In this document: positions 1 through 64,000 of the stretch, one piece after another | Layout of the letters: each line of letters begins with the position of its first letter | Position numbering within the stretch: the first letter of the stretch is position 1 | Source of the DNA: a virus | IMG/VR virus record: IMGVR_UViG_3300045988_118310 | Span: 1 to 64,000 of that record | Direction: 5' to 3' (one strand) | DNA: 64,000 nucleotides | Made by a program: the position numbers and the translations under genes | The notes under the pieces: generated by a model | Database searches by the model: none | Told to the model about the DNA's origin: nothing | The model's input: the letters and a program-made list of their open reading frames with translations, nothing else

Positions 1-202
1 AAACCAGACGGGCTCTTTTGCACACGAAGCGGAATATCGCCTGTGCGGTGTCGGCCGGCAGCTGTGAAGGAGAACAGCCGGAGGAGGATGGCGGACACCC
101 GATATTCCAAAAAACAAGAAGAAAAAGATTTCATGATCCAGAAGGGTCTTGCCCTTTCTGTAACCATATTGTAACTCTTTTGAAAGACTTTTGCAATAGC
201 TT

Positions 203-224
203 TTTGTAATTTCTTTGTAATTTC
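203..224. repeat. tandem direct repeat tttgtaatttc x2 in the non-coding region downstream (3') of the integrase gene
   Basis: exact 11-nt unit repeated back to back; such repeats adjacent to an integrase gene are typical of integrase arm-type binding sites / att region. Confidence 0.4.
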
Positions 225-377
225 TTCAAAAATTTTTTCTTTGGCTCGGCAAGCGTGGTATAAGTTTGTAAAACTTTATGCCAGACGATATATCGTAGAT
301 TTTCTACTCTGGAATTATTTACCAGTTTTTCTGCACTTCATATATCATTATACAGTATCATGCTAGTTCCGAAAAAT

Positions 378-401
378 TGGTGTAGTGATTGGTGTAGTGA
401 A
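378..401. repeat. tandem direct repeat ttggtgtagtga x2 adjacent to integrase
   Basis: exact 12-nt unit repeated twice, ~55 nt from the integrase stop. Confidence 0.4.
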
Positions 402-454
402 AAATGGAATATATTGGAATTGCTTGACAACTTATTTAAGTGAAGTGGCTCAAT

Positions 455-1612
455 TTACTGAACCATTTTGTTGAACTCATTGGCTACATATTGTTCGTCG
501 ATGTGGCTATAGACATCGAGCGTCACATTGACTTTGCTATGACCCATCATATACTGCACTGCCTTAATATTCATTCCAGATTCAATCATTCTCGTACAAA
601 ATGTATGGCGAAAAGTATGAGGCGTGATAGAAGAAGGCAACGGATCTTGTGGATGGGTTTTGTTGTACTCTCTTATTATTCTTTTTATACTCAGGGCAAT
701 ATCAGGGGCGATTCTTGGATTATGTCGCGAAGTCACTTGAAAGAATCCGCTGTATCCATCTATGACAGGTTCTGTTGTCAGCGGTGGTCGCATTTTTATT
801 AAATGCTCAAACGCGGCTTTTGCTTTAGCTGACAATGGAACGATTCGAGTTCCTTTTTTGGTCTTTGGTGACTGAATAAATCTTTTTCCTTTTAAGTACA
901 CCAGCTGATGAGTAACACTAATTGTGTTGTTTCTAAAGTCAACATCATTTAAAGTTAATCCACAAAATTCACTTACACGAAGACCAGTTTCATATAAAAT
1001 GATAAGTTCATCAACGTATTGATAAAAATGTTTATAAGACTTACAAAACTCAATCAGATTATTGTACTGGTCCTCTGACAATATAGTCTTTGATTTTTCT
1101 TCTTTTGGAATAATTTTAGCTAATGTAAAGCCAAATGGGTTTCTTGCTATCAATCTATCATCGCATGCAAGTTCAAACGCTGGTCTTAAAAACCCCTTGA
1201 AATTACTTAGCGTTCCATAACAATACCCGCTTTCATATAATCCTTTCATAAATAACTTAGCGTCACTTGTAGTAACAGACGCGATAGATTTATTAGAAAA
1301 CGGTTCGTCTTCAAGCATGGATATAAAAGTATCTATATTTTTTGTCGAAGTTGTTTTCAGTGATAATTTATGAACGTCCGAATACCTTTTTGCAAGTTCC
1401 ATGACAGTTATAGATGTGGCAGCTAAGTCAATATTTCTTTTGTTGAGTTCTGCAATATTCTCTTTTTTGTCTCTTAGTTCTTTTAGACTACCAGCGTATA
1501 CTGTGTGTCTCTTCCCTGCTCGATCTGTCCATCGATATTGATACAGCCCATCCTTTCGCTGACTCTCACCTTCTTTTAGAACTTTTCCTTTGTTATCTTT
1601 TCTTCTTTCCAT
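455..1612 (-). CDS. int: tyrosine recombinase / phage integrase
   Basis: C-terminal catalytic region HTFRHTF...GH....VYSH (R-H-R-Y pattern); N-terminal SAM-like arm-binding region; at the end of the gene array next to repeats. Confidence 0.85.
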   Translation of the reverse strand: MERRKDNKGKVLKEGESQRKDGLYQYRWTDRAGKRHTVYAGSLKELRDKKENIAELNKRNIDLAATSITVMELAKRYSDVHKLSLKTTSTKNIDTFISMLEDEPFSNKSIASVTTSDAKLFMKGLYESGYCYGTLSNFKGFLRPAFELACDDRLIARNPFGFTLAKIIPKEEKSKTILSEDQYNNLIEFCKSYKHFYQYVDELIILYETGLRVSEFCGLTLNDVDFRNNTISVTHQLVYLKGKRFIQSPKTKKGTRIVPLSAKAKAAFEHLIKMRPPLTTEPVIDGYSGFFQVTSRHNPRIAPDIALSIKRIIREYNKTHPQDPLPSSITPHTFRHTFCTRMIESGMNIKAVQYMMGHSKVNVTLDVYSHIDEQYVANEFNKMVQ

Positions 1613-1682
1613 AATAAGCTCCTTACATTATATAAAGAGCTCCAATGTGACATTTCGATTATATCACACTGAAGCCGAAGTT

Positions 1683-1877
1683 TCAAACGGAATATGCCTG
1701 TTCTATGTATTTTTCAAAGGCTTTTCGCTTTATCAGCTGTTTTCTGCCCACAAATATTACAAACGGACAGTTTTTCTCTTGAAGGAGCTCTCGTATCTTG
1801 CATTGACCGATATTAGAATACGCCGCTGCTTCTTCGATTGTCAGGGTCGTCTTTTCCCAAATTGGGACTTCCTTCAT
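1683..1877 (-). CDS. xis: excisionase-like HTH DNA-binding protein
   Basis: 64 aa with a helix-turn-helix (LTIEEAAAYSNIGQCKIREL) immediately upstream of int; 4-nt overlap with the next gene. Confidence 0.55.
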   Translation of the reverse strand: MKEVPIWEKTTLTIEEAAAYSNIGQCKIRELLQEKNCPFVIFVGRKQLIKRKAFEKYIEQAYSV

Positions 1878-2701
1878 TCAATCACCTCTTCCATCTTCTC
1901 TTCCCCATACCTCGCCACACACACATTATATAAGAGCATGGCACGTGTCATAAGGCCAACTCCGCCGATACGAGGGGTCACTTTGATATCTTCCATCTCA
2001 TAAATATCATCGGCACAGTCGCCGTGTTGCTTTCCGTTCTCGTCATAGTTGATGCCAACATCGATGCAGACTTCAACCCGATCAAGACCAAACGGTGTGA
2101 TAAAATTGCGCTTACCCACAGCAGAGATAATCACATCGACCATTTCAAATCCAAGAGCAGTGGCCTTCATAGCGGAACCCGTGCTGTTCACAGAAATCAC
2201 ATTACAGTGCCGCTTAATCAGCATATCAACCAGCGGACGACCAACAATGTCAGATTGACCGCATACGAGTACATTCTTGCCATCCAGATCGTAACCGATG
2301 GAGTCAAAAATCTTCATAACGCCCAGTGGAGTGCAGGGCTGAAATTTAGATGTAGAATTAAAGCCATCAACGTCAAGTTCATCTGGAATACAAATATTTT
2401 TAGGGTCGATATGTTTTGGCAACGGAAGCTGAACAATGATACCGTCCACATATTCCCAATTATAATCTTCTAAGATCTTGTTGTTCAATTCATCTTCGGT
2501 AATATTTTCTGGCAGCTTGATAAGCTCCGCTTCGATTCCAACCTCTTCACAGTCACGCAGCTTGCCACGAATATAAGCGTTGGATGCCGGATTATCCCCT
2601 ACTTGATAAATATGTAAAATAGGAGCATAGTCATCTTCTGCGATGATATTCTTGATTTTATTTTTGATATCTTGTGCGATAGATTTGCAGTCAATAATCA
2701 T
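1874..2701 (-). CDS. folD: bifunctional methylene-THF dehydrogenase/cyclohydrolase
   Basis: 275 aa; FolD signatures: PCTP, VGRP and C-terminal GGVGLMT (FolD GGVGPMT). Confidence 0.8.
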   Translation of the reverse strand: MIIDCKSIAQDIKNKIKNIIAEDDYAPILHIYQVGDNPASNAYIRGKLRDCEEVGIEAELIKLPENITEDELNNKILEDYNWEYVDGIIVQLPLPKHIDPKNICIPDELDVDGFNSTSKFQPCTPLGVMKIFDSIGYDLDGKNVLVCGQSDIVGRPLVDMLIKRHCNVISVNSTGSAMKATALGFEMVDVIISAVGKRNFITPFGLDRVEVCIDVGINYDENGKQHGDCADDIYEMEDIKVTPRIGGVGLMTRAMLLYNVCVARYGEEKMEEVIE

Positions 2702-2739
2702 TGTAACCCTCCTTTATAAGAATCCAAGTTCTTATGAAA

Positions 2740-3213
2740 TTACGAGTATCTGTAGCAATTCCAAACTTCGTCAGACTTATTGTAAATATTGTCTGGGTGC
2801 ATCCCAATTTTTAAGGCCAATTGATTTGATGCCACATTATCTTTTCGAGTTATCCACAACAATGGTTTATTATCAAAATCGGATCTATGAGCTGTATACC
2901 ATTTAATTGCCGATTGTGCAAGATTCAAAGCGTATCCATGTCCTCGATAGTTTTTATCGTTTCTTGTTGCAACCGCTACATCTATATATGAACATTCTTC
3001 AAACAGGTCAAAAAACGCGACAGGAGTATCGTTACTAATTTTCAAGAATCTTTTTATAACATGTTCTCCTGCTGGAATTGTTAGATATTCGTCATTGTAA
3101 ACACCAAGCATCCGCTGTTCCTCTGAAGATAGTGTTTTAACGATGTCATCTACAAGTGGTTTTGTTTTTGCTGTAGCTTTTGCTCTTTGTATATAAATAT
3201 TATTTTCGCACAT
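2740..3213 (-). CDS. GNAT-family N-acetyltransferase
   Basis: RGHGYALNL ... ASNQLALKIG acetyl-CoA-binding pattern (R/Q-x-x-G-x-G/A). Confidence 0.5.
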   Translation of the reverse strand: MCENNIYIQRAKATAKTKPLVDDIVKTLSSEEQRMLGVYNDEYLTIPAGEHVIKRFLKISNDTPVAFFDLFEECSYIDVAVATRNDKNYRGHGYALNLAQSAIKWYTAHRSDFDNKPLLWITRKDNVASNQLALKIGMHPDNIYNKSDEVWNCYRYS

Positions 3214-3230
3214 TATAAAACCCTAATTCT

Positions 3231-3455
3231 TCAACCATTACGCTTCACTCCTTCACAATAGAATTTATGGAGCATCTTTTCGTATTCGCATCGGCACTGC
3301 GGGCATAAATCTGAAATCGCACCTTTATCTTTTAAGCTCCATCTTTTAGAGTCGGAAATACAGCAGCCCACGATACAGTCTGGGAAACGTGCCTTTCTAA
3401 CAAGTGCTTCTTCCCCACAACGGTCACAATAAATTTTTACATATTCTTCAGTCAT
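3231..3455 (-). CDS. small cysteine-rich zinc-ribbon protein
   Basis: CxxC...CxxC pairs (CDRCGEE, CPQCRC); start ATG overlaps upstream TGA (ATGA) so the internal Met is used rather than the longer ORF. Confidence 0.4.
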   Translation of the reverse strand: MTEEYVKIYCDRCGEEALVRKARFPDCIVGCCISDSKRWSLKDKGAISDLCPQCRCEYEKMLHKFYCEGVKRNG

Positions 3456-3886
3456 AACAAGTACCTCAATCCGCTCAGATATTTTTCCTTCAACCGTGGC
3501 GTCAGTGTATCCACCTGTGACAGATGATCTTTCATGTCGGCCAGCTTGACAAACCAAGCACATTTGCCCCAATCAGGTTTTGCAGATAGTTTGATAATGT
3601 CGCAATACTCATCGTAACCCATTCCTTTTGGCTTTGTAAGTTTCAAAAGTGCTTTGTGAAAATTCGGAGGTAGATCGCCGGGAGCAGGATCATACTCAGT
3701 ATCTTCAATCAAATCGTGCATAAACGCTAGACATTGACAATCATTTCTTAACCGATCCGGGATTGCCTCGTTCATGACAACATAATAGAATACTCGTCTT
3801 GCATGCTCTAAGGTTTTCTTGTCATAATATTTTTCTGCAAGTGTAATCGCATCGTCAAGGAACATATAATTTTTATCAAACGCCAT
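3452..3886 (-). CDS. HD-domain phosphohydrolase
   Basis: H...HD motif (AFMHDLIEDT). Confidence 0.55.
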   Translation of the reverse strand: MAFDKNYMFLDDAITLAEKYYDKKTLEHARRVFYYVVMNEAIPDRLRNDCQCLAFMHDLIEDTEYDPAPGDLPPNFHKALLKLTKPKGMGYDEYCDIIKLSAKPDWGKCAWFVKLADMKDHLSQVDTLTPRLKEKYLSGLRYLL

Positions 3887-3928
3887 AATATTTTTTTGTG
3901 TCCCTCCCCACCCACCACTACCGAATGT

Positions 3929-4228
3929 TTACGTTACTTTTTCAAAGGTAAAAACTGTGTGTTTGGTCGTGATTTCTACGAAACTTTCATCGGTTGCAAT
4001 ATCAACGGCAACTACTGGAGAAGTATGCATTCCACCGCCATACGGGTTTCCTTTGTTATCTTTTACATATCGAAACTGAGCAATCCAACCAAGTTCAAGT
4101 GGCCGAAACTGCATCGTCATACCAACCCACTCAGGGTACCATCCATCAGTGCGTGGCACGCCAGTATTAACGTGAACTGCGCTCTTCATAATATAATTGC
4201 CTTTCGGCATTTGGATCAAATCGTTCAT
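3929..4228 (-). CDS. hypothetical protein
   Basis: same-strand packed ORF; internal Met chosen to avoid 130-nt overlap with upstream gene. Confidence 0.35.
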   Translation of the reverse strand: MNDLIQMPKGNYIMKSAVHVNTGVPRTDGWYPEWVGMTMQFRPLELGWIAQFRYVKDNKGNPYGGGMHTSPVVAVDIATDESFVEITTKHTVFTFEKVT

Positions 4229-4232
4229 TGAT

Positions 4233-4661
4233 TTACTCCTTATCTGGTTTCCACGGCCATCCGTCATCGGGTCGTCTTTCTGATTCGTCTTTAACATACC
4301 AGCTATTGTCTCCAGTATAAATTTCCACAGAAACACAATATTCAGCTCTGATATATCTTTCATTAAAGTTCATATATTTAGGATTGCCGTTAAACGCAGC
4401 TTTGATCATATTGTTTGCGCGATCGATAGCATTGTAAATGTCTTCGTCAAGCTTCTCTTTCGCATCCCAAGCTGTCTTCGCATCCAAATAACTAAACAGA
4501 GATCGTTGATAAGTATCGCTAAACTTATCGCCGTTTTCCATGATGTAATACACAGTAACAGACCTCGATGTATATGGGAGTTTAAGGTCTTTTGCTTTTA
4601 CAACAACAGGTTCTTCTTCGACTTCAACCAGCTGATTTTCCTCTGATTTATTCCAGAACAT
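4233..4661 (-). CDS. hypothetical protein
   Basis: 142-aa ORF in the gene run. Confidence 0.4.
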   Translation of the reverse strand: MFWNKSEENQLVEVEEEPVVVKAKDLKLPYTSRSVTVYYIMENGDKFSDTYQRSLFSYLDAKTAWDAKEKLDEDIYNAIDRANNMIKAAFNGNPKYMNFNERYIRAEYCVSVEIYTGDNSWYVKDESERRPDDGWPWKPDKE

Positions 4662-4959
4662 TTTGCATCACCCGCTCCTTTTCATTCCAGTGTTTGATAC
4701 CGTATTTGTCACGAACACAATTTAATCTTGCAAGGACTTCTTTATATTGCGGATTGTTTGGTTCTGTCTCGAATATAGCTGTCTCTGCTTTCCCAAGTTC
4801 TTCGTTGTATCTATAACCACCATTTCTTAGCTTCTCCCCAATGACAATCAATTCGTCATCACTTTGTACTGATTCGTCATAGATACCATTTTCATCGTAA
4901 TATTTGACACGTCTTTCTCTAAGAGGGTCCACAATTGTATAACCAAAAGCGAATCTCAT
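4648..4959 (-). CDS. hypothetical protein
   Basis: ORF downstream of dut; internal Met start (long form overlaps dut). Confidence 0.35.
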   Translation of the reverse strand: MRFAFGYTIVDPLRERRVKYYDENGIYDESVQSDDELIVIGEKLRNGGYRYNEELGKAETAIFETEPNNPQYKEVLARLNCVRDKYGIKHWNEKERVMQNVLE

Positions 4960-4978
4960 AAAACAGCCCTCCAAAATT

Positions 4979-5455
4979 TTACTTTCCAGTAGAACCAAAG
5001 CCTCCACACCCACGCTCGGTTTCATCCAGTTCATCGACCATATCAAACTGCGCTTGATAATACGGAACGAACATAAACTGTGCGATACGGTCACCATGTA
5101 CAATTTCCTGGGACGTATCAGAGTGATTGTGGAGCGGAACAAATGCTTGGCCGCGATAGTCTTCATCGATAACACAAGCTTTGTTTGCAGGAGCCAGACC
5201 TTTCTTAGTAGCCAAACCACTGCGGGCAAATCCGAGGATAGCCCAGCCTTCAGGAGGAGCAAAACGCAGACCAGTACCAATCATACGAGTGGAGTGAGGC
5301 GGAAGATAGATAATAGGGTTCCCCTGACTGTCGAACAGGTCGGCCTGATCCGCCGGGATATACGCATAAACATCAGCACAAGCGGCCTTCTCAGTGCCAT
5401 AAGTCGGAATGTGTGCATCAGGATAAATCTTGTTTACTTTTACGATAGGATTCAT
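4979..5455 (-). CDS. dut: dUTP diphosphatase
   Basis: dUTPase motifs RSG, IDEDYRG, GDRIAQ, RGCGGFGSTG. Confidence 0.85.
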   Translation of the reverse strand: MNPIVKVNKIYPDAHIPTYGTEKAACADVYAYIPADQADLFDSQGNPIIYLPPHSTRMIGTGLRFAPPEGWAILGFARSGLATKKGLAPANKACVIDEDYRGQAFVPLHNHSDTSQEIVHGDRIAQFMFVPYYQAQFDMVDELDETERGCGGFGSTGK

Positions 5456-5456
5456 A

Positions 5457-5954
5457 TTAGTTCTCCTTCCACAATACAATTTCATTCTTTTTCATACTCT
5501 GTTTGACATCGATCACTCTTTGATTGCGGCTGCCAGCCCACGGCAATGAAATATCGCGCTGGGCTTCGATATATGGACCATCCACCAGAACGTCCACATA
5601 CTTCAGGTGATTCCAATCTTTGATATCGTCCCACTCGTAGCCAGTCCACATCCAGATATCTTTGGCGTCGCCAAATTCTTTGCGGACACGCGCACAGATA
5701 TAACCGACGATGAGGCGATTCTGAACAAATAATGGGTCTCCCCCGCTGAATGTCAAACCGCGAATGTAATTTGGACGAAGCAGATCTAGCAGTTCTTGCA
5801 TTGTATCTTCGACAAATGGAATACCAGCGGCCGCGTTCCATGTAGTAGGATTCTGACAGCCGGGACAATGATGATCACAACCCTGCACGAAAAGTGTGAC
5901 GCGCACCCCTTCGCCATTTGCTATATCACAGGGAACAATTTTAGCGTAGTTCAT
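5457..5954 (-). CDS. nrdG: anaerobic ribonucleotide reductase activating protein (radical SAM)
   Basis: CDHHCPGC cluster near N-terminus; located with nrdD. Confidence 0.75.
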   Translation of the reverse strand: MNYAKIVPCDIANGEGVRVTLFVQGCDHHCPGCQNPTTWNAAAGIPFVEDTMQELLDLLRPNYIRGLTFSGGDPLFVQNRLIVGYICARVRKEFGDAKDIWMWTGYEWDDIKDWNHLKYVDVLVDGPYIEAQRDISLPWAGSRNQRVIDVKQSMKKNEIVLWKEN

Positions 5955-6334
5955 TTAATGCCCTCCATTTTTGCCCCACAATAGGGACAATACTTAAAAG
6001 GCTTGTATTTCTCAGAGCCGATACAAGGTGTCTCGCGCGGATAGAAAAAATCTTCGTAAAACTGTTCGTTGCAATTAGAACAATGATATACAGAGTCTTC
6101 TTCGTCATCGCACGGCCAGTGATCCCAGTGTGCAATAGCACGAACTGTATTAGATTCTGCTTTCGGAAGCCCTAATAGGTCTTCGCGTTCTTCTGCTAGG
6201 AAATCGGAATAGTCATCTCGTTCGTCATAAAAGCGCATGTGCTTCAAGCCACTGTCAATTTCGTCTAGTAAAGGAGTGATATCCGCCCATTGAGCGTTTT
6301 CAGGAATATATTTCGCCATCTTGAACCACCTCAA
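5951..6334 (-). CDS. hypothetical protein with C-terminal zinc ribbon
   Basis: CSNCN...CPYCG. Confidence 0.4.
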   Translation of the reverse strand: MRWFKMAKYIPENAQWADITPLLDEIDSGLKHMRFYDERDDYSDFLAEEREDLLGLPKAESNTVRAIAHWDHWPCDDEEDSVYHCSNCNEQFYEDFFYPRETPCIGSEKYKPFKYCPYCGAKMEGIK

Positions 6335-6519
6335 TGCTTAAACGTCTGTAATGCTGCAAACACGACAATGGCAACGTTCACAACTCCACAAAAGAACTTC
6401 TGTGTTCTTTCGTCATCAAAACTTGCCTTGGACACTTCAACGATAAGCTGCTCACATCGGATGCAACAGCCCATCATAATTAGAGTTGCTAAGACAGCAA
6501 TCGTAAAATCAATCCACAT
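6331..6519 (-). CDS. small hydrophobic (membrane) protein
   Basis: 62 aa, mostly hydrophobic. Confidence 0.3.
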   Translation of the reverse strand: MWIDFTIAVLATLIMMGCCIRCEQLIVEVSKASFDDERTQKFFCGVVNVAIVVFAALQTFKH

Positions 6520-6817
6520 CGATTAGCACCTCCTCGATAGGAATAATCTGACCATCAACGTAGTAGCACATCTGACCGTGCTTATTATAATAAGGAGACA
6601 TATAGCCGTAGCCTGTGTAGCCTGCACCTTTTCCGAACAAATAATACATGATGTGTGTATCCTTGTCGTACACCATAGGAGTGTCACCGATACGATAGAA
6701 CCAGTCATTCGCTACAGTTACATTCCCTACTGAGTCTTTCACCCTTGTACTGCATCCAGTCAGTATAATCGCTGCTAGAAGTACGCATACGGCAGTATTT
6801 TTAAAAATTTTAAACAT
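6509..6817 (-). CDS. putative lipoprotein
   Basis: signal peptide plus lipobox LTGC after the MFKIFK start (ATG with GGAAAGG upstream); the longer ORF form would start at TTG. Confidence 0.4.
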   Translation of the reverse strand: MFKIFKNTAVCVLLAAIILTGCSTRVKDSVGNVTVANDWFYRIGDTPMVYDKDTHIMYYLFGKGAGYTGYGYMSPYYNKHGQMCYYVDGQIIPIEEVLIDVD

Positions 6818-6924
6818 ACCTTTCCTTTCTGTTAAAAGCGGAATTCTATTAAAAATCGCCAAAAACTTATTGCGATACCTCGTTGATTAAATTTAACTGA
6901 AATCAGGATTGTTTTCATCCCCTG

Positions 6925-7254
6925 TCACATGCATCGCCAATAATCAGGCTTGTCGATAACATCGCAATTTAAATCGTACCATTGAGTGTTCCAGCCCATA
7001 AAACCAATTTCTGATGGTCCATCATTACCGTATCTGATGTAGACATTATCAGAACAAAGTTTATTATTTACCACTGGTTCTCTATCTTTTACTCGAATCC
7101 ACCGTGGATCATAATCAACTTCCTTATAGGATGAAATCTCGATGCTATGATAACAATTGGAAAGTTCCATACGAACATCATCTTCAATGGACTTAATATT
7201 TTCTTTATCGATATCATCAACCAGAAGTTCAAGGATCACTTTCTTCACGTTCAT
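6925..7254 (-). CDS. hypothetical protein
   Basis: packed minus-strand ORF. Confidence 0.35.
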   Translation of the reverse strand: MNVKKVILELLVDDIDKENIKSIEDDVRMELSNCYHSIEISSYKEVDYDPRWIRVKDREPVVNNKLCSDNVYIRYGNDGPSEIGFMGWNTQWYDLNCDVIDKPDYWRCM

Positions 7255-7567
7255 TCTCCTTTAAATACCGCCATACATCAGGCACTTTTAAATAAGTAAG
7301 CCCCTTGTCTGGCATCCAATTTCCTTTCATTGAATACCACACTCTAACTTCTCGTTCTTTGTATTTTGCCATGACTATGCTACAAGGCTTCGGAAGATTT
7401 ATCGTCGGGACATTCCAATCCGTAAGTTTTACCTCCGGCCAGTCAATTCGAGTTCCACACTGACCGCAGTAGCTATTTCGGTTTCCATCTTCGTTATAAA
7501 GATACTCGCCGCTGCCACAATACTGGCAAGCGATAATGCCTTCCTCTACAAAAGGATTGTTAATCAT
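7229..7567 (-). CDS. hypothetical zinc-ribbon protein
   Basis: CQYCGS...CGQCG; internal start chosen. Confidence 0.35.
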   Translation of the reverse strand: MINNPFVEEGIIACQYCGSGEYLYNEDGNRNSYCGQCGTRIDWPEVKLTDWNVPTINLPKPCSIVMAKYKEREVRVWYSMKGNWMPDKGLTYLKVPDVWRYLKENEREESDP

Positions 7568-7814
7568 GTTCAGCCTCGATTTCTTTCCATCCAATAAAAT
7601 CACAAACACAAAGCTTTTCTGGATCACATCTGTGGAGCAAGAATTTATTTTGTCCAGAAAGCCTAGATCCACCAGATTCTTCTGCCACTTTATATTTGTC
7701 TTCAAATATTTCAGAAAGACTCCATTGTTCAGTAACAGATAGATCTACATCATGTTTAATGACATCGCGACCACATCCACGGCATTTAAAGATTTTCACA
7801 TATTTCTTTTCCAT
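7560..7814 (-). CDS. hypothetical zinc-ribbon protein
   Basis: CRGCGRD...C.C. Confidence 0.35.
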   Translation of the reverse strand: MEKKYVKIFKCRGCGRDVIKHDVDLSVTEQWSLSEIFEDKYKVAEESGGSRLSGQNKFLLHRCDPEKLCVCDFIGWKEIEAEHD

Positions 7815-7839
7815 ACAGTCGCCTCCTAGAACGGCACTT

Positions 7840-8091
7840 TTATCGTGAATGAACTTCCATCCAAAGATTTTTCAACGGAATTCCATTTATCTTTTTTCCT
7901 TCAATATATTTTATTTCATATGGATTATTATTGCATCGATTATATCTTATTGTACTCTCCACTTCATAATAAGTGTTTTCATTTACAATCTCGCAAGACG
8001 CCCAATTGTCGGTTTCGATAATGAGCATTTCCTTGTATGATGGGTTAAATAGATGCTCAATATTAAAGTAACATTTTGACTCAACACTCAT
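7840..8091 (-). CDS. hypothetical protein
   Basis: ORF with ATGA start/stop overlap to the next small gene. Confidence 0.3.
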   Translation of the reverse strand: MSVESKCYFNIEHLFNPSYKEMLIIETDNWASCEIVNENTYYEVESTIRYNRCNNNPYEIKYIEGKKINGIPLKNLWMEVHSR

Positions 8092-8240
8092 AAATTACCC
8101 CACTTTTCACGACCGCAGGTATCACAGACAAAGTGCCATTTATCGTGCAAGCTGTGGTTATCATCATAAAGCATTATTCCACCACATCTACTGCATTCTG
8201 GAAGGAACCAACGGAGTAGACGTTTCAAGAACTTAATCAT
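8088..8240 (-). CDS. small zinc-ribbon protein (50 aa, not in ORF track)
   Basis: ATG 3 nt after upstream TAA with AGGAG RBS; CSRCGG...CDTCG; stop overlaps next ATG. Confidence 0.3.
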   Translation of the reverse strand: MIKFLKRLLRWFLPECSRCGGIMLYDDNHSLHDKWHFVCDTCGREKWGNL

Positions 8241-8242
8241 CT

Positions 8243-8605
8243 TTACTCCTTCTTCTCAATAATATCAGCCCTTTCCATAGTCTCGAAGAAATCTTCCATA
8301 ATGGCATCAGCCATCTTACCAGGAATTTCAGGAAGATCTAGTCCAAAATCTCTAAAAGCACAGTGTAGGCAGCCCCATGGAGTTAAGGCGAATTTTTTAT
8401 AAAAATCATCATCAGGATTGTTTTCTTTCGAATCCAACATATTCGTCTCGTACTCAAACTGTTTCACTTCATTCTTGGTGAGCCATTTCTGCCACTTACC
8501 ACAAGCAGAGCAATACAGACCAATCTGGCTACCTTTACTCTGGATAAAGAAGGATTCACTGCCACACTTACATTTGAAGTCCATCTCAGCCACCTGCCTT
8601 TTCAA
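8243..8605 (-). CDS. hypothetical zinc-finger protein
   Basis: CKCGS...CSACGKW. Confidence 0.4.
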   Translation of the reverse strand: MKRQVAEMDFKCKCGSESFFIQSKGSQIGLYCSACGKWQKWLTKNEVKQFEYETNMLDSKENNPDDDFYKKFALTPWGCLHCAFRDFGLDLPEIPGKMADAIMEDFFETMERADIIEKKE

Positions 8606-8831
8606 TGCTCTGAATCATACAGCTCATGTTAGGATGAGCCTTTTCAAAGCGATAATGCGCCTTGTTTATAGCATCATTCTGATCCTGCGCCTTTACCATA
8701 TATGTATTGAATGCCTGATTCCCATCATCGTAGTACATTACTTCAACAGACCAATAATCCATAAGACTCCTTTCTTTATCGACCGTTATAAAAATCAAAC
8801 TCAACATCAGAAATAATATCTTCCATTTCAT
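8586..8831 (-). CDS. small secreted/membrane-anchored protein
   Basis: N-terminal hydrophobic signal-like segment. Confidence 0.35.
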   Translation of the reverse strand: MKWKILFLMLSLIFITVDKERSLMDYWSVEVMYYDDGNQAFNTYMVKAQDQNDAINKAHYRFEKAHPNMSCMIQSIEKAGG

Positions 8832-8942
8832 TTTGACTAATATTGTTCGCTTGTTGTATGACTCGAATAATTTCGAGAATCAACTGACGTATACGTTCCA
8901 CATCCATGTTTTCATGCCACCACACCCACCCTGCTTGTTTAT

Positions 8943-9161
8943 TTACTTACCTCGGCTACCCTTAATGAATCGTTCCAGAAAAACTAGAGCCAGCCAGATG
9001 CCTGTCGCCACTTTAACGGTAAAAGTGATATTCAGCAGCTTAAAAATCAGCCAAATAATACCAATCGTGATAATCCACGAGGTAAAATATGTAGCTGCCA
9101 GAATCAGAACGATTCCCAGAAAAAAACCAAGTGCCTTAAAGAAATTTTTCCATGCGTTCAA
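8943..9161 (-). CDS. small two-TM membrane protein
   Basis: 72 aa with two hydrophobic helices. Confidence 0.35.
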   Translation of the reverse strand: MNAWKNFFKALGFFLGIVLILAATYFTSWIITIGIIWLIFKLLNITFTVKVATGIWLALVFLERFIKGSRGK

Positions 9162-9265
9162 TTTATCACCTCTATTTCTAACGATAACACGTTATATTTT
9201 ATTAACACATTTACGCTAAAATTTTCATTTTATATAACCCCACCAACCCACCGCTTATACATTAT

Positions 9266-11467
9266 TTAATTGTCGCTCAAATGAACCACTCGATCTCGAA
9301 TTTCCTGAGTGCGCCCCTGATTCCAAAAATTGGTTCCCAGGTAACCACAAGTACGTCTTACGACATTCATTTTGTTCTGGTCACGATTACCACAATTCGG
9401 GCACTCCCATATAAGCTTGTGGTTTTTCTCATCTTCTACAATTTTAATTTCGCCGTCGTAGCCGCAGCACTGGCAGTAGTCGGACTTGGTGTTCAGCTCC
9501 GCATACATGATGTTGTCGTAAATGAACTGCATAACACTAAGCACCGCAGGAATGTTCTGCTGCAGATTTGGCACCTCGATATAGCTAATCGCCCCTCCTG
9601 GAGAAAGCTTCTGGAACTCGCTCTCAAACTTTAGCTTAGTGAAAGCATCGATATGTTCACGGACAACGACATGATAAGAATTTGTTACGTAGTCATGGTC
9701 AGTAATATCTGGAATCATACCAAACCGCTTCTGCAAGCAACGTGCAAATTCATATGTAGTGGACTCCAAAGGAGTACCATACAGAGAGTAATCGATGTTT
9801 TCAGCGGCCTTCCACTCGTTACACTTATCATTCATGTGCCGCATAATTTCGAGAGCAAAAGGTTTAGCATCAGGATCGGTGTGGCTCTTGCCGGTCATAT
9901 ACTTCACACACTCATACAGACCGGCATAACCCAGGCTGATGGTGGAGTAGCCGCCGAAGAGCAACTTGTCGATCTTCTCGCCCTTCTTTAGACGAGCTAA
10001 TGCACCGTACTGCCACAGGATAGGGGCCATATCAGAAGAAGTGCCGAGTAGACGCTTGTGACGAATCTGTAGAGCTCGATGACACAATTCGAGTCGTTCA
10101 TCGAAGATTTTCCAGAATTTATCCTTGTCCCCTTCTGAACTGCAAGCCACGTCCACCAGATTGATGGTCACGACGCCCTGATTGAAGCGGCCATAATACT
10201 TATGCCCCTTAACCCAATTCTTGGCACTAGCTACGTTCTCAGTGGTGCGGTCAGGAGTAAGGAAGGATCTACAGCCCATGCTAGGCCACACACCGCCTTT
10301 AAGCTCCTTCATAACCTTTGCGGAAATATAATCAGGAACCATTCGCTTGGCAGTACACTTAGCTGCCAGCTCAGTCAGGTAATAATACTTAGAATCAGAA
10401 TGAATGTTATCCTCATCAAGAGCATAAATGAGCTTTGGGAAGGCCGGAGTGACCCATACACCAACTTCATTCTTTACACCCTGAATGCGCTGTTTTAACA
10501 CTTCTTCAACAATTAGAGCCAAATCATCACGAGTTTGACCTTCTGGAACTTCATCGAGGTACATAAACACGGTGATAAAAGGGGCCTGGCCGTTTGTCGT
10601 CATCAAAGTGACAACCTGATACTGGATGGTCTGCACGCCACGAGCAATTTCTTTATGTAAACGATCTTCTACAATTCGATTGATAGTTTCAGACTCCGGC
10701 ATCTTATCGATTTCATTATTCTGAACCATCTCGTAAAATTCTTGGTGTACTTCACTTGTGATCTTCTTGCGGGAAACATCTACGAATGGAGCCAGATGTG
10801 AAAGTGTAATACTCTGACCTCCAAATTGCATCGAAGCTACCTGTGCAATGATCTGGGTGGCAATGTTGCAGGCGGTGGAAAAGCTGTGAGGTTTTTCAAT
10901 ATAGGTGCCGGAGATGACGGTGCCGTTCTGGAGCATATCTTCAAGATTGACCAGATCGCAATTATGGCAGTGCATCACAAAATAATCTTTATCATGCACA
11001 TGAATTAAACCACTTTTGTGTGCATCTCGGATATCCTTTGGAAGTAGAAGTCTGTCAGTTAGTTCCTTAGATACCTCTCCGGCCATGTAATCACGTTGCG
11101 TGCTATTGATGGTTGCGTTCTTATTACTGTTTTCCTGATTGATTGCGTCGTTCTGGGCATCAAGAATTTCAAGAATACTTGCGTTGGTTTTCTCTTTATC
11201 TCGAATTTCCTGACGATACTGCCGCCACTGACTATATGCATTTGCAACGTCAATAAACGGGCTATTTGCTAGACTGTCCACTACGATATCCTGAATCTGC
11301 TCAACAGAAAGAATGCCCGGCATGTCTGCGATATAGTCAGCAATCGCATTCGACACACGAGCGTCGATACTACCCGGTGTACAGGTCATCGCCTTCTCGA
11401 CTGCATTCACAATCTTACTTTTATCAAAAGGGACTTCCGTTCCATCGCGTTTAATCACATATTCCAT
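9266..11467 (-). CDS. nrdD: anaerobic ribonucleoside-triphosphate reductase (class III)
   Basis: 733 aa, ATP-cone-like N-terminus, C-terminal glycyl-radical motif RRTCGYLG and Zn-ribbon CCGYDG...CPNCG. Confidence 0.85.
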   Translation of the reverse strand: MEYVIKRDGTEVPFDKSKIVNAVEKAMTCTPGSIDARVSNAIADYIADMPGILSVEQIQDIVVDSLANSPFIDVANAYSQWRQYRQEIRDKEKTNASILEILDAQNDAINQENSNKNATINSTQRDYMAGEVSKELTDRLLLPKDIRDAHKSGLIHVHDKDYFVMHCHNCDLVNLEDMLQNGTVISGTYIEKPHSFSTACNIATQIIAQVASMQFGGQSITLSHLAPFVDVSRKKITSEVHQEFYEMVQNNEIDKMPESETINRIVEDRLHKEIARGVQTIQYQVVTLMTTNGQAPFITVFMYLDEVPEGQTRDDLALIVEEVLKQRIQGVKNEVGVWVTPAFPKLIYALDEDNIHSDSKYYYLTELAAKCTAKRMVPDYISAKVMKELKGGVWPSMGCRSFLTPDRTTENVASAKNWVKGHKYYGRFNQGVVTINLVDVACSSEGDKDKFWKIFDERLELCHRALQIRHKRLLGTSSDMAPILWQYGALARLKKGEKIDKLLFGGYSTISLGYAGLYECVKYMTGKSHTDPDAKPFALEIMRHMNDKCNEWKAAENIDYSLYGTPLESTTYEFARCLQKRFGMIPDITDHDYVTNSYHVVVREHIDAFTKLKFESEFQKLSPGGAISYIEVPNLQQNIPAVLSVMQFIYDNIMYAELNTKSDYCQCCGYDGEIKIVEDEKNHKLIWECPNCGNRDQNKMNVVRRTCGYLGTNFWNQGRTQEIRDRVVHLSDN

Positions 11468-11478
11468 GTAATCACCTC

Positions 11479-13002
11479 TTACTCAGCATCCTGCGCATCG
11501 TTCTTTTCAGAAACAATCGTCGAATCGCTTACAAGGTTCACATTCTTAGTGACCTTTGCATCGTAACTGTTGGCACGGACAATTTCCTTCATATCAATGC
11601 CAGTTGCTTCACGAACGGCCTCAAAAGTCTGAGCCATGACTGCTGGGACATTGCCGGAAATCTCAGAAACACCATTTGCGTTACTGCCAATGATGGAAAC
11701 CTTGTCAATGGACGCCAGCGGCTTTGCAACCTCAGCTGCAATGCTAGGAAGAATCTTAATGATCATTTCACCCATAGCCGCACCATTGTACTGCTTGTAA
11801 GCTTCGGCCTTCTTCAGCATAGCTTCTGCTTCAGCAAGACCCTTCTGCCTGATGGCCTCAGCTTCCGCCATGCCAACCATACGGATGCCTTCTGCCTCCT
11901 GTTCCTTAGCGAACTTTGCGGATTCTGCAGAACGCTCTGCTTCGTACTTCTTTGCTTCAGCTTCCTTCTGACGCTTATACAGGTCGGCGTCTGCCTGCTT
12001 GCGAATCTCCGCATCCAGCTTTTGCTGACGAACTTCTGCTTCCTGAGCGGCCAACTCAACCATCTTCTTCTGCTTTGCAATAGCTGCGTCAGCTTCAGCT
12101 TCCTTAATTTCCTTATCACGCAGATTCATTTGAATCTCACCAGCAGCTTCTGCATCAGCATTTGCCTTATCAGCCTCCGCCTTCAGAGCGGCCTGAGTCA
12201 GAAGATACTCATTGTTGCGCTGTGCAATAGCGGTCTTGGATTCAATTTCCTTTTCATTTGATTCACGAGCAGTATCCGCCTTAGCACGAGCAATATCACG
12301 AGCGGCTTCGGCCTTAGCAATCTCTGCCTGTTTCTTCACCAGCTCTTCCTGCTGAACACCAATTGCCTCAATGACACCATGATTATGACCCTGAGCATCA
12401 ATAGCATCCTTAATATCCTGAACATTGAAAGTAACAACTTCCAGACCCATCTTTGCTAAATCAGGACGAGCATTCTCAACAACGGAAATTGCCATCTGTT
12501 TACGATTGGTCAGGATATCATTGACAGTCATCTCAGAAACAATCTCTCGCAGATTGCCCTGAAGGACATCGTTGATCTTTTCGTTAATGCCATCTTCACT
12601 CATGCCAAGGAAGTTGGAAATAGCAGCCTGCTGACGAGCACTAATATAAGTCTTTGCATCCTCACAACCGGCACTCTTAATCTCATCATCAGTTACAGTA
12701 GAGTTCTCAGAGTAAACCTGAACAGTAACAACAGAGTCCAGCCACAGAGAAACACCCTCTTTAGTCTTTACACCGGTTTCAGGAGTCTTGACATCAATCT
12801 TGAGCAATCGCATATTCAGACGGTCAGCTCGCTGAATAACCGGAAGGACGAACACGCCACGACCACAGATAACTTTCGGCTTAGACAGTCCAAAACCTGT
12901 TACGACGATTGCCTGAGTAGGAGGAGCCTTCTTATAGCAAGTAAATGCAAAGGCGATCAGAAAGACAACAACGACAGGAATTGCAATAAACATCATATTC
13001 AT
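11479..13002 (-). CDS. flotillin-like SPFH/band-7 protein
   Basis: N-terminal TM segment, SPFH core (AIVVTGFG...VLPVIQRADRLNMRL) and long Ala/Glu/Lys-rich coiled-coil, as in YqiK/FloT. Confidence 0.75.
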   Translation of the reverse strand: MNMMFIAIPVVVVFLIAFAFTCYKKAPPTQAIVVTGFGLSKPKVICGRGVFVLPVIQRADRLNMRLLKIDVKTPETGVKTKEGVSLWLDSVVTVQVYSENSTVTDDEIKSAGCEDAKTYISARQQAAISNFLGMSEDGINEKINDVLQGNLREIVSEMTVNDILTNRKQMAISVVENARPDLAKMGLEVVTFNVQDIKDAIDAQGHNHGVIEAIGVQQEELVKKQAEIAKAEAARDIARAKADTARESNEKEIESKTAIAQRNNEYLLTQAALKAEADKANADAEAAGEIQMNLRDKEIKEAEADAAIAKQKKMVELAAQEAEVRQQKLDAEIRKQADADLYKRQKEAEAKKYEAERSAESAKFAKEQEAEGIRMVGMAEAEAIRQKGLAEAEAMLKKAEAYKQYNGAAMGEMIIKILPSIAAEVAKPLASIDKVSIIGSNANGVSEISGNVPAVMAQTFEAVREATGIDMKEIVRANSYDAKVTKNVNLVSDSTIVSEKNDAQDAE

Positions 13003-13018
13003 GTATTTTTCTCCTTGA

Positions 13019-13114
13019 TTATCTTAAAACAAATTTGGCAAAGCCAAAAATCAACATTGTAACAAACAGGGCAAATGCCGCAAATGGTTCTTCCCAGTTG
13101 TATCTCATTCTCAT
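13019..13114 (-). CDS. 31-aa hydrophobic micropeptide upstream of the flotillin gene
   Basis: ATG ORF MRMRYNWEEPFAAFALFVTMLIFGFAKFVLR; its TAA is followed by the flotillin RBS. Confidence 0.25.
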   Translation of the reverse strand: MRMRYNWEEPFAAFALFVTMLIFGFAKFVLR

Positions 13115-13127
13115 TTATGTAAACCTC

Positions 13128-13568
13128 TTAAAACTTGACCTCATCGGCACAATCAGGGACCACGGCAGTTTCGATGTTTGGAGCATGGATTTCTGGACAG
13201 AAAACCAAATCATCCGTATAGTCGGGCTTTGCATGACGAGGAATGTAATCCGACATCGTAGTCAGCTTATCAGTTACCTCGTTAGGGACTTTCTTGAGCG
13301 TATCTACGACACTTTCAGCAACCTTCTGCTGTTCCTCTAAAAGCCGGATTTTATAGTCCAAATACCAACGTGCCTTCGTCAAATCTTGAAGCTGAGAATT
13401 GCCATCTTTGTGACCTGCCCGGCTCAGATACTTACCAACATTCCAAAGATAAGCATCCTTGTCTAACTGCCACTCCCGTAGCACTTTGATTGCCTCATAG
13501 GGATTGTCTGCACCGCCGTAATAAGACGGGTGCTCGACGTTCTTCTTGATTTCGTCAAGTGTTTGCAT
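13128..13568 (-). CDS. DUF3310-like phage protein
   Basis: HPSYYGG...PYEAIKVLREW motif characteristic of the DUF3310 family. Confidence 0.45.
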   Translation of the reverse strand: MQTLDEIKKNVEHPSYYGGADNPYEAIKVLREWQLDKDAYLWNVGKYLSRAGHKDGNSQLQDLTKARWYLDYKIRLLEEQQKVAESVVDTLKKVPNEVTDKLTTMSDYIPRHAKPDYTDDLVFCPEIHAPNIETAVVPDCADEVKF

Positions 13569-14271
13569 CAATAACCTCCTTGTTTTTTTCAATAGGCTTA
13601 TAAACATCTGCCAACCGAGGATGACGGCCACAGCAGCCACGACCTTCTGGACAGAACGGATACTTCGGATTAGCCTCACAGGAAGGAACCATCCAGTTTG
13701 CTACTTCAGGACAAACCTGTGCAACTTCCTTCTTCATTTCTGTGAACATCTCGCGGATTTCTTTTTGAGCCCTAGAACAAAGTCGAAGATGACTCATCTC
13801 AATCAAAGCACGAGCGTTCATCGTGATGTAGAATTCTGTACAGCAAGCATTTGGCAGAACTGCACGAGCGTCTTCGTTTTTGGCATTATGATACTTCTTG
13901 AGAATCTGATAATCGGTATCAATGTCCGACATCATATTATCGAAAACATCAGCATCTTCACCGGTAAACGGATTTACATACTTGAATCCATCCTCGCTGC
14001 AATAACGCTGGCTGCGGCAGCTCATGCTAATATGTCGATGACGACTAATCTGTGCCAGAAGTGCGCGACTCACATCTTTGACATAGAACGTAAAGTTGAT
14101 GTGTTCAAGCACAGAATAATGACCGCTGGCCTTACATCCCTTAGCAATCTTATAATCGTCAGTCATTGAAGAATCATAACAAATACTCGCAGCTTCCTCT
14201 ACAATATCTAAAGGATTCTTATCATTTGTAGGAACAACTCGCTGTGTGTACGCAATCAAATCAACAGTCAT
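13555..14271 (-). CDS. thyX: flavin-dependent thymidylate synthase
   Basis: ThyX signature RHRHISMSCRSQRY. Confidence 0.85.
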   Translation of the reverse strand: MTVDLIAYTQRVVPTNDKNPLDIVEEAASICYDSSMTDDYKIAKGCKASGHYSVLEHINFTFYVKDVSRALLAQISRHRHISMSCRSQRYCSEDGFKYVNPFTGEDADVFDNMMSDIDTDYQILKKYHNAKNEDARAVLPNACCTEFYITMNARALIEMSHLRLCSRAQKEIREMFTEMKKEVAQVCPEVANWMVPSCEANPKYPFCPEGRGCCGRHPRLADVYKPIEKNKEVIDANT

Positions 14272-14281
14272 TCAACTCTCC

Positions 14282-14506
14282 TTAATATTCGTCCTGCCAG
14301 TTTTCAGGAATGTCGTTCTCACCAATTACGATGCAATTTTTAGGTGCGACATTTAAAGTGTACTTTCCATCTTGAACTTTAATCATTACGTTCATAATGG
14401 AGACAACTTTATGAATGCTCCAAAGAACTCCGCGACCTTTTCGAGTTCTAGCTCTAAGAACTGTGTCGCCAATATGAATTTCTCTATTAAGAATATCGGT
14501 TACCAT
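14282..14506 (-). CDS. hypothetical protein
   Basis: packed minus-strand ORF. Confidence 0.3.
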   Translation of the reverse strand: MVTDILNREIHIGDTVLRARTRKGRGVLWSIHKVVSIMNVMIKVQDGKYTLNVAPKNCIVIGENDIPENWQDEY

Positions 14507-14665
14507 TTAATCCTCCTTTACTTTAGAAGTGCAAACTTAAACCAATCTGGGAAGCTTGATACTGAAATCCAATATTTGATAAGACAAGATAATAGCCACA
14601 ACGCAATCATGATTCCGACCGCAATAAGATAATCCTTAAAAATCTTAATGAAAGCGATCCACATC

Positions 14666-14869
14666 TTAATCCTGTCTCTCATTTACCTCACCTCTTTCAA
14701 TCAACTCATCCACAGTAACCTCTCCACAGAGAACCTGTTTAAGCTGCTCTTCTGACAACTGATATGTAATCGGATCTCCACATTCAGTGGGATATCGAGC
14801 TAAGATTCTATAATACTCTGCAAGGGCTCGTTCCTTACGACCCTGCTCACGATGGTCAATACCAATCAT
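14666..14869 (-). CDS. hypothetical protein
   Basis: packed ORF, 4-nt overlap with the next. Confidence 0.3.
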   Translation of the reverse strand: MIGIDHREQGRKERALAEYYRILARYPTECGDPITYQLSEEQLKQVLCGEVTVDELIERGEVNERQD

Positions 14870-15114
14870 ATCGCCCCACCTCCTTCCTCAAATTCTTCAC
14901 TCTTTCCGGTCACGACATAGATGTCATCTTCGAGATCTTCTTTATCAACAAACGATATTTCTCCTAGCCGCAGACCGCACTTGTTACTTTCTGGTCTGTT
15001 GTCAATTATGTAGAAGTCGCCAGCATCACAAAGAACCTTATACCAGTGTCCTTTCTGCAAAGTGGCTTCTGCCGGGCCCCACTCTTTATAGTCCGTTCTG
15101 AAGTACATCCTCAT
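14866..15114 (-). CDS. hypothetical protein
   Basis: packed ORF. Confidence 0.3.
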   Translation of the reverse strand: MRMYFRTDYKEWGPAEATLQKGHWYKVLCDAGDFYIIDNRPESNKCGLRLGEISFVDKEDLEDDIYVVTGKSEEFEEGGGAI

Positions 15115-15461
15115 TAGAGCTCCTTGTAGGGTTCCATATCACCCTTCCAAATCTGAAAATAAGGATGTGCGTCAATGCCGTAAACCTGACCCTTCATACC
15201 GGTACTGGTGATTTTGTAAGGCTTTCTGTCTTCAAGGCTATTGATAAAGTCCTGATACTGAGGACTCATCTTAAAGAAATCTTTCTTACCCTGAATCCTC
15301 TTTACCTTAATAGTGACCTCATCACCAATCTTTGGTTCCCACTCTTCAACTGGCATTCCAGCAAGAAAATCGGGCCCACCAGCCTTCTTGATTCGCCTGG
15401 CAAGGATTCGTGCTTTACGCTGCTCTCTGCGCCGGTCTTCTCGATTCATCGAATTACTCAT
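15114..15461 (-). CDS. hypothetical basic protein
   Basis: Arg/Lys-rich N-terminus. Confidence 0.35.
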   Translation of the reverse strand: MSNSMNREDRRREQRKARILARRIKKAGGPDFLAGMPVEEWEPKIGDEVTIKVKRIQGKKDFFKMSPQYQDFINSLEDRKPYKITSTGMKGQVYGIDAHPYFQIWKGDMEPYKEL

Positions 15462-15693
15462 ATTCTGTTCCTTTCAGCTTATCAAAGTAGGGATCGCCGT
15501 CTCGCTTCTCTAATAAGTTGAGCTCCCCGGCGGAGCCTACAGAATACAAACGAAAATTTTTAAAAATCTCAGCACCTTTAATAGTGGCTAGAGATGTAAT
15601 CACGTAAATGATATTGTGTTCTTCTGTACCATCCATAAGTTGAACTTCAAGTCGTTCTTTCTTTGGGATGGCTAGTTTTCGGAAGTCGTTCAT
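15454..15693 (-). CDS. hypothetical protein
   Basis: packed ORF. Confidence 0.3.
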   Translation of the reverse strand: MNDFRKLAIPKKERLEVQLMDGTEEHNIIYVITSLATIKGAEIFKNFRLYSVGSAGELNLLEKRDGDPYFDKLKGTEYE

Positions 15694-15909
15694 TTATTCC
15701 TCCGGCATTTTAAAAATCCTCTCATCACAACAATAGTCGTCAAAAATGTTTCCGATAATCTCGTAGCATCTTGACGCAGTATTATAACTACCAAGAACAA
15801 TTCCGCGTTCTCCCATACCTTGCCTTGCGTAAACATTAAGGTTTGCGGCATCAATGATTGCCATGCGGTCAAGATTTATAATTTCTCCACCTTGCGTTAA
15901 AAGTAGCAT
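15694..15909 (-). CDS. hypothetical protein, paralog of 15911..16135
   Basis: MLLLTQ... ends ...FKMPEE; shares termini and core with the neighbour. Confidence 0.35.
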   Translation of the reverse strand: MLLLTQGGEIINLDRMAIIDAANLNVYARQGMGERGIVLGSYNTASRCYEIIGNIFDDYCCDERIFKMPEE

Positions 15910-15910
15910 T

Positions 15911-16135
15911 TTAGTCCTCCGGCATATCGAAACTAACACGGCTCTCACAAAGAGCAGTATTAATTTCTTGGATTACTTCTTTTGCTCGTTCTACTGTTTT
16001 ATATTTACCAAGTCTCATCCATCCATCTTCATCAAAGGTATACGCTCTGATTACTGCTGATTCATCTACAATATGGATTCCAAAACATTTACCGGTGTCA
16101 ACAACTCCGGTTTGATTCTGTGTTAAAATAAACAT
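15911..16135 (-). CDS. hypothetical protein, paralog of 15694..15909
   Basis: MFILTQ... ends ...FDMPED. Confidence 0.35.
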   Translation of the reverse strand: MFILTQNQTGVVDTGKCFGIHIVDESAVIRAYTFDEDGWMRLGKYKTVERAKEVIQEINTALCESRVSFDMPED

Positions 16136-16144
16136 TGTAAAACC

Positions 16145-16423
16145 TCACAAATCTGCAAGCTGTGCAGGAGAATTGATATCTGGACTATCCAAATCCATCC
16201 CAAACTCCTTAGACATTTCATTCTTGATTCCCCAAAAGTAACCTTCGGATGGAGCGTAAACAATAGTCCACCATCCATACGCTTCTTTATTCTTAGGCGT
16301 GAATTCACGAGTTGGAATTCGATTGCCGCTGAAGCTAATTGTTGTGGTTTTGGATGGATTCTCAACACATTTGTTATCCAGAATCCGAAGAATGTGTTTA
16401 ATAGACTTCTTGGAAAGATTCAT
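16145..16423 (-). CDS. hypothetical protein
   Basis: packed ORF, internal start. Confidence 0.3.
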   Translation of the reverse strand: MNLSKKSIKHILRILDNKCVENPSKTTTISFSGNRIPTREFTPKNKEAYGWWTIVYAPSEGYFWGIKNEMSKEFGMDLDSPDINSPAQLADL

Positions 16424-16802
16424 GCCAGCCCTCCCGTTCAGCTTTCCACTGAGCATACTTATCATAAGCAATCTTTTGGGCAAGCTCTCTATTCTCAGCG
16501 GTTACATAAATAGTCCATACCATTTCCTTATCGTAAGGAGCCGAATCAAAATAATTAGGTTCCCATTCTTTGTCTTTAATATCTTCAACATCTCTATGGG
16601 AACGGATTACGAGCCAGTCTCTATTTTTTTCGTAGTGATAAACCTTCCAAACGCCAATCGGATTTATAATACAATCCTCGTACTCTTCGACATCACCGTC
16701 GTAAGCTGCAGCGATTCTTCCCGCTTTTTCTTTATCTTCAGTAATAGTAATAATTCGATAATTTGAATATTTACCTTCGGTTACTGCGTAATAAGTTTTC
16801 AT
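16398..16802 (-). CDS. hypothetical protein
   Basis: 134-aa ORF. Confidence 0.35.
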   Translation of the reverse strand: MKTYYAVTEGKYSNYRIITITEDKEKAGRIAAAYDGDVEEYEDCIINPIGVWKVYHYEKNRDWLVIRSHRDVEDIKDKEWEPNYFDSAPYDKEMVWTIYVTAENRELAQKIAYDKYAQWKAEREGWHESFQEVY

Positions 16803-16879
16803 AATCCTCTCCTTAGCCGTAGCTTACTTCATTCTTATCGTTTCCACCCATCCAATAAAAGGAATCTTTTAACTTGTTT

Positions 16880-18193
16880 TTAGGCATAAGACACCTCGTT
16901 CTTGTCATCTCTAAATCTTACAAAGGTCGGGAATTGCAGGGACTCAGCGCCAGTTTTCTTGTCACAGCTGACCTCTTTGTATTTACACTCAACAATCTTG
17001 CCAATGTAGTCATCAGGATTCGCCCACACAGTAGCTCTCGTAGCGTCATCAAAGCCAGAGCCAATGCGTAGCTCATTACCCTTGTAGTCCACAACGAGAG
17101 CTCCCGTCGTGCCAGCCAGACGGTTCTGACCTTCCTCAATCGCGATGATTCGCAGGTCAACAGTATAAAAACGTTTTACTTTCAGGCATCCATTATGTCG
17201 TGCCCGGCGGTAAGGGACATCTCTGTTACAGACAAGTCCTTCCCAGTCATTTGCAAGAGCGTAATCAAGCCATTTAGCAATCTGTGAATAGTCGGTTCCT
17301 TCGTAGACCATCTCGACAACTTCAATGTTTTGAAGATTGTGCTGCTTGATTTTCTCTTTCAGCTCAAGAAGCCGCTGTTTACGAACTGAATACCGTTCAA
17401 CACATTCGTCATTTTCAAACTGTCTCTGTAGAACCATATCGAAAATTACGAACTTGATGCAGCTCTTATCTGTAGAATCGCTGTTAATAATGCCTGTCCC
17501 AACAACGAAATTTTTGTTATCTGACAGACCATCGACATTCTTACGAATTAACTCTCCATCAAATACATAACCAAAATAGCCAGTATTTTTAATATCGTTG
17601 ATAATGTGGTCAAGTCCAGTAAACTTTTGCGCCTGTCTGGAAATGAACTGACCATTGATAAAGGTGCCGCGCACTCCATTTAATTTGCGCGATACAAAAA
17701 TCATTTCATCCCGCTTCAGTTTAACCTTGTCAATCGGATATCCCTGCTGTACCTCCCAGACAGGAACAATCTCTTCGCCGTACACCTTATTGATGGTAGC
17801 TGCCTCGACTCCGATCGGCAGGTTCTTAGTGAACAGTCGTTTCAGAAACTCTTCGTATTCAGGATTTTTATGTAAATAATTCTGGATTGTTGCGATGGAT
17901 GTATCAGAGCCTGTATTGTGACTAGCACCCATAATATAAAGGTATCCGCAGCTGAGATACTGAACATCGAAATCCGGCCTTGCGGTTACCTTCTTATTGA
18001 TCTTTGCATTAGACAGGCCAGTAACAATTGCCGGGTCAAGCAGGAATCGGAAGAATGCCATTAACTCATCAGCTTCATCTCCAAAATCCTTACGTGCATC
18101 CAGCAAAATGCGGGTCTTGTCCGTCTTTTTCTTTGCTTTCTGCAATGCCTTAACCATCGCATCAAGCTTACCTATGAGCTCTTTATCTGTCAT
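16880..18193 (-). CDS. ATP-dependent DNA ligase
   Basis: motif I KLNGVR, III FDGELI, IV EGLVC, V LKVKR, VI ESLQFPTFVRFRDDK. Confidence 0.75.
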   Translation of the reverse strand: MTDKELIGKLDAMVKALQKAKKKTDKTRILLDARKDFGDEADELMAFFRFLLDPAIVTGLSNAKINKKVTARPDFDVQYLSCGYLYIMGASHNTGSDTSIATIQNYLHKNPEYEEFLKRLFTKNLPIGVEAATINKVYGEEIVPVWEVQQGYPIDKVKLKRDEMIFVSRKLNGVRGTFINGQFISRQAQKFTGLDHIINDIKNTGYFGYVFDGELIRKNVDGLSDNKNFVVGTGIINSDSTDKSCIKFVIFDMVLQRQFENDECVERYSVRKQRLLELKEKIKQHNLQNIEVVEMVYEGTDYSQIAKWLDYALANDWEGLVCNRDVPYRRARHNGCLKVKRFYTVDLRIIAIEEGQNRLAGTTGALVVDYKGNELRIGSGFDDATRATVWANPDDYIGKIVECKYKEVSCDKKTGAESLQFPTFVRFRDDKNEVSYA

Positions 18194-18206
18194 AAAGCCT
18201 CCTTGT

Positions 18207-18233
18207 GTATCCTGTGTTATATAGTTATAGCTA
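18207..18233 (-). promoter_or_regulatory. conserved intergenic motif TAGCTAT..AACACAGGATAC just upstream of the ligase RBS
   Basis: same ~21-nt motif recurs at 18276, 18336(+), 33497, 37759, 43742, 45234(+). Confidence 0.45.
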
Positions 18234-18275
18234 ATAAAGAAAGGCTTGTCGTTACGAGCAAGCCTTCTCTTTCTC
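18232..18275. terminator. stem-loop with flanking T/A-rich runs between helicase and ligase genes
   Basis: GGCTTGTCG-TTA-CGAGCAAGCC hairpin flanked by aataaagaa and ttctctttctc; could terminate either strand. Confidence 0.4.
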
Positions 18276-18294
18276 GTATCCTGTGTTATGCATC
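18276..18294 (-). promoter_or_regulatory. second copy of the ACAGGATAC motif
   Basis: cgtatcctgtgttatgcatc. Confidence 0.4.
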
Positions 18295-18335
18295 TAAAGA
18301 GAGAATTTTAAGCCTACGGGATGGAGACTTTTTAT

Positions 18336-18355
18336 AACTATATTATACAGGATAC
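18336..18355 (+). promoter_or_regulatory. inverted copy of the ACAGGATAC motif
   Basis: taactatattatacaggatac in plus orientation, forming an imperfect inverted repeat with the 18276 copy. Confidence 0.4.
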
Positions 18356-18366
18356 GAATATAATTG

Positions 18367-21300
18367 TCAATGCTTTTCTGAAAATTCTTTCCGTAAAAAT
18401 TCCTTCAAGAACGTCCGCTTGTATGGCACCCTCGAAGTCTTTACAGCCCGATCAAGAGCATGAGTTTCGGCGCAAATCACACAATACTTCTTGGCACGAG
18501 TAATGGCCGTATAGAGCCATTCTCTCGTCAGCATCAGGTATGCAGAGTTGTCCATACCAACAATCACATACGGAGCCTCACTGCCCTGTAGTTTATGACA
18601 ACTTAAAGCATAAGCAAGTTCAAGCGTTGCCCAGATGTTATTCCCACCAAAGTAATGCGGAATGAAGATCGTTCCCCATTGGTCAAAATCAACCAGAATA
18701 AAACTAGTCTCAATCTTTCGGATAATGCCACGGTTTCCGTTGAACACCGGACACTTCTCTTCCTTTTTCTTTGTCTTGAGATTGTATGTGTGAAGTTCAT
18801 AATTGTTCTTGTTGATAATGACTTGATCGCCCTCACGCAGAGTATACACTCTATCCTTGCCATCACCATAGATTGTGACCTTTGCTTCTGCTTGACCACG
18901 ACTCGGATTCACAATTTCCTGAATAGCATTATTGACTTCATAAGTACAGATACTACCACGCAGCTTCTGTGGAAGTACAATCTGAATCTTCGCACTATCA
19001 TTCCCTACCTTATTATATAAGGTACGGTACTGATTGATGATGTGATTGAATGACTCACTTGCATCTTTATAGATATCAAGCTCCAAATCACGAAGTTCAC
19101 CACGAATCTCACTACCAGCCCAGCCATAAGGCACCAATTGCGTAGCATTGCGAACCTTGATGCTCTCCGTGATAATTGCAGACTTAGCTGCCTGACGATG
19201 GATCTTAGTCAACCGAGCCACAGGAACAACCTTAGATGCAAGCATATCCTTGAAAATGTTACACATACCGATGCTCTCAAGCTGTCCGTCATCACCAATC
19301 ATGATGAATCGCTTTCCGGTCTCGATTGCCTGAATCAAGTCATAGAACAACTGAGCTCCAACCATAGATGTCTCATCCAGAATGATAATATCTTCTTCAA
19401 GAGGATTGTCCTTGTTATGAATGAAACCACCATTCTCAATATCATAACCAAGAAGACGATGAATGGTCTTCCCGTCCTGACCAGTAATCTCCTGCATACG
19501 AGCTGCGGCACGTCCAGAGAGTGCAGTCTGAGCGAAAGACTTACCGTGAAGGACCTTTAGAACACCAGCGACAACGGTACTTTTACCGGTGTTGCCTGTG
19601 ACACAAATTCTTCCATTATATCTTATCAGAAACATATGAGACGGAACCGTAAAACAATACTTATATCCATCGCTTGAACGAACAATATCAATATCGCTTT
19701 TACTGCCTTTTGTCATAAGAGAAACTTTTCCATTCGAGTGTTGCACAATATGAACATTATACTCTGTGACCATTCTACCGTGCCGTTCAATATTTGATTC
19801 ATGTACAACAGAACGATAACCACAAGAAGAAAATGCGAACTGAACAAAATCTGCCGTTTCTTTAATCAGTGTACTAAAATCTTTCCGTCTCCCCTCTTTT
19901 ACGTGACCGTCCCAATTTAGAATCTCATCGCAAATCACCTCTAGCTGATGATGATTACAGCTATACCAATACGAAGTAAATCTTTTTTCTTTTCTTGGAG
20001 CATAAAAGACAAAGTTCGAATATTCCAAGTCTTTTGGATTCCACTGATGCTCATCAAAGTATCTACCACTTTCCAAAAGAAGTCTTCTCATGCGAAGTTT
20101 CTTTCGCTCTTTTTTTACGTTTACTCTACACCAAGCTGATTTATGATCCTTCAAAAACGACCCATCGCAAATAACAGCACACATTAGTCTAATATCAGCA
20201 TCGCTCAAATCGATTCCTGGACCATCATAATTGAACGTTGTTATAAAATGTCCGTTAAACCCAGACTTTCGTTTAACATTTCTTTGATACAACTCCCACA
20301 TTGGGATTTTAGCTAAATTGTTTTTGCTGGTCAAGTAAACAACATTATGCTCTGCACTCAATAGTTGATTGATACTGCCCGACTTGTTTTTCATGTGATA
20401 TAGATATTCACATTTAAATTTTACATATTTCTCAGGCTCAACAAGCGTTGTAGTCCCATTTTCATTATATTGAAGAACTTTGTCGCCCTTAACATAATCT
20501 TTTATTTTTTTCCATTGGATACCATTAAAGAACTCCATCTCTGCATCAAGGCATCCGCCGTAACCTGTTAAGATACAGACGTTGCTAGAGCATACCTTTT
20601 TAATAGCATCTCTCTGCTCTTCAGTGTACTCGATACCAAGTTCATCCTCGGCCTCATTGATTGCTGCATCCATATTTCGACCAATCGGCTCAACAGGAAC
20701 ATCCGCCAGACGCTTGATTTCCTTCGCAATACTATCTTCCAGATTCCACACTCTAGTTAAAGCAAATTCCTGACGGTCATCGCTCCACCAAAGCGTTTCA
20801 CGAGCATCATGCAAATGGAAAAGTGCCCTTTTGATGACTTCTTGGTCACCCTCATTCAAATCAAGTTCCTTAATACAGCTATTGATTGTCTGGTTTGCCG
20901 AGATGATAGAGTTGCCTTCTTCGGCACGGCCAGCAAGAAAGTGCATGACGTAAGCTTCAATTCTAAATTGCGAATTGTGTTTCAACCCCATATTCAGAGC
21001 TAGAGCGTCAGCCTTCTTCCAGCCGATGCCATACACATCGTCAATCAGGACGTAAGGATTCTCTTCAATCTTTCTCACCAGAGTGTCTGCACCATGATAT
21101 TGACGGACAAGCTTTTCAATAGCACTAGGGGTCAGACCGTACTCAATTAGCTTTGTGTACGCATCACTGTTATCAATGTTGTTTTCATAAGTATCAATGA
21201 TCTTTTGAGCTCTGCCTTCCGTAATACCACTAACAGTGCAAAGCGACTTGATATCACCATTCTTGATAATCTCATACGGATTTTCGAATGCTTCATAAAG

Positions 21301-21660
21301 TATCTCAAACTGATGGTCGGTCAGGATATAATGGAGAAAGCTTTTCTGTTCTTCCGGGTCAGTAATCTCTTGAAACTCATTCATATAAATGATTTTATAC
21401 TGGTCACCAAACTTTTCATGATGAACATACTCACCACAGAACGAATAAGTTTTATTCATATCGAGGCTAGGAACGTTGCCCTTTAACCGGAGGTCACTGT
21501 ATCGACTCATAACAGGATTTCCCTGCTTGACTTTTACCACCTCGGCAGAGAAAGTGGCGAAGCCGCCGGGCTCCACCTCCCTCCCATCTTTCGGATAAAA
21601 GACTCGTTTTATCCTGATGTAGCAACGGATCATATTTTCATTGAATTTTTTATCTGCCAC
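18367..21660 (-). CDS. RecD-like SF1B DNA helicase interrupted by an intein
   Basis: helicase motifs ILDETSMV, HKLQGSE, LYTAITRAK; Walker A split as LTGYGG|C...N|TGKST. Confidence 0.8.
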   Translation of the reverse strand: MADKKFNENMIRCYIRIKRVFYPKDGREVEPGGFATFSAEVVKVKQGNPVMSRYSDLRLKGNVPSLDMNKTYSFCGEYVHHEKFGDQYKIIYMNEFQEITDPEEQKSFLHYILTDHQFEILYEAFENPYEIIKNGDIKSLCTVSGITEGRAQKIIDTYENNIDNSDAYTKLIEYGLTPSAIEKLVRQYHGADTLVRKIEENPYVLIDDVYGIGWKKADALALNMGLKHNSQFRIEAYVMHFLAGRAEEGNSIISANQTINSCIKELDLNEGDQEVIKRALFHLHDARETLWWSDDRQEFALTRVWNLEDSIAKEIKRLADVPVEPIGRNMDAAINEAEDELGIEYTEEQRDAIKKVCSSNVCILTGYGGCLDAEMEFFNGIQWKKIKDYVKGDKVLQYNENGTTTLVEPEKYVKFKCEYLYHMKNKSGSINQLLSAEHNVVYLTSKNNLAKIPMWELYQRNVKRKSGFNGHFITTFNYDGPGIDLSDADIRLMCAVICDGSFLKDHKSAWCRVNVKKERKKLRMRRLLLESGRYFDEHQWNPKDLEYSNFVFYAPRKEKRFTSYWYSCNHHQLEVICDEILNWDGHVKEGRRKDFSTLIKETADFVQFAFSSCGYRSVVHESNIERHGRMVTEYNVHIVQHSNGKVSLMTKGSKSDIDIVRSSDGYKYCFTVPSHMFLIRYNGRICVTGNTGKSTVVAGVLKVLHGKSFAQTALSGRAAARMQEITGQDGKTIHRLLGYDIENGGFIHNKDNPLEEDIIILDETSMVGAQLFYDLIQAIETGKRFIMIGDDGQLESIGMCNIFKDMLASKVVPVARLTKIHRQAAKSAIITESIKVRNATQLVPYGWAGSEIRGELRDLELDIYKDASESFNHIINQYRTLYNKVGNDSAKIQIVLPQKLRGSICTYEVNNAIQEIVNPSRGQAEAKVTIYGDGKDRVYTLREGDQVIINKNNYELHTYNLKTKKKEEKCPVFNGNRGIIRKIETSFILVDFDQWGTIFIPHYFGGNNIWATLELAYALSCHKLQGSEAPYVIVGMDNSAYLMLTREWLYTAITRAKKYCVICAETHALDRAVKTSRVPYKRTFLKEFLRKEFSEKH
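19591..20553 (-). other. intein (~321 aa) with LAGLIDADG-type homing-endonuclease motifs inside the helicase P-loop
   Basis: starts with Cys after GYGG, contains SAEH (block B-like) and LMCAVICDGSF / FVQFAFSSCGY, ends ...VTGN followed by T; excision restores GYGGTGKST. Confidence 0.6.
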
Positions 21661-21672
21661 TTTATAACCCTC

Positions 21673-24600
21673 TTACGCTATCTCTCTATCATGCAGCCAC
21701 TGCTTATAAGGCTTCATCTTCTCAACAATGTACGAATTTTCTTTTCTCTTGCAAAGGATTGCAAGATCGTTACCCTTTGAAATCAGACTTGAATATCGTG
21801 CATACTGAGATGCCCAACAAATCATTTCGACAATACCACCTGTCGTGTAAACATGTAAGTACGCAAACTGGTTGCCACGTTTATCCTTCTTTTTTTGGAT
21901 ATCTACGATGACACAAATAGCAGTTGCCTTACCGCCATCCTCTACAGTATCAAGACCAGCATCAATATAGGTGCAAGCATCCTTAATGGGATTGCTAGTC
22001 AAAAACATTGAAAGAGTTTCAAATTCCCACATGTGCTCGTCTTGCATATACTTTTCAGCAAACGCCTGCATAAATGCATTCCGCTTTTTGTCTTTTTCTT
22101 TCTTTCGATTCCATGTGCCCGCTTCCCAGCGCTCCCTTCTTACCTTATTATATAAGGCAAGTCTGGTTGGTTTGTCTTTAACAGAGTCCGTATCAATGCC
22201 GTATTCGTCTTTAAGAATGGAAATCTTAGGGAGAGACGCCATCTCATGGAATCCTTTCTCTTTATACTCATTCTCAAAAACCATATTTGCAAAAGTGATT
22301 AAGATTTTTTTCTTATCCTTTGTCGGGATAGCGCCAGCCTTAATCAACTTGACAACATTTGAGGTTCCAATCTTACCACCGTTTGCTCTCTGAACAAAGT
22401 CTGCCAGTCCAGAATATGGACGGTCTGCAATCACTCCTGAAGCGACACTCTCACCCATTCCCTTAATGGCTTTCAAACCAAACAGGATTGTGTGCTTTTC
22501 CGCATCAGCCTTAAATTCCATATCAGACTTGTTGACACTTGGAGGAAGGACACGAATATGTAGACGGTCGCATTCGTTGATAAACACACCCATTTTGCCA
22601 GAATCGTCTTCCTTGGTAATCATACACGCAGCCATGAAATACTCAGTATAATGAGTTTTCAGGTAAGCCGTCAGGTAAGAAAGAAGTCCATACGCAACTG
22701 CGTGGCCTCTATTAAAGGAATAAGAAGCCTGCTTCAAGATTAGTGCCCACATCTCAGAAATCTGGTAATCATTCCATCCTTTCTTGTGAAGACCATCTCG
22801 GAACTGAACTTCCAAGGATGCCATAACATCTTTCTTTTTCTTGCCGATAGCACGACGAGCATTGTCAACCTCAGTTTCAGGGAATCCTGCATAGCGGAAT
22901 ACCGCTAGTGCCTGTTCCTGATAAAGAAGAATGTATTGCGTCTTAGCAAAAAGCTGTTTGATGTCAGGATGGAGTAGTTTGATAGTCTCTGGATGAAGTT
23001 TATTGGAGCAATACGTCGGGAAGCTGTCCTTAGTACCAGGACGATTCGCTGCGTTCACAACAATGATATCCTCAGCATTATCGCACTTTGCTTCAACACA
23101 CATCTTTCGTGCTTCTGCAGATTCCATCTGGAAAATGCCAATTGTGTTGCCCGACTTGTAGACGGTATCATAGACAGCCTTATCACTTAGATCAAGATGG
23201 TTGATATCGACATCTTCCCATGTTAATCCAGCCATCTTTAACGTATCGTCAATAATGTCCAGATTCTCAAGACCAAGGAAGTCCATCTTGACCAGCGACA
23301 AATCATCCATGGCATTGTGCATCTCAAGTTGGCACATCTGATTGCCTTCTCTGTCCATACAAAGAGGACAATATTCAATGACAGGCTTGGGCGTAATCAA
23401 TGTACCGGCAGCATGGCGACCCATACTCTTAGGCAGACCCTCAAGACGCATAACGTATTTGAACCATAGAGGAAACTTGTCATATACATTAGAAAGCTGT
23501 TCACTCTTTCCGAGGATATCCTTTAGTAGAACTTCCTTTTCAACTTCTTCGCCAAGATCATCCAGCGTTTTTACAGTCGGAATTAACTTGGCGACCTCAT
23601 TACGTAATTCATACGGAATCTGCATATAATACGGGCTTTCTGGGTCTTCGTTCAGAACTTTGCCAATATCTTTGATGGCAACTTTTGTAGACAAAGAGTT
23701 AAACGTAGCGATAGGAGCAACATTTTCTTTGCCGAAAAGTTCTTCTGCAATAGCAATAAGTTCCTTTCGACGACGTTTAGAGACATCGAAGTCGAAGTCG
23801 GCCAGGCTCTTTCTACCTTTGTTTGCAAAGCGAGAGAAGTCAAGATCCCAACGAACAGAGTCAATCTGAGTAACATTCTCCATAAAAAGGCAAAGACAAT
23901 TTGCGCCAGAACCACGAGAGTACCCACGAGGAATTTTGCGTTCATCAGCCTTTTTGCAAAGCATATACAGCATAATGAAATAGTCAATATAATCAACATA
24001 CTTCAAAACATCCAGTTCCATCTCAATACGATTCCGCCGGGTTTGCTGTTCCACTTCACTCATCCACCCGAATTTTTTATTAAAAGTGGCATATACAAGG
24101 TGCCGAAGATAATCAAAATGAGAATCAAATTTTCCCTCAATTTTCACTTCTGGCATCTGGTTCGGCTGTCCAAGACCGATATCGATATCATCAATCATGT
24201 CTGCGATTTTCACAGACATCTCACAGCCTTTTTTGATAAAGTCCTCATCAAACTGCTTTGATAGCGTTCTCAAAACATCGTTTTCAGTCTGAAGATAGCA
24301 GTCAACGTAGCTTTCACCAACTTCTCGGCCTTCTCCAATCTCAACAAAGACAGAGTGTGCATCAATATCTTCTTTAGAAAGCATGTGAGCATCGGTCGTA
24401 ATGGTATACGGCAAGTCGTATTTCCTAATAAACGCCGCAATTTTTGCATTGGCCTCAGCTTGATCTGGCGTATCATGTGACTGTACTTCCATAAACACGT
24501 CATCAAAGATCCATTCCAGTTTGTTCCATAACTGCCATGCTTCAGTCTCGTTGCCATCAACAAGTAATCTACTCATTCGACCAACTTGACAGGCTGTAAG

Positions 24601-25017
24601 ACAGATGATACCTTTACCCCACTCGTTCTGTTCAATAATGTTCAAAGAAGTTCGAGGCTTTTTATACATACCATCAACGCAAGCATTTGAAACAATCTTA
24701 AATAGATTTTTTAAACCGGTCTCGTTCTTTGCTAGTAAAACAAGATGGTAACGAGGTTGTTTATAGTCTTTTGTATCGGCTTTCTCTGCCTGATTATCTA
24801 CTTCATAGACTTCACAGCCGATGATAGGCTTAATACCTGCTTCCTTGCAAGCCTTAACTTGGTCAACAAAAGAGTGCATTTTTCCGTGGTCTGTAACCGC
24901 GATTGCTTTCTGGCCATTTTCTTTGGCAAAGTTTACAAGTTCCTTGACGGTAAGAATAGAGTCAAGTAACGAACCCTGCGCTGTATGTACATGAAGATTT
25001 ACAAAATTATCTGACAT
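21673..25017 (-). CDS. dnaE: DNA polymerase III alpha subunit (DnaE-type)
   Basis: 1114 aa; N-terminal PHP domain (NLHVHT...), Pol IIIalpha core. Confidence 0.8.
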   Translation of the reverse strand: MSDNFVNLHVHTAQGSLLDSILTVKELVNFAKENGQKAIAVTDHGKMHSFVDQVKACKEAGIKPIIGCEVYEVDNQAEKADTKDYKQPRYHLVLLAKNETGLKNLFKIVSNACVDGMYKKPRTSLNIIEQNEWGKGIICLTACQVGRMSRLLVDGNETEAWQLWNKLEWIFDDVFMEVQSHDTPDQAEANAKIAAFIRKYDLPYTITTDAHMLSKEDIDAHSVFVEIGEGREVGESYVDCYLQTENDVLRTLSKQFDEDFIKKGCEMSVKIADMIDDIDIGLGQPNQMPEVKIEGKFDSHFDYLRHLVYATFNKKFGWMSEVEQQTRRNRIEMELDVLKYVDYIDYFIMLYMLCKKADERKIPRGYSRGSGANCLCLFMENVTQIDSVRWDLDFSRFANKGRKSLADFDFDVSKRRRKELIAIAEELFGKENVAPIATFNSLSTKVAIKDIGKVLNEDPESPYYMQIPYELRNEVAKLIPTVKTLDDLGEEVEKEVLLKDILGKSEQLSNVYDKFPLWFKYVMRLEGLPKSMGRHAAGTLITPKPVIEYCPLCMDREGNQMCQLEMHNAMDDLSLVKMDFLGLENLDIIDDTLKMAGLTWEDVDINHLDLSDKAVYDTVYKSGNTIGIFQMESAEARKMCVEAKCDNAEDIIVVNAANRPGTKDSFPTYCSNKLHPETIKLLHPDIKQLFAKTQYILLYQEQALAVFRYAGFPETEVDNARRAIGKKKKDVMASLEVQFRDGLHKKGWNDYQISEMWALILKQASYSFNRGHAVAYGLLSYLTAYLKTHYTEYFMAACMITKEDDSGKMGVFINECDRLHIRVLPPSVNKSDMEFKADAEKHTILFGLKAIKGMGESVASGVIADRPYSGLADFVQRANGGKIGTSNVVKLIKAGAIPTKDKKKILITFANMVFENEYKEKGFHEMASLPKISILKDEYGIDTDSVKDKPTRLALYNKVRRERWEAGTWNRKKEKDKKRNAFMQAFAEKYMQDEHMWEFETLSMFLTSNPIKDACTYIDAGLDTVEDGGKATAICVIVDIQKKKDKRGNQFAYLHVYTTGGIVEMICWASQYARYSSLISKGNDLAILCKRKENSYIVEKMKPYKQWLHDREIA

Positions 25018-25034
25018 CTATTCTCCTTCCACCA

Positions 25035-25244
25035 TTAAAACTGATTACGTTCCTTCAGGCGCTTAATCCAACGCTTGCGCTTTTCATCGGCAGTAATATT
25101 TGCGTGTTCAAAAAAAAAATCATAAATACGGTCATCGTCGTCATCAAACAACGCATATAGGCAATTGAGTACATCGCCATATTCTTCATTCAAATCAGCC
25201 CACGCTTCACGAATACTTACTGGTGTAGGGTTCTTTTCTATCAC
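25035..25244 (-). CDS. hypothetical acidic protein
   Basis: 69 aa, GTG start, contains an A10/T10 homopolymer (25110-25119). Confidence 0.3.
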   Translation of the reverse strand: MIEKNPTPVSIREAWADLNEEYGDVLNCLYALFDDDDDRIYDFFFEHANITADEKRKRWIKRLKERNQF

Positions 25245-25360
25245 GAGCCCGGCGAAGCTTTAATGCCGCCTTTGCAACTTCAGAAGCCTCTTCTGACAAC
25301 TGCGCTAAAATTTCATTCTCGTCGATATAATCAAGGACTCGCAGACCTTTATTTCTATCT

Positions 25361-26122
25361 TTAACCATCACTCTTCACCTTGTCTCCAAACTTAATAATG
25401 TCATCAAAAAGCATCACATAGTCATCAGTGTATTTATTTCCATGGAAGTGACCAAAATACCAGAACGGTTTACAATCGTTAGGATAACATTCGTATATAT
25501 CATCAAAGAATATTTCAGTTGACTGGTCTACTGTGCTTTGATCAATACCACCGATAAACAATTCAGTTGGAATGAACCGGAATGGACAGGTATGCGTGAG
25601 CATAACATCAATATCATCGATTTGAGGGTCATGTGTAATATTCCAGATCTTTTTCTTAGTCTTTTCACTCGGCTGTTCATTCGGCCACCAGTTCCATCCA
25701 CGTTCCAACCGATAATATTTATCTACGGAATAAGCTCCGCCGCAAACAAGACAGTTCAGAATTTCCCTATCAGCAAGAATCTGGTAAACTTCGCCATCAA
25801 TAGCAAAATACTGATTGGGATAATGTGGGTCATGCCACACTTTTCCGCAAATATCTCCACTGATTTCCTTTGTCTTATAGCCATCCTTACGAGACGGGCG
25901 GCGTTCGTGATTTCCATGAATGCAGAATAAATTCGCAGGGATGTCCGCAGCAATGGTCTTAATGCTCCATTCACGAGAATCATCCTTGCCGTAGTAATTC
26001 AAACCAACATCGCCAAGGCAGATAATCCAATCATTCTTTCCAAGATTGTGTCTAATGCAAAACTTATTTAGCTTTAAGAGACGATTAAAGTCGCCGTGAA
26101 TATCGCCTGTAATATAAACCAT
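25361..26122 (-). CDS. calcineurin-like metallophosphoesterase
   Basis: GDIHGD, GDVGLNYYG, HGNHE motifs. Confidence 0.65.
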   Translation of the reverse strand: MVYITGDIHGDFNRLLKLNKFCIRHNLGKNDWIICLGDVGLNYYGKDDSREWSIKTIAADIPANLFCIHGNHERRPSRKDGYKTKEISGDICGKVWHDPHYPNQYFAIDGEVYQILADREILNCLVCGGAYSVDKYYRLERGWNWWPNEQPSEKTKKKIWNITHDPQIDDIDVMLTHTCPFRFIPTELFIGGIDQSTVDQSTEIFFDDIYECYPNDCKPFWYFGHFHGNKYTDDYVMLFDDIIKFGDKVKSDG

Positions 26123-26131
26123 ATACTCACC

Positions 26132-26380
26132 TCACTCAAAATCTTCTTTATCAATCACATAAGTTCGTGGATAAAACCTATCGTTTCTATCACCGAAAAT
26201 ATCAACAAAGTAGACTTTAACAACCTCAAACTTACGATTACACTCTTTGCTTTTTAGCATTTTAACTGCATCTCTTGCATTTTCAGCGTAGATTTCTCTG
26301 TGTAAGTTGTGATATTTCTTGAGCGTATAATTATATGTACGGTAATCAATTTTGTAATATCTATATCGTCGTTTTTCCAT
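26132..26380 (-). CDS. hypothetical protein
   Basis: packed ORF. Confidence 0.3.
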   Translation of the reverse strand: MEKRRYRYYKIDYRTYNYTLKKYHNLHREIYAENARDAVKMLKSKECNRKFEVVKVYFVDIFGDRNDRFYPRTYVIDKEDFE

Positions 26381-26383
26381 TTT

Positions 26384-26689
26384 TCATTCAAAATCAAGAA
26401 CAATCATATCTCCCATACCTTCATAGAAAACATGATCCATCTTAAATTTCTCACTAACCGATCCGTGGTCAGTTTCGATACAAATCTCCCAATCTGGATG
26501 CTGCTCTGCAAATTTATCAAGAATATGAGTCAATTCATCCGGTTCAATAATATGAGCACCATCATTTAAAATCTGATTAAATGCTGTACCTTCCCGAAGT
26601 GGTTCTAAATCTGCAATAGTATGTGCAAGTGATTGATGTGCTTTGTCAAGCAAATTTAATGGCAAATCGTAATTACCAACTTTATTCAT
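26384..26689 (-). CDS. hypothetical protein
   Basis: packed ORF, internal start. Confidence 0.3.
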   Translation of the reverse strand: MNKVGNYDLPLNLLDKAHQSLAHTIADLEPLREGTAFNQILNDGAHIIEPDELTHILDKFAEQHPDWEICIETDHGSVSEKFKMDHVFYEGMGDMIVLDFE

Positions 26690-27023
26690 TGTCAACCAAC
26701 TCTCCATTCTTTATTTTTACAGCCTTATCGTCCCAATATTCATCAGCCCCAACCTTTCTAGGAGCAGTGCCAAAATGCTCTTTCCACTCAGGAAGACTCT
26801 CATTGATGGCATCAAACTGAATACCCCAATCAAAGCAAGCCTCCATTGCATCATACAAAAGCTTTCCTTCCCGACAAGTCCAGAGAATCAGACCAGCACC
26901 GTGCTTCTGTTCCTGAATTGCTTGATAAATGACATTCCAGTTTGGTTCACCGATATCAGGATAATTATTCTCACAGAGAGTGCCATCAAAGTCGATGGCG
27001 ATAGCACGTTTCCAATTTCCCAT
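26682..27023 (-). CDS. small HAD-superfamily phosphatase
   Basis: DFDGTL motif I. Confidence 0.5.
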   Translation of the reverse strand: MGNWKRAIAIDFDGTLCENNYPDIGEPNWNVIYQAIQEQKHGAGLILWTCREGKLLYDAMEACFDWGIQFDAINESLPEWKEHFGTAPRKVGADEYWDDKAVKIKNGELVDNE

Positions 27024-27024
27024 A

Positions 27025-28749
27025 TCAAATCACCTCAAAATCAACAATCTGCGCCTGCGGAGTAACTTTGTTTCCGTACTGATTTAAAGACAACCGGCAT
27101 ACAGCATTGATGTATTTTTCTTCCTGATCACCATAGAAGTCATTATTGATCCAGCCAATCATCCGGCCATTATCTGCAAAGCACACAAAATCAATGCCTT
27201 TTTCTTCATCAGAATACTTCCACATATTGCCGTTCTTGCCCATCGGAGCACATCCACTATGAATCAGCGGAATATTTTTAATGTAGAAATATGGCTCTGA
27301 GATTCCCTGTGCCCAGATTTTATGCATTTCATACATGGTCTTCGGCAATGCAACAGTCAGCCTACTATAGTCAAAATCAAAGTCAACCACGATTGCTTTG
27401 CTCATCGTGACATCTTTAAGCAGCTCATTACAATCCGCAATCGCCTTTGGCACGTTTTCTTTCTTGATTTTCACACCAGCAGCATTATCATGACCAAGAA
27501 CTGACTCAAAATCTCCGGTACTCATCAGGAACTCCTTTAAACTTTCAATCGGAGAGCCGTCAGGATTTCTCATTGAACCACCGTAATAGTCCGGTTCATC
27601 AGCAAAAGTACGAAGCAATACGCACGGTTTTGCATACATTTCGGCCAGCTTGATTGCCACAACACCAGTCAGAGTGTTATCAAGAATGCCAGTGGAGTTG
27701 CAGAAGAGAATCTTATTCTGGTCTGCACCATGCTTTTCAATCAGTTCCTGCAACTCTGCAACAGCCTTATCCTTAGTTTTGTTTTGCTGATATTTACAAG
27801 ACGAACACTCACGAGCCACATGCTGTGCCAGAGTCTCGTCAATCGTGACACCGGCATTCTTGCCACGAGTCGGAGTGTACTGGAACGTCTGTTCCTCACC
27901 GACCATCGCACGGAACATCCGCTTCTTTTGCTCGGATGAGCCAACACGAATCAGTGCGTTCATCATCGGAACGATGTAGAACTGAATATCATTGATAGTC
28001 GGGTCACCCTTGATGTTGAAACTATTCGCCTCAACCAGAGCACAAATCATCGGATTTACAATTCGTGCAAGACCTTTTGTGCAAAGGCGCTTTGTCTCAT
28101 GCGAGTGCATATCCATAACGTCACCGATATTTCCGACTGCCACTAAATCAAGATACCTGTCTGCAACATCAGTCCAATTATCTTCATCAACGGCTTGAAG
28201 GAACTTATATACCACGCCAGCACCAGACAGTTCCTTGTTAGGATATGTACCATTCTGGTTATTAACGATTACTGCGTAAGGATTCTCTCTGTCGCAGATG
28301 TGATGGTCAAGAATCAGAATATCGATGCCCTTATCACGAAGTTCCTTGCACTGCTCAACATCGTTACTACCAGCATCAGGGATAATCAGCAAGGTAGTTT
28401 CAGGTGGAACCTCAATTTCTTTAGAGAGTCCATGTTCCTTGCCACTATGATGCAGAACATTGATTTTTCCAAAATAACCAATCGCTTTCAAATACTGAAA
28501 CATCATCGAAGCACTTGTAAAACCGTCCACATCACAGTCTACAAGGATAGAGATGATAGATTTTTTCCAAAGGTGTTTATTCAACATCATGACAGCATAC
28601 TCGATATTGTCCAATTCCCACGGAGAATTCAAGCAAGAATCATCCAGATTCATGTAGGTCTTATAATCCTTGACCCCTCTGTTCTCCATAATCGTTCCAA
28701 TCGGGTCTGATAGGTCGTTCCTACTCCCCTTCCAGAGTTTTACATTCAT
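27025..28749 (-). CDS. RecJ-like DHH-family ssDNA exonuclease
   Basis: DHH motifs (ILILDHHICD) and DHHA1 (GHDNAAG). Confidence 0.7.
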   Translation of the reverse strand: MNVKLWKGSRNDLSDPIGTIMENRGVKDYKTYMNLDDSCLNSPWELDNIEYAVMMLNKHLWKKSIISILVDCDVDGFTSASMMFQYLKAIGYFGKINVLHHSGKEHGLSKEIEVPPETTLLIIPDAGSNDVEQCKELRDKGIDILILDHHICDRENPYAVIVNNQNGTYPNKELSGAGVVYKFLQAVDEDNWTDVADRYLDLVAVGNIGDVMDMHSHETKRLCTKGLARIVNPMICALVEANSFNIKGDPTINDIQFYIVPMMNALIRVGSSEQKKRMFRAMVGEEQTFQYTPTRGKNAGVTIDETLAQHVARECSSCKYQQNKTKDKAVAELQELIEKHGADQNKILFCNSTGILDNTLTGVVAIKLAEMYAKPCVLLRTFADEPDYYGGSMRNPDGSPIESLKEFLMSTGDFESVLGHDNAAGVKIKKENVPKAIADCNELLKDVTMSKAIVVDFDFDYSRLTVALPKTMYEMHKIWAQGISEPYFYIKNIPLIHSGCAPMGKNGNMWKYSDEEKGIDFVCFADNGRMIGWINNDFYGDQEEKYINAVCRLSLNQYGNKVTPQAQIVDFEVI

Positions 28750-29768
28750 TTAATTCTCCTAACACAGTTTTCAATCAATGCCTTAAATTTTTCAGGATTA
28801 TCAGTCGGGGCTTCCTTTTCATCCAGAATCCCTTTATCATCTACTACAGCATACACACTTACGCCATCGACAAATCGATTAGCGAGAACCATAAGCTCAC
28901 TAAGCTGAACGTCTTTATCAAATACAAAACAAATATCAACGCAAAGACGTGTTAAAATTTCAATTTGATTCTGTGAAACCTTCTTACCGCCAGTCGCCAC
29001 ACAGTTGTAGACATCCATGTTCCACATCTGCATGACAGACTTTTCAGCTTCACCAACATATACCAGACCTTCATTCTTAATGTACGGCTCTGTCTTATAC
29101 AGGCCATACAGAATACGGTTTCTGGCACACGGCTCAAGATATAGATACTTTAATTCACCTTCAGGCGGCTTACCAAAATATCTTCCCTTTACACCAACCA
29201 AAGTACCAATTTCATCTCTGATTGGAATCGTGATTCTATTTGTTAGTTCATCAAAACCAATCTCAAACTCCCGTTGTGTCTCGTAAGATATCCCATCGTC
29301 AGCAAAAATCTGGTTAACATAAGGTTTGTAATAACCGAGGATGGCTTCGGAGATGGGGACTATCGGACGGTCATCCTCGTGTTCTTCACCTTCATTTTGC
29401 ATGGTGATGAGTTCTTTTAGAATCAACATACTTTTAGGAAGGTCTTCCTCGAAGTTGTGATAGTAGTCAAGTCCAACCCATTCGCAGATTTGCTTAATAG
29501 CTTTTGGGAAAGACAGTTCCAGAAAGAACTGGACGACAGAAATCAAATCATAACTGGTCTTTCCATTGACAATGTCTCGTGTGTAATCTACCGCAGTAAG
29601 ATTTTCATTCTCGTAGATACAGAGTGCCGTCCTATTGTCACCATCTGGATTCGCACACTGATAATATCCAGCTTTATGACTAATATGATGACAACCAAGC
29701 TCCTCCAAAATTGGTTCAATCTGCTGTTCTTCAAGAATATAATTTTTCAGATCTGCGATATTTACCAT
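28746..29768 (-). CDS. DnaG-like DNA primase
   Basis: N-terminal zinc-binding CHH...C...C, TOPRIM-like VGEAEKS ... DKD. Confidence 0.55.
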   Translation of the reverse strand: MVNIADLKNYILEEQQIEPILEELGCHHISHKAGYYQCANPDGDNRTALCIYENENLTAVDYTRDIVNGKTSYDLISVVQFFLELSFPKAIKQICEWVGLDYYHNFEEDLPKSMLILKELITMQNEGEEHEDDRPIVPISEAILGYYKPYVNQIFADDGISYETQREFEIGFDELTNRITIPIRDEIGTLVGVKGRYFGKPPEGELKYLYLEPCARNRILYGLYKTEPYIKNEGLVYVGEAEKSVMQMWNMDVYNCVATGGKKVSQNQIEILTRLCVDICFVFDKDVQLSELMVLANRFVDGVSVYAVVDDKGILDEKEAPTDNPEKFKALIENCVRRIK

Positions 29769-29777
29769 TGTAGTTCC

Positions 29778-31301
29778 TTACTTTCTGGTGCAGACACCGA
29801 CCTCTTTCCAGACATTCTGGTTCAAATTCACTTCAAACATGATTTTCTTCTTCTCGCCAAAACGGTTCTTGTCAATGTTTCCAACATAGTACCGTTTGTC
29901 TGGATTTAACCGATGAGCACAGTCGCCGCCCCATTCAGGGTCATGAAAGATGTATTGATACTTTGCGAACTTATCTTTCGGAATCTCCTTGAATAGAACC
30001 ATCGTCCAAGCAACATGCTTAATCATTTTTGACTCAGCAATATTGTTTGAATTCAGCTCATCAGGGAGATACTCATGAGCATTTTCAGCCAACTGGATAC
30101 TACCGTAGATGAAAATCTTCAGATTCTTCGCAATCTCTTCAAGCTCGGTGGCCGTGACCTTGAACGCTGCCCATTCACCAATAGATGCAATGTCGTTCTT
30201 TAGAGTATCATAAAACACATACTTAACTCCCTGAGTGAGAGCTGCCTTCTGGATTTCAAATCGCAGGGACTTATCACTATAATCAGCAGAAACATCTTTT
30301 GCGATAATCAAGCCTTGTGATTCGCTCTCAATCCACTGGCAAACATCAAGTACATTGCGGTACTCTTCGCTTTCCTCATAGACACGGGCGGTAAACTCAT
30401 CAATGCTTTCTATGTATTCTCCGTCTTCGTTTTGTTTTCTGAAGATGAAGTTTCCATTTGCATCCCGGTACATCCCAAGGGTGATTTCTCGCTCGTCCTT
30501 ATGGAAACGATGACCATGCAACTCTTGAAACTCAGGATTATTGATGGCGGTGACTAGCAAGCAATACCGGACTGACTCAAGATCCATCTCATTCAGCAGC
30601 AAAAGAGCTTTCTGCTTTTGAACCAATGTGACGTAGGCAACAATCGCCATCATATATCTAGTCTTACCAGCGTTAGATGGCATACCATTAAACATCACAG
30701 TGCCCAACTTCAATCCTCGGAACAAATCATTCATGATAGGATACTGGAACGGTAAACCCATATCGGGAACGCTCAGACGCTCATTGACCATTGGTAGCAG
30801 ACCATTATTCAAAATCTCAGCATCATCGTTTGTAATGATAACCGTATTGATCTTGTCGGCCTTGCCACGAATCAATTTGTAAATGTCCTGAGCACCAAAC
30901 ATTTCAAACCGTTGATGCTTTAAGATTCCTTCAATGTTAAATCCGTTTCTCTGATACTCACGAAGTAGCGAATATTTCTTCAGGATATTGAAATATCCCT
31001 TGATATCATCGTCATTCGCAAGACTCATGTAGTATTCAATGGTTGACCAGCCCTTCAGCCGCTTGTATTGGGACAATCTGGACTCATCTTCAGCCATAAA
31101 CGTTAAAACAGACGTTTTATTAAATTCTTGAGTCCGAGTTTCATAAATAATTAACGCTGCATCGTAGAAAAATTTTGTTGCTTCATCGGCAAAATCGTAC
31201 TTGCTCTTGACATAATGCCCATACTCGACCAAATAGTCAGGATGCTTGTAAATTGCGCCAACAAATAGAATTTCATTCGGGATATTTGAAATGAGTTCCA
31301 C
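29778..31301 (-). CDS. DnaB-like replicative helicase
   Basis: Walker A GMPSNAGKTRYM, RecA-like C-terminal domain. Confidence 0.6.
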   Translation of the reverse strand: MELISNIPNEILFVGAIYKHPDYLVEYGHYVKSKYDFADEATKFFYDAALIIYETRTQEFNKTSVLTFMAEDESRLSQYKRLKGWSTIEYYMSLANDDDIKGYFNILKKYSLLREYQRNGFNIEGILKHQRFEMFGAQDIYKLIRGKADKINTVIITNDDAEILNNGLLPMVNERLSVPDMGLPFQYPIMNDLFRGLKLGTVMFNGMPSNAGKTRYMMAIVAYVTLVQKQKALLLLNEMDLESVRYCLLVTAINNPEFQELHGHRFHKDEREITLGMYRDANGNFIFRKQNEDGEYIESIDEFTARVYEESEEYRNVLDVCQWIESESQGLIIAKDVSADYSDKSLRFEIQKAALTQGVKYVFYDTLKNDIASIGEWAAFKVTATELEEIAKNLKIFIYGSIQLAENAHEYLPDELNSNNIAESKMIKHVAWTMVLFKEIPKDKFAKYQYIFHDPEWGGDCAHRLNPDKRYYVGNIDKNRFGEKKKIMFEVNLNQNVWKEVGVCTRK

Positions 31302-31318
31302 TCATCCACCTCCCTCTT

Positions 31319-32011
31319 TTATATCTCATCGAGAATTGCACTTATATCAATTTCATTCTCGTTTTTACTCTGTTTCGGTGCTGTTTTCATACGTTTCAGT
31401 ACCGTTTCAGTCAGATTTTCCTTCATTTTTTCTTCGCTTTCACTGCGAATCGAAGCTAGTCTTTCTTTTCGATCGAGATAACTAGGATATTGAGCCAATA
31501 AAACAGCCAAGTCGTAATTCCATCGCTGACTCATATCACAACCCTTTGCTTCTTTCTCGGCAACTATCTTATCTAGTCGGGGTTTCGCTAGAACCCACAT
31601 ATCGTAAAGTTCTAGCGGAGGAATAGAACCTCTGTATTTGTAATAATTACCGGAAATTAACTGCGCAAGTTTCGAGTAGAAGCTACCAGGAACAACCGCC
31701 GGGGCGTATATATCTCGAATATGGTCGAAAAGAATCTTTTTCTCTTCCTGTTTGATATGTGCAAGCTCACGATTGTGGTCTTGTTCTCTCTTTTTGGAAA
31801 GAAGATCATCGACCTTTTTATCCGTAGTGTCATTCACTTTGTCAAAAAATGCCCTTAGCAGGTCATCTGTCCAAGGGCGTTTTTGATTTTTCTTTTTTTC
31901 TACAAAACAATCCTTATGATAAAAACCAGTCTTGTCGTAGAAAAATGTGCTACGGTCTCGCTCGATGAAAATGTTCTTCCCGCAAATCTTGCATTTACGG
32001 GTTAGTTCCAT
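31319..32011 (-). CDS. hypothetical protein with N-terminal zinc finger (possible helicase loader / replication accessory)
   Basis: CKICG...HKDC; position between helicase and recombination ATPase. Confidence 0.35.
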   Translation of the reverse strand: MELTRKCKICGKNIFIERDRSTFFYDKTGFYHKDCFVEKKKNQKRPWTDDLLRAFFDKVNDTTDKKVDDLLSKKREQDHNRELAHIKQEEKKILFDHIRDIYAPAVVPGSFYSKLAQLISGNYYKYRGSIPPLELYDMWVLAKPRLDKIVAEKEAKGCDMSQRWNYDLAVLLAQYPSYLDRKERLASIRSESEEKMKENLTETVLKRMKTAPKQSKNENEIDISAILDEI

Positions 32012-33159
32012 TAAGCCAGTTCCTTCTCCATGATTGCGGCGACCTTCTTCAGTTCCTCAATATCAGTCATAGAACGGAACGCGGTAGACAGGCCAGCCGC
32101 CTTAACAGCCTTCTGTGCTGCGCTCTTCTTCACAGGAGAAGCGGAAGCAATCAGGTCGTTCAGCTTTGCCTTGATGTCATCCATAGAAGGCTCTTTACTA
32201 TCAGAACTCTTATCTGCCGGAACATCATCCGGCTCATCGTTTTCGATACCAAGGTCACGCATACTCAGCTTAACCTCAGTCTTAACAGCATCGTTTAAGC
32301 CGTTCTTGATGACGTTCTCCCGATTCTTTGCGCTACTAGAGATAATATCCTGATACTCAAGCAGGGTCAGATCCTCAACGACCTCACCGCCCTTATGCAT
32401 ACCGGTACGATCCTTATCGAAGAAAGCGAGCTGCTGACCATCCTGAAAATACAGGCGGAACTCAGTATCAACGTTGTACTCCTGACCAGCAAACCCATCA
32501 GGAATCTTACGACCAGTAGGCTCACTTACGATAGAACCATTCACAACCTTAGTATGCTTCTCGTCCTTCTCTCGGCAAACAACGATGTAGTTTACACCAG
32601 ATGCATTCAGATCCAAAATCAGAGACTGACCCTTGAAGTTCAGGGTATTGAAATCCTTGAGCTCCATGCCAGCACCCTCAATCTTAACTGCCTTTTCATC
32701 ACCAGTCAGACCCTGAGATGCGGCCTTAACCTTGGCACGCTTCTGCGAGAAGGCGGTGAGGCCCTGGGTAGCAGTCATCTTGAGGATGGAAGCGGAGTCA
32801 ACAACCAGAGCGTCTGCACGGAACGGCTTACTGTCTGCATCCAGATAAACATCTCCATTCTCATCCTCGATATCCTCATCGTTGGTAACCATCTTGATAT
32901 AATCCTGAACTTCTGCCAGAGACTGGGTGTAAACAATCAACAGATTATCAGGATTCACACCATTGGCTTCCAGCTCCTCGGTGTAATTATCAATAGAACC
33001 ATTTTCGGTATCCAAATACAGAACACGGAACGGCTTACCGTCTGCATTCTTCAAATAGCACAGCTGCATAGCAGTACGAGACTTACCAGTTCCCTGTTCA
33101 CCATAAATCAGCATATGAAGCTTCTTACGAACAGCAGATGCCTTACGAATCATAGCCAT
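32011..33159 (-). CDS. AAA/RecA-like ATPase (phage recombination protein, Sak4-like)
   Basis: Walker A YGEQGTGKS near N-terminus. Confidence 0.55.
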   Translation of the reverse strand: MAMIRKASAVRKKLHMLIYGEQGTGKSRTAMQLCYLKNADGKPFRVLYLDTENGSIDNYTEELEANGVNPDNLLIVYTQSLAEVQDYIKMVTNDEDIEDENGDVYLDADSKPFRADALVVDSASILKMTATQGLTAFSQKRAKVKAASQGLTGDEKAVKIEGAGMELKDFNTLNFKGQSLILDLNASGVNYIVVCREKDEKHTKVVNGSIVSEPTGRKIPDGFAGQEYNVDTEFRLYFQDGQQLAFFDKDRTGMHKGGEVVEDLTLLEYQDIISSSAKNRENVIKNGLNDAVKTEVKLSMRDLGIENDEPDDVPADKSSDSKEPSMDDIKAKLNDLIASASPVKKSAAQKAVKAAGLSTAFRSMTDIEELKKVAAIMEKELA

Positions 33160-33187
33160 ATATGTAAATTCCTCTCTAAATCTTTTA

Positions 33188-33481
33188 TTAAACTTTCAAA
33201 CACTCATACCACGGATCACCCGTTTCAACTGCATGAGCAACATAATCCAACTGACGGGTGATGTTATCCACACTATCAACCAGAAGGTCTTTACACCCTA
33301 CCGGAACAGCACCACCATTGCATTCCGCGTCGGCTTTAGCTTCTGCAATAATCTCAGGATGCGTAGTAAACACAATAGACATCATCGGAGAGTCTTCTTC
33401 AGGTTCCTTTTCAAGCGCTTCGATGTAGACAATGTAAAATTTCATACCATTATAAGCGGTATACTCAAGAGTATTCTGCAT
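33188..33481 (-). CDS. hypothetical protein
   Basis: 97-aa ORF preceded by RBS and the ACAGGATAC motif. Confidence 0.4.
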   Translation of the reverse strand: MQNTLEYTAYNGMKFYIVYIEALEKEPEEDSPMMSIVFTTHPEIIAEAKADAECNGGAVPVGCKDLLVDSVDNITRQLDYVAHAVETGDPWYECLKV

Positions 33482-33530
33482 AACTAAACTCCTTATGTAT
33501 CCTGTATTGCATAGCTAATGCTAAAATAAA

Positions 33531-34631
33531 TTAACCCCAGTCGTCCTCTTCCTCATTTGCAGGAGTTGCAGTAGACTTGTTGGAACCACCCCACCAAGAA
33601 GTGTCGTTCTCAGCACCCGTGCCGTCGAAGTCCTTCTTAGCCTGAGTATTGGCAGCAATCTTTGCCCGTGCCTCGGAGATATTGTCCTCTGTGTAAGTAG
33701 GTTCCGCATCCTTGTCGCCAGGGTTCGGATCAAAGGAATCAGGATTAACGCCCTCAATATACAGCTTACGAACTGCCGGAGTGCTCTGGCGCTTCATCTT
33801 ATTAGGACCACCCCAGATATTCTCGGTCTCAACTTCCTCAACCTTCTGCTGATTGACAATGGGGCCAAAACACTCAAAGCTAGTATAAGACTTCAGACGC
33901 TTACGAATAGAATCAGCCAGAACCTTATTCTGAGTGTTTGCCTTATAGTCAATGAAAAGTTCTGCGTCCTCAATGGTGTTGTAGTTCACAATTTTTGCAT
34001 CAACAACTACTTCATCATCCTCATCACTCTTGCGGCAACCAGTGTAAACAATGGTCTGAGTAAACAGAGCCAGCTCCTCGAAACCCTCTGCATCGAAGTC
34101 GATTTCCTTAGAGCTCAGAGACACCTGAGTAGGAACGAAGCGAATTTGGTGCTTGCCGTTGTAAGTGCTGTACTCGATGTTACCACGGACATACACATTG
34201 TCACCATCATGCAGGTTATCAGAGATCTCCTTGGCTGCATCGAAGTCAGTCAGAGTCTTGTTATCATTGACGACCTTACCAGACTCATTCGTCTTCTTGG
34301 TAACACCGACCTTAACGCCAATCATATCATAGCCTTCCGGTGCAACATAAGTCAGACGATCCTTCCAAGCAACTTCCTTCTTATCCTTCTCGATGCCCTT
34401 GTCCTTATCGGCACGGCGGAAGAAGTAAACCTTATCACGAGGCATACCATTAAGATCAACATAAAAAGTGTTTTCATTGGAAGTCTGAACGCCAAAGCTC
34501 AGGACACGGCGCATAGCACCATTCTTAGTCTCCTTCTCGTTATAGAAGTTGCTACGCTGGGTGCCGGTGACCTTACCAGCCATCTCAAAAGAACCACGGG
34601 TCTGAGGAAGATTAAAAATTCTATCTGCCAT
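33531..34631 (-). CDS. putative single-stranded DNA-binding protein
   Basis: OB-fold-like segments and an acidic C-terminal tail ...EEEDDWG; follows the recombination ATPase. Confidence 0.4.
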   Translation of the reverse strand: MADRIFNLPQTRGSFEMAGKVTGTQRSNFYNEKETKNGAMRRVLSFGVQTSNENTFYVDLNGMPRDKVYFFRRADKDKGIEKDKKEVAWKDRLTYVAPEGYDMIGVKVGVTKKTNESGKVVNDNKTLTDFDAAKEISDNLHDGDNVYVRGNIEYSTYNGKHQIRFVPTQVSLSSKEIDFDAEGFEELALFTQTIVYTGCRKSDEDDEVVVDAKIVNYNTIEDAELFIDYKANTQNKVLADSIRKRLKSYTSFECFGPIVNQQKVEEVETENIWGGPNKMKRQSTPAVRKLYIEGVNPDSFDPNPGDKDAEPTYTEDNISEARAKIAANTQAKKDFDGTGAENDTSWWGGSNKSTATPANEEEDDWG

Positions 34632-34776
34632 ATCAAGTCTCCTTTATATAATTTTGTTTCATTGATAATCACTTATGTTTCTTTTTATTGTCTTGAATCA
34701 ATTCATGCACTATTCATTTTATGTGTTATCCTCCGTCTGGTTTATTGATGGCTTATATTTCATACGGCACTCGCCG

Positions 34777-34989
34777 TTAGAAATCGTCCTTTAAAGGATT
34801 ATGTACAAACATTGCGCCGAGCACTATTGGGAGCCGTTCTGAACATTCAGGGCACAAATCAAAACTCAAAAGCGAACCATCAAGTTGGCTACCATAAGAG
34901 TATTGATGCTCAAAACTGATTCCCTGCTCGCTACCTATCGGCTTGATTTCACGACCACACCAGTTACATATTTTCTTACATGTGTTCAT
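34777..34989 (-). CDS. small zinc-ribbon protein
   Basis: CNWCG...CPEC. Confidence 0.35.
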   Translation of the reverse strand: MNTCKKICNWCGREIKPIGSEQGISFEHQYSYGSQLDGSLLSFDLCPECSERLPIVLGAMFVHNPLKDDF

Positions 34990-35006
34990 ACGGCATCACC
35001 CCATTT

Positions 35007-35294
35007 TTAATATTCTCTATCACGGAACATCTTAGATTGAGCACGAGTCAGTCTGTTATTCCGGCCATACTTAGGTCTGAATACGGACTGTAGCTTGTTG
35101 TTTGCATATTCGAGGTCACTCTCCAGAATCTTGGCAGCTTCTTCAATGTAGTCTCGAATGGCACAATATTGGTCATTGCTGATACAGTGCGTCTTTAGAT
35201 AATCAAGCATATCGACGGCCTGATTTTTCAAAAGAAGCGTATCTTCAAGCTGTGTCTTGCGCCGTTGGAAGAAATCTATATTCATAGGCATCAC
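35007..35294 (-). CDS. hypothetical protein
   Basis: 95-aa ORF. Confidence 0.3.
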   Translation of the reverse strand: MMPMNIDFFQRRKTQLEDTLLLKNQAVDMLDYLKTHCISNDQYCAIRDYIEEAAKILESDLEYANNKLQSVFRPKYGRNNRLTRAQSKMFRDREY

Positions 35295-35355
35295 TCCTCT
35301 AACAGATTTTCATACATGCTTCGCAATTTTTCATAGGCGACGGCTCGTTTAAGAA

Positions 35356-35508
35356 TCATCTCGTAGGCGTGAGTAGTGTGTTCACGAGGACACCACTTTC
35401 CGCCCTCCTTGCCAAGTCGGATTTGATTCTCAAGAATTTTTTTGCTTCATCAAAAGTCATCTTTTCGATTCGTTTCTTACTGGCATTTTTCCATTCGTCT
35501 AGTTCCAT
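35356..35508 (-). CDS. small ORF (50 aa) with possible frameshifted C-terminal extension
   Basis: ATG ORF not in track; a T7 run (35437-35443) separates it from an open alternative frame running to 35291. Confidence 0.25.
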   Translation of the reverse strand: MELDEWKNASKKRIEKMTFDEAKKFLRIKSDLARRAESGVLVNTLLTPTR

Positions 35509-35513
35509 AGGAA

Positions 35514-35708
35514 TCACTCCTTTTTGGCAAATTTACTCCAATCCATCTTGTGATGACAATCAGAACACTCACACTCGAACTTTTCCAGCTTCGTCACACA
35601 AAACGGACAGAGATACGTGTTCTTATCCTTCTGGAAGATAGGACTTGCCGGAAGGCTCAAGGAGCCGTGATCGATAGTTACATTGATAGGAATTTTGCTG
35701 TTCATCAT
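35514..35708 (-). CDS. small zinc-binding protein
   Basis: CPFC...CECSDCHH. Confidence 0.3.
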   Translation of the reverse strand: MMNSKIPINVTIDHGSLSLPASPIFQKDKNTYLCPFCVTKLEKFECECSDCHHKMDWSKFAKKE

Positions 35709-35733
35709 GTCACCTCTTGTTTGAATTAGCCTT

Positions 35734-36159
35734 TTATGAGATTTTCTTATCAAGTTTTCGTAACTCTAACTTACTGGGAAGAAAATTTCTACAGAAGTAT
35801 GCACTTCCAAAAGACACTCCCTCGACAGGGCTGTCTGCGTGTTTAGGGTCCATGAATCCTATTCGAGAATCAAAACACAGCATCTGTACATCATTTTTGA
35901 AGATGTCAAATCGTGTCTTACCCTGAATACTATTTGCAGGAAGTAGTAGAGCAAACGGCTTTTTAAGCTCATAGGCTCTACGCAATACTTCATCCTTCCT
36001 ACTAAAAGGAGGGTTTGAAATCATAATATCCCAATATTCCGGTTCGTATGTAAAGAAATCTTGTCCGTTATCAATGTGGCTATATTCTACTTTATATCCA
36101 GCATTTCTGAACACCTGCACAAAGGCAGACCACTCTTTATCAAACGGACACCAAATCAC
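35734..36159 (-). pseudogene. N-terminally truncated amino-methyltransferase-like fragment (NPPF motif IV)
   Basis: DIMISNPPF but no upstream FxGxG within the ORF; GTG start; G6 homopolymer just upstream. Confidence 0.4.
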
Positions 36160-36276
36160 TGTTTTACTCGACGGGGGGCAAATTCAAGCAATGGAATAAC
36201 CGCGTAAACCGGTGTGTATCGCTCATCGCCTACCGCAGATCGGTCAGCTGTTAAATATCCTTTATTTTCTGGCAAA

Positions 36277-37731
36277 TTATCCTCCTTGCTTTTCTGGAAA
36301 ATGCTTCTTAGTTACTGCAACGCAGAACGGTTCAATTTCAGATCCCCAGATAGCAGTACCATCACCATACGTACTTTCAAAGACAAGCGGAAAGCCACCG
36401 ATTCCATCAAAAAGACTGCCAAGCGTAGGATTCTCACCGATATACGGCTTCATTTTCTGGAAAATCCAATACCACTGAGGCAATGCAATCGAATTGCCGA
36501 GCGCCTTGTAACGAGGAGAATCAGCTGGTTTGTGCTTTTTACCATTCTCATCAACCCACTCGCCAATATCAGTCCATCCATCAGGGAACCCTTGAAGTCG
36601 TTCACACTCGACAGGAGTCAGGCGACGAACAATCCATTGCAGATTCTTCGTTTCCTTCTCTGCAATCAAGTCAGTAGCATCCTTGTAGTCACGAGATTTC
36701 ATCGTACTAGCTTGTTCACTTTCCTTGTATTCACCAATGCGTTGCATTGCAAAGGTTTTCTTTTCAGCAACAAGCGGCATATTATTGCCACCAGTCCCCC
36801 ATTGAGCCGTACAAGCCGGACTTGTGTCGCCCTGTTGAGTGTATCGAGCATCCTGACTGTGACTCTCAAACACCACCGGCGAAATCTTTTGTTTTGAATT
36901 ATGTAAAGAGGTGTTGTCTGCCAAGCAAATTAACGTTTGATCTTGCAATGTAGAAAGCGTTGCGCTCTTCTCGATTTGTACCAGTGCGCCTTTGCCACCA
37001 CCTTCGCATCCTGAACGAATCTTTAAAGTGTAGGCAACAGCATTACGGTCAATAGTGTTTATAGTGAAAGCAGTATCTTCTTTTACACCAGTCCCATTCA
37101 TGTTGGTTTCTCTGTCAATCATGTTTCCGACGATACAAAAGCTTTTTTCTCCCACCACTCGATCATTTCCAACAATGCATTTTTCAGCAATTCTGGCAGC
37201 ACCTTGCCACGTCGGGATGCTCTCGTCAGAATTCCCTGGCACGCCCGTGCGCTCAAATAATATCTTTGCGGCACGTTGTCCTCCAAAATCCATGACAAGC
37301 GCGATTCTTTGACGACGTTGGGGCACTCCCCAGTATTGAGCATCGAAGAGTCTCCATGCCAAAGACCATCCATTACCGGAAATTGCGCCGGATTTAGACC
37401 ATTTTCCACCTTTTTCCGAAGGTTTAGGAATTGTAGCGTCTGCTTCGACGATGTGTGCAAATTCTTCCAAGACACATCGGAAGTCTTCTCCGTTGTTTGA
37501 GGAGAGTGCTCCTCTAACATTTTCCCAGATTGCAAATTTTGGATATTCTCCATTGGTGGTATCCCTCATTTCTTTTATCACACGAATCATTTCCATAAAT
37601 AGACCAGACCGTTCTCCAGCCAAACCTGCCCGCTTACCGGCAATAGAAAGATCTTGGCTAACAAGGTGAACCACCAGTGATACACGAGACAGGTTCAATC
37701 TTAGAACCATCAATCTCGCAAATACTTCCAT
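36277..37731 (-). CDS. DNA cytosine-5 methyltransferase, circularly permuted (motifs V-X followed by I-II), catalytic Cys encoded out of frame upstream
   Basis: ENV, QRRQR, RLTPVECERLQGFPDGW, GNSIALP then LFDGIGG and SEIEP...HFPE at the C-terminus; N-terminus reads ...LVSQDLSIAG lacking PC. Confidence 0.65.
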   Translation of the reverse strand: MEVFARLMVLRLNLSRVSLVVHLVSQDLSIAGKRAGLAGERSGLFMEMIRVIKEMRDTTNGEYPKFAIWENVRGALSSNNGEDFRCVLEEFAHIVEADATIPKPSEKGGKWSKSGAISGNGWSLAWRLFDAQYWGVPQRRQRIALVMDFGGQRAAKILFERTGVPGNSDESIPTWQGAARIAEKCIVGNDRVVGEKSFCIVGNMIDRETNMNGTGVKEDTAFTINTIDRNAVAYTLKIRSGCEGGGKGALVQIEKSATLSTLQDQTLICLADNTSLHNSKQKISPVVFESHSQDARYTQQGDTSPACTAQWGTGGNNMPLVAEKKTFAMQRIGEYKESEQASTMKSRDYKDATDLIAEKETKNLQWIVRRLTPVECERLQGFPDGWTDIGEWVDENGKKHKPADSPRYKALGNSIALPQWYWIFQKMKPYIGENPTLGSLFDGIGGFPLVFESTYGDGTAIWGSEIEPFCVAVTKKHFPEKQGG

Positions 37732-37741
37732 AATGTTTCAC
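37658..37741 (-). pseudogene. out-of-frame 5' segment of the C5-MTase encoding motifs III/IV (IDGSKIEP...ITGGSPC) ending at TAG
   Basis: GTG 7 nt after AAGGAGGTG; +1 frame relative to the main ORF; the ATG of the main ORF lies inside it. Confidence 0.5.
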
Positions 37742-37758
37742 CAAACCACCTCCTTTTC

Positions 37759-37779
37759 GTATCCTGTGTTACATAGCTA
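37759..37779 (-). promoter_or_regulatory. ACAGGATAC motif upstream of the MTase RBS
   Basis: gtatcctgtgttacatagcta. Confidence 0.4.
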
Positions 37780-37882
37780 AATCTCAGAGAATAAGCAAAA
37801 AACAATAGACGTATCAACGTCATATTATTTCAACGCTTATAAAACAAAAGTTCTAGCGGGTTTTATGTACGCCCTTTCGGGC

Positions 37883-37963
37883 TGGTGGGACATGTCGGAC
37901 TTGAACCGTGATACATATGCTCAGTTATGAGCTGAGTTCTCTAACCAATTGAGATAATGTCCC
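37883..37963 (-). tRNA. tRNA-Met/Ile2-like (anticodon CAT), CCA encoded; T-stem imperfect
   Basis: acceptor GGGACAT/ATGTCCC, D-stem TCTC/GAGA, anticodon stem CTCAG/CTGAG loop CTCATAA; GGTTCAAGTCC T-arm. Confidence 0.55.
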
Positions 37964-38094
37964 ATAAAAACCAGTTAAATAGCTGCAACTATTCAACTGG
38001 GCACCTTCCTTATAAAACGCTATTGCATCTATATCATATAGACGAGGAAGGAATAACAGCGATGCACATTTCCTATATCTCGCCCCTTTCGGGG

Positions 38095-38152
38095 TGGTAT
38101 CTCGCACAGGCGCGGCCAGATCTGACCGCCAAAGATCCTACCCATACGAGAT
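38095..38152 (-). ncRNA. 57-nt tRNA-minihelix-like element ending in CCA, directly after tRNA-Gly
   Basis: TCTCGTA/TGCGAGA terminal pairing, internal AGATCT palindromes, ends ...TACCA followed by a CCCCGAAAGGGG hairpin. Confidence 0.3.
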
Positions 38153-38227
38153 TGGAGCAGCGAAAGGTAGTCGAAACCTCATCCTCAGCTTGGAAGGCTG
38201 ATGTACTAGCCGTTGTACGACCGCCGC
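38153..38227 (-). tRNA. tRNA-Gly (anticodon TCC), CCA encoded
   Basis: cloverleaf: acceptor GCGGCGG/TCGCTGC (2 GU), D-stem GTAC/GTAC, anticodon loop CTTCCAA, T-arm GAGGT-TTCGACT-ACCTT. Confidence 0.7.
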
Positions 38228-38233
38228 ATGAAA

Positions 38234-38284
38234 ACCCAGCTTACAAAACACTACTGCACCATCACTGGCGAGCTGGGAATAATA
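38234..38284 (-). repeat. R1: conserved ~50-nt inverted-repeat spacer element (CCCAGCT...AGCTGGGAATAAT) upstream of tRNA-Gly
   Basis: shares acccagcttac...cactgc...gagctgggaataat with R2. Confidence 0.4.
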
Positions 38285-38328
38285 GTGGTCAAAGGAGTTC
38301 AACCATGAACAACAACGATTCATGACCG

Positions 38329-38410
38329 TGGTGCGGATAGTGGGCATCGAACCCACACGCCGAAGCACCAGATCCTAAATCTGGCGTGTCTGCCATTCCA
38401 CCATATCCGC
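38329..38410 (-). tRNA. tRNA-Leu (anticodon TAG), long variable arm, CCA encoded
   Basis: acceptor GCGGATA/TATCCGC, anticodon loop TTTAGGA, variable arm TGCTTCGGCGTG, T-arm GTGGG-TTCGATG-CCCAC. Confidence 0.75.
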
Positions 38411-38415
38411 ATAAA

Positions 38416-38486
38416 TTGCGCCAACAGGGGTCGAACCTGTGATGGAGGAGTCAAAGTCCTCTGCCTTACCGCTTGGCGATGGCGCA
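38416..38486 (-). tRNA. tRNA-Gln (anticodon TTG), no encoded CCA
   Basis: acceptor TGCGCCA/TGGCGCA (U1-A72 as in bacterial tRNA-Gln), anticodon stem GAGGA/TCCTC loop CTTTGAC, T-arm ACAGG-TTCGACC-CCTGT. Confidence 0.7.
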
Positions 38487-38495
38487 TCATATACC

Positions 38496-38549
38496 CAGCT
38501 TACTACGCCACACTGCTCCGTTTCCAGAGAGCTGGGAATAATGTGAATG
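38496..38549 (-). repeat. R2: second copy of the inverted-repeat spacer element, upstream of tRNA-Gln
   Basis: tacccagcttac...cactgctcc...gagctgggaataat. Confidence 0.4.
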
Positions 38550-38571
38550 AAAAATTCTACATGCCCTTTCG

Positions 38572-38647
38572 GGCTGGTCCGAGTGACAGGTCATGATCCT
38601 GCGGCCTCATGTTCCCAAAACACGCGCTCTTCCAACTGAGCTACACC
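38572..38647 (-). tRNA. tRNA-Pro (anticodon TGG), CCA encoded, atypical T-loop
   Basis: acceptor CCGGGTG/CACTCGG, D-arm GCTC-AGTTGGAA-GAGC, anticodon loop TTTGGGA, T-loop ATCATGA. Confidence 0.55.
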
Positions 38648-38654
38648 CGGATAT

Positions 38655-38741
38655 AAATGCCACCGAGGAGAGTTGAACTCCTAATCTCTTACGAGCGTTC
38701 CGGTTTAAGCGGAAAGTGTATGCCATTTCCACCACGGTGGC
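38655..38741 (-). tRNA. tRNA-Leu (anticodon TAA), long variable arm, no encoded CCA
   Basis: acceptor GCCACCG/CGGTGGC, anticodon stem TTCCG/CGGAA loop CTTAAAC, T-arm AGGAG-TTCAACT-CTCCT. Confidence 0.7.
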
Positions 38742-38821
38742 ACATCAACACTGTCTGTCCAGCAGTCAACCGTCTTTCCGATTTTGCCAATATTCTAGCA
38801 CTTGCCCATCTGCAAATGGGT

Positions 38822-38900
38822 TGGTAGCCCTACTCAGATTTGAACTGAGAATTTTACAAGGTTTGAGCTTGTTGCGTATGCCTAATTCCGCCATAGGGCC
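38822..38900 (-). tRNA. tRNA of uncertain identity (anticodon CAA, short variable arm, large D-loop), CCA encoded
   Basis: acceptor GGCCCTA/TAGGGCT, anticodon stem ACAAG/CTTGT loop CTCAAAC, T-arm CTCAG-TTCAAAT-CTGAG. Confidence 0.5.
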
Positions 38901-38967
38901 ATAATGCCGGTCTTTCCCGGCTGTCAGCTCACAATGAGCAATTTTCGGAGGAAGAAAAATGTCTTAG

Positions 38968-41178
38968 TTATTCGTGCCGATTCTCATAGAATTCATTCCG
39001 AAGCTGAATGATGTTCTTTTTGCAGAACGATTCGTGATCGGCATCATTCTGTTGTCTCATCCATCCGTAGAAGTTGTTGTCTTCTGCGGTGAACAATTTT
39101 GAGGTGTGTTCGTAGTATCCACGCTTTTGAACGCTCTGCATAACACTACGCAAGAATTTCCAGTGCTTATAGCAAGGAAGCTTCAGCTTAAACATGAAAT
39201 TGTTGTTATCTCTCAAAACAAAGCCTTCAACGTGTTTAAAGCCATGATGCAGATAGTTCTCGTTCATGACTTCCTCGTACCAAGGATAGAATTCACGCCA
39301 GTTCTCAAAGGTCTTAACCTTCTCCTTAATCTGCAGATGACACTTCTCGGCTACACGCTTCAAATCATCATAATCCATTACACTGAAATTCATATCATTT
39401 GCAATAATATCCAGCAAAACAACGTGCGGTTTCTTATATTCGATGATATGCGCATCATTCACAGGATCAATCACCTCGAAGATGATGGAGCCATTCTCTT
39501 TTGCAAATTCTTTCAGATTCTTACGGTCTTCATCAGAAGTCGTATCCATGAGAATCTTTCGAAACATATCTGCAAAAGGCCCTTCAGGAGTGGATTTACT
39601 TGCAATGAACAGACTATCCTGTTCTGCATCATACGAAATGATACCAAGAAATCCGTTCTCTTTTAGATATGCAGTCACCGGGAACTTCAAAGTGTTCTGT
39701 AGGTTTCCAATTCTCGTTTCATTCCGCTCATCAACCGCAAAGAACTTATCATAGCTTCGAGCTACAATCTTATTCGTCTTTGTGTTAATGAACAATCCCC
39801 TTGCTTTGGTAGAAACCTCATCCCAGTGCTTCTTATAAAATGCTTCACGAGAGAAGTTGAAAGAAGAAATATCTCCGAATCGCTTCTCAAACACATATTT
39901 GCTTTGACGCATCTTACTAACAAGTTCTGCGTTATCGAACTCAGTTTTCAGTTCAACGACAGTTTCAGTCTTTGGCTCCTCTTTTTGGAACACATCGTTC
40001 TTGGTTTCTACACACTTGATTGACTGACCGTGTTCAAGTTCCACGCAACGAAGATATCCACCAAACTCGATTTTTCCTTCGAGGTTGTAGCACTGATGCC
40101 CCATATCAATAGGAACATCCTGCACATTTCGATGTCCAAAGATTTGGAAACATCCGTCAGGCATCTTTTGTTCCCATGACTCTGCGACAGTGAGCATGTC
40201 AGAGTAGCGGCCAACACCCTTTACCATCTGGTCAGTAGACACGAACGGTAGAAATTCAGGCAAATAACTCAAACCACCATGGCTAACGAAGTATCTTTTA
40301 TCATCGTAATCAAAATAGGAGCACTGTCCTACTCTTGAATAGACCTTACGAGCCGTATTATGGTCAATCCCTGCTTTAAAAAGCTGCGGACGAGTGTAGT
40401 TTGTAAATTCCTCACTCTGAACCGGCTCGTCATGACCCCACTTGTTTAGCCACCGTTCATGATTTCCTTCAAGGAGAATTACATTCTTCCGATTATTGTC
40501 TACAACATCACAAAGGAACTTGAACATCTCTACATTTTCAATTCCACGATCCAGATAATCGCCAACAAAAATGTACAGCTCATCGTCCTTCAGGTCTCCA
40601 AGGTACTCTTTCAGGCAACTGTAGCATCCATGCACATCACCGATGATATGAATTTTGCTCCAATTATTAAAATCCTGCGGAACATAGTTCAATTTTTCAA
40701 GGACATTGACATCCGACGAAAGCACAGTCACTCCAGACGGAATTTTTTGTGTTGCGAATCGTGCATACATCTTATCAATGACAGCATCTGGAACTCTCTT
40801 CAGTGGGGCACGGAGCGAATTGCGCCGCTTGCACTCATCAATCGGCAAGCCCGTCATGTCAATGATGTACATTCTGTACCTGTACTGCTTGGCGAGGTTC
40901 TTGTAGCGATTGATTTCGACCGTTTTAGAATTCGTTGCATCGATCACGGTGAACTCACCATGAGACATCCGAACCTCCAACAGCTTAAAGAGCATATCCC
41001 AGACAACATCATCGTTCTGGGGAGAGATTTCCATTGTGCCAGCCGGGGTTTCCTGACCACCCTGGCACATAAGACGAATCGTATCTGCACTAAGCGTATA
41101 CTTTTCCAGATCATGCTCTTTAATATAGGGGGACTTCCCGCATCCGGGTGCTCCACGGAAAAGAAGCAAAGTTCTCAT
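38968..41178 (-). CDS. Pnkp-like polynucleotide kinase - metallophosphatase - ligase (RNA repair enzyme)
   Basis: P-loop GAPGCGKS + VIDATN (kinase); GDVHG, GDYLDRG, GNHE (calcineurin-like phosphatase); KENG, FEVID, EGFVL, FKLK (nucleotidyltransferase ligase motifs I, III, IV, V). Confidence 0.75.
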   Translation of the reverse strand: MRTLLLFRGAPGCGKSPYIKEHDLEKYTLSADTIRLMCQGGQETPAGTMEISPQNDDVVWDMLFKLLEVRMSHGEFTVIDATNSKTVEINRYKNLAKQYRYRMYIIDMTGLPIDECKRRNSLRAPLKRVPDAVIDKMYARFATQKIPSGVTVLSSDVNVLEKLNYVPQDFNNWSKIHIIGDVHGCYSCLKEYLGDLKDDELYIFVGDYLDRGIENVEMFKFLCDVVDNNRKNVILLEGNHERWLNKWGHDEPVQSEEFTNYTRPQLFKAGIDHNTARKVYSRVGQCSYFDYDDKRYFVSHGGLSYLPEFLPFVSTDQMVKGVGRYSDMLTVAESWEQKMPDGCFQIFGHRNVQDVPIDMGHQCYNLEGKIEFGGYLRCVELEHGQSIKCVETKNDVFQKEEPKTETVVELKTEFDNAELVSKMRQSKYVFEKRFGDISSFNFSREAFYKKHWDEVSTKARGLFINTKTNKIVARSYDKFFAVDERNETRIGNLQNTLKFPVTAYLKENGFLGIISYDAEQDSLFIASKSTPEGPFADMFRKILMDTTSDEDRKNLKEFAKENGSIIFEVIDPVNDAHIIEYKKPHVVLLDIIANDMNFSVMDYDDLKRVAEKCHLQIKEKVKTFENWREFYPWYEEVMNENYLHHGFKHVEGFVLRDNNNFMFKLKLPCYKHWKFLRSVMQSVQKRGYYEHTSKLFTAEDNNFYGWMRQQNDADHESFCKKNIIQLRNEFYENRHE

Positions 41179-41246
41179 CGTTTTTCTCCCTTTATTTAAC
41201 GTATTATCGTCATTTATTTGTTGTCAAATCACGATAAAATGTCTAT

Positions 41247-41630
41247 TTAATTCAACTCTTCCAGCTTCTTCATTAGCTGGTCAACGTCCATATCTTCAAG
41301 TTCCTTGTCCTTCTTCTTTGCAACGATCTTCATAATCTTATCACGTTGCGCCTTCTTCTCTGCGGCGTCCACACGTGCCTCGTACTCGGCCAGCCTGACA
41401 GAAACGATGTATTTGACTAGCTCAATCTTATTTTCCAGTTCTGTATTTTCGGCGCTCTTAACAGCCAGCAAAGAATCTTCATCTGCGGTTTTCTTTTGAC
41501 GGTTCAGAGTCTTAAAAATCGCATCCAGTGCCTCGACGCTCAGAGCCCACAGATCTTCAACAGTCATAACACCCTTATAGTTGAAGCGATAGCGATTACG
41601 GGTTGCAATTTCAAACAGATTCTTTTCCAT
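41247..41630 (-). CDS. hypothetical coiled-coil protein
   Basis: 127 aa, Lys/Glu-rich C-terminal half. Confidence 0.4.
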   Translation of the reverse strand: MEKNLFEIATRNRYRFNYKGVMTVEDLWALSVEALDAIFKTLNRQKKTADEDSLLAVKSAENTELENKIELVKYIVSVRLAEYEARVDAAEKKAQRDKIMKIVAKKKDKELEDMDVDQLMKKLEELN

Positions 41631-41644
41631 AATTATTTCTCCTT

Positions 41645-43711
41645 TCAGATAACCACTTTCAAAATTCGCTCAGTAGCTCCCTGCACCTTAACAATAAAGG
41701 AATCCTGCTTCGTTTCAGAGAATCCAACGCCGGACAGCTGATCATTTACCGACTGAACTGCCATCTGAGAACCCAGCGCCTCAAATACTCGCTTATGCTG
41801 TAGCAATTCCGCCTTCAGGAATTCGTTGTAAAATCCGTTCGGCTTTTCGGGGTTGACGCAATCCTTGAGCATGAAGAAGTAGTGACGATTGCCATTGCCG
41901 GTCTGTTCGTCCCAGTAGTTCGGAGAGTACATCGCCACAGACACAGGTACGAACTGGTTGGAACTCACACCCCAAATTTCACGGGTGCTGGTAGAACTGG
42001 GAAGCAGTTCCTTGATAGAGAATTTGCCATCCTTCAGAGTGACCTTTGCCACAGCTACATTCTGACCACCATGCAGCGGCTTATCGTAGTTAAACGAGTA
42101 GATGTTGCCATCGAATTCGATTTCAGCACGGAAACCGGTTTTGCCGCCGCGACTAGCGAAGCAGTTTACATAGAAGCTGTACTCGCCTTCCTTCATCTTT
42201 TTGATGTCAGGCCAGGTGATATTCTCGACCGCGGCCTTATAGCGAATGGGACGCATAATATCTACGTCCAGGCGGCCATCAGTACGAGGGTGCCACTTGC
42301 TGCCGAAATAGATGTGATTCTTATCGGGTTCAATGCAATGAGCATCCTCATCATTTTCATCCCACTCGCCCGGCTTATCGTTCCACTGAATAGAGAAACG
42401 CAGCACGCCATCGACTTTGCCGCCAGCATTCTTGACGTTCTCCCGAATCTGGCTGTCAGTCATGTTGCCGGTATATGCCCAACTGAAACCATTAGGCCAC
42501 TTGAACATAGACGGCGCAGCCTTATCCTGCAGAGCAATCAGAGACATCATATTCTTCTCGAAACGATTCTCCATAAACAGCTCTAGGCCCGTTGCAGTCG
42601 GCAGCACGTCTCTGATGAACTTGTCGATGCCGATTTCCTCCGCGCGACCGAACTTCTTAGGATCGGTGCCCATAGATTTTGCCATTGCCTCGAACGGGTT
42701 CATTGCCCCCATTACACGAGGAGCGGCATCGCGGTTGCAGAACAGAATATTGTTGGCAGTAATATCATCCAGAGTGGCAAATCGGCGACCCAGACTGTTC
42801 ATGTAACCCAACTCAGTAACGGTTTTCTGTGCATCTTCCAGCATCTTCTTAGTGAAAATAGCTTTGGGACGCTTGTAATTGGCAGGAGCGACAACCTTCT
42901 CAAAGGCGGTAACGGCGGAATCCACATCCATGCCTTCGCTCAAATTGATAAGAAGGGTGCCGATAGCGGTGTTACGAATACGAAGCCGGTTCATCGACGC
43001 ACCGCCGGGAGCCATCCAAACATAAGCGGACTTCTTTTCATCAGGCAGACGATCATACACTCGCTTATCGATTTTGAAGCCACGAACCAGAGATTCAAAC
43101 TCCTTGCCGCGATACAGGCTGTTCTGCGCAATCAGCTCAAGTACGGTGTCCACGGCATCCATGGTCAGCTCCTCCAGAGAACGCTTGAACACATTAGCAG
43201 AATCACGCCACTCGGCCATCTTGGTAGTCACATCGCAGGAATTGACAATGAACCGCTGAGGAATCTCGACAGCGAAATGATCCCAGGTGTGAACCGCCTT
43301 ATGATCAGCATCGTACTCATAGTTTACCTCCGTGCCGAACTTGCCATCGGAGATCATATTGCGGCTAACATAATACGGATTCACAACAGCACAGGTTTTC
43401 ACATAAGTAGCCAGCGCATCCACAACCGGCTGATAAACGTCGGACTTGGTATCGAAATCCCAGACGGTAACCATCTGACCATCCATAAAGGAAACCAGCT
43501 TACCAATGTTCTTTACGAAACGACGGCAGTAGGAGCAATCATACTTACGCCGCTTACGGAAGATGGAGTTCGTGCCAGCCGGGAAGCTGTCCAGATAGAG
43601 GTCATATAGCTTATCCTCATCTGCATTGGTGATAAACAGAGGTGCGCCATCCTTCACCATCTCATTGAAGTGATCCTGCAGTAGTGCACGAAATTTCTTG
43701 AAATCAGACAT
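41645..43711 (-). CDS. large hypothetical protein (688 aa)
   Basis: no confident family; CSYCRRF pair and an isolated GGKVDGVLRF (KxDG-like) segment; preceded by the ACAGGATAC motif. Confidence 0.5.
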   Translation of the reverse strand: MSDFKKFRALLQDHFNEMVKDGAPLFITNADEDKLYDLYLDSFPAGTNSIFRKRRKYDCSYCRRFVKNIGKLVSFMDGQMVTVWDFDTKSDVYQPVVDALATYVKTCAVVNPYYVSRNMISDGKFGTEVNYEYDADHKAVHTWDHFAVEIPQRFIVNSCDVTTKMAEWRDSANVFKRSLEELTMDAVDTVLELIAQNSLYRGKEFESLVRGFKIDKRVYDRLPDEKKSAYVWMAPGGASMNRLRIRNTAIGTLLINLSEGMDVDSAVTAFEKVVAPANYKRPKAIFTKKMLEDAQKTVTELGYMNSLGRRFATLDDITANNILFCNRDAAPRVMGAMNPFEAMAKSMGTDPKKFGRAEEIGIDKFIRDVLPTATGLELFMENRFEKNMMSLIALQDKAAPSMFKWPNGFSWAYTGNMTDSQIRENVKNAGGKVDGVLRFSIQWNDKPGEWDENDEDAHCIEPDKNHIYFGSKWHPRTDGRLDVDIMRPIRYKAAVENITWPDIKKMKEGEYSFYVNCFASRGGKTGFRAEIEFDGNIYSFNYDKPLHGGQNVAVAKVTLKDGKFSIKELLPSSTSTREIWGVSSNQFVPVSVAMYSPNYWDEQTGNGNRHYFFMLKDCVNPEKPNGFYNEFLKAELLQHKRVFEALGSQMAVQSVNDQLSGVGFSETKQDSFIVKVQGATERILKVVI

Positions 43712-43741
43712 TGTTATTCTCCATTCAAATACTATTTTTAA

Positions 43742-43762
43742 GTATCCTGTATTATATATCTA
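43742..43762 (-). promoter_or_regulatory. ACAGGATAC motif upstream of the 688-aa gene
   Basis: gtatcctgtattatatatcta. Confidence 0.4.
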
Positions 43763-43797
43763 ACGTATTAAAATCAAGGAGCCGAAGCCCCCTGTTT

Positions 43798-44724
43798 TTA
43801 ATTTTTATGGAAATATTCGACCCAACCTTTGTATCCTTGTCTGAAGCTAATGTAGGCAACCTTGCTACACTTTCTTCCGATAATGTCTGCAAGAGGGTCT
43901 TTACCATTTCCGAAACTAAGTTCTGCAAGATTAAATTCTGGATTATTCTTACAGTAGTCGTAGACCTTCACGTATTCGCCGTTTCTGGTTAGATGCCTTC
44001 GATCTAAAGCCTTTGAGTGATATCTTTTTTCGAGGATGTTATTCAACCGCATAAAATAGGTATGAATTGTATGCACAGACATCTTTGGGTCACTGTCTGC
44101 ACCGATACTATCCTCGGTTTTACGAATGATGTAATCACCATTCATGACATAGAATGCCCTATACCCTCCCTTATTGGGAGCGTCATACTGTTTCATTTCA
44201 TAACACTGCTTAATAATATCCATCAACTTTGCATCAACACCTGTCTTATCAAGAACAGTACAAGATTCAAAATCGACATCGTTAATCGTCAGGTTAGAAA
44301 CTTCTTCAGAAGTAAGGCCAATCCAGTACAGTGCAGCAATCACGTTCATACGAATCTGATATGGCTCTTCATACTTATTTAAGAAGTCAACAAACTCATC
44401 AACTGATGCAAAGTATTTATCCGCATACATATTGTCTGCGCTTACATCGCTCTCTGAAAAGTCAGCCAGATCATACATGCTTGTTTTGTTTTCGCTTTTG
44501 ATGTAGCCTGTGATTATTGACTTCACATTTTTAAACGAACGACTCGAGTTCACCCAATTATATTTGGCAAACATCTTTACGAAATCATCTTTTGTGAAGT
44601 CAAACAACTCATACCCACGCTCAGCCTCGTAACCCAGAACATGGTTAAGCGTCGATACAACAAACTCACCGCTTCTATCAGAATACTTTTCAGCAAAAGC
44701 TTTGATCTTTTCTTCAGTAAGCAT
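43798..44724 (-). CDS. divergent tyrosine-recombinase-like protein
   Basis: box-I-like RMNVIAALYWIGLTSEEVSNLTINDVDF; C-terminal region with His/Arg/Tyr but non-canonical spacing. Confidence 0.35.
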   Translation of the reverse strand: MLTEEKIKAFAEKYSDRSGEFVVSTLNHVLGYEAERGYELFDFTKDDFVKMFAKYNWVNSSRSFKNVKSIITGYIKSENKTSMYDLADFSESDVSADNMYADKYFASVDEFVDFLNKYEEPYQIRMNVIAALYWIGLTSEEVSNLTINDVDFESCTVLDKTGVDAKLMDIIKQCYEMKQYDAPNKGGYRAFYVMNGDYIIRKTEDSIGADSDPKMSVHTIHTYFMRLNNILEKRYHSKALDRRHLTRNGEYVKVYDYCKNNPEFNLAELSFGNGKDPLADIIGRKCSKVAYISFRQGYKGWVEYFHKN

Positions 44725-44777
44725 AGTGGCACACTCCTTCTTATTATATGTAGTGTACCATTAACCATTATAAAAAA

Positions 44778-45197
44778 TCAAGCAAATGCGGCAAAATTTT
44801 GAAATTCCATGGTATGTTGTACGCCGCTCAGGAATGCTGCGAGTAAAAACGGTTCATCCTTGCATCTTGCCATTGCGATCATATTCATATGACGCTCAGA
44901 CAAGACACCAAGCTTTTTGATGAACTGTCCTTTGTTAAGTGTATCAGTCTCTTCACAAAGAACAATACTATCAACCTCTAGGAAATCGCAGTCTTCTTTC
45001 GAGAGTAGAACATGAACCGGAGAACGCTTGTATATTCTGGAAGACAACGGATTCCCTTTGATTGTGGGACTGAAGAAGTTGCGCTTGTTGTTGCTTGTCA
45101 CAACGAACGGTCGAATACCGCGCTGCTGATGACCTGTTGCATTGGACAAATCGACCAACCAAACCTCTCCGACCTTTGGGTCAATATTGTTGTCCAT
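44778..45197 (-). CDS. MazF/PemK-family endoribonuclease-like protein with ~30-aa C-terminal extension
   Basis: GEVWLVDLSNATGHQQRGIRPFVVTSNN and downstream conserved core. Confidence 0.6.
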   Translation of the reverse strand: MDNNIDPKVGEVWLVDLSNATGHQQRGIRPFVVTSNNKRNFFSPTIKGNPLSSRIYKRSPVHVLLSKEDCDFLEVDSIVLCEETDTLNKGQFIKKLGVLSERHMNMIAMARCKDEPFLLAAFLSGVQHTMEFQNFAAFA

Positions 45198-45233
45198 AGT
45201 TTTTCTCCTCTATAATAGTGTAGCTCCGTTCCA

Positions 45234-45254
45234 TAGCTATATTATACAGGATAC
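45234..45254 (+). promoter_or_regulatory. ACAGGATAC motif (plus orientation) upstream of the MazF-like gene
   Basis: tagctatattatacaggatac. Confidence 0.35.
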
Positions 45255-45288
45255 CATTTCAGAAGTCAAGAGGTTTTTGAAAATATTT

Positions 45289-45633
45289 TTAGTGCCCGTA
45301 CAACTCGGGATTCTCTGATACGAACACGCTTGTGTTATCGAATATCATCTCATACGCTTTCTCTTTATCGCCCGGTCTAAGCTCAATCCTCCTTGCTTCG
45401 TGGCATTCTTGCCGCAGCTCAATATGACTTTCGTTTCCGAAGAAGCCAATGCCTTTAACGATCCCATGTGTCTCTGTTCCAACATCGTTCATTTTGTTAC
45501 AGACCATGTGAACATCTACACCATTGCAAACAAAACAAACCCACACTCTCTTTTTTCTTATGTACTTTAAAAAGTCATCAACTCGTATGACCTTCAGAAC
45601 CTTTCTCTCACGCATTAAAACACCGCCCTCCAC
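45289..45633 (-). CDS. hypothetical protein
   Basis: 114-aa ORF. Confidence 0.3.
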   Translation of the reverse strand: MEGGVLMRERKVLKVIRVDDFLKYIRKKRVWVCFVCNGVDVHMVCNKMNDVGTETHGIVKGIGFFGNESHIELRQECHEARRIELRPGDKEKAYEMIFDNTSVFVSENPELYGH

Positions 45634-45665
45634 TCATTTAGACAACTTTCAAGATATATTATACA

Positions 45666-45718
45666 CATCTTTTTGTTTTAGTCAATATATTATACATCTT
45701 TTTGTTGTTGTAAAAGTT
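45666..45718. repeat. direct repeat atatattataca(c)atctttttgtt x2
   Basis: two near-identical ~23-nt units resembling the 5' half of the ACAGGATAC-family motif, in the upstream region of gene 45289..45633. Confidence 0.4.
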
Positions 45719-45739
45719 TAAAATTTTAGATGATGCCAT

Positions 45740-46366
45740 TCACTCGGCATCATCCACAACCAGTTCCGCGTTGTAATAGAACCTATGTGCGCCAAATTGT
45801 CCAGCGAACGTTGCTCCGCGCTCGTGCCAACTGCCGGAAGCTGCCGCCGGGGTCACAAACCATTGAATTGGTTTGTCTGAAATTTTAGCGCCGTAATCAA
45901 ACACCATAGACACAGCCAATTCGTTCTCTGCCGTCACCTTCCTATTATATAAGGAACTATAACCATACTTCTTAAAGACCTGCTGGATGGTTAGACCATC
46001 AAGTACGGCAGAATCATAAAGACATTGAGCCACCGCCATCTGACCTTCTAGGCTATCAGCACCTGCTTCACAAGCAACGATCTGCTCCGCAAGAGCACGC
46101 TCATCATTAGTGAGTTCGCGCTTTCCCTGACTGAAGTTTACCACACGCGTTTCGATAACAGTTTTTACGATGACTTCTGGTTCCTTTTCCTCTTGCTGCA
46201 CAACACTTACTGCCGGAGGACTACTATTATAAAGGTACGAATTGCTCTGATTTTGAATTACCGGGCTGATCTTCGATACCAGATTCCCTGCCAGCAAGCA
46301 CATTATACACACAATGGCAACACTTTGCTCACAATTTATTAACAAATTAGAGTTAATGAAAATCAC
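45740..46366 (-). CDS. SleB/CwlJ-like cell-wall hydrolase with N-terminal membrane anchor
   Basis: ERALAEQIVACEAG...GQMAVAQCLYDSA pattern of the Hydrolase_2 family. Confidence 0.5.
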   Translation of the reverse strand: MIFINSNLLINCEQSVAIVCIMCLLAGNLVSKISPVIQNQSNSYLYNSSPPAVSVVQQEEKEPEVIVKTVIETRVVNFSQGKRELTNDERALAEQIVACEAGADSLEGQMAVAQCLYDSAVLDGLTIQQVFKKYGYSSLYNRKVTAENELAVSMVFDYGAKISDKPIQWFVTPAAASGSWHERGATFAGQFGAHRFYYNAELVVDDAE

Positions 46367-46387
46367 TTCCCTTCAAAAATATTGGTT

Positions 46388-46579
46388 TTATAAGCTGCGC
46401 AAAAATTCATACAGCTCAATTTCACCTTGCAGCCAAACGACATCTCCGCCAGCCTTCAAATACACCGAATAGATCTTATCAGGATGCTCGAAGATAGATT
46501 CTACCTTCTTAGCTGCGTTCCGATCAATAAGTACACTACTCATAGTCTTATTCTCCTTCTTCAAAACGCATATCCACAC
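46388..46579 (-). CDS. hypothetical protein
   Basis: packed ORF. Confidence 0.3.
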   Translation of the reverse strand: MWICVLKKENKTMSSVLIDRNAAKKVESIFEHPDKIYSVYLKAGGDVVWLQGEIELYEFLRSL

Positions 46580-46896
46580 ACATTATTATGCAGCGGCGGT
46601 TCAATCTCGAATGCTGTGTCACTCTCAGCATCATATTTAAACCACCTCGTCAATTCTGGTCTTGGATACAGACCTTCCTCGTATCCTTCAACGACTGCGT
46701 AGTTGTAACAATGTTCAAAGATGTCAGTCACGTTTTCCTTAACAACTCGAATAGCCTCTGCTAAATCTGTAAAGAATCCAGCAATCCAACTGTCGTCCGG
46801 CATCCAGTAGATGCCTTTGGTATTTGACACTGGCGAACTAAATTTCGCATTCTGCTCGTTCTTAAACGAGTCAATCATTGTTACGGTATAAATCAT
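46561..46896 (-). CDS. hypothetical protein
   Basis: internal start adjoining the upstream stop. Confidence 0.3.
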   Translation of the reverse strand: MIYTVTMIDSFKNEQNAKFSSPVSNTKGIYWMPDDSWIAGFFTDLAEAIRVVKENVTDIFEHCYNYAVVEGYEEGLYPRPELTRWFKYDAESDTAFEIEPPLHNNVCGYAF

Positions 46897-46897
46897 T

Positions 46898-47116
46898 TTA
46901 AAACACCTTATTATCAAAATGTACTCTATCTTCAACTGGTTCCTGTAACCATACAATCCATTCAAATTTATTCTTGGGATAACGGTCTGGATACTTCTGA
47001 ATGTTCTCAAGAAACTTTTCAAGCCCCATAATGTCTATCTTTCTAATTGCGTCAAGTCGAGTCACTTCATGTTTGTTCTTTTCATGATTTGTTTCGCTCA
47101 TAATATTTTCCTCCAT
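46898..47116 (-). CDS. hypothetical protein
   Basis: packed ORF. Confidence 0.3.
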   Translation of the reverse strand: MEENIMSETNHEKNKHEVTRLDAIRKIDIMGLEKFLENIQKYPDRYPKNKFEWIVWLQEPVEDRVHFDNKVF

Positions 47117-47129
47117 TAAATCTTAGTTT

Positions 47130-47360
47130 TTATTCGACTCGCTTATTCCACGCTTCGATAAGGTCGGCTTTGATTCTTTCCTTGTCTTTTTCAGAGGAAT
47201 CAAAGTAGTAAGTTTTGCTTTCCATGAAAACATGGCAGTTGCACCTATTTTCTTTGTTTCCTCTCGTAACATACATCCATCGTGTTTGGCGATAACTGCC
47301 CTCTGCAACGGTAACTTCTCCACCACAAAAAGGACACGGCTTTAATTTATATTCACTCAT
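47130..47360 (-). CDS. small zinc-ribbon protein
   Basis: CPFCGG...C.C. Confidence 0.35.
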   Translation of the reverse strand: MSEYKLKPCPFCGGEVTVAEGSYRQTRWMYVTRGNKENRCNCHVFMESKTYYFDSSEKDKERIKADLIEAWNKRVE

Positions 47361-47407
47361 AACTATGTCTCCCTAAATCTCAGCTTTTATTAGACATACC
47401 TTTTCAC

Positions 47408-47623
47408 TCAAAAGTTATCCAAATCATTTTTAGCAGCTAACACATTGTAATGAATTTCATGCTCGTGTCCTTTTACAGAATCATTTAATCTTTTAGCGAT
47501 CCTTTCCGCTCCTTGTTTTGAAAATTGCCAACTTGCCGTTTTCTCTTTTGTCCATCCATCTATACATTTATATTTTTTGTACTCAATACCATTTTTTGTG
47601 GTTTTAATTACATAGAATTTCAT
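47408..47623 (-). CDS. hypothetical protein
   Basis: packed ORF. Confidence 0.3.
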   Translation of the reverse strand: MKFYVIKTTKNGIEYKKYKCIDGWTKEKTASWQFSKQGAERIAKRLNDSVKGHEHEIHYNVLAAKNDLDNF

Positions 47624-47654
47624 AGAATCCTCCTAGAACTTAACTTTTATCACA

Positions 47655-47954
47655 TCAACTACGTTCTTTAATCAAACCATTATCCGATGCCTCTGCTCTT
47701 AATTTTATGAGTTCTTTCTTTGTTTCAAAATTTTTCTCATATCTTTCCATAAAAGCCCGAACGTTCATGTTCTTCTGGTTATTCGGAAAGATAAATTCAT
47801 CTAAAATACCATCTTTTGTTACCGTATAAATATCCTTTGATGTATACTGTTTTTTCAATTTCACCTCAAAGCCATGTTTTAATAGCCAAGAGATAGCTAG
47901 TTCCTCTTGTTTATTAAAGTCCCATTTTTTATTTTCAAGTCCTTGTAAATTCAT
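47655..47954 (-). CDS. hypothetical protein
   Basis: packed ORF. Confidence 0.3.
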   Translation of the reverse strand: MNLQGLENKKWDFNKQEELAISWLLKHGFEVKLKKQYTSKDIYTVTKDGILDEFIFPNNQKNMNVRAFMERYEKNFETKKELIKLRAEASDNGLIKERS

Positions 47955-48059
47955 AAGTCCACCTCATTCCATGCTTGCGCATTCTGTGATTATGCAAAGT
48001 TTAACAGCATAACCAGTTGTCGTTAAGCTTTTTACAGCAATTTCATAAGAACCCGGATT

Positions 48060-48275
48060 TTATCGACCATTGTGTATTGCATTTTCGATCTTGCCATTGA
48101 TAGAATCGATTTCACGCATCAGCCTACAACGATAGTTTCCGTTCTTATCAAGTCTGAAACACAAATCCTCATCGTCACTCTTGTAACCAATATAGCATCC
48201 AGACCGACACAAGCTCGTCGCATCAAGCGCATCTTGTATAACTCGTGCTTCATTGAGAGTCAAATCAATCTTCAT
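48060..48275 (-). CDS. hypothetical protein
   Basis: packed ORF. Confidence 0.3.
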   Translation of the reverse strand: MKIDLTLNEARVIQDALDATSLCRSGCYIGYKSDDEDLCFRLDKNGNYRCRLMREIDSINGKIENAIHNGR

Positions 48276-48290
48276 TGTTGTCCACCACCT

Positions 48291-48578
48291 TTATTCTTCT
48301 GCCTTTCCACCAACTCCGGCGATAAACACCCGATGCTTTCCATTCTCGTCACGCTGCCAATCACCACCAAGCATCTCAATCGTATTCAAGACTGTATGGT
48401 AAATCTCAACGGAATCCACTGCCTTTTCTTCATCTCCAAAATCATTGGTATGAATCCAACGCCAATTATTATCCAACCAGCTGACAACTTTCATAACACC
48501 AGCCCGCAGTTCTTTTTCTTTCGTGTTTGTCATTTTTTCACTCCTTTGTTTTACATATCCTGGTTCACAGCATTCCAT
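48291..48578 (-). CDS. hypothetical protein
   Basis: packed ORF. Confidence 0.3.
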   Translation of the reverse strand: MECCEPGYVKQRSEKMTNTKEKELRAGVMKVVSWLDNNWRWIHTNDFGDEEKAVDSVEIYHTVLNTIEMLGGDWQRDENGKHRVFIAGVGGKAEE

Positions 48579-49060
48579 ACCTCAGTCGAAATCATGTCGT
48601 TCTCATCGGATAGGCGACTAATCCAAGCATTGAGCACTTCACGGTACACTGTCATATTTGGACAAAAATGACTGTTGGTGAATACCGGCATATCGTCATT
48701 ACACAGAATTCTCATGATGGCAGCGCACACAGCGGCGGATCTCGATACGCCAGCAGCACAATTCACGCAGAACCAATCGGTCTTATCTGCTTCGTGGTTA
48801 TCCAAGACAAATTTCACAATATTCCTAGCTTGAACATCCGTAATGCATGTACCTTCCAGATCAGTAGTACAATCATCAAACTTCAGCGGTAGAAAAGTAA
48901 TATTACCCTCACACTTATGAAAATCAATATGATGGCCATTAGCTTCAGTGATTGAGATAAACCGAATCCGTTCAAAATGTGGCTGTCGGATAAAGTCTTC
49001 TGCATCTTCTGCGCTCATCACCGAGAATTTCCATTTTCTTCGATACATAGTAATAATCAT
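48551..49060 (-). CDS. dual-specificity/tyrosine phosphatase-like protein (CX5R)
   Basis: VNCAAGVSRSAAV active-site loop C-x5-R-S. Confidence 0.55.
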   Translation of the reverse strand: MIITMYRRKWKFSVMSAEDAEDFIRQPHFERIRFISITEANGHHIDFHKCEGNITFLPLKFDDCTTDLEGTCITDVQARNIVKFVLDNHEADKTDWFCVNCAAGVSRSAAVCAAIMRILCNDDMPVFTNSHFCPNMTVYREVLNAWISRLSDENDMISTEVWNAVNQDM

Positions 49061-49245
49061 TTCTCATCATCCTTCTTTAACAACACTTGTTTTAAATATT
49101 CTGGTGTTAGTTCTCTTATCGTTCCATCTTCCTCTTGAATCATTGGCACTTTATATTCTGACGATAACGGAACATTATACTTTTTACAAAGACTCAGGAA
49201 CAATTCACGATTAAACATCAAGCTCTCCTTCAACAAATACTCCAC
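49057..49245 (-). CDS. hypothetical protein
   Basis: packed ORF. Confidence 0.3.
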   Translation of the reverse strand: MEYLLKESLMFNRELFLSLCKKYNVPLSSEYKVPMIQEEDGTIRELTPEYLKQVLLKKDDEK

Positions 49246-49613
49246 GAGTCATTCCATGCACTCAATTCTTCTAACTCATTCCAAATCTGGTCAGAAATAT
49301 CTTTAATAACAGGATGCTTCTTTACCTGTTCCCATACAATTCTTGTTTCTTCTACGGTAAAATCCCCATAAATATTGTTAAACCACTTTACTAGAACCGG
49401 ATTAGTACCTTCCGGGAAAACAATCTTTTCATGTTCTGTGTTATCAGAACTCATAAAACCAAACCAATAATCGAGTGATCCGTCAACTTCAGAATCTCTT
49501 TTCTCTTTAATATATTTACTTTCTACTCCACCAAAAATTTTTGCAACCTCACACAACTCTCTGTCAAATCGTGGATAGCTAGAGCTTCCAGAATAACGAT
49601 AACCCATACCCAT
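49230..49613 (-). CDS. hypothetical protein
   Basis: packed ORF. Confidence 0.3.
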   Translation of the reverse strand: MGMGYRYSGSSSYPRFDRELCEVAKIFGGVESKYIKEKRDSEVDGSLDYWFGFMSSDNTEHEKIVFPEGTNPVLVKWFNNIYGDFTVEETRIVWEQVKKHPVIKDISDQIWNELEELSAWNDSWSIC

Positions 49614-49634
49614 AATTATTTTCCTCCAAAGAAT

Positions 49635-49910
49635 TTAGGTTTTATTGTTTTCATAAAGTTTTAACATAATTTCTAGCGAAACAGAATCCAGACTACCATA
49701 TTGAACCAAATTAAGCGCCATGTAAAAATTCCTTCGAATATTAAAGTCCACTACGTCCTTTATCTCACCGCCTTTTTGAGCGTGATACAAAATATTATTT
49801 AACTTAAACAGTTCCTGATAACTTAACTTGACAACGGCATCACCATCCGTATCTTTTGGATTTTCATTTCCATTAAAACTCAGAATATTCATATTTGCAC
49901 CTCCAGTCAA
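49635..49910 (-). CDS. hypothetical protein
   Basis: packed ORF. Confidence 0.3.
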   Translation of the reverse strand: MTGGANMNILSFNGNENPKDTDGDAVVKLSYQELFKLNNILYHAQKGGEIKDVVDFNIRRNFYMALNLVQYGSLDSVSLEIMLKLYENNKT

Positions 49911-50110
49911 ATATCCAAGTCTTTAAAATCAACCACTTCTGATTCACCATCATATTCAATATCTACATTCGATAAATATGTTTTGTACGTCTTTTCACGA
50001 CGTATAGCAGCTTCCATACTCGGACGTCGAATATCATAAAGCAACTGTTTAAGTTCTTCATCCGTCAAATTGTACTCTTCTTGCAACATACTCATATCCA
50101 CACCTCTCAA
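49907..50110 (-). CDS. hypothetical protein
   Basis: packed ORF. Confidence 0.3.
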   Translation of the reverse strand: MRGVDMSMLQEEYNLTDEELKQLLYDIRRPSMEAAIRREKTYKTYLSNVDIEYDGESEVVDFKDLDI

Positions 50111-50196
50111 TCAAAACGCAAACGGATTGTTATCCACTGTTGTTATCAGTGCCACATTCAAAATAAACATTACAAACGCGGTCATTCCATATTACC

Positions 50197-50385
50197 TCAA
50201 TCTCTAAATTCAATATCTACAACAATATTCTCAGGCTCTGTCATGTACCTTCGTGCCAACAGCTCTACCATACGTTCCTTGTCACCAAGATTGCTTTCTC
50301 GTAAAATATACGAAGCAACTTGCTTGCCTCTGTACAAAAATACGGCCCAAGCGCTTCTCCTTAGCGGATTTGAAACACCAATCAT
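50197..50385 (-). CDS. hypothetical protein
   Basis: packed ORF. Confidence 0.3.
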   Translation of the reverse strand: MIGVSNPLRRSAWAVFLYRGKQVASYILRESNLGDKERMVELLARRYMTEPENIVVDIEFRD

Positions 50386-50726
50386 TCCATCGCTTCCTCC
50401 AGAGAGGTAGTCACATCACCAAAGTCAAAATCCAGAGCACCAATCATATCATCCAGAGCATCCACAGTATCAGACAGATTCGTGCAAGCATTATCTGCTT
50501 TATCGTACCGCTCACTCCCCTGCAAATTCTCCGGCATGTTATCACGATACTCTTCTTCTTCCCATTGGATATCCTCAACATCGGATTTTACACTTTCGAC
50601 CTCAGATACAAGTTCTTCCAGCTTCTTACGGATGGAATCAAAGCGGTCAATGGTCTGTTTTATAGCTTTTCTACGAGTGTTATTCATTTTCAAATCTCCT
50701 CTCAATCTACAATACCAAGCTTGCAA
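50382..50726 (-). CDS. hypothetical acidic protein
   Basis: packed ORF. Confidence 0.3.
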   Translation of the reverse strand: MQAWYCRLRGDLKMNNTRRKAIKQTIDRFDSIRKKLEELVSEVESVKSDVEDIQWEEEEYRDNMPENLQGSERYDKADNACTNLSDTVDALDDMIGALDFDFGDVTTSLEEAME

Positions 50727-51103
50727 ATGTTTTTCGGATCAGTAATGTAGCCAAATGTCAATGTATTACGAAGATATCCCTTGTATTCAAATCCACGGTC
50801 ACGAGCCGCCAGACGGCACACATCCCGAATCGCAGATTCTCTCGGCCAAGAAATACCAGCCAACTGATACTTCCACTGAAGATCTCTCAGCTTCTGCCAC
50901 TCAATCACAGGTTTTTTCTCATCCTCGAAACACAAACCATTCTGTACCGCATACTTTAGAGCATCGCACCGTTTACTCTCTTCCGATGTGCAAATGTCCC
51001 AATCATTTTCAAGACGACGATACGCCCTGTTAAATGGTGCTTGCTTTGCCGCATCAATACCAAACGCTGCTCCAAGCAGACCCAAACCAAGTAACAGTCC
51101 CAT
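50702..51103 (-). CDS. secreted/lipoprotein-like hypothetical protein
   Basis: N-terminal signal-like MGLLLGLGLLGAAFG. Confidence 0.35.
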   Translation of the reverse strand: MGLLLGLGLLGAAFGIDAAKQAPFNRAYRRLENDWDICTSEESKRCDALKYAVQNGLCFEDEKKPVIEWQKLRDLQWKYQLAGISWPRESAIRDVCRLAARDRGFEYKGYLRNTLTFGYITDPKNICKLGIVD

Positions 51104-51118
51104 ATTTTAAACCTCCAT

Positions 51119-51802
51119 TTATGCTGTTTCCAATTCTCTTTTAACCAACGGACGACGTTTCGTTGCGTTTTTTAACCAATCGTTTCCACTAGGGGCTTGT
51201 CTATCCACTCTTGTATTGCGACCACAACCAATCGGACACACCCGGCGGTAATCATCAGCTGTCTTGCAGCCAAGAGATTCAGCTTCGTCCAGTGCTTTTC
51301 GCACATAAGCCCATGTATTACCGCCCAGATCAGAACACTTTCCAATTACAGCAAGTACGAGTTTATCACCCATGCGTTCAACATATTCTGCCAAAGCCTT
51401 CTTTCCTGTAGCACTGAGCTTCCCAATATTCTCTCGAAAAACATCCTCGACAGATTTCGTCGTTGTCGTCTCATCACAAGACGAAGACGATATCTTATCT
51501 TTTTCTTTCTCTTCTTCTTTTTCTAGCTTGGTTTTGCTTGCGCTTGCTTCGCTTTGCTTACGCTTGCTTGATGAGCCACCAGCTTTACCAGAAATCCTCT
51601 TACCTTCGATGTATTCGGCATCTTTATCCAAATCTCTCTTCACGGCAGGCCACACATACCGCTCATTTCCGTTGAGTTCAGGCTCCGTTCCAGACGATTT
51701 ATATTTCATCATCGCCAGTACCAGACGCCCCACCTCGGCAGCACTAAGGGGTTCAAAGTAGCTCTCGTAAGTATCCCAGATTTTAATATAAGTATCAGCC
51801 AT
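51119..51802 (-). CDS. DnaD-domain-like replication/organiser protein
   Basis: C-terminal NTWAYVRKALDEAESLGCKTADDY resembles the DnaD/DDBH2 motif; low-complexity Ser/Lys/Glu linker. Confidence 0.35.
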   Translation of the reverse strand: MADTYIKIWDTYESYFEPLSAAEVGRLVLAMMKYKSSGTEPELNGNERYVWPAVKRDLDKDAEYIEGKRISGKAGGSSSKRKQSEASASKTKLEKEEEKEKDKISSSSCDETTTTKSVEDVFRENIGKLSATGKKALAEYVERMGDKLVLAVIGKCSDLGGNTWAYVRKALDEAESLGCKTADDYRRVCPIGCGRNTRVDRQAPSGNDWLKNATKRRPLVKRELETA

Positions 51803-51810
51803 AACACACC

Positions 51811-52650
51811 TCAGTCTTCCAAGCTGTGTGTATTCACACCATAAAAAGTCTTCTTATAATATTCTTTTGCCTTATCCTCATCAAAACCAACGTACCGTAA
51901 TGTAATATCCTGACTACTATGATTCAACTGACCCTGAATCCAAGACAATGCCTGGTTATCATCCTTATTAAGACACATCTCACGATAACCAAATGTCTTA
52001 CGGCAAGAATGAGATGCAATCTTATAATTAAGACCCAAATCTTTGCCAGCGTTACGAAGAATACGAGCAAAAGAATCAACATCAATAGGATCACCGGCCT
52101 TTTTGGGTTCTGCAATATGAGGAATACCAGTTTTCCCATCTCCACCATTTGTCCTCAACGACTTTTTCCAGCTCCCCTGCCGAGACGGAAACATCCAATC
52201 GTCATATCCAAGTTTCGCAATCTTAATATATGTTTCAACAATATCCCTCGCTTCTGGAGTAAGGATGATTTCTCGATACTTGGACGTTTTTTCTTCAACG
52301 ATACACACTCCAGCGTCTTCAACCACTTCAATTTTTCCATTATAAAGGCAATAAGACATATCGGAAACTTTCAATTTGAGTAAATCACTAGCACGTAACC
52401 CGGTTGCGATACCTACGTTAAATAGACACCAATTGCGATATTGCTTTTTATCCCAGAAGTATTCCGAAATCATTTGAACATCATCCAAGCTTCTAATTGG
52501 AGAAATATTACGCTTACGCTTCTGCTTACTTCTTGTAACACCACGTTTTTTAGCCGGAACAGAAGGTTTCGGATTAAAATAAATCAATTTAGGTATCTGT
52601 TCTTCTTTTCTTTCAACAACTGCGCTCATTATATTCACCTCAAACTCCAT
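51811..52650 (-). CDS. small tyrosine recombinase (Xer/phage-integrase family)
   Basis: box I GLRASDLLKLKVSDM, box II HSCRKTF...LNHSSQDITLRY. Confidence 0.7.
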   Translation of the reverse strand: MEFEVNIMSAVVERKEEQIPKLIYFNPKPSVPAKKRGVTRSKQKRKRNISPIRSLDDVQMISEYFWDKKQYRNWCLFNVGIATGLRASDLLKLKVSDMSYCLYNGKIEVVEDAGVCIVEEKTSKYREIILTPEARDIVETYIKIAKLGYDDWMFPSRQGSWKKSLRTNGGDGKTGIPHIAEPKKAGDPIDVDSFARILRNAGKDLGLNYKIASHSCRKTFGYREMCLNKDDNQALSWIQGQLNHSSQDITLRYVGFDEDKAKEYYKKTFYGVNTHSLED

Positions 52651-52864
52651 ACTTCAAACAATACTTACCGTAAGATAATCCTTCAGCATCTGCCATTCTT
52701 ACAATCTCAACAAATGTTGGTTTATGTTTCTTTTTATTCTTGCATCGAATGGATGCCTCATTTCTTATTATCTTACGACATTCATCACAATAGAGCTTTC
52801 CACATTTAGGACCATACCATGTAATGCCACAGCGATTACACGTTATGTTTCCATATACCATCAT
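52640..52864 (-). CDS. small zinc-ribbon protein
   Basis: CNRCG...CDEC. Confidence 0.3.
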   Translation of the reverse strand: MMVYGNITCNRCGITWYGPKCGKLYCDECRKIIRNEASIRCKNKKKHKPTFVEIVRMADAEGLSYGKYCLKYGV

Positions 52865-52984
52865 AATTTACACCTCAAACTTGTCAATTTTCCAATGATG
52901 TCGATAGTAATTTCCAGAATTCCCACTAACAACGGACACCTTACATGAATCACACCACGTTTCGTCCTGTTTCACACTATTTCC

Positions 52985-53122
52985 TTACGAATCCCGGCAG
53001 TCCTTATAAAGCAAGAACATCTTTTCAGACAACTTCTCTTTATCTTTGTTAATAGTAATAATATTACCTTCTGCGTAAAAATCGCTAGAGTCGATACATT
53101 CGTGTAAAATATGAATCGTCAT
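52985..53122 (-). CDS. small ORF (45 aa, not in track)
   Basis: ATG with GAGGT RBS, fills the gap between neighbouring genes. Confidence 0.25.
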   Translation of the reverse strand: MTIHILHECIDSSDFYAEGNIITINKDKEKLSEKMFLLYKDCRDS

Positions 53123-53133
53123 TTTTATATACC

Positions 53134-53757
53134 TCAATTCTTTTCAAACAGATCGTTACGAACCTTCGGAGTAAATTGACGCGAGTCAAGCTGTTCAATA
53201 GCAGCCTCAAGCCGACCATGGCCCCAATCATCGTTATTTCGATGGTTCATCACAATCTCAAGCAGAAGCTTTGCATCCTTAGCTTCTCTGCGCTTCCGGC
53301 GAGCTCTTTTAAGTTCTGCCATAAGCTGATAGCCTTGCGCTGCATTTACAGTTTTGAACTCTATTGCGTGTTCAATATCAGCAATCTCATCGCTAGCCGC
53401 AGTTAAATCACTGTAGACTTTGGCATATAAATCATCGAGGCTGGTCATTGTTTTGTCTGTGACCTCAAGATTTTTCTTCAACTCTATCAGCCATTCAGAA
53501 TCTTCCATGTGAAATGCGTATGTATTTGGCTTTACAGCCGGAGCCGTTATATTCGGACTCTTGCCTGCGATGGTAGCTTCATCCATAGATTTTGGTGCAT
53601 AGCGTCCGTTCTTATACCCAGCGGGAAGTTTATTGATTTCACAGATTGCCAGCCCCTTTGATTCAAACTGCAATGCCAGATTGATATCACAGGTGGCGCA
53701 GATTCGACCTCCCTTCCGTTTCATAATATAGTTATGACCATTCGAGATTACATACAT
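53134..53757 (-). CDS. hypothetical protein
   Basis: 207-aa ORF. Confidence 0.35.
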   Translation of the reverse strand: MYVISNGHNYIMKRKGGRICATCDINLALQFESKGLAICEINKLPAGYKNGRYAPKSMDEATIAGKSPNITAPAVKPNTYAFHMEDSEWLIELKKNLEVTDKTMTSLDDLYAKVYSDLTAASDEIADIEHAIEFKTVNAAQGYQLMAELKRARRKRREAKDAKLLLEIVMNHRNNDDWGHGRLEAAIEQLDSRQFTPKVRNDLFEKN

Positions 53758-55065
53758 TTACTTATTCTCCTGTCCTTTCATCAGCTGCTTCACAGTCTTC
53801 TTAAATAGCGCGAGATTCTTTTCATTTTCGATAAACACCTTAGTCTTCGTATGCGGTGCCTTACCGTGTGCCTTTTCGTAAGCCACAAACAAATTATTCA
53901 TTTTCTTATAGCCAATATGCTCATAAATCAGAGTGTAAGTGTGCTTATATTGTGGCTTGTCACCAAGTTTTTCCGCCAGAGGCATCATGATTGGAAAAAG
54001 GATCTTCGCCGTCTCACTCTGTTTCTTGTTCTTAAGTTTTTTGTTAACGACTTCTTTAGCTACCACATCAATCACAGGAGTAACGTTCATATTTGTTTCA
54101 GAAACTGCTTCGACAGCCTTTGGAGTCGGACGAAGTTCATTCTGATTCTGATGCAGACGCTCGATAGATGCTACGTACATATCTGCAACAACAGCCTCCA
54201 TGATAGATTTCCAAGTGGAATCCTCTTCGATAATGTCGATTATTGAAATTTTCCCACTACGATTCGTTCTCTTAATATACTTTGCACGAGCATCTTCCAA
54301 AACAAAACCATAATTACGATTCAGATATTCATAGATCTTGTGAAGCGTTTCTTTATTTGTGTAACCTTTAGTATTTGCAATCACACCAATCTTGCTATAC
54401 AAATCTTTACGCCAGTCACTCATTTCATCCCGAAACACATTGCGAGGAGTATAGCTCTTAGCACGAATCGAATTATCCATCTGCTTATCCTTAATCTGAT
54501 GGACACACTGAGACACGCTGCTGATTACATTCAGTGCTTCGTTGCTAGTAGCACGAGCTTCCTCAATTTGGTCACCGAGCTCCTTGCGAGTGGAATCAAG
54601 TTCACTCTGAAGGTTCTTCATACTATCAAACAGAGCGTGAAGTCTTACATCAATAAATTCTTTACTCAGTGCAGCATCCATCTGAGGCGTAGCCAGAACG
54701 GTGTCACCACGCATCAAGGATTCCATGATGTCCCAGCAGAAATCCATGAACGCATCTGCTTTCGGCTGACGTGACAGACGGCAGATTTCCATAACACCAC
54801 GCAAACTGTAAACAATATATTCACGTTCCTTCGTGATTCCGCCCTCAACTTTCCTCAGTTTGAGGAATGTTGAAAGAGGGTCAAGACGATCCGTATTCTT
54901 AACATGGATGTTTTGAATTGCCTTATTAGGATTATTGTACTCTAGCGCTGCACCAATTTGTTCACGAGTCATGTAATACTGATGCTTGTCATTCTGGTAC
55001 ACATCCACATTCAGTACACCAAAGGGCTTAGAGGTTATTACGGTCATAGGATTATTAGTAGTCAT
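53758..55065 (-). CDS. Bro-N domain antirepressor-like protein
   Basis: N-terminal FGVLNVDVYQNDKHQYYMTREQIGAAL resembles the Bro-N/antirepressor domain. Confidence 0.45.
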   Translation of the reverse strand: MTTNNPMTVITSKPFGVLNVDVYQNDKHQYYMTREQIGAALEYNNPNKAIQNIHVKNTDRLDPLSTFLKLRKVEGGITKEREYIVYSLRGVMEICRLSRQPKADAFMDFCWDIMESLMRGDTVLATPQMDAALSKEFIDVRLHALFDSMKNLQSELDSTRKELGDQIEEARATSNEALNVISSVSQCVHQIKDKQMDNSIRAKSYTPRNVFRDEMSDWRKDLYSKIGVIANTKGYTNKETLHKIYEYLNRNYGFVLEDARAKYIKRTNRSGKISIIDIIEEDSTWKSIMEAVVADMYVASIERLHQNQNELRPTPKAVEAVSETNMNVTPVIDVVAKEVVNKKLKNKKQSETAKILFPIMMPLAEKLGDKPQYKHTYTLIYEHIGYKKMNNLFVAYEKAHGKAPHTKTKVFIENEKNLALFKKTVKQLMKGQENK

Positions 55066-55084
55066 TTTTGTTTACTCCCTACAC

Positions 55085-55336
55085 TCACTCTTTAATCATA
55101 AGTTGTTCTTTAGTCCATCGCATCATCTTAGTGCATTCATCTGTAGACGTATTTTCCCAGATAAAGACTCTGCCTTCGCCAGTTTCTTTATCAATTTCCG
55201 TGCAAGACAAATCAATTTGAACGCCATCTTCTCTCTGAAGATAAATGTAAATTCCTGGATAATCTTTATAATCTCCATCAGCTTCAGCAACCAGTTTTCC
55301 AATAGGCGTATCAATTTCAAATCTCTTTTCATTCAT
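55085..55336 (-). CDS. hypothetical protein
   Basis: packed ORF. Confidence 0.3.
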   Translation of the reverse strand: MNEKRFEIDTPIGKLVAEADGDYKDYPGIYIYLQREDGVQIDLSCTEIDKETGEGRVFIWENTSTDECTKMMRWTKEQLMIKE

Positions 55337-55365
55337 ATTACCATCTCCTTAGAAGAACTGTTTTA

Positions 55366-55626
55366 TCAAATCTCTACGATTTTCCACCAGTCGTATACGT
55401 CACAAGCATCAATACGAATATCACCTTTTAATCGCAAAACACTAAAATTCTGTTCACCGTTTTCATCTTTATAATATTTACAATAATGATTTACAAGAAT
55501 ATCGTCCACTTGTTTGTTCATTTCATTTTCCGCCTCAAGAATCGTATTAAAACCCTTTTTATAAACAACTTCTGGGAGAAATGAATTCTCACCTTTTGCA
55601 ATATAAATATTGATAAGCAAAAACAT
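55366..55626 (-). CDS. hypothetical protein
   Basis: packed ORF, internal start. Confidence 0.3.
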   Translation of the reverse strand: MFLLINIYIAKGENSFLPEVVYKKGFNTILEAENEMNKQVDDILVNHYCKYYKDENGEQNFSVLRLKGDIRIDACDVYDWWKIVEI

Positions 55627-55640
55627 TTTGTTTCCTCCTC

Positions 55641-55853
55641 TTAAAACTGATACTTCCAAAAGATTCGTGCGTTGCCGGTAATATCTTGCAAGCAAGAAAT
55701 GTACTCCCGGAACGAAATCAGCCCTTGTATTTTTAGAACCCATGCTCGCTTTGCACGAACTGCAATCGCTGGATCGTACTTCACAGCATCATCAAATGCA
55801 CTGTCGGTCATCTTACGTTCAAAGTAACGAATTTCGTTGATATTCATAATCAT
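55641..55853 (-). CDS. hypothetical protein
   Basis: packed ORF. Confidence 0.3.
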   Translation of the reverse strand: MIMNINEIRYFERKMTDSAFDDAVKYDPAIAVRAKRAWVLKIQGLISFREYISCLQDITGNARIFWKYQF

Positions 55854-56053
55854 TTCTCCTCTGTCTCACTCAGTTTCTTTTCAAAATCTTCGAGTTCTTC
55901 ATAATCTTCATCTGTGAGATAATCGTCGATCTCAATATCCAAAAGGATATAACACTGCGCCTGCAAAGCAACATACGCATCATCCGCACTCATTCCATTT
56001 TCAATAAGAACCTGTGCTGCTTCCATGAGTTTATCATTCATAGTTCGTTCCAT
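55850..56053 (-). CDS. hypothetical acidic protein
   Basis: packed ORF. Confidence 0.3.
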   Translation of the reverse strand: MERTMNDKLMEAAQVLIENGMSADDAYVALQAQCYILLDIEIDDYLTDEDYEELEDFEKKLSETEEK

Positions 56054-56070
56054 TTTCTAAAACCTCGATT

Positions 56071-56388
56071 TTATTTAATTTCAATATTCATTTTGCTAAA
56101 TAAATATTTAGCAGATTCTTCAATCGCATCAATAGACCAAACATTAGGATTACACACACCAAGAATTTTATCGCCAGAAGCATTGTAACGTGCATCACAA
56201 AAATGCCACCAGCTATTATCGCCAGCATCATATTCATAATAAACATCCACATCAATTTCAGGGTGACCATCTACATGATATTTAATCTGATCTTTATCAT
56301 TAAATGTATCCGGTTTGTATCCACGTCCATTCCATCCAGAAGGATTCATTTTAGAAAGAAAATCTCTTGCAATCTCACGTGCCGTCAT
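56071..56388 (-). CDS. hypothetical protein
   Basis: packed ORF. Confidence 0.3.
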   Translation of the reverse strand: MTAREIARDFLSKMNPSGWNGRGYKPDTFNDKDQIKYHVDGHPEIDVDVYYEYDAGDNSWWHFCDARYNASGDKILGVCNPNVWSIDAIEESAKYLFSKMNIEIK

Positions 56389-56578
56389 AAGTTAATGCCC
56401 CCAAAATAAAAGCTTTTTCTGAATCAAAAGGTTTTAGTAACTCACATTTGTTGGTTTCTTCATTAAAAATACCAACTGTCACACCTTCTCTTAACCAATA
56501 TGAAAGTGTATCAAGAGCTTCCTTAACTTCGTCCACTGAATGATCCCATCCGCAATTTTGGATAATCATAACTCTCAC
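56375..56578 (-). CDS. hypothetical protein
   Basis: packed ORF. Confidence 0.3.
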   Translation of the reverse strand: MRVMIIQNCGWDHSVDEVKEALDTLSYWLREGVTVGIFNEETNKCELLKPFDSEKAFILGALTYDGT

Positions 56579-56593
56579 TCCCTTAATTCCTCA

Positions 56594-56812
56594 TTATATT
56601 ATTATCTTATCCTCACCAAGCGTTTCGGTTTCATACGTTGCATAGACAAGCTCTGTCGGCTTGCTGTAACACATTTTCATCCAGTTAAGTTCTGCGTTAC
56701 GCAGCTCTTTTGTAGGATAGACTTCATGCCCTCTATATGTATCGCCGTACATAAAGTGTCTGACAGAGTATTCAAGATGGTAATACATTATTTTTCTCTC
56801 AGCTCCTCGCAC
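56594..56812 (-). CDS. hypothetical protein
   Basis: packed ORF. Confidence 0.3.
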   Translation of the reverse strand: MRGAERKIMYYHLEYSVRHFMYGDTYRGHEVYPTKELRNAELNWMKMCYSKPTELVYATYETETLGEDKIII

Positions 56813-56985
56813 ACTTTAGCAATGATAGCAAGACCATTACGACGAAAATCAGCATTGTAAGGATTTTGTGCCATAATATCTAGCGAATGCAACAAATTTT
56901 CTAAATCAAGGTTATACTCAACACCTGCTACATCGCAAAGCGTCTCCGTCATTTGTTTAATGTCATATTTTATAGTAATTCTCAT
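56788..56985 (-). CDS. hypothetical protein
   Basis: packed ORF. Confidence 0.3.
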   Translation of the reverse strand: MRITIKYDIKQMTETLCDVAGVEYNLDLENLLHSLDIMAQNPYNADFRRNGLAIIAKVCEELREK

Positions 56986-57000
56986 AATAAAACTCTCCTT

Positions 57001-57237
57001 TTACATCAATTTGTTAGAAATATCAAATGCTTTCCATCTGAAACCAAATTCATCCGTCCAAACCTGTGCCTCGAGTTCGTCACTATCATAATAAGCCAGA
57101 ACATTAGGAAGGTCAGAATACATTGCATGGCATTCTTTCGAATCATCCACGATATATTTCATAACTTCTTTTTCGTTTTGAAAAAACTCAGGCTCAAAAA
57201 TTTCACCTTTAGAACCACATTTGATAACACACCACAT
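57001..57237 (-). CDS. hypothetical protein
   Basis: packed ORF. Confidence 0.3.
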   Translation of the reverse strand: MWCVIKCGSKGEIFEPEFFQNEKEVMKYIVDDSKECHAMYSDLPNVLAYYDSDELEAQVWTDEFGFRWKAFDISNKLM

Positions 57238-57417
57238 AACTTATACCTTACTAAAATTTGCATTAAAAAGAATCTCATTACCATATTCAGTAAGAGTATC
57301 CTTAAACCACTTTTCGTTCTTTTTCCACCACGACTCAGCTTGTTGCGAAGTCAATACAATTCCTTTTTTCTTCGCTGCATCAATAACGTCATCGATACAC
57401 CAACGAGTTTCAGCAAA

Positions 57418-57735
57418 CTAATACTGATTTACGTCATCATCCTTTTCCTGTTCGTCTTCAATATAGTTATGGCAATAGTTGGTGTAGAAATCCACATCAA
57501 AAAGTGTGATAGTCATATCATTGCCGCTTAATTCACGTTCAACGTCAGCTACTTCTTCTCTGAGATACAGCTCAGACATAATACCGTCTTCATGTTCCTG
57601 AATCCATTTCTCTGTAATATTGAACTTTTTCGCCAGTTCATCGACCTCAAACACCCATGTGCCATAATTCGTGTTTTCAGTGCCATACTTCACCATATAA
57701 TCAGCAATCTGACGTTCCATCATATTATCATCCAT
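57418..57735 (-). CDS. hypothetical protein, paralog of 61464..61787
   Basis: shares IA.-MVK-GT-NT--G-W-F--DE--K-FN-----...ADVE..L..G....-FDVDFYT--C with the other copy. Confidence 0.4.
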   Translation of the reverse strand: MDDNMMERQIADYMVKYGTENTNYGTWVFEVDELAKKFNITEKWIQEHEDGIMSELYLREEVADVERELSGNDMTITLFDVDFYTNYCHNYIEDEQEKDDDVNQY

Positions 57736-57764
57736 GGTATTTCCCTCCTAAAATTCAACATTTA

Positions 57765-58664
57765 TCAAAAGCGCCAGCTAGTTGTAACAACCTTTTTTGC
57801 TTCGCCTTCTTCGTATTTGTTATTTTTAATAGCTTCTTCTAAACCATTACCTGCATTGTAGGCCATACCATTTTGAACAAGATCATCTCCAAGAAAACCA
57901 CCACAAGAATCAATTTCAACCCAATTGGATTCGGCGCTTTCTTCGACATCATCTTCTACAAAACCATCCTGTTCATAAAGCGTATACCCATACACTTCAC
58001 CAGTCAGATAGTTGTTATATGCCTCAACGTCAAGTTCCATATTTTTTTCAGCAATAGCTTTATTCTTTTCGTTAAAGTCAGAAAGAACAGTAACAATCCA
58101 TCCAGCGCAACTTGAATCAAACGTATCATTGTAAGGATATGTCCGATCTCCGCAGCTCATCGTGATTACGCTGTGTTCGTAAATCCAAAGAGGAAGCCAA
58201 ACCACTTTCTTTTCAAGCAATTTCATACAATCACGAATGGAAAAATCTCCTCTTGAATACTGAACAAGATCATCATAAAACAGATTTCTCCAAGAATATT
58301 CTTCTTCATTTGGAATCCAATCGTTTGACTCAAAATCATTGACGCAAATTGCCCAATAATCATTATCGTCATCCTGGTCGTGATATTGAACTGCACATGT
58401 ATCAAATAACTTTTTGTTTACAAGTGCATCAAGAACTTCCTTGTCGTCGCAATACTTCCAAACAAGGTTATTCCAAAAACTTTCCGGTGTATCTGCTTCA
58501 ATAAAGTCTCCAAGTTTATAATTCCCATAAAAGCAAGCCATAATAGAATCATGGTCATAATCACGAGGGTTACACTCTTCGCCATTGTCTGCCCAAATAT
58601 GTAAACAATAATTTATATCGTTGTCTGTCCATTTTATGGTTTCATTATCATAGCAATATAACAT
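57765..58664 (-). CDS. highly acidic hypothetical protein (299 aa)
   Basis: Asp/Glu-rich throughout; no motif recognised. Confidence 0.4.
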   Translation of the reverse strand: MLYCYDNETIKWTDNDINYCLHIWADNGEECNPRDYDHDSIMACFYGNYKLGDFIEADTPESFWNNLVWKYCDDKEVLDALVNKKLFDTCAVQYHDQDDDNDYWAICVNDFESNDWIPNEEEYSWRNLFYDDLVQYSRGDFSIRDCMKLLEKKVVWLPLWIYEHSVITMSCGDRTYPYNDTFDSSCAGWIVTVLSDFNEKNKAIAEKNMELDVEAYNNYLTGEVYGYTLYEQDGFVEDDVEESAESNWVEIDSCGGFLGDDLVQNGMAYNAGNGLEEAIKNNKYEEGEAKKVVTTSWRF

Positions 58665-58683
58665 ATTTAAAATCTCCCTTTTA

Positions 58684-58878
58684 TCAATCTTTTTCTTTCA
58701 CAAAAATCATCAGCATATTGAACTCTGGTGTGATGAAGTCAACCGTGTAGCGTCTTGCTTCTGAAATTTCAAGAAGAGAATTATTATTGTAACATTCAAT
58801 TTCTTCGCCTGAATTACAATCACAAAGCGTAAAGCTAATGTCATCCGGAATAATTGAAAGTAAAGTAAGCAGTTCCAT
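58684..58878 (-). CDS. hypothetical protein
   Basis: packed ORF. Confidence 0.3.
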   Translation of the reverse strand: MELLTLLSIIPDDISFTLCDCNSGEEIECYNNNSLLEISEARRYTVDFITPEFNMLMIFVKEKD

Positions 58879-58891
58879 ATTCCATCACCTC

Positions 58892-59164
58892 TTATGCACT
58901 AGCCTTTTCTTCAAAAGCGTACCAATCAGACCAAATCTTATCGACCTCGCCATTCTTAAAACCGTTCTTGTAATCAGTGAACTCAACATAATAGTTGCTT
59001 GTCCACTCATTCAGATAGTGTTCATAGATGGCTGCGACTCCACGCTTTGTTTCAACGACAAAACTATCAACCAGAACACCTTCAACATAAGCACCAGTGT
59101 ATTGTGCTTTATTCTGGTGCATCCAACGGCCAAGAGTACCCGCATCCAAATAAAAACGTGTCAT
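58892..59164 (-). CDS. hypothetical protein
   Basis: packed ORF. Confidence 0.3.
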   Translation of the reverse strand: MTRFYLDAGTLGRWMHQNKAQYTGAYVEGVLVDSFVVETKRGVAAIYEHYLNEWTSNYYVEFTDYKNGFKNGEVDKIWSDWYAFEEKASA

Positions 59165-59177
59165 AATTCATTCTCCT

Positions 59178-59426
59178 TTACTCTGCAATCATCATAGCAA
59201 GAACCGGCTCGCCAGAATCCTTCAATTGAAGTTCTAGAATATCACCATCATCAACGATTTCGCACTTATTAAGATAATCTTGAAGGAAGAACATCTGACA
59301 TTCTTGCCAGAAGATTTCTCTCGGGTTTTCGTTCTCATCTACAAATACATCCTTGTGATGGAAAGATCCGTTCCAAACCCAACTTTCACCATCAAAACAA
59401 GCGTGGACTTCTCTCAGATCCCACAT
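59178..59426 (-). CDS. MWDL-family small protein (copy 3)
   Basis: starts MWDLREV. Confidence 0.35.
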   Translation of the reverse strand: MWDLREVHACFDGESWVWNGSFHHKDVFVDENENPREIFWQECQMFFLQDYLNKCEIVDDGDILELQLKDSGEPVLAMMIAE

Positions 59427-59428
59427 AG

Positions 59429-59659
59429 TTAATCCTCCAAAGTTTTAGAATGTCTTAAAATAATAATTTCTTTCATTTCTTCTTTATCTCTTGCGGTAGG
59501 AAGAACAAAAAAGGAAGAATACTCTGGAAAATAAAAAGAAATACAAAAACTAAGTATCATATACATGATTGTGAAGTAATGACCTGTTTGTTTGTTCTTG
59601 AACTTTGCTCTTCCGATTTTATATTCTTCAGAGTATTCATCTTTAATTAAATCCCACAT
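59429..59659 (-). CDS. MWDL-family small protein (copy 2)
   Basis: internal start MWDLIKDEYSEEYKIGRAKF. Confidence 0.35.
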   Translation of the reverse strand: MWDLIKDEYSEEYKIGRAKFKNKQTGHYFTIMYMILSFCISFYFPEYSSFFVLPTARDKEEMKEIIILRHSKTLED

Positions 59660-59661
59660 AG

Positions 59662-59883
59662 TTAATCCTTCCAAAAGTTGAGTTTCTTTTTGATTGTCAT
59701 CTCAATTTCGTCTTTATCACCGTCAGATAGAATCTTATTATCGTACTCGGAATAGCAAAACATAACGCTACGGCCATTATATTTATACATAACCATTGCT
59801 GTTTTTAATTGTTTGTCACGAAAAAAGGTTGCACACCCAATTCCATATTTTTTAGAATATTCATTTTCAACTAGATCCCACAT
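59662..59883 (-). CDS. MWDL-family small protein (copy 1)
   Basis: MWDLVENEYSKKYGIGCATF. Confidence 0.35.
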   Translation of the reverse strand: MWDLVENEYSKKYGIGCATFFRDKQLKTAMVMYKYNGRSVMFCYSEYDNKILSDGDKDEIEMTIKKKLNFWKD

Positions 59884-59887
59884 TTTA

Positions 59888-60400
59888 TCACCTCAAAATC
59901 TCCTTGAGCATCTTTACCATACCTTCGTAATCTTTATCATCGGCACCCAGCATACGAACCGTCATATCAAAATCAACTGTCTGACAATCACTGAAATCGT
60001 ATTGTTCAATATCATTACTACAAGTGTCAGGGTAATGTTCTTCGAGCCGGTCTTTCGTACCACAGTCACAGAAGGTTCCAGAATAATAATCACTGGCCGA
60101 CTCACCTGTTTTCATATACACACGGATACCATCTGTGACAATCACTTTAGCGAACCGCTTCATATCTTCTGGCGTAAAGGTCTTATCCATAACATCATAC
60201 GAATAGACCATGTAACAAGTTTTATCAGGCTCATAAATATCCTGTTCCTTATCTGCACCAAACGCTCTAGCGTATCCACCAGCCCATCCACCACAAAACA
60301 CAAGAATTTCTTTTCCCGCTTCGATAGCTGCCATATATTCCTCTTCAGGAATCGCTACAATTCTTCCGTTAGGAAAAATAAAACCTTCAAATTCTCTCAT
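59888..60400 (-). CDS. hypothetical protein
   Basis: 170-aa ORF. Confidence 0.35.
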   Translation of the reverse strand: MREFEGFIFPNGRIVAIPEEEYMAAIEAGKEILVFCGGWAGGYARAFGADKEQDIYEPDKTCYMVYSYDVMDKTFTPEDMKRFAKVIVTDGIRVYMKTGESASDYYSGTFCDCGTKDRLEEHYPDTCSNDIEQYDFSDCQTVDFDMTVRMLGADDKDYEGMVKMLKEILR

Positions 60401-60404
60401 TTTA

Positions 60405-60614
60405 TCACTCCTCTGCGTCTTTTACCGTAACACTATCAATGTCCGTCGGATTCGGATTATCTGGTTCAATCTCACCGGCAACAAATCTATCTTTCGCAAT
60501 TTCATAAGCATCATCTTTGTTGTCTGCTTCTACAAACGTTGTGTAAGTAACTCTTGTTTCAATAGTAACGTAATAGCCGTTCATTTTACACACTCCCAAC
60601 ATTCTTGAATCCAT
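60405..60614 (-). CDS. hypothetical protein
   Basis: packed ORF. Confidence 0.3.
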   Translation of the reverse strand: MDSRMLGVCKMNGYYVTIETRVTYTTFVEADNKDDAYEIAKDRFVAGEIEPDNPNPTDIDSVTVKDAEE

Positions 60615-60858
60615 AAAGGCTATAACCTTTACATTTGAAATACCGCATCGCTTTGTTAATCTGAGAAGAGCTTGCTGTCGAATGGCTTTTTAGGTATGTA
60701 TTCTTATATTCACACAGCTTCTTATACTCATCACTTTCACGATGGGCTTTCAGCTTTTTGCAATGGTCGTGGCAACCAGGATAACGCTCCGGTGCCACGC
60801 AATAATGGCATGGATCAGTCAATTTCTGCCACCTCCCCAGCTTCATAAAAAGCAACAA
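60586..60858 (-). CDS. hypothetical Cys/His-rich protein
   Basis: CHYC...CHDHC. Confidence 0.3.
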   Translation of the reverse strand: MLLFMKLGRWQKLTDPCHYCVAPERYPGCHDHCKKLKAHRESDEYKKLCEYKNTYLKSHSTASSSQINKAMRYFKCKGYSLYGFKNVGSV

Positions 60859-60997
60859 CGTAGGATTGAGCTATTCTTTTATCCTTCCATCTATACGGAG
60901 TAATAATAACCTTGCCGCTCATCCATGTTTGTTCAACATGATACCAGCCATCAATATAAACAATCTTCATTCTTTTGTATTTCATATTCCACCTATC

Positions 60998-61285
60998 TCA
61001 TTTATTAGACTTGCACTGATATTTGCGTTCAATCATCTCTGCATCAGCGCAAGTCATACCGTAATACCAACGCACATCAACAACGGATTCAACCCAGTTT
61101 CCAGTCTTGCGGTTCTTTATGACACGAACCTCTTCAACATCTTTGTGAATCTGTGTGCCTGGCTTCGGGAGATAAGTCAAAACACTTTCTTCAGAATGTT
61201 CCAAATCGTAAGAGCCAACAAATGTGCAATCACGTTTGATCAAATCAAAAATTTTCTTGCGGTTCTGTTTAGACAGGTTTCTCAT
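60998..61285 (-). CDS. hypothetical protein
   Basis: packed ORF. Confidence 0.3.
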   Translation of the reverse strand: MRNLSKQNRKKIFDLIKRDCTFVGSYDLEHSEESVLTYLPKPGTQIHKDVEEVRVIKNRKTGNWVESVVDVRWYYGMTCADAEMIERKYQCKSNK

Positions 61286-61467
61286 ATTGCAAACTCCTTT
61301 TCTCTTGTAAACTTAATCACCAACGCATTCACGTTGGCTGCTTCAATCGTGCTTGCTCTTGCATCCTCGTGATTGCCAGCTCTGAGGAACGAAACACTCT
61401 GATCCATCAGCTTACGCCGATATGAAGAAAGAGCTGCGAGAACGATATTCTTTTCAGTGTTGGTCAT
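61282..61467 (-). CDS. hypothetical protein
   Basis: packed ORF. Confidence 0.3.
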   Translation of the reverse strand: MTNTEKNIVLAALSSYRRKLMDQSVSFLRAGNHEDARASTIEAANVNALVIKFTREKEFAI

Positions 61468-61787
61468 ACAATCTCACTCCAATTTTTATCCTCTACATTG
61501 GGACAAAATTTTGTATAAAAATCAACGTCAAAAGTTTTCACATAAAAATTAGAGCCTTCTTGTAGAGTACATTCCACATCAGCAACCGATTCGTGTTCAT
61601 AAAGTGAATCAAAAATCTCTCCACAATAGGCCGCAACAAACATTTTGCTTACGTTAAATTCTTTTGTGATTTCGTCAATATGAAAAATCCAATTGCCTTC
61701 TGTAGTATTTTTTGTACCTTCTTTGACCATCCATTCGGCAATCTGCTTCACAACTTTGCTTTCGTCCATTTTTATCACCTCAATCAA
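61464..61787 (-). CDS. hypothetical protein, paralog of 57418..57735
   Basis: see paralog. Confidence 0.4.
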   Translation of the reverse strand: MIEVIKMDESKVVKQIAEWMVKEGTKNTTEGNWIFHIDEITKEFNVSKMFVAAYCGEIFDSLYEHESVADVECTLQEGSNFYVKTFDVDFYTKFCPNVEDKNWSEIV

Positions 61788-62017
61788 AACTGAACCACTT
61801 CATGTTTGACTTTCTCCAGCATCTCTTTCTCTTGTTCTTCAAGACGCTCAACCTCATATAAAACGCTGTGAATACCATAAATAATCAATTCACGATCTCG
61901 TTCACGGTTCGCTTTGTTTTCAAGGTTGCTTTTACAACTTCCTTTGCATAATTCGATTTCTCTAAGAACAAGATTATCGATTGCGTATTTTAGAATCCGT
62001 TTATCTTTCTCAGTCAT
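61784..62017 (-). CDS. hypothetical protein
   Basis: packed ORF. Confidence 0.3.
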   Translation of the reverse strand: MTEKDKRILKYAIDNLVLREIELCKGSCKSNLENKANRERDRELIIYGIHSVLYEVERLEEQEKEMLEKVKHEVVQF

Positions 62018-62026
62018 ATTATCACC

Positions 62027-62194
62027 TCAATCTTCGTAAAATGCTTTCTTATTCTGACATTTGTAGAATGCAATTACCTCGTGAACATACTCAGGATCGT
62101 CATGAATTCGCAACGAAAATACTTCGTTTGCTTTCTTTTTGGTGCATCCAAACTCCCAGCAAAACGCTTCAATAAAATCTCTCCGAATGTTCAT
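62027..62194 (-). CDS. small ORF (55 aa, not in track)
   Basis: ATG ORF MNIRRDFIEAFCWEFGC... filling the inter-gene gap. Confidence 0.25.
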   Translation of the reverse strand: MNIRRDFIEAFCWEFGCTKKKANEVFSLRIHDDPEYVHEVIAFYKCQNKKAFYED

Positions 62195-62227
62195 TTTTTT
62201 GTTACTCCTGCTCCATCGTTACGCAAA

Positions 62228-62410
62228 TCAAAGGCTCATCAGGATATGCTTCTTCGTCAGAAAAACACACACCCTTTGACACCCCCTGACCTGAAGTTCT
62301 TTCCAGTCTCCGAATTCAGTATTGGTATACATTCCAAAAACCAATTCGGTATTTTCGTCATAGCCAAACTCTTTCAACTTCTTAATAAATTCAGAAACAG
62401 TCATAAACAA
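62228..62410 (-). CDS. hypothetical protein
   Basis: packed ORF. Confidence 0.3.
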   Translation of the reverse strand: MFMTVSEFIKKLKEFGYDENTELVFGMYTNTEFGDWKELQVRGCQRVCVFLTKKHILMSL

Positions 62411-62429
62411 ACCTCATAAAAGCATGATT

Positions 62430-62729
62430 TTAAGCCGTTTTGTAATTTGCACAGCTATTCAAAAACTGCAACACTTCATCTGGGGAGAGATACCCAGCAA
62501 CATCATCACAGGTGTCGCAGAACTTATTTGTAACCCATTCGTCGTTTTCATTCCATGCGGCCACTTCTGCTGTATTAGAACTTGCTTCTTTTGAGAAAGA
62601 GAAGTCTTTACTAAAATAGTTATCGCAGTAATTCCCAGTTCCCCACTGGACGCTTGCAGTAATACCATTTGCAAAAGTCATATTGAATCCTTTATTTGAG
62701 GTCGAATTAAACTTCTTCATACCTAACAC
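62430..62729 (-). CDS. hypothetical protein
   Basis: packed ORF. Confidence 0.3.
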   Translation of the reverse strand: MLGMKKFNSTSNKGFNMTFANGITASVQWGTGNYCDNYFSKDFSFSKEASSNTAEVAAWNENDEWVTNKFCDTCDDVAGYLSPDEVLQFLNSCANYKTA

Positions 62730-62738
62730 TCCTTTTAT

Positions 62739-62930
62739 TTACCACGTTTCATCAATTAACGTGTCGTGAATCCAGCCCAGCTTATCAATCAAGTCGGCCC
62801 TTACATAGTTGTTAAAATTAGGGTCTTCCTTAATTCTCTTGAGAAGTAAAGAGCAAATCTCATCATAATTCATCTCATATTTGAGACCGTACTTGTCGTA
62901 TAATTCGGGAATGTTATATTCTTTATCCAT
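62739..62930 (-). CDS. hypothetical protein
   Basis: packed ORF. Confidence 0.3.
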   Translation of the reverse strand: MDKEYNIPELYDKYGLKYEMNYDEICSLLLKRIKEDPNFNNYVRADLIDKLGWIHDTLIDETW

Positions 62931-62943
62931 AATGCTATCTCCT

Positions 62944-63186
62944 TTATTTCACTCTTACGCAGAAATCATCGTCGTAAAGTCCAAACGATACGATTTCTTT
63001 GCCGAGTAAATCTTTATGCTTTTCTTTTTCGTCCATAAATTCAAAGATTTTGGTTCGTGCATTATACAGACGATTCAAACTATTGTCGTTGATGATGATA
63101 TATTTGTTCCAATCATCAAACAGATTAAGCAATGTCCCCACTTTCATAGCACCATCTCCTTTATTTTCATGTGTGTATTCGTTCAT
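62944..63186 (-). CDS. hypothetical protein
   Basis: packed ORF. Confidence 0.3.
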   Translation of the reverse strand: MNEYTHENKGDGAMKVGTLLNLFDDWNKYIIINDNSLNRLYNARTKIFEFMDEKEKHKDLLGKEIVSFGLYDDDFCVRVK

Positions 63187-63247
63187 GCTTTCGCATTGGT
63201 AGCGGTTATGTCTGCCCTAGTACCGCTAATCACCTAGCATCTGCTGC

Positions 63248-63487
63248 TTATACCACCCAGACTTGACTTCTTATGTAGTCCTCAATATCTGCCGGGTATC
63301 CATTGCGCTGGATATACTGACACAGAACACGCTGCACATCTTTGTTATCACCGTAATCCATTGCAATAGAAATATCCTCGCCGTTTGTCCCAACACCCAA
63401 ACGCTCATATTTCCTGACCTCAAGATAGAAATCATGAGCACTGTAGTGTCTGCCGTCCTTACGGTCAAGAATAGAATCAATGATCAT
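63248..63487 (-). CDS. hypothetical protein
   Basis: packed ORF. Confidence 0.3.
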   Translation of the reverse strand: MIIDSILDRKDGRHYSAHDFYLEVRKYERLGVGTNGEDISIAMDYGDNKDVQRVLCQYIQRNGYPADIEDYIRSQVWVV

Positions 63488-63675
63488 TCTTCATCCTCGC
63501 TTTCCATATAACCTTCATCAACCAAAAACTGATGGAAATCCTCGTTCAAAAGCTGATTACCAAAGAAATTTGCAAACGCTCTTGCAACATCCTCACCGGA
63601 CATCTCAACCAGCACGTCCCACATCTTTTCCTGAATATCAGTCATTTTCTTCCACCTCATAATACTGAAAAACAC
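63484..63675 (-). CDS. hypothetical acidic protein
   Basis: packed ORF. Confidence 0.3.
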   Translation of the reverse strand: MFFSIMRWKKMTDIQEKMWDVLVEMSGEDVARAFANFFGNQLLNEDFHQFLVDEGYMESEDEE

Positions 63676-63877
63676 AGTCGTACATCATGTTCCCCGTAAT
63701 CTGATCCACGAATTTTGCACAATGAAAGTTCATCGTATACCCATTTTCATCACACCATTCAGAAATAATTTTTGTAGTCAACGGTGTTACAAAAACATAA
63801 AGGTCGGACATATGATGATAAATTTCTGCTTTCGGATATCCGGCATCCAAAAGTCGTTCAAGCAACGTCTTACGCAT
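63638..63877 (-). CDS. hypothetical protein
   Basis: packed ORF. Confidence 0.3.
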   Translation of the reverse strand: MRKTLLERLLDAGYPKAEIYHHMSDLYVFVTPLTTKIISEWCDENGYTMNFHCAKFVDQITGNMMYDCVFQYYEVEEND

Positions 63878-63892
63878 TTTCTTCCAGCTCCT

Positions 63893-64000
63893 TTACAGTC
63901 TCATCATCCCAATGGAATCCACGCTTTTCATAAAGCGGAATCCAATGAGATTCGTAAAAGTCGTAGCCACAACCATCAATGCCGAAAACGTACTCAAAAT
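63893..64000 (-). CDS. 3' end of a minus-strand gene continuing beyond the window
   Basis: open frame from the window edge to TAA at 63893, followed by AAGGAG and the next ATG. Confidence 0.3.
   Translation of the reverse strand: MLSTFSALMVVATTFTNLIGFRFMKSVDSIGMMRL

Follow-up and report, generated by a model that had tools for sequence, protein, structure and literature searches.

Introduction

Work on the phages phi3T and SPbeta since 2022 has placed a host MazF nuclease at the centre of the arbitrium choice between lysis and lysogeny, as one of its effectors. Lysogeny of phi3T requires host MazF: the phage proteins SroA and SroB bind MazE and free host MazF, the activity of which drives lysogeny (PMC10769878, PMC10516654, bioRxiv 2023.04.27.537455 and bioRxiv 2025.11.27.690993). 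SPbeta lysogenisation, unlike that of phi3T, is independent of MazF, so that the link between MazF and lysogeny is not universal. About 10 SPbeta promoters have SPBRE elements bound by the MrpR repressor, among them the promoter of the repressor's own operon and one that drives a toxin gene (PMC10516654). SroF recognises a site of 24 bp and does so as a monomer (bioRxiv 2025.11.27.690993). A repressor site at a toxin promoter takes the place of an antitoxin both in RacR-YdaS of the rac prophage (PMC5700373) and at the MrpR-bound spbT promoter of SPbeta (PMC10516654).

The mazF locus described here resembles the sro operon (yopMNOPQR) of SPbeta and phi3T in the SPbeta-like backbone of the phage, in an MrpR/SroF-like repressor gene as the last gene of the operon, in the sequence pattern of a long, non-palindromic element that recurs at many early promoters and at that of the operon itself, in the association of the operon with MazF activity and, in the relative L107 only, in a YopQ/SroE homologue that precedes the repressor gene. 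It differs in that the Bacillus phages encode SroA and SroB, which release host MazF from MazE, whereas here the operon itself encodes MazF, and in that the host is apparently a gut Lachnospiraceae (Blautia by NCBI naming). The YdaS and spbT toxins, for their part, neither belong to the MazF nucleases nor share a transcript with the repressor; at the present locus, we infer the binding of the repressor. Compared with chromosomal mazEF, the gene is phage-encoded, lies beside a repressor gene, has its own promoter and no MazE upstream, and specifies ~24 additional C-terminal residues in two predicted helices. The members of PHROG 1936, from phages of Lactobacillus, Lachnospiraceae, Enterocloster, Psychrobacillus and others, are likewise phage MazFs without an annotated antitoxin; those examined are 118-120 aa long, have no tail and occur in unrelated contexts, namely structural or replication modules, with no MrpR-like gene beside them. 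No function has been described for these members.

Results

Phage and host context

The window (the whole stretch of 64,000 nucleotides that was analysed) is part of a ~130-kb SPbeta-like prophage, about half of its genome; the prophage status follows from contigs that reach 706-784 kb. Besides an SPbeta-like replication module, the window encodes an integrase and a Bro-N protein. The host is apparently a gut Lachnospiraceae of the genus Blautia, the NCBI MAG label 'Blautia sp.' being the sole clue; scans of genome contigs for a protein pattern and for an exact 32-nt promoter pattern gave no match. The identical MazF protein is encoded on at least 1000 contigs, and a near-identity DNA search against GenBank phages gave no match. 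Within the window, that is, about half of the phage, we found no arbitrium genes and no AimX-, SroA-, SroB-, YopM-, YopN- or YosL-like proteins, and none of the upstream ORFs that we scanned was AimR-like. A kinase/Metallophos/RNA-ligase (Pnkp-like) protein is encoded at 38968..41178, next to 7 tRNA genes, and in many relatives its gene directly follows the repressor-like gene. We considered Pnkp as a conserved partner of MazF and rejected it, because the adjacency is lost in L092, L093 and L107.

The MazF-like protein

44778..45197, - strand: mazF-like gene, ATG-started ORF of 139 aa; MazF fold at residues 8-115
44781..44852, - strand: codons of the C-terminal extension, residues 116-139, motif DEPFLxxAFLxGVQxTxxFxxFxxFA

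Both peptides on which the first-pass annotation had based a MazF fold, GEVWLVDL and GHQQRGIRPFVVTSNN, lie within the 139-aa ORF, and the assignment is borne out by profile and structure comparisons. The protein matches PF02452 PemK_toxin over residues 8-108 (E = 3.8e-19, 69.3 bits; curated cut-off 23.1 bits) and phrog_1936 'MazF-like growth inhibitor' (E = 1.6e-21; PHROG category 'host takeover'). S. aureus MazF is a phmmer match (E = 9e-14), and the PDB sequence matches include S. aureus and B. subtilis MazF. Foldseek comparison of the AF2 model (pLDDT 87.4) to these two proteins gave target-normalised TM-scores of 0.82-0.85 over 112-115 columns with 30-36% identity, and the top 50 matches in the PDB were all MazF/PemK toxins (target TM-scores up to 0.87), which places the predicted structure in the SH3-like beta-barrel MazF/Kid fold.

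The conserved catalytic residues, the loss of which would have spoken against this assignment, are present on alignment. The catalytic Arg corresponds to R29 (R25 in BsMazF) and is invariant in alignment A1 of 19 family members; the catalytic Ser corresponds to S52 (T48 in BsMazF), a position occupied by S or T in the same 19 members, and the T48A substitution abolishes the RNase activity of BsMazF (PMC10769878). The protein therefore shares the fold, the catalytic Arg and Ser/Thr positions and the Pfam family with B. subtilis MazF (EndoA/NdoA) and S. aureus MazF, and differs from BsMazF in the RNA-contact loops (GSEQGG to GHQQRG, and EQIRT to EETDT). The dN/dS ratio of mazF is 0.025 (44 alleles) vs. 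0.125 and 0.08 for the neighbouring genes, and MazF is 97-100% identical across 80 loci in which its neighbours are 80-90% identical; mazF is under strong purifying selection. From sequence and model, we infer that the protein is a catalytically competent MazF-family endoribonuclease.

The C-terminal extension

An additional tail of ~30 aa had been noticed at first pass in this 139-aa protein. The extension is indeed there, although it is shorter than that: ~24 aa past the MazF fold (residues 116-139), with helices predicted at 116-123 and 130-138 (AF2, pLDDT ~84-90). The protein exceeds B. subtilis MazF by ~19-20 aa, a surplus that consists, on alignment, of a 6-aa insert and ~13 terminal residues. 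The extension is kept in 26/26 family members, with P116, L118, F122 and F132 invariant, and is still recognisable in relatives at 27-48% identity, so that it marks a MazF subfamily of ~140 aa. Canonical phage MazFs, such as that of Perkons (120 aa), are without the extension, and no MrpR-like gene lies beside the tail-less MazFs of the phages Perkons, PMBT24 and NatCom. Single-protein viral scans for the distant tail-bearing MazFs P0249 and P0256 gave nothing. No similarity was seen between the tail and the part of MazE, YosL or AimX that binds MazF; the tail is a subfamily-wide trait, and the earlier suggestion of a toxin regulated by its own tail found no positive support; the tail is probably a surface for partner docking or oligomerisation.

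The upstream gene and the search for an antitoxin

45289..45615, - strand: upstream gene of 108 aa, function unassigned; longer GTG-started ORF to 45633
45658..45685, - strand: sigma-A-type promoter of the 108-aa gene, TTGACT-16 nt-TATAAT, 11/12 consensus positions

The arrangement by which type II mazEF loci are recognised, an adjacent and usually overlapping upstream gene of the MazE type, is absent here. No MazE-, AbrB- or RHH-type antitoxin is encoded next to mazF, and none was detected within the 64-kb window. A phmmer search over all stop-to-stop ORFs of the window, in six frames, gave only chance-level matches to relatives of MazE, YosL, YopM and YopN, so that MazE-like small ORFs are found on neither strand. 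The 108-aa gene has no match in Pfam, PHROGs, NCBIfam or PADLOC, and no PADLOC defence-system model fits any of the 108-aa, mazF and 308-aa genes. The first-pass statement that the upstream neighbour does not look like MazE/AbrB is upheld by these profile searches and by the structure model, which is beta-rich with no antitoxin or DNA-binding fold. We rejected the 108-aa protein as an antitoxin or as a SroA/B/Sar analogue, given this lack of support from the fold.

All homologues of the 108-aa protein are called at 108 aa and none has a Pfam domain; the gene is fast-evolving (dN/dS = 0.125). Alignment of the protein to its positional counterparts in L001 and L004 with hhalign was weak but collinear (E = 0.008 and 0.0035). 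The gene has a strong promoter, one of two tandem copies, without the ACAGGATAC element described below. It is separated from mazF by a 91-nt gap that holds a complete, independently conserved promoter and no terminator. A small gene on the same strand precedes mazF in 9/9 lineages, including L094, which is without an MrpR-like gene, and the gap between the two genes is only 33-34 nt in L101, L103 and L107. The small upstream proteins are 18-28% identical between lineages vs. 60-70% for MazF, and do not form a single detectable family.

The MrpR/SroF-like gene and its linkage to mazF

43798..44724, - strand: MrpR/SroF-like gene of 308 aa, tyrosine-recombinase fold; presumed repressor
43775..43794, - strand: intrinsic terminator directly after the 308-aa gene, at the end of the mazF-repressor unit

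Judged by its sequence, the gene that directly follows mazF appears to correspond to the terminal gene of an SPbeta-type sro operon, that is, to a recombinase-fold MrpR/SroF-like repressor gene lacking catalytic residues. The 308-aa protein matches phrog_5830 integrase, has no PF00589 match, and carries Thr138 in place of the box I catalytic Arg: in the XerA alignment, 'GVR' of XerA stands opposite the profile consensus 'GLt', which is L137-T138 of the 308-aa protein. The genuine integrase is encoded separately at 51811..52650. PF22822 MrpR_N_CB scores 19.1 bits on the window protein (cut-off 27) and 27.7-58 bits in relatives, being above the cut-off in L001, L092, L103, L106, L107 and P0110, and PF22823 MrpR_C_cat gives weak precomputed matches for homologues. 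Comparison of the 308-aa family to SPbeta YopR with hhalign gave a probability of 90% and E = 1.5e-6 over 233 columns that span both domains. A tblastn search of phages with the 308-aa protein found nothing.

An MrpR-like gene lies downstream of the tail-bearing mazF in 8/9 lineages (the window group, L001, L004, L092, L093, L103, L106 and L107), down to 31% MazF identity; the exception, L094, has a DNA methylase gene in that place. The description of mazF as an orphan is thus not sustained: the gene is fixed in a conserved set of SPbeta-like prophages that comprises a small upstream protein, MazF and an MrpR/SroF-like repressor. In L107, the order is MazF, a YopQ/SroE homologue (BLASTP 2e-9) and a SroF-like gene, whereas the SroE/YopQ (DndB-like) gene is absent from the window. 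The L107 order is that of the 3' half of the SPbeta sro operon.

There is no terminator-like site between mazF and the 308-aa gene, and the two genes are presumably co-transcribed as one unit. A possible internal promoter of the repressor gene at 44794..44767, in the 3' end of mazF, was rejected, given that its TATAAT is replaced by TATAAG or TTCTCA in most relatives.

The mazF promoter and a repeated 21-nt element

45241..45269, - strand: sigma-A-type promoter of mazF (PmazF), TTGACT-17 nt-TATAAT, 11/12 consensus positions
45234..45254, + strand: copy of the 21-nt element, TAGCTATATTATACAGGATAC, inverted vs. the genes; candidate operator
43742..43762, - strand: sense copy, upstream of the operon that follows the repressor-like gene
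37759..37779, - strand: copy upstream of the C5 DNA methylase operon
33497..33517, - strand: copy upstream of the replication operon (97-aa gene, then AAA_24/YorG-like gene)
18207..18355: three copies between the RecD2-like helicase and DNA ligase genes

The first-pass annotation had noted an inverted ACAGGATAC motif in the promoter region. This motif is confirmed at 45246-45254 on the + strand, inverted relative to mazF, and belongs to a 21-nt element, TAGCTATNNNANACAGGATAC, that recurs far beyond chance (7 matches vs. 0.12 expected, all intergenic). The copy at PmazF overlies the -10 box, the predicted start of transcription and some of the spacer. Among 29 sequence variants of PmazF, the -35 and -10 boxes are conserved and the element copy is invariant, with variation in the spacer between the -35 box and the element. 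An inverted copy occupies PmazF in 66/66 full-length related loci, and a sense copy lies just after the repressor-like gene in 57 of the 66. Two of the three copies at 18207..18355 are sense (18207 and 18276), and the third (18335-18355) is inverted and overlaps a TTGACA-17-TATAAT promoter, as at mazF.

The pattern of seven intergenic copies, one of which lies over PmazF, is like that of SPBRE, and the element is a candidate operator; adjacency and analogy are our grounds for presuming that it is bound by the 308-aa protein. In L001, L004 and L092, the mazF promoters carry different, lineage-specific elements, which again recur upstream of pnkp or yorF, as would be expected of the operator of a fast-evolving repressor rather than of a conserved polymerase promoter.

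The intercistronic UACAUA hexamer

44747..44752, - strand: UACAUA hexamer in the 53-nt spacer between mazF and the repressor-like gene

MazF enzymes of Bacillota have UACAUA as their cleavage motif (bioRxiv 10.64898/2026.08.06.743204). The hexamer is present in the spacer of 5/5 closer lineages (window, L001, L004, L092 and L093), the spacers of which are otherwise unalignable. In the window, a predicted hairpin takes in some of the ribosome-binding site and has the hexamer in its loop. The structure of this hairpin (z = -0.3 overall) and that of the 5'-UTR, which was no better than shuffled sequence (z = -0.86), gave null results. On the sense strand of the window, we counted 28 UACAUA sites vs. 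17-25 expected, and UACAU is likewise not depleted. Self-immunity through the avoidance of MazF sites was also considered and rejected, the lack of sites in the mazF and mrpR-like ORFs (0, with ~0.6 expected) not being significant.

Discussion

The location of mazF in an MrpR/SroF-like repressor operon suggests that the tail-bearing MazF is the phage's own copy of the lysis-lysogeny nuclease, that is, of an activity that phi3T takes from its host, a reading to which we give roughly even chances. The ~140-aa MazF subfamily would then be a standing component of sro-like operons in SPbeta-like temperate phages of gut Bacillota. Under this proposal, mazF and the 308-aa repressor gene would share a transcript that starts at the strong sigma-A promoter of mazF and runs to the terminator at 43775-43794, and the MrpR-like protein would bind the 21-nt element much as SPbeta MrpR binds SPBRE as a monomer. 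The nuclease would be switched on at infection or induction and shut off as the repressor accumulates, which would explain why no adjacent MazE gene is needed; control would be by transcriptional repression, possibly with a non-MazE partner in addition. The operon would supply MazF directly, and MazF activity would promote lysogeny.

A more specific version of the relationship, in which the MrpR/SroF-like repressor is itself the antitoxin of MazF, the helices of the tail provide its docking site, and the conserved intercistronic UACAUA lets MazF process the mRNA of its own operon in a feedback loop, appears unlikely. A precedent is reportedly provided by Myxococcus xanthus, where, in the account by Nariya and Inouye (Cell, 2008), MazF-mx is solitary and has the transcription factor MrpC as its antitoxin. 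That case likewise combines a MazF without MazE with an unrelated DNA-binding regulator that acts through both transcription and binding; it differs in that MrpC is a CRP-family protein, unrelated to MrpR and unlinked to mazF-mx, and is not of phage origin. If the repressor were the antitoxin, prophage immunity and toxin control would form a single module, and an antirepressor, or the loss of the repressor at induction or curing, would de-repress mazF and release active RNase together.

The same genes could instead form a non-canonical prophage toxin-antitoxin system, for addiction or abortive infection, in which the MazF of the lysogen is neutralised by a non-MazE protein; we regard this as possible, although clearly less probable than the phage-own lysis-lysogeny nuclease. 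The candidate partners are the upstream 108-aa protein, in antitoxin-first order, and the downstream MrpR-like protein, in the toxin-first order of higBA, mqsRA and hicAB, with the MazF tail as a docking element. The constant presence of a small gene on the same strand before mazF in nine lineages, L094 included, the lack of a terminator before mazF and the short gaps in L101, L103 and L107 all favour the upstream candidate, as does its much faster divergence than that of MazF, which is often seen in antitoxins. The upstream proteins are, however, not one detectable family, that of the window has neither a DNA-binding nor a known antitoxin fold, and a complete, independently conserved promoter separates its gene from mazF. 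For the downstream candidate, MrpR-like genes accompany the tail-bearing MazFs and not the tail-less ones, and a candidate operator for a downstream DNA-binding protein in the promoter of the operon follows the logic of autoregulation; yet the element also lies on promoters of replication genes, and a phage-wide repressor regulon fits this distribution better. We consider it quite improbable, the most doubtful of the readings weighed here, that MazF is an early lytic host-takeover nuclease that degrades host or competitor mRNA and frees ribosomes and nucleotides. Its promoter is a strong sigma-A promoter that needs no phage factor, mazF is in the same apparent regulon as early and replication operons, and the PHROG category points the same way. 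MazF cleavage leaves 2',3'-cyclic phosphate and 5'-OH ends, which are the substrates of healing and sealing enzymes, and the Pnkp-like enzyme and the cluster of 7 tRNA genes beside it would repair or replace collateral damage, the position of pnkp after the repressor-like gene in many relatives being in line with this. The linkage of mazF to the repressor gene is nevertheless tight and ancient, pnkp is absent beside the pair in L092, L093 and L107, and co-transcription with a lysogeny repressor would be odd for a purely lytic function. Given that UACAUA is not depleted, a MazF specific for this hexamer would also cut phage transcripts. The first-pass proposals of a takeover nuclease or an anti-defence factor lose ground to the operator-like element at PmazF, which points to lysis-lysogeny control or to a repressor-linked toxin module.

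The 21-nt element could also be read not as an operator but as a promoter that serves an RNA polymerase or sigma factor specific to the phage. At mazF, the inverted copy would then fire away from the gene, antisense to the 108-aa gene, and occlude PmazF later in infection, as a temporal switch in place of lysogenic repression. This concerns regulation only and is compatible with every functional reading. Each of the five sense copies directly follows a terminator and precedes a ribosome-binding site by 5-25 nt, with no good -35 and weak -10-like hexamers (TATAAC, TGCAAT, TGTAAC), and a conserved stretch of ~21 nt is reminiscent of the promoters that single-subunit polymerases use. Against this, relatives with closely similar replication genes have quite different elements at the equivalent positions, and the differences between elements track the MrpR-like proteins (22-32% identical) rather than a conserved polymerase. 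In both inverted copies, the changes are precisely those that yield a perfect TATAAT on the gene strand; the window has no + strand genes that these copies could serve, and SPbeta directly provides an earlier case of a repeated operator that is not palindromic. A polymerase promoter is hence improbable, and the candidate operator is the reading that we retain.

A very abundant family of ~130-kb prophages of human-gut Lachnospiraceae has MazF inside a SroF-type repressor operon, which suggests an ancient and general partnership of MazF and repressor in which some phages have internalised the nuclease. An operon of mazF and repressor contained within the phage would be a simpler system in which to study MazF targets and the bias of the decision, and the tail-bearing subfamily points to control of MazF that does not rely on MazE. 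Toxin-antitoxin annotation is affected as well, as such genes are now labelled 'type II TA toxin' without a partner.

A phage MazF with a conserved C-terminal tail

The gene under study and the elements flanking it are as follows.

44778..45197, minus strand: mazF, ATG start, 139 aa
43798..44724, minus strand: MrpR/SroF-like gene, 308 aa, assigned to phrog_5830 'integrase', with a weak MrpR_N_CB match (19.1 bits)
45269..45241, minus strand: PmazF, near-consensus sigma-A promoter, TTGACT-17-TATAAT
43794..43775, minus strand: good terminator after the 308-aa gene

The mazF product, which contains the peptides quoted in the first-pass annotation, matches Pfam PemK_toxin (PF02452) over residues 8-108 (E = 3.8e-19; 69.3 bits, cut-off 23.1 bits) and phrog_1936, 'MazF-like growth inhibitor' (E = 1.6e-21), and its nearest solved structures by sequence are S. 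aureus MazF and B. subtilis MazF/EndoA (E ~1e-13 to 1e-10). The AlphaFold2 model, built from 26 family members, is confident (mean pLDDT 87.4, pTM 0.78), and its top Foldseek matches in the PDB are all MazF toxins (target-normalised TM-scores 0.82-0.85, 112-115 columns), bearing out the MazF fold claimed in that annotation. Alignment with MazF of B. subtilis (BsMazF), S. aureus and E. coli shows that the catalytic residues are present: the invariant R29 corresponds to R25 of BsMazF, and S52 to T48, a position that is S or T throughout the family; several RNA-contacting loop residues differ from BsMazF. The T48A substitution abolishes the RNase activity of BsMazF (PMC10769878). At least 1000 contigs encode the identical protein (the longest among the matches listed is 706 kb), which NCBI labels 'PemK/MazF family toxin' in a Blautia sp. 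MAG and Caudoviricetes MAGs. Because it is already annotated as a MazF toxin, what is new here is the gene architecture, not the identity of MazF.

The MazF fold ends at about residue 115, residues 116-139 being additional. Relative to BsMazF, the surplus consists of a 6-aa insert in the last canonical helix and ~13 terminal residues, so that the reported C-terminal extension is present but comprises ~20-24 aa rather than ~30. Two further helices are predicted in the tail (116-123 and 130-138; pLDDT ~84-90), which is kept in 26 of 26 family members at 58-87% identity; A110, R111, D114, E115, P116, L118, F122 and F132 are invariant. A wider set of ~140-aa MazF proteins (27-48% identity), found when 1.84 billion representative proteins were scanned in full, also aligns through the tail and keeps P116, A121 and F132. 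This conservation argues that the tail was not added recently but is an old feature that defines the subfamily. We detected no similarity between the tail and the MazF-binding C-terminus of MazE or YosL.

MazF is paired with a presumed MrpR-like repressor

The MrpR_N_CB score of the 308-aa protein lies below the Pfam cut-off (PF22822, 27 bits), and mazF-adjacent counterparts exceed it (L001, 32.2; the homologous protein P0110, 27.7; L092, 34.2; L103, 41.9; L106, 54.7; L107, 58 bits); precomputed Pfam matches, graded weak, include MrpR_C_cat for nearly all homologues. A profile of nine MrpR-like sequences aligned with SPbeta YopR/MrpR over 233 columns covering both domains (hhalign probability 90%, E = 1.5e-6). 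The box I catalytic Arg of XerA ('GVR') faces 'GLT' (Thr138) in the 308-aa protein, and SPbeta MrpR has Ala at the aligned position; no Phage_integrase match was found in the 308-aa protein, whereas the true integrase (51811..52650) has one. By these sequence comparisons, we classify the protein as MrpR/SroF-like.

Lineages of tail-bearing MazF and the gene downstream of mazF (lineage; MazF identity to the window protein; downstream gene)
Window group; 97-100%; MrpR-like
L001; 69%; MrpR-like
L004; 63%; MrpR-like
L092; 59%; MrpR-like
L093; 58%; 322-aa protein, weak MrpR_N_CB match
L103; 39%; MrpR-like
L106; 31%; MrpR-like
L107/L101; 36%; 413-aa protein, then 311-aa MrpR-like protein
L094; 60%; DNA methylase

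L094 is the sole exception among the nine lineages. On the 143-kb viral contig L107, the 413-aa protein shows homology to SPbeta YopQ/SroE (BLASTP E = 2e-9, ~400 aa) and the 311-aa protein belongs with the MrpR-like family (hhalign E = 1.7e-17; PF22822, 58 bits), so that the genes after mazF stand in the same sroE-sroF order as in SPbeta. Phage MazFs without the tail (Perkons, PMBT24 and a Coprococcus phage; 118-120 aa) lie in unrelated contexts and have no MrpR-like neighbour. The MazF-repressor pair is ancient.

Distant relatives also carry a divergently transcribed repressor at least one gene upstream of the small-gene-mazF pair, resembling a classical divergent immunity region; none of this kind was found in the window.

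L107 1305-2144, minus strand: CI/LexA-like repressor, HTH and S24 peptidase domains
L093 4043-4306, minus strand: small HTH_3 protein
L094 1220-1477, minus strand: small HTH_3 protein

At least 156 relatives were identified in IMG/VR. In the best 80 of these loci (contigs of 125-140 kb from human-gut datasets), MazF identity is 97-100%, and that of the flanking genes only 75-95%. Nei-Gojobori estimates among distinct alleles gave dN/dS of 0.025 for mazF (dS = 0.35), 0.125 for the upstream 108-aa gene (dS = 0.63) and 0.08 for the downstream 308-aa gene (dS = 0.70); mazF is clearly functional. Its synonymous divergence (44778-45197; loci L007-L086) is about half that of its neighbours, which suggests either RNA-level selection or a more recent mazF allele spread by recombination.

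A repeated operator-like element at the mazF promoter

The sequence ACAGGATAC occurs exactly 7 times in the window (25 observed vs. 10.5 expected with at most one mismatch) as the 3' arm of a 21-nt element, TAGCTAT-N5-ACAGGATAC (7 matches vs. 0.12 expected); the inverted ACAGGATAC recorded earlier in the promoter region proved to be an arm of this element. All 7 copies are intergenic. The 5 sense copies lie just past terminators, 5-25 nt ahead of ribosome-binding sites, with copies upstream of the 688-aa gene and the methylase, replication and ligase operons. In the 2 inverted copies, at mazF and at 18335-18355, the AT-rich centre is changed such that a perfect TATAAT stands on the gene strand, 17 nt from TTGACx. 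All 66 related loci have the inverted copy at PmazF, and 57 of the 66 also have a sense copy 3' of the repressor-like gene. Comparison of 29 promoter variants from related phages shows that the -35 and the block GTATCCTGTATAATRTAGCTATGGAACGGAGCTA are kept, with free variation in the intervening 8 nt.

In more distant relatives, other repeated elements occupy the equivalent places: CTACTAACAAA in L001 (inverted at mazF; sense, 26 nt before pnkp and yorF), TATAATAACAAA in L004 and AAYTTGNCTAACRAAAT in L092. The elements differ alongside MrpR-like proteins that are 22-32% identical, while replication genes stay similar, as expected of an immunity operator; we infer that the 21-nt element is such an operator, probably bound by the MrpR-like protein. 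A non-palindromic repeated operator has a precedent in SPbeta, where MrpR binds SPBRE at ~10 promoters, including those of its own operon, a toxin gene and yorE upstream of replication genes (PMC10516654); SroF, as a monomer, recognises a site of 24 bp (bioRxiv 2025.11.27.690993).

The 12 nt past the element (GGAACGGAGCTA; within 45215-45236, minus strand) are also kept in nearly all of the 29 variants and form a 5-bp inverted repeat with TAGCT of the element. No stable RNA fold is predicted there (z = -0.86), and the block could be a second protein-binding determinant.

No terminator-like site was found in the gap on either side of mazF, towards the 108-aa gene or towards the 308-aa gene. In its simplest form, the transcription unit is PmazF-mazF-repressor, possibly with read-through from the promoter of the 108-aa gene, which is strong and lacks the operator-like element. 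An internal promoter predicted in the mazF 3' end was rejected, not being conserved in relatives. The 108-aa gene is preceded by two tandem copies of a promoter-like block (ACAAAAAGATGT(G)TATAATATAT; 45650-45715, minus strand), neither of which has the ACAGGATAC element.

The spacer between mazF and the repressor-like gene (51-76 nt) contains UACAUA in 5 of 5 closer lineages, ~10-25 nt ahead of the ribosome-binding site in spacers that are otherwise unalignable (chance ~2-3% per spacer; window background 28 per 64 kb). The window copy lies in the loop of a 9-bp hairpin that takes in part of the Shine-Dalgarno. Bacillota MazFs (B. subtilis, Listeria, S. aureus) cleave U^ACAUA, according to a preprint (bioRxiv 2026.08.06.743204). 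The spacer hexamer could be a self-processing site for phage or host MazF, or could belong to a promoter-like block, TACATATAAT. Distant lineages lack it in their spacers, and no UACAUA depletion was found across the window.

Genomic setting

All window genes are on the minus strand and include an SPbeta-like early and replication module (AAA_24 (YorG-like), RecJ-like exonuclease, DNA polymerase III alpha subunit, RecD2 helicase, ATP-dependent DNA ligase, anaerobic ribonucleotide reductase), the tyrosine integrase and a Bro-N protein; genes for YorF, YorH and AAA_24 lie downstream in relatives. Since homologues occur on contigs of up to 784 kb, the window sequence is prophage. Further genes of the window are listed here.

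41247-43711, minus strand: 688-aa protein (phrog_1735, E = 1e-248, a PHROG of no assigned function) and 127-aa protein
38968-41178, minus strand: 736-aa Pnkp-like fusion of AAA_33 P-loop kinase, Metallophos phosphatase and T4 Rnl1-type RNA ligase
37883-38900, minus strand: seven tRNA genes (Met, Gly, Leu x3, Gln, Pro), flanked by the RNA-repair gene and the methylase operon
36277-37731, minus strand: C5 cytosine methylase
47130-47360: Lar-like restriction-alleviation protein

The Pnkp-like fusion combines the same domains as bacterial RNA repair enzymes of the Pnkp type, whose natural substrates include MazF cleavage products, and has counterparts in L001 (7583-9814) and L004 (7591-9855). In many relatives, it lies directly 3' of the repressor-like gene and has a repeated-element copy to itself; L092, L093 and L107 have lost the adjacency to mazF. 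The 688-aa and 127-aa genes form an optional cassette between the repressor-like gene and the Pnkp-like gene, found in a minority of the best 80 loci. On the sense strand of the whole window, depletion is strongest for the 5-mers CCTGG (11 observed vs. 44 expected), CCAGG, GGACC and GGTCC; in a phage with a C5 methylase and a Lar-like protein, this looks like restriction-site avoidance. Phages use NAD+ salvage and regeneration gene sets against NAD-depleting defences, and a set of this kind (RlaP-like nucleotidyltransferase, NAMPT, NAPRTase, phosphoribosyltransferase-like and NAD-synthase genes) occupies the variable region upstream of the trio of small gene, mazF and repressor-like gene in one relative, L004 (245-5361).

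Antitoxin search and possible roles of the phage MazF

The gene upstream of mazF encodes 108 aa from an ATG at 45615, the same length being called in all database homologues, and is separated from mazF by 91 nt containing a complete promoter. Its product has no match in Pfam, PHROGs, NCBIfam or PADLOC, and phmmer searches of every ORF of the 64-kb window with SPbeta YosL, YopM and YopN and an approximate B. subtilis MazE sequence (whose C-terminal region agrees with that of YosL) identified no similar ORF. The description of mazF as an orphan toxin, with no canonical antitoxin adjacent, thus holds in the narrow sense but misses the main point: mazF is conserved as the partner of a master repressor of the SPbeta type and lies under the repeated operator-like element of the phage. 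A small upstream gene is present in all lineages, with kinship detectable among close lineages only. The main rival explanation is a non-canonical module, for toxin-antitoxin function or abortive infection, in which the upstream or the repressor-like protein neutralises MazF; it appears rather unlikely to us. That MazF is an early takeover nuclease is more doubtful still.

Efficient lysogeny of phi3T requires host MazF activity, and AimX and YosL are MazE-like inhibitors that permit lysis (PMC10769878; bioRxiv 2023.04.27.537455); SPbeta lysogeny itself is MazF-independent (bioRxiv 2023.04.27.537455). Sro-operon proteins bind MazE and thereby release MazF, as stated, citing Brady 2023, in a preprint (bioRxiv 2026.08.06.743204). 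No arbitrium or inhibitor genes were found in the window, which covers about half of the phage genome, and literature searches on arbitrium/MazF, phage-encoded or orphan toxins and Sro yielded no published account of a phage-encoded MazF in such an operon. Since this gut phage has MazF where Bacillus phages place MazF activators, our reading is that it is that same effector in phage-borne form. With moderate confidence, we propose that the phage-encoded MazF would act in lysis-lysogeny control and would be restrained mainly by repressor-mediated transcriptional shut-off.
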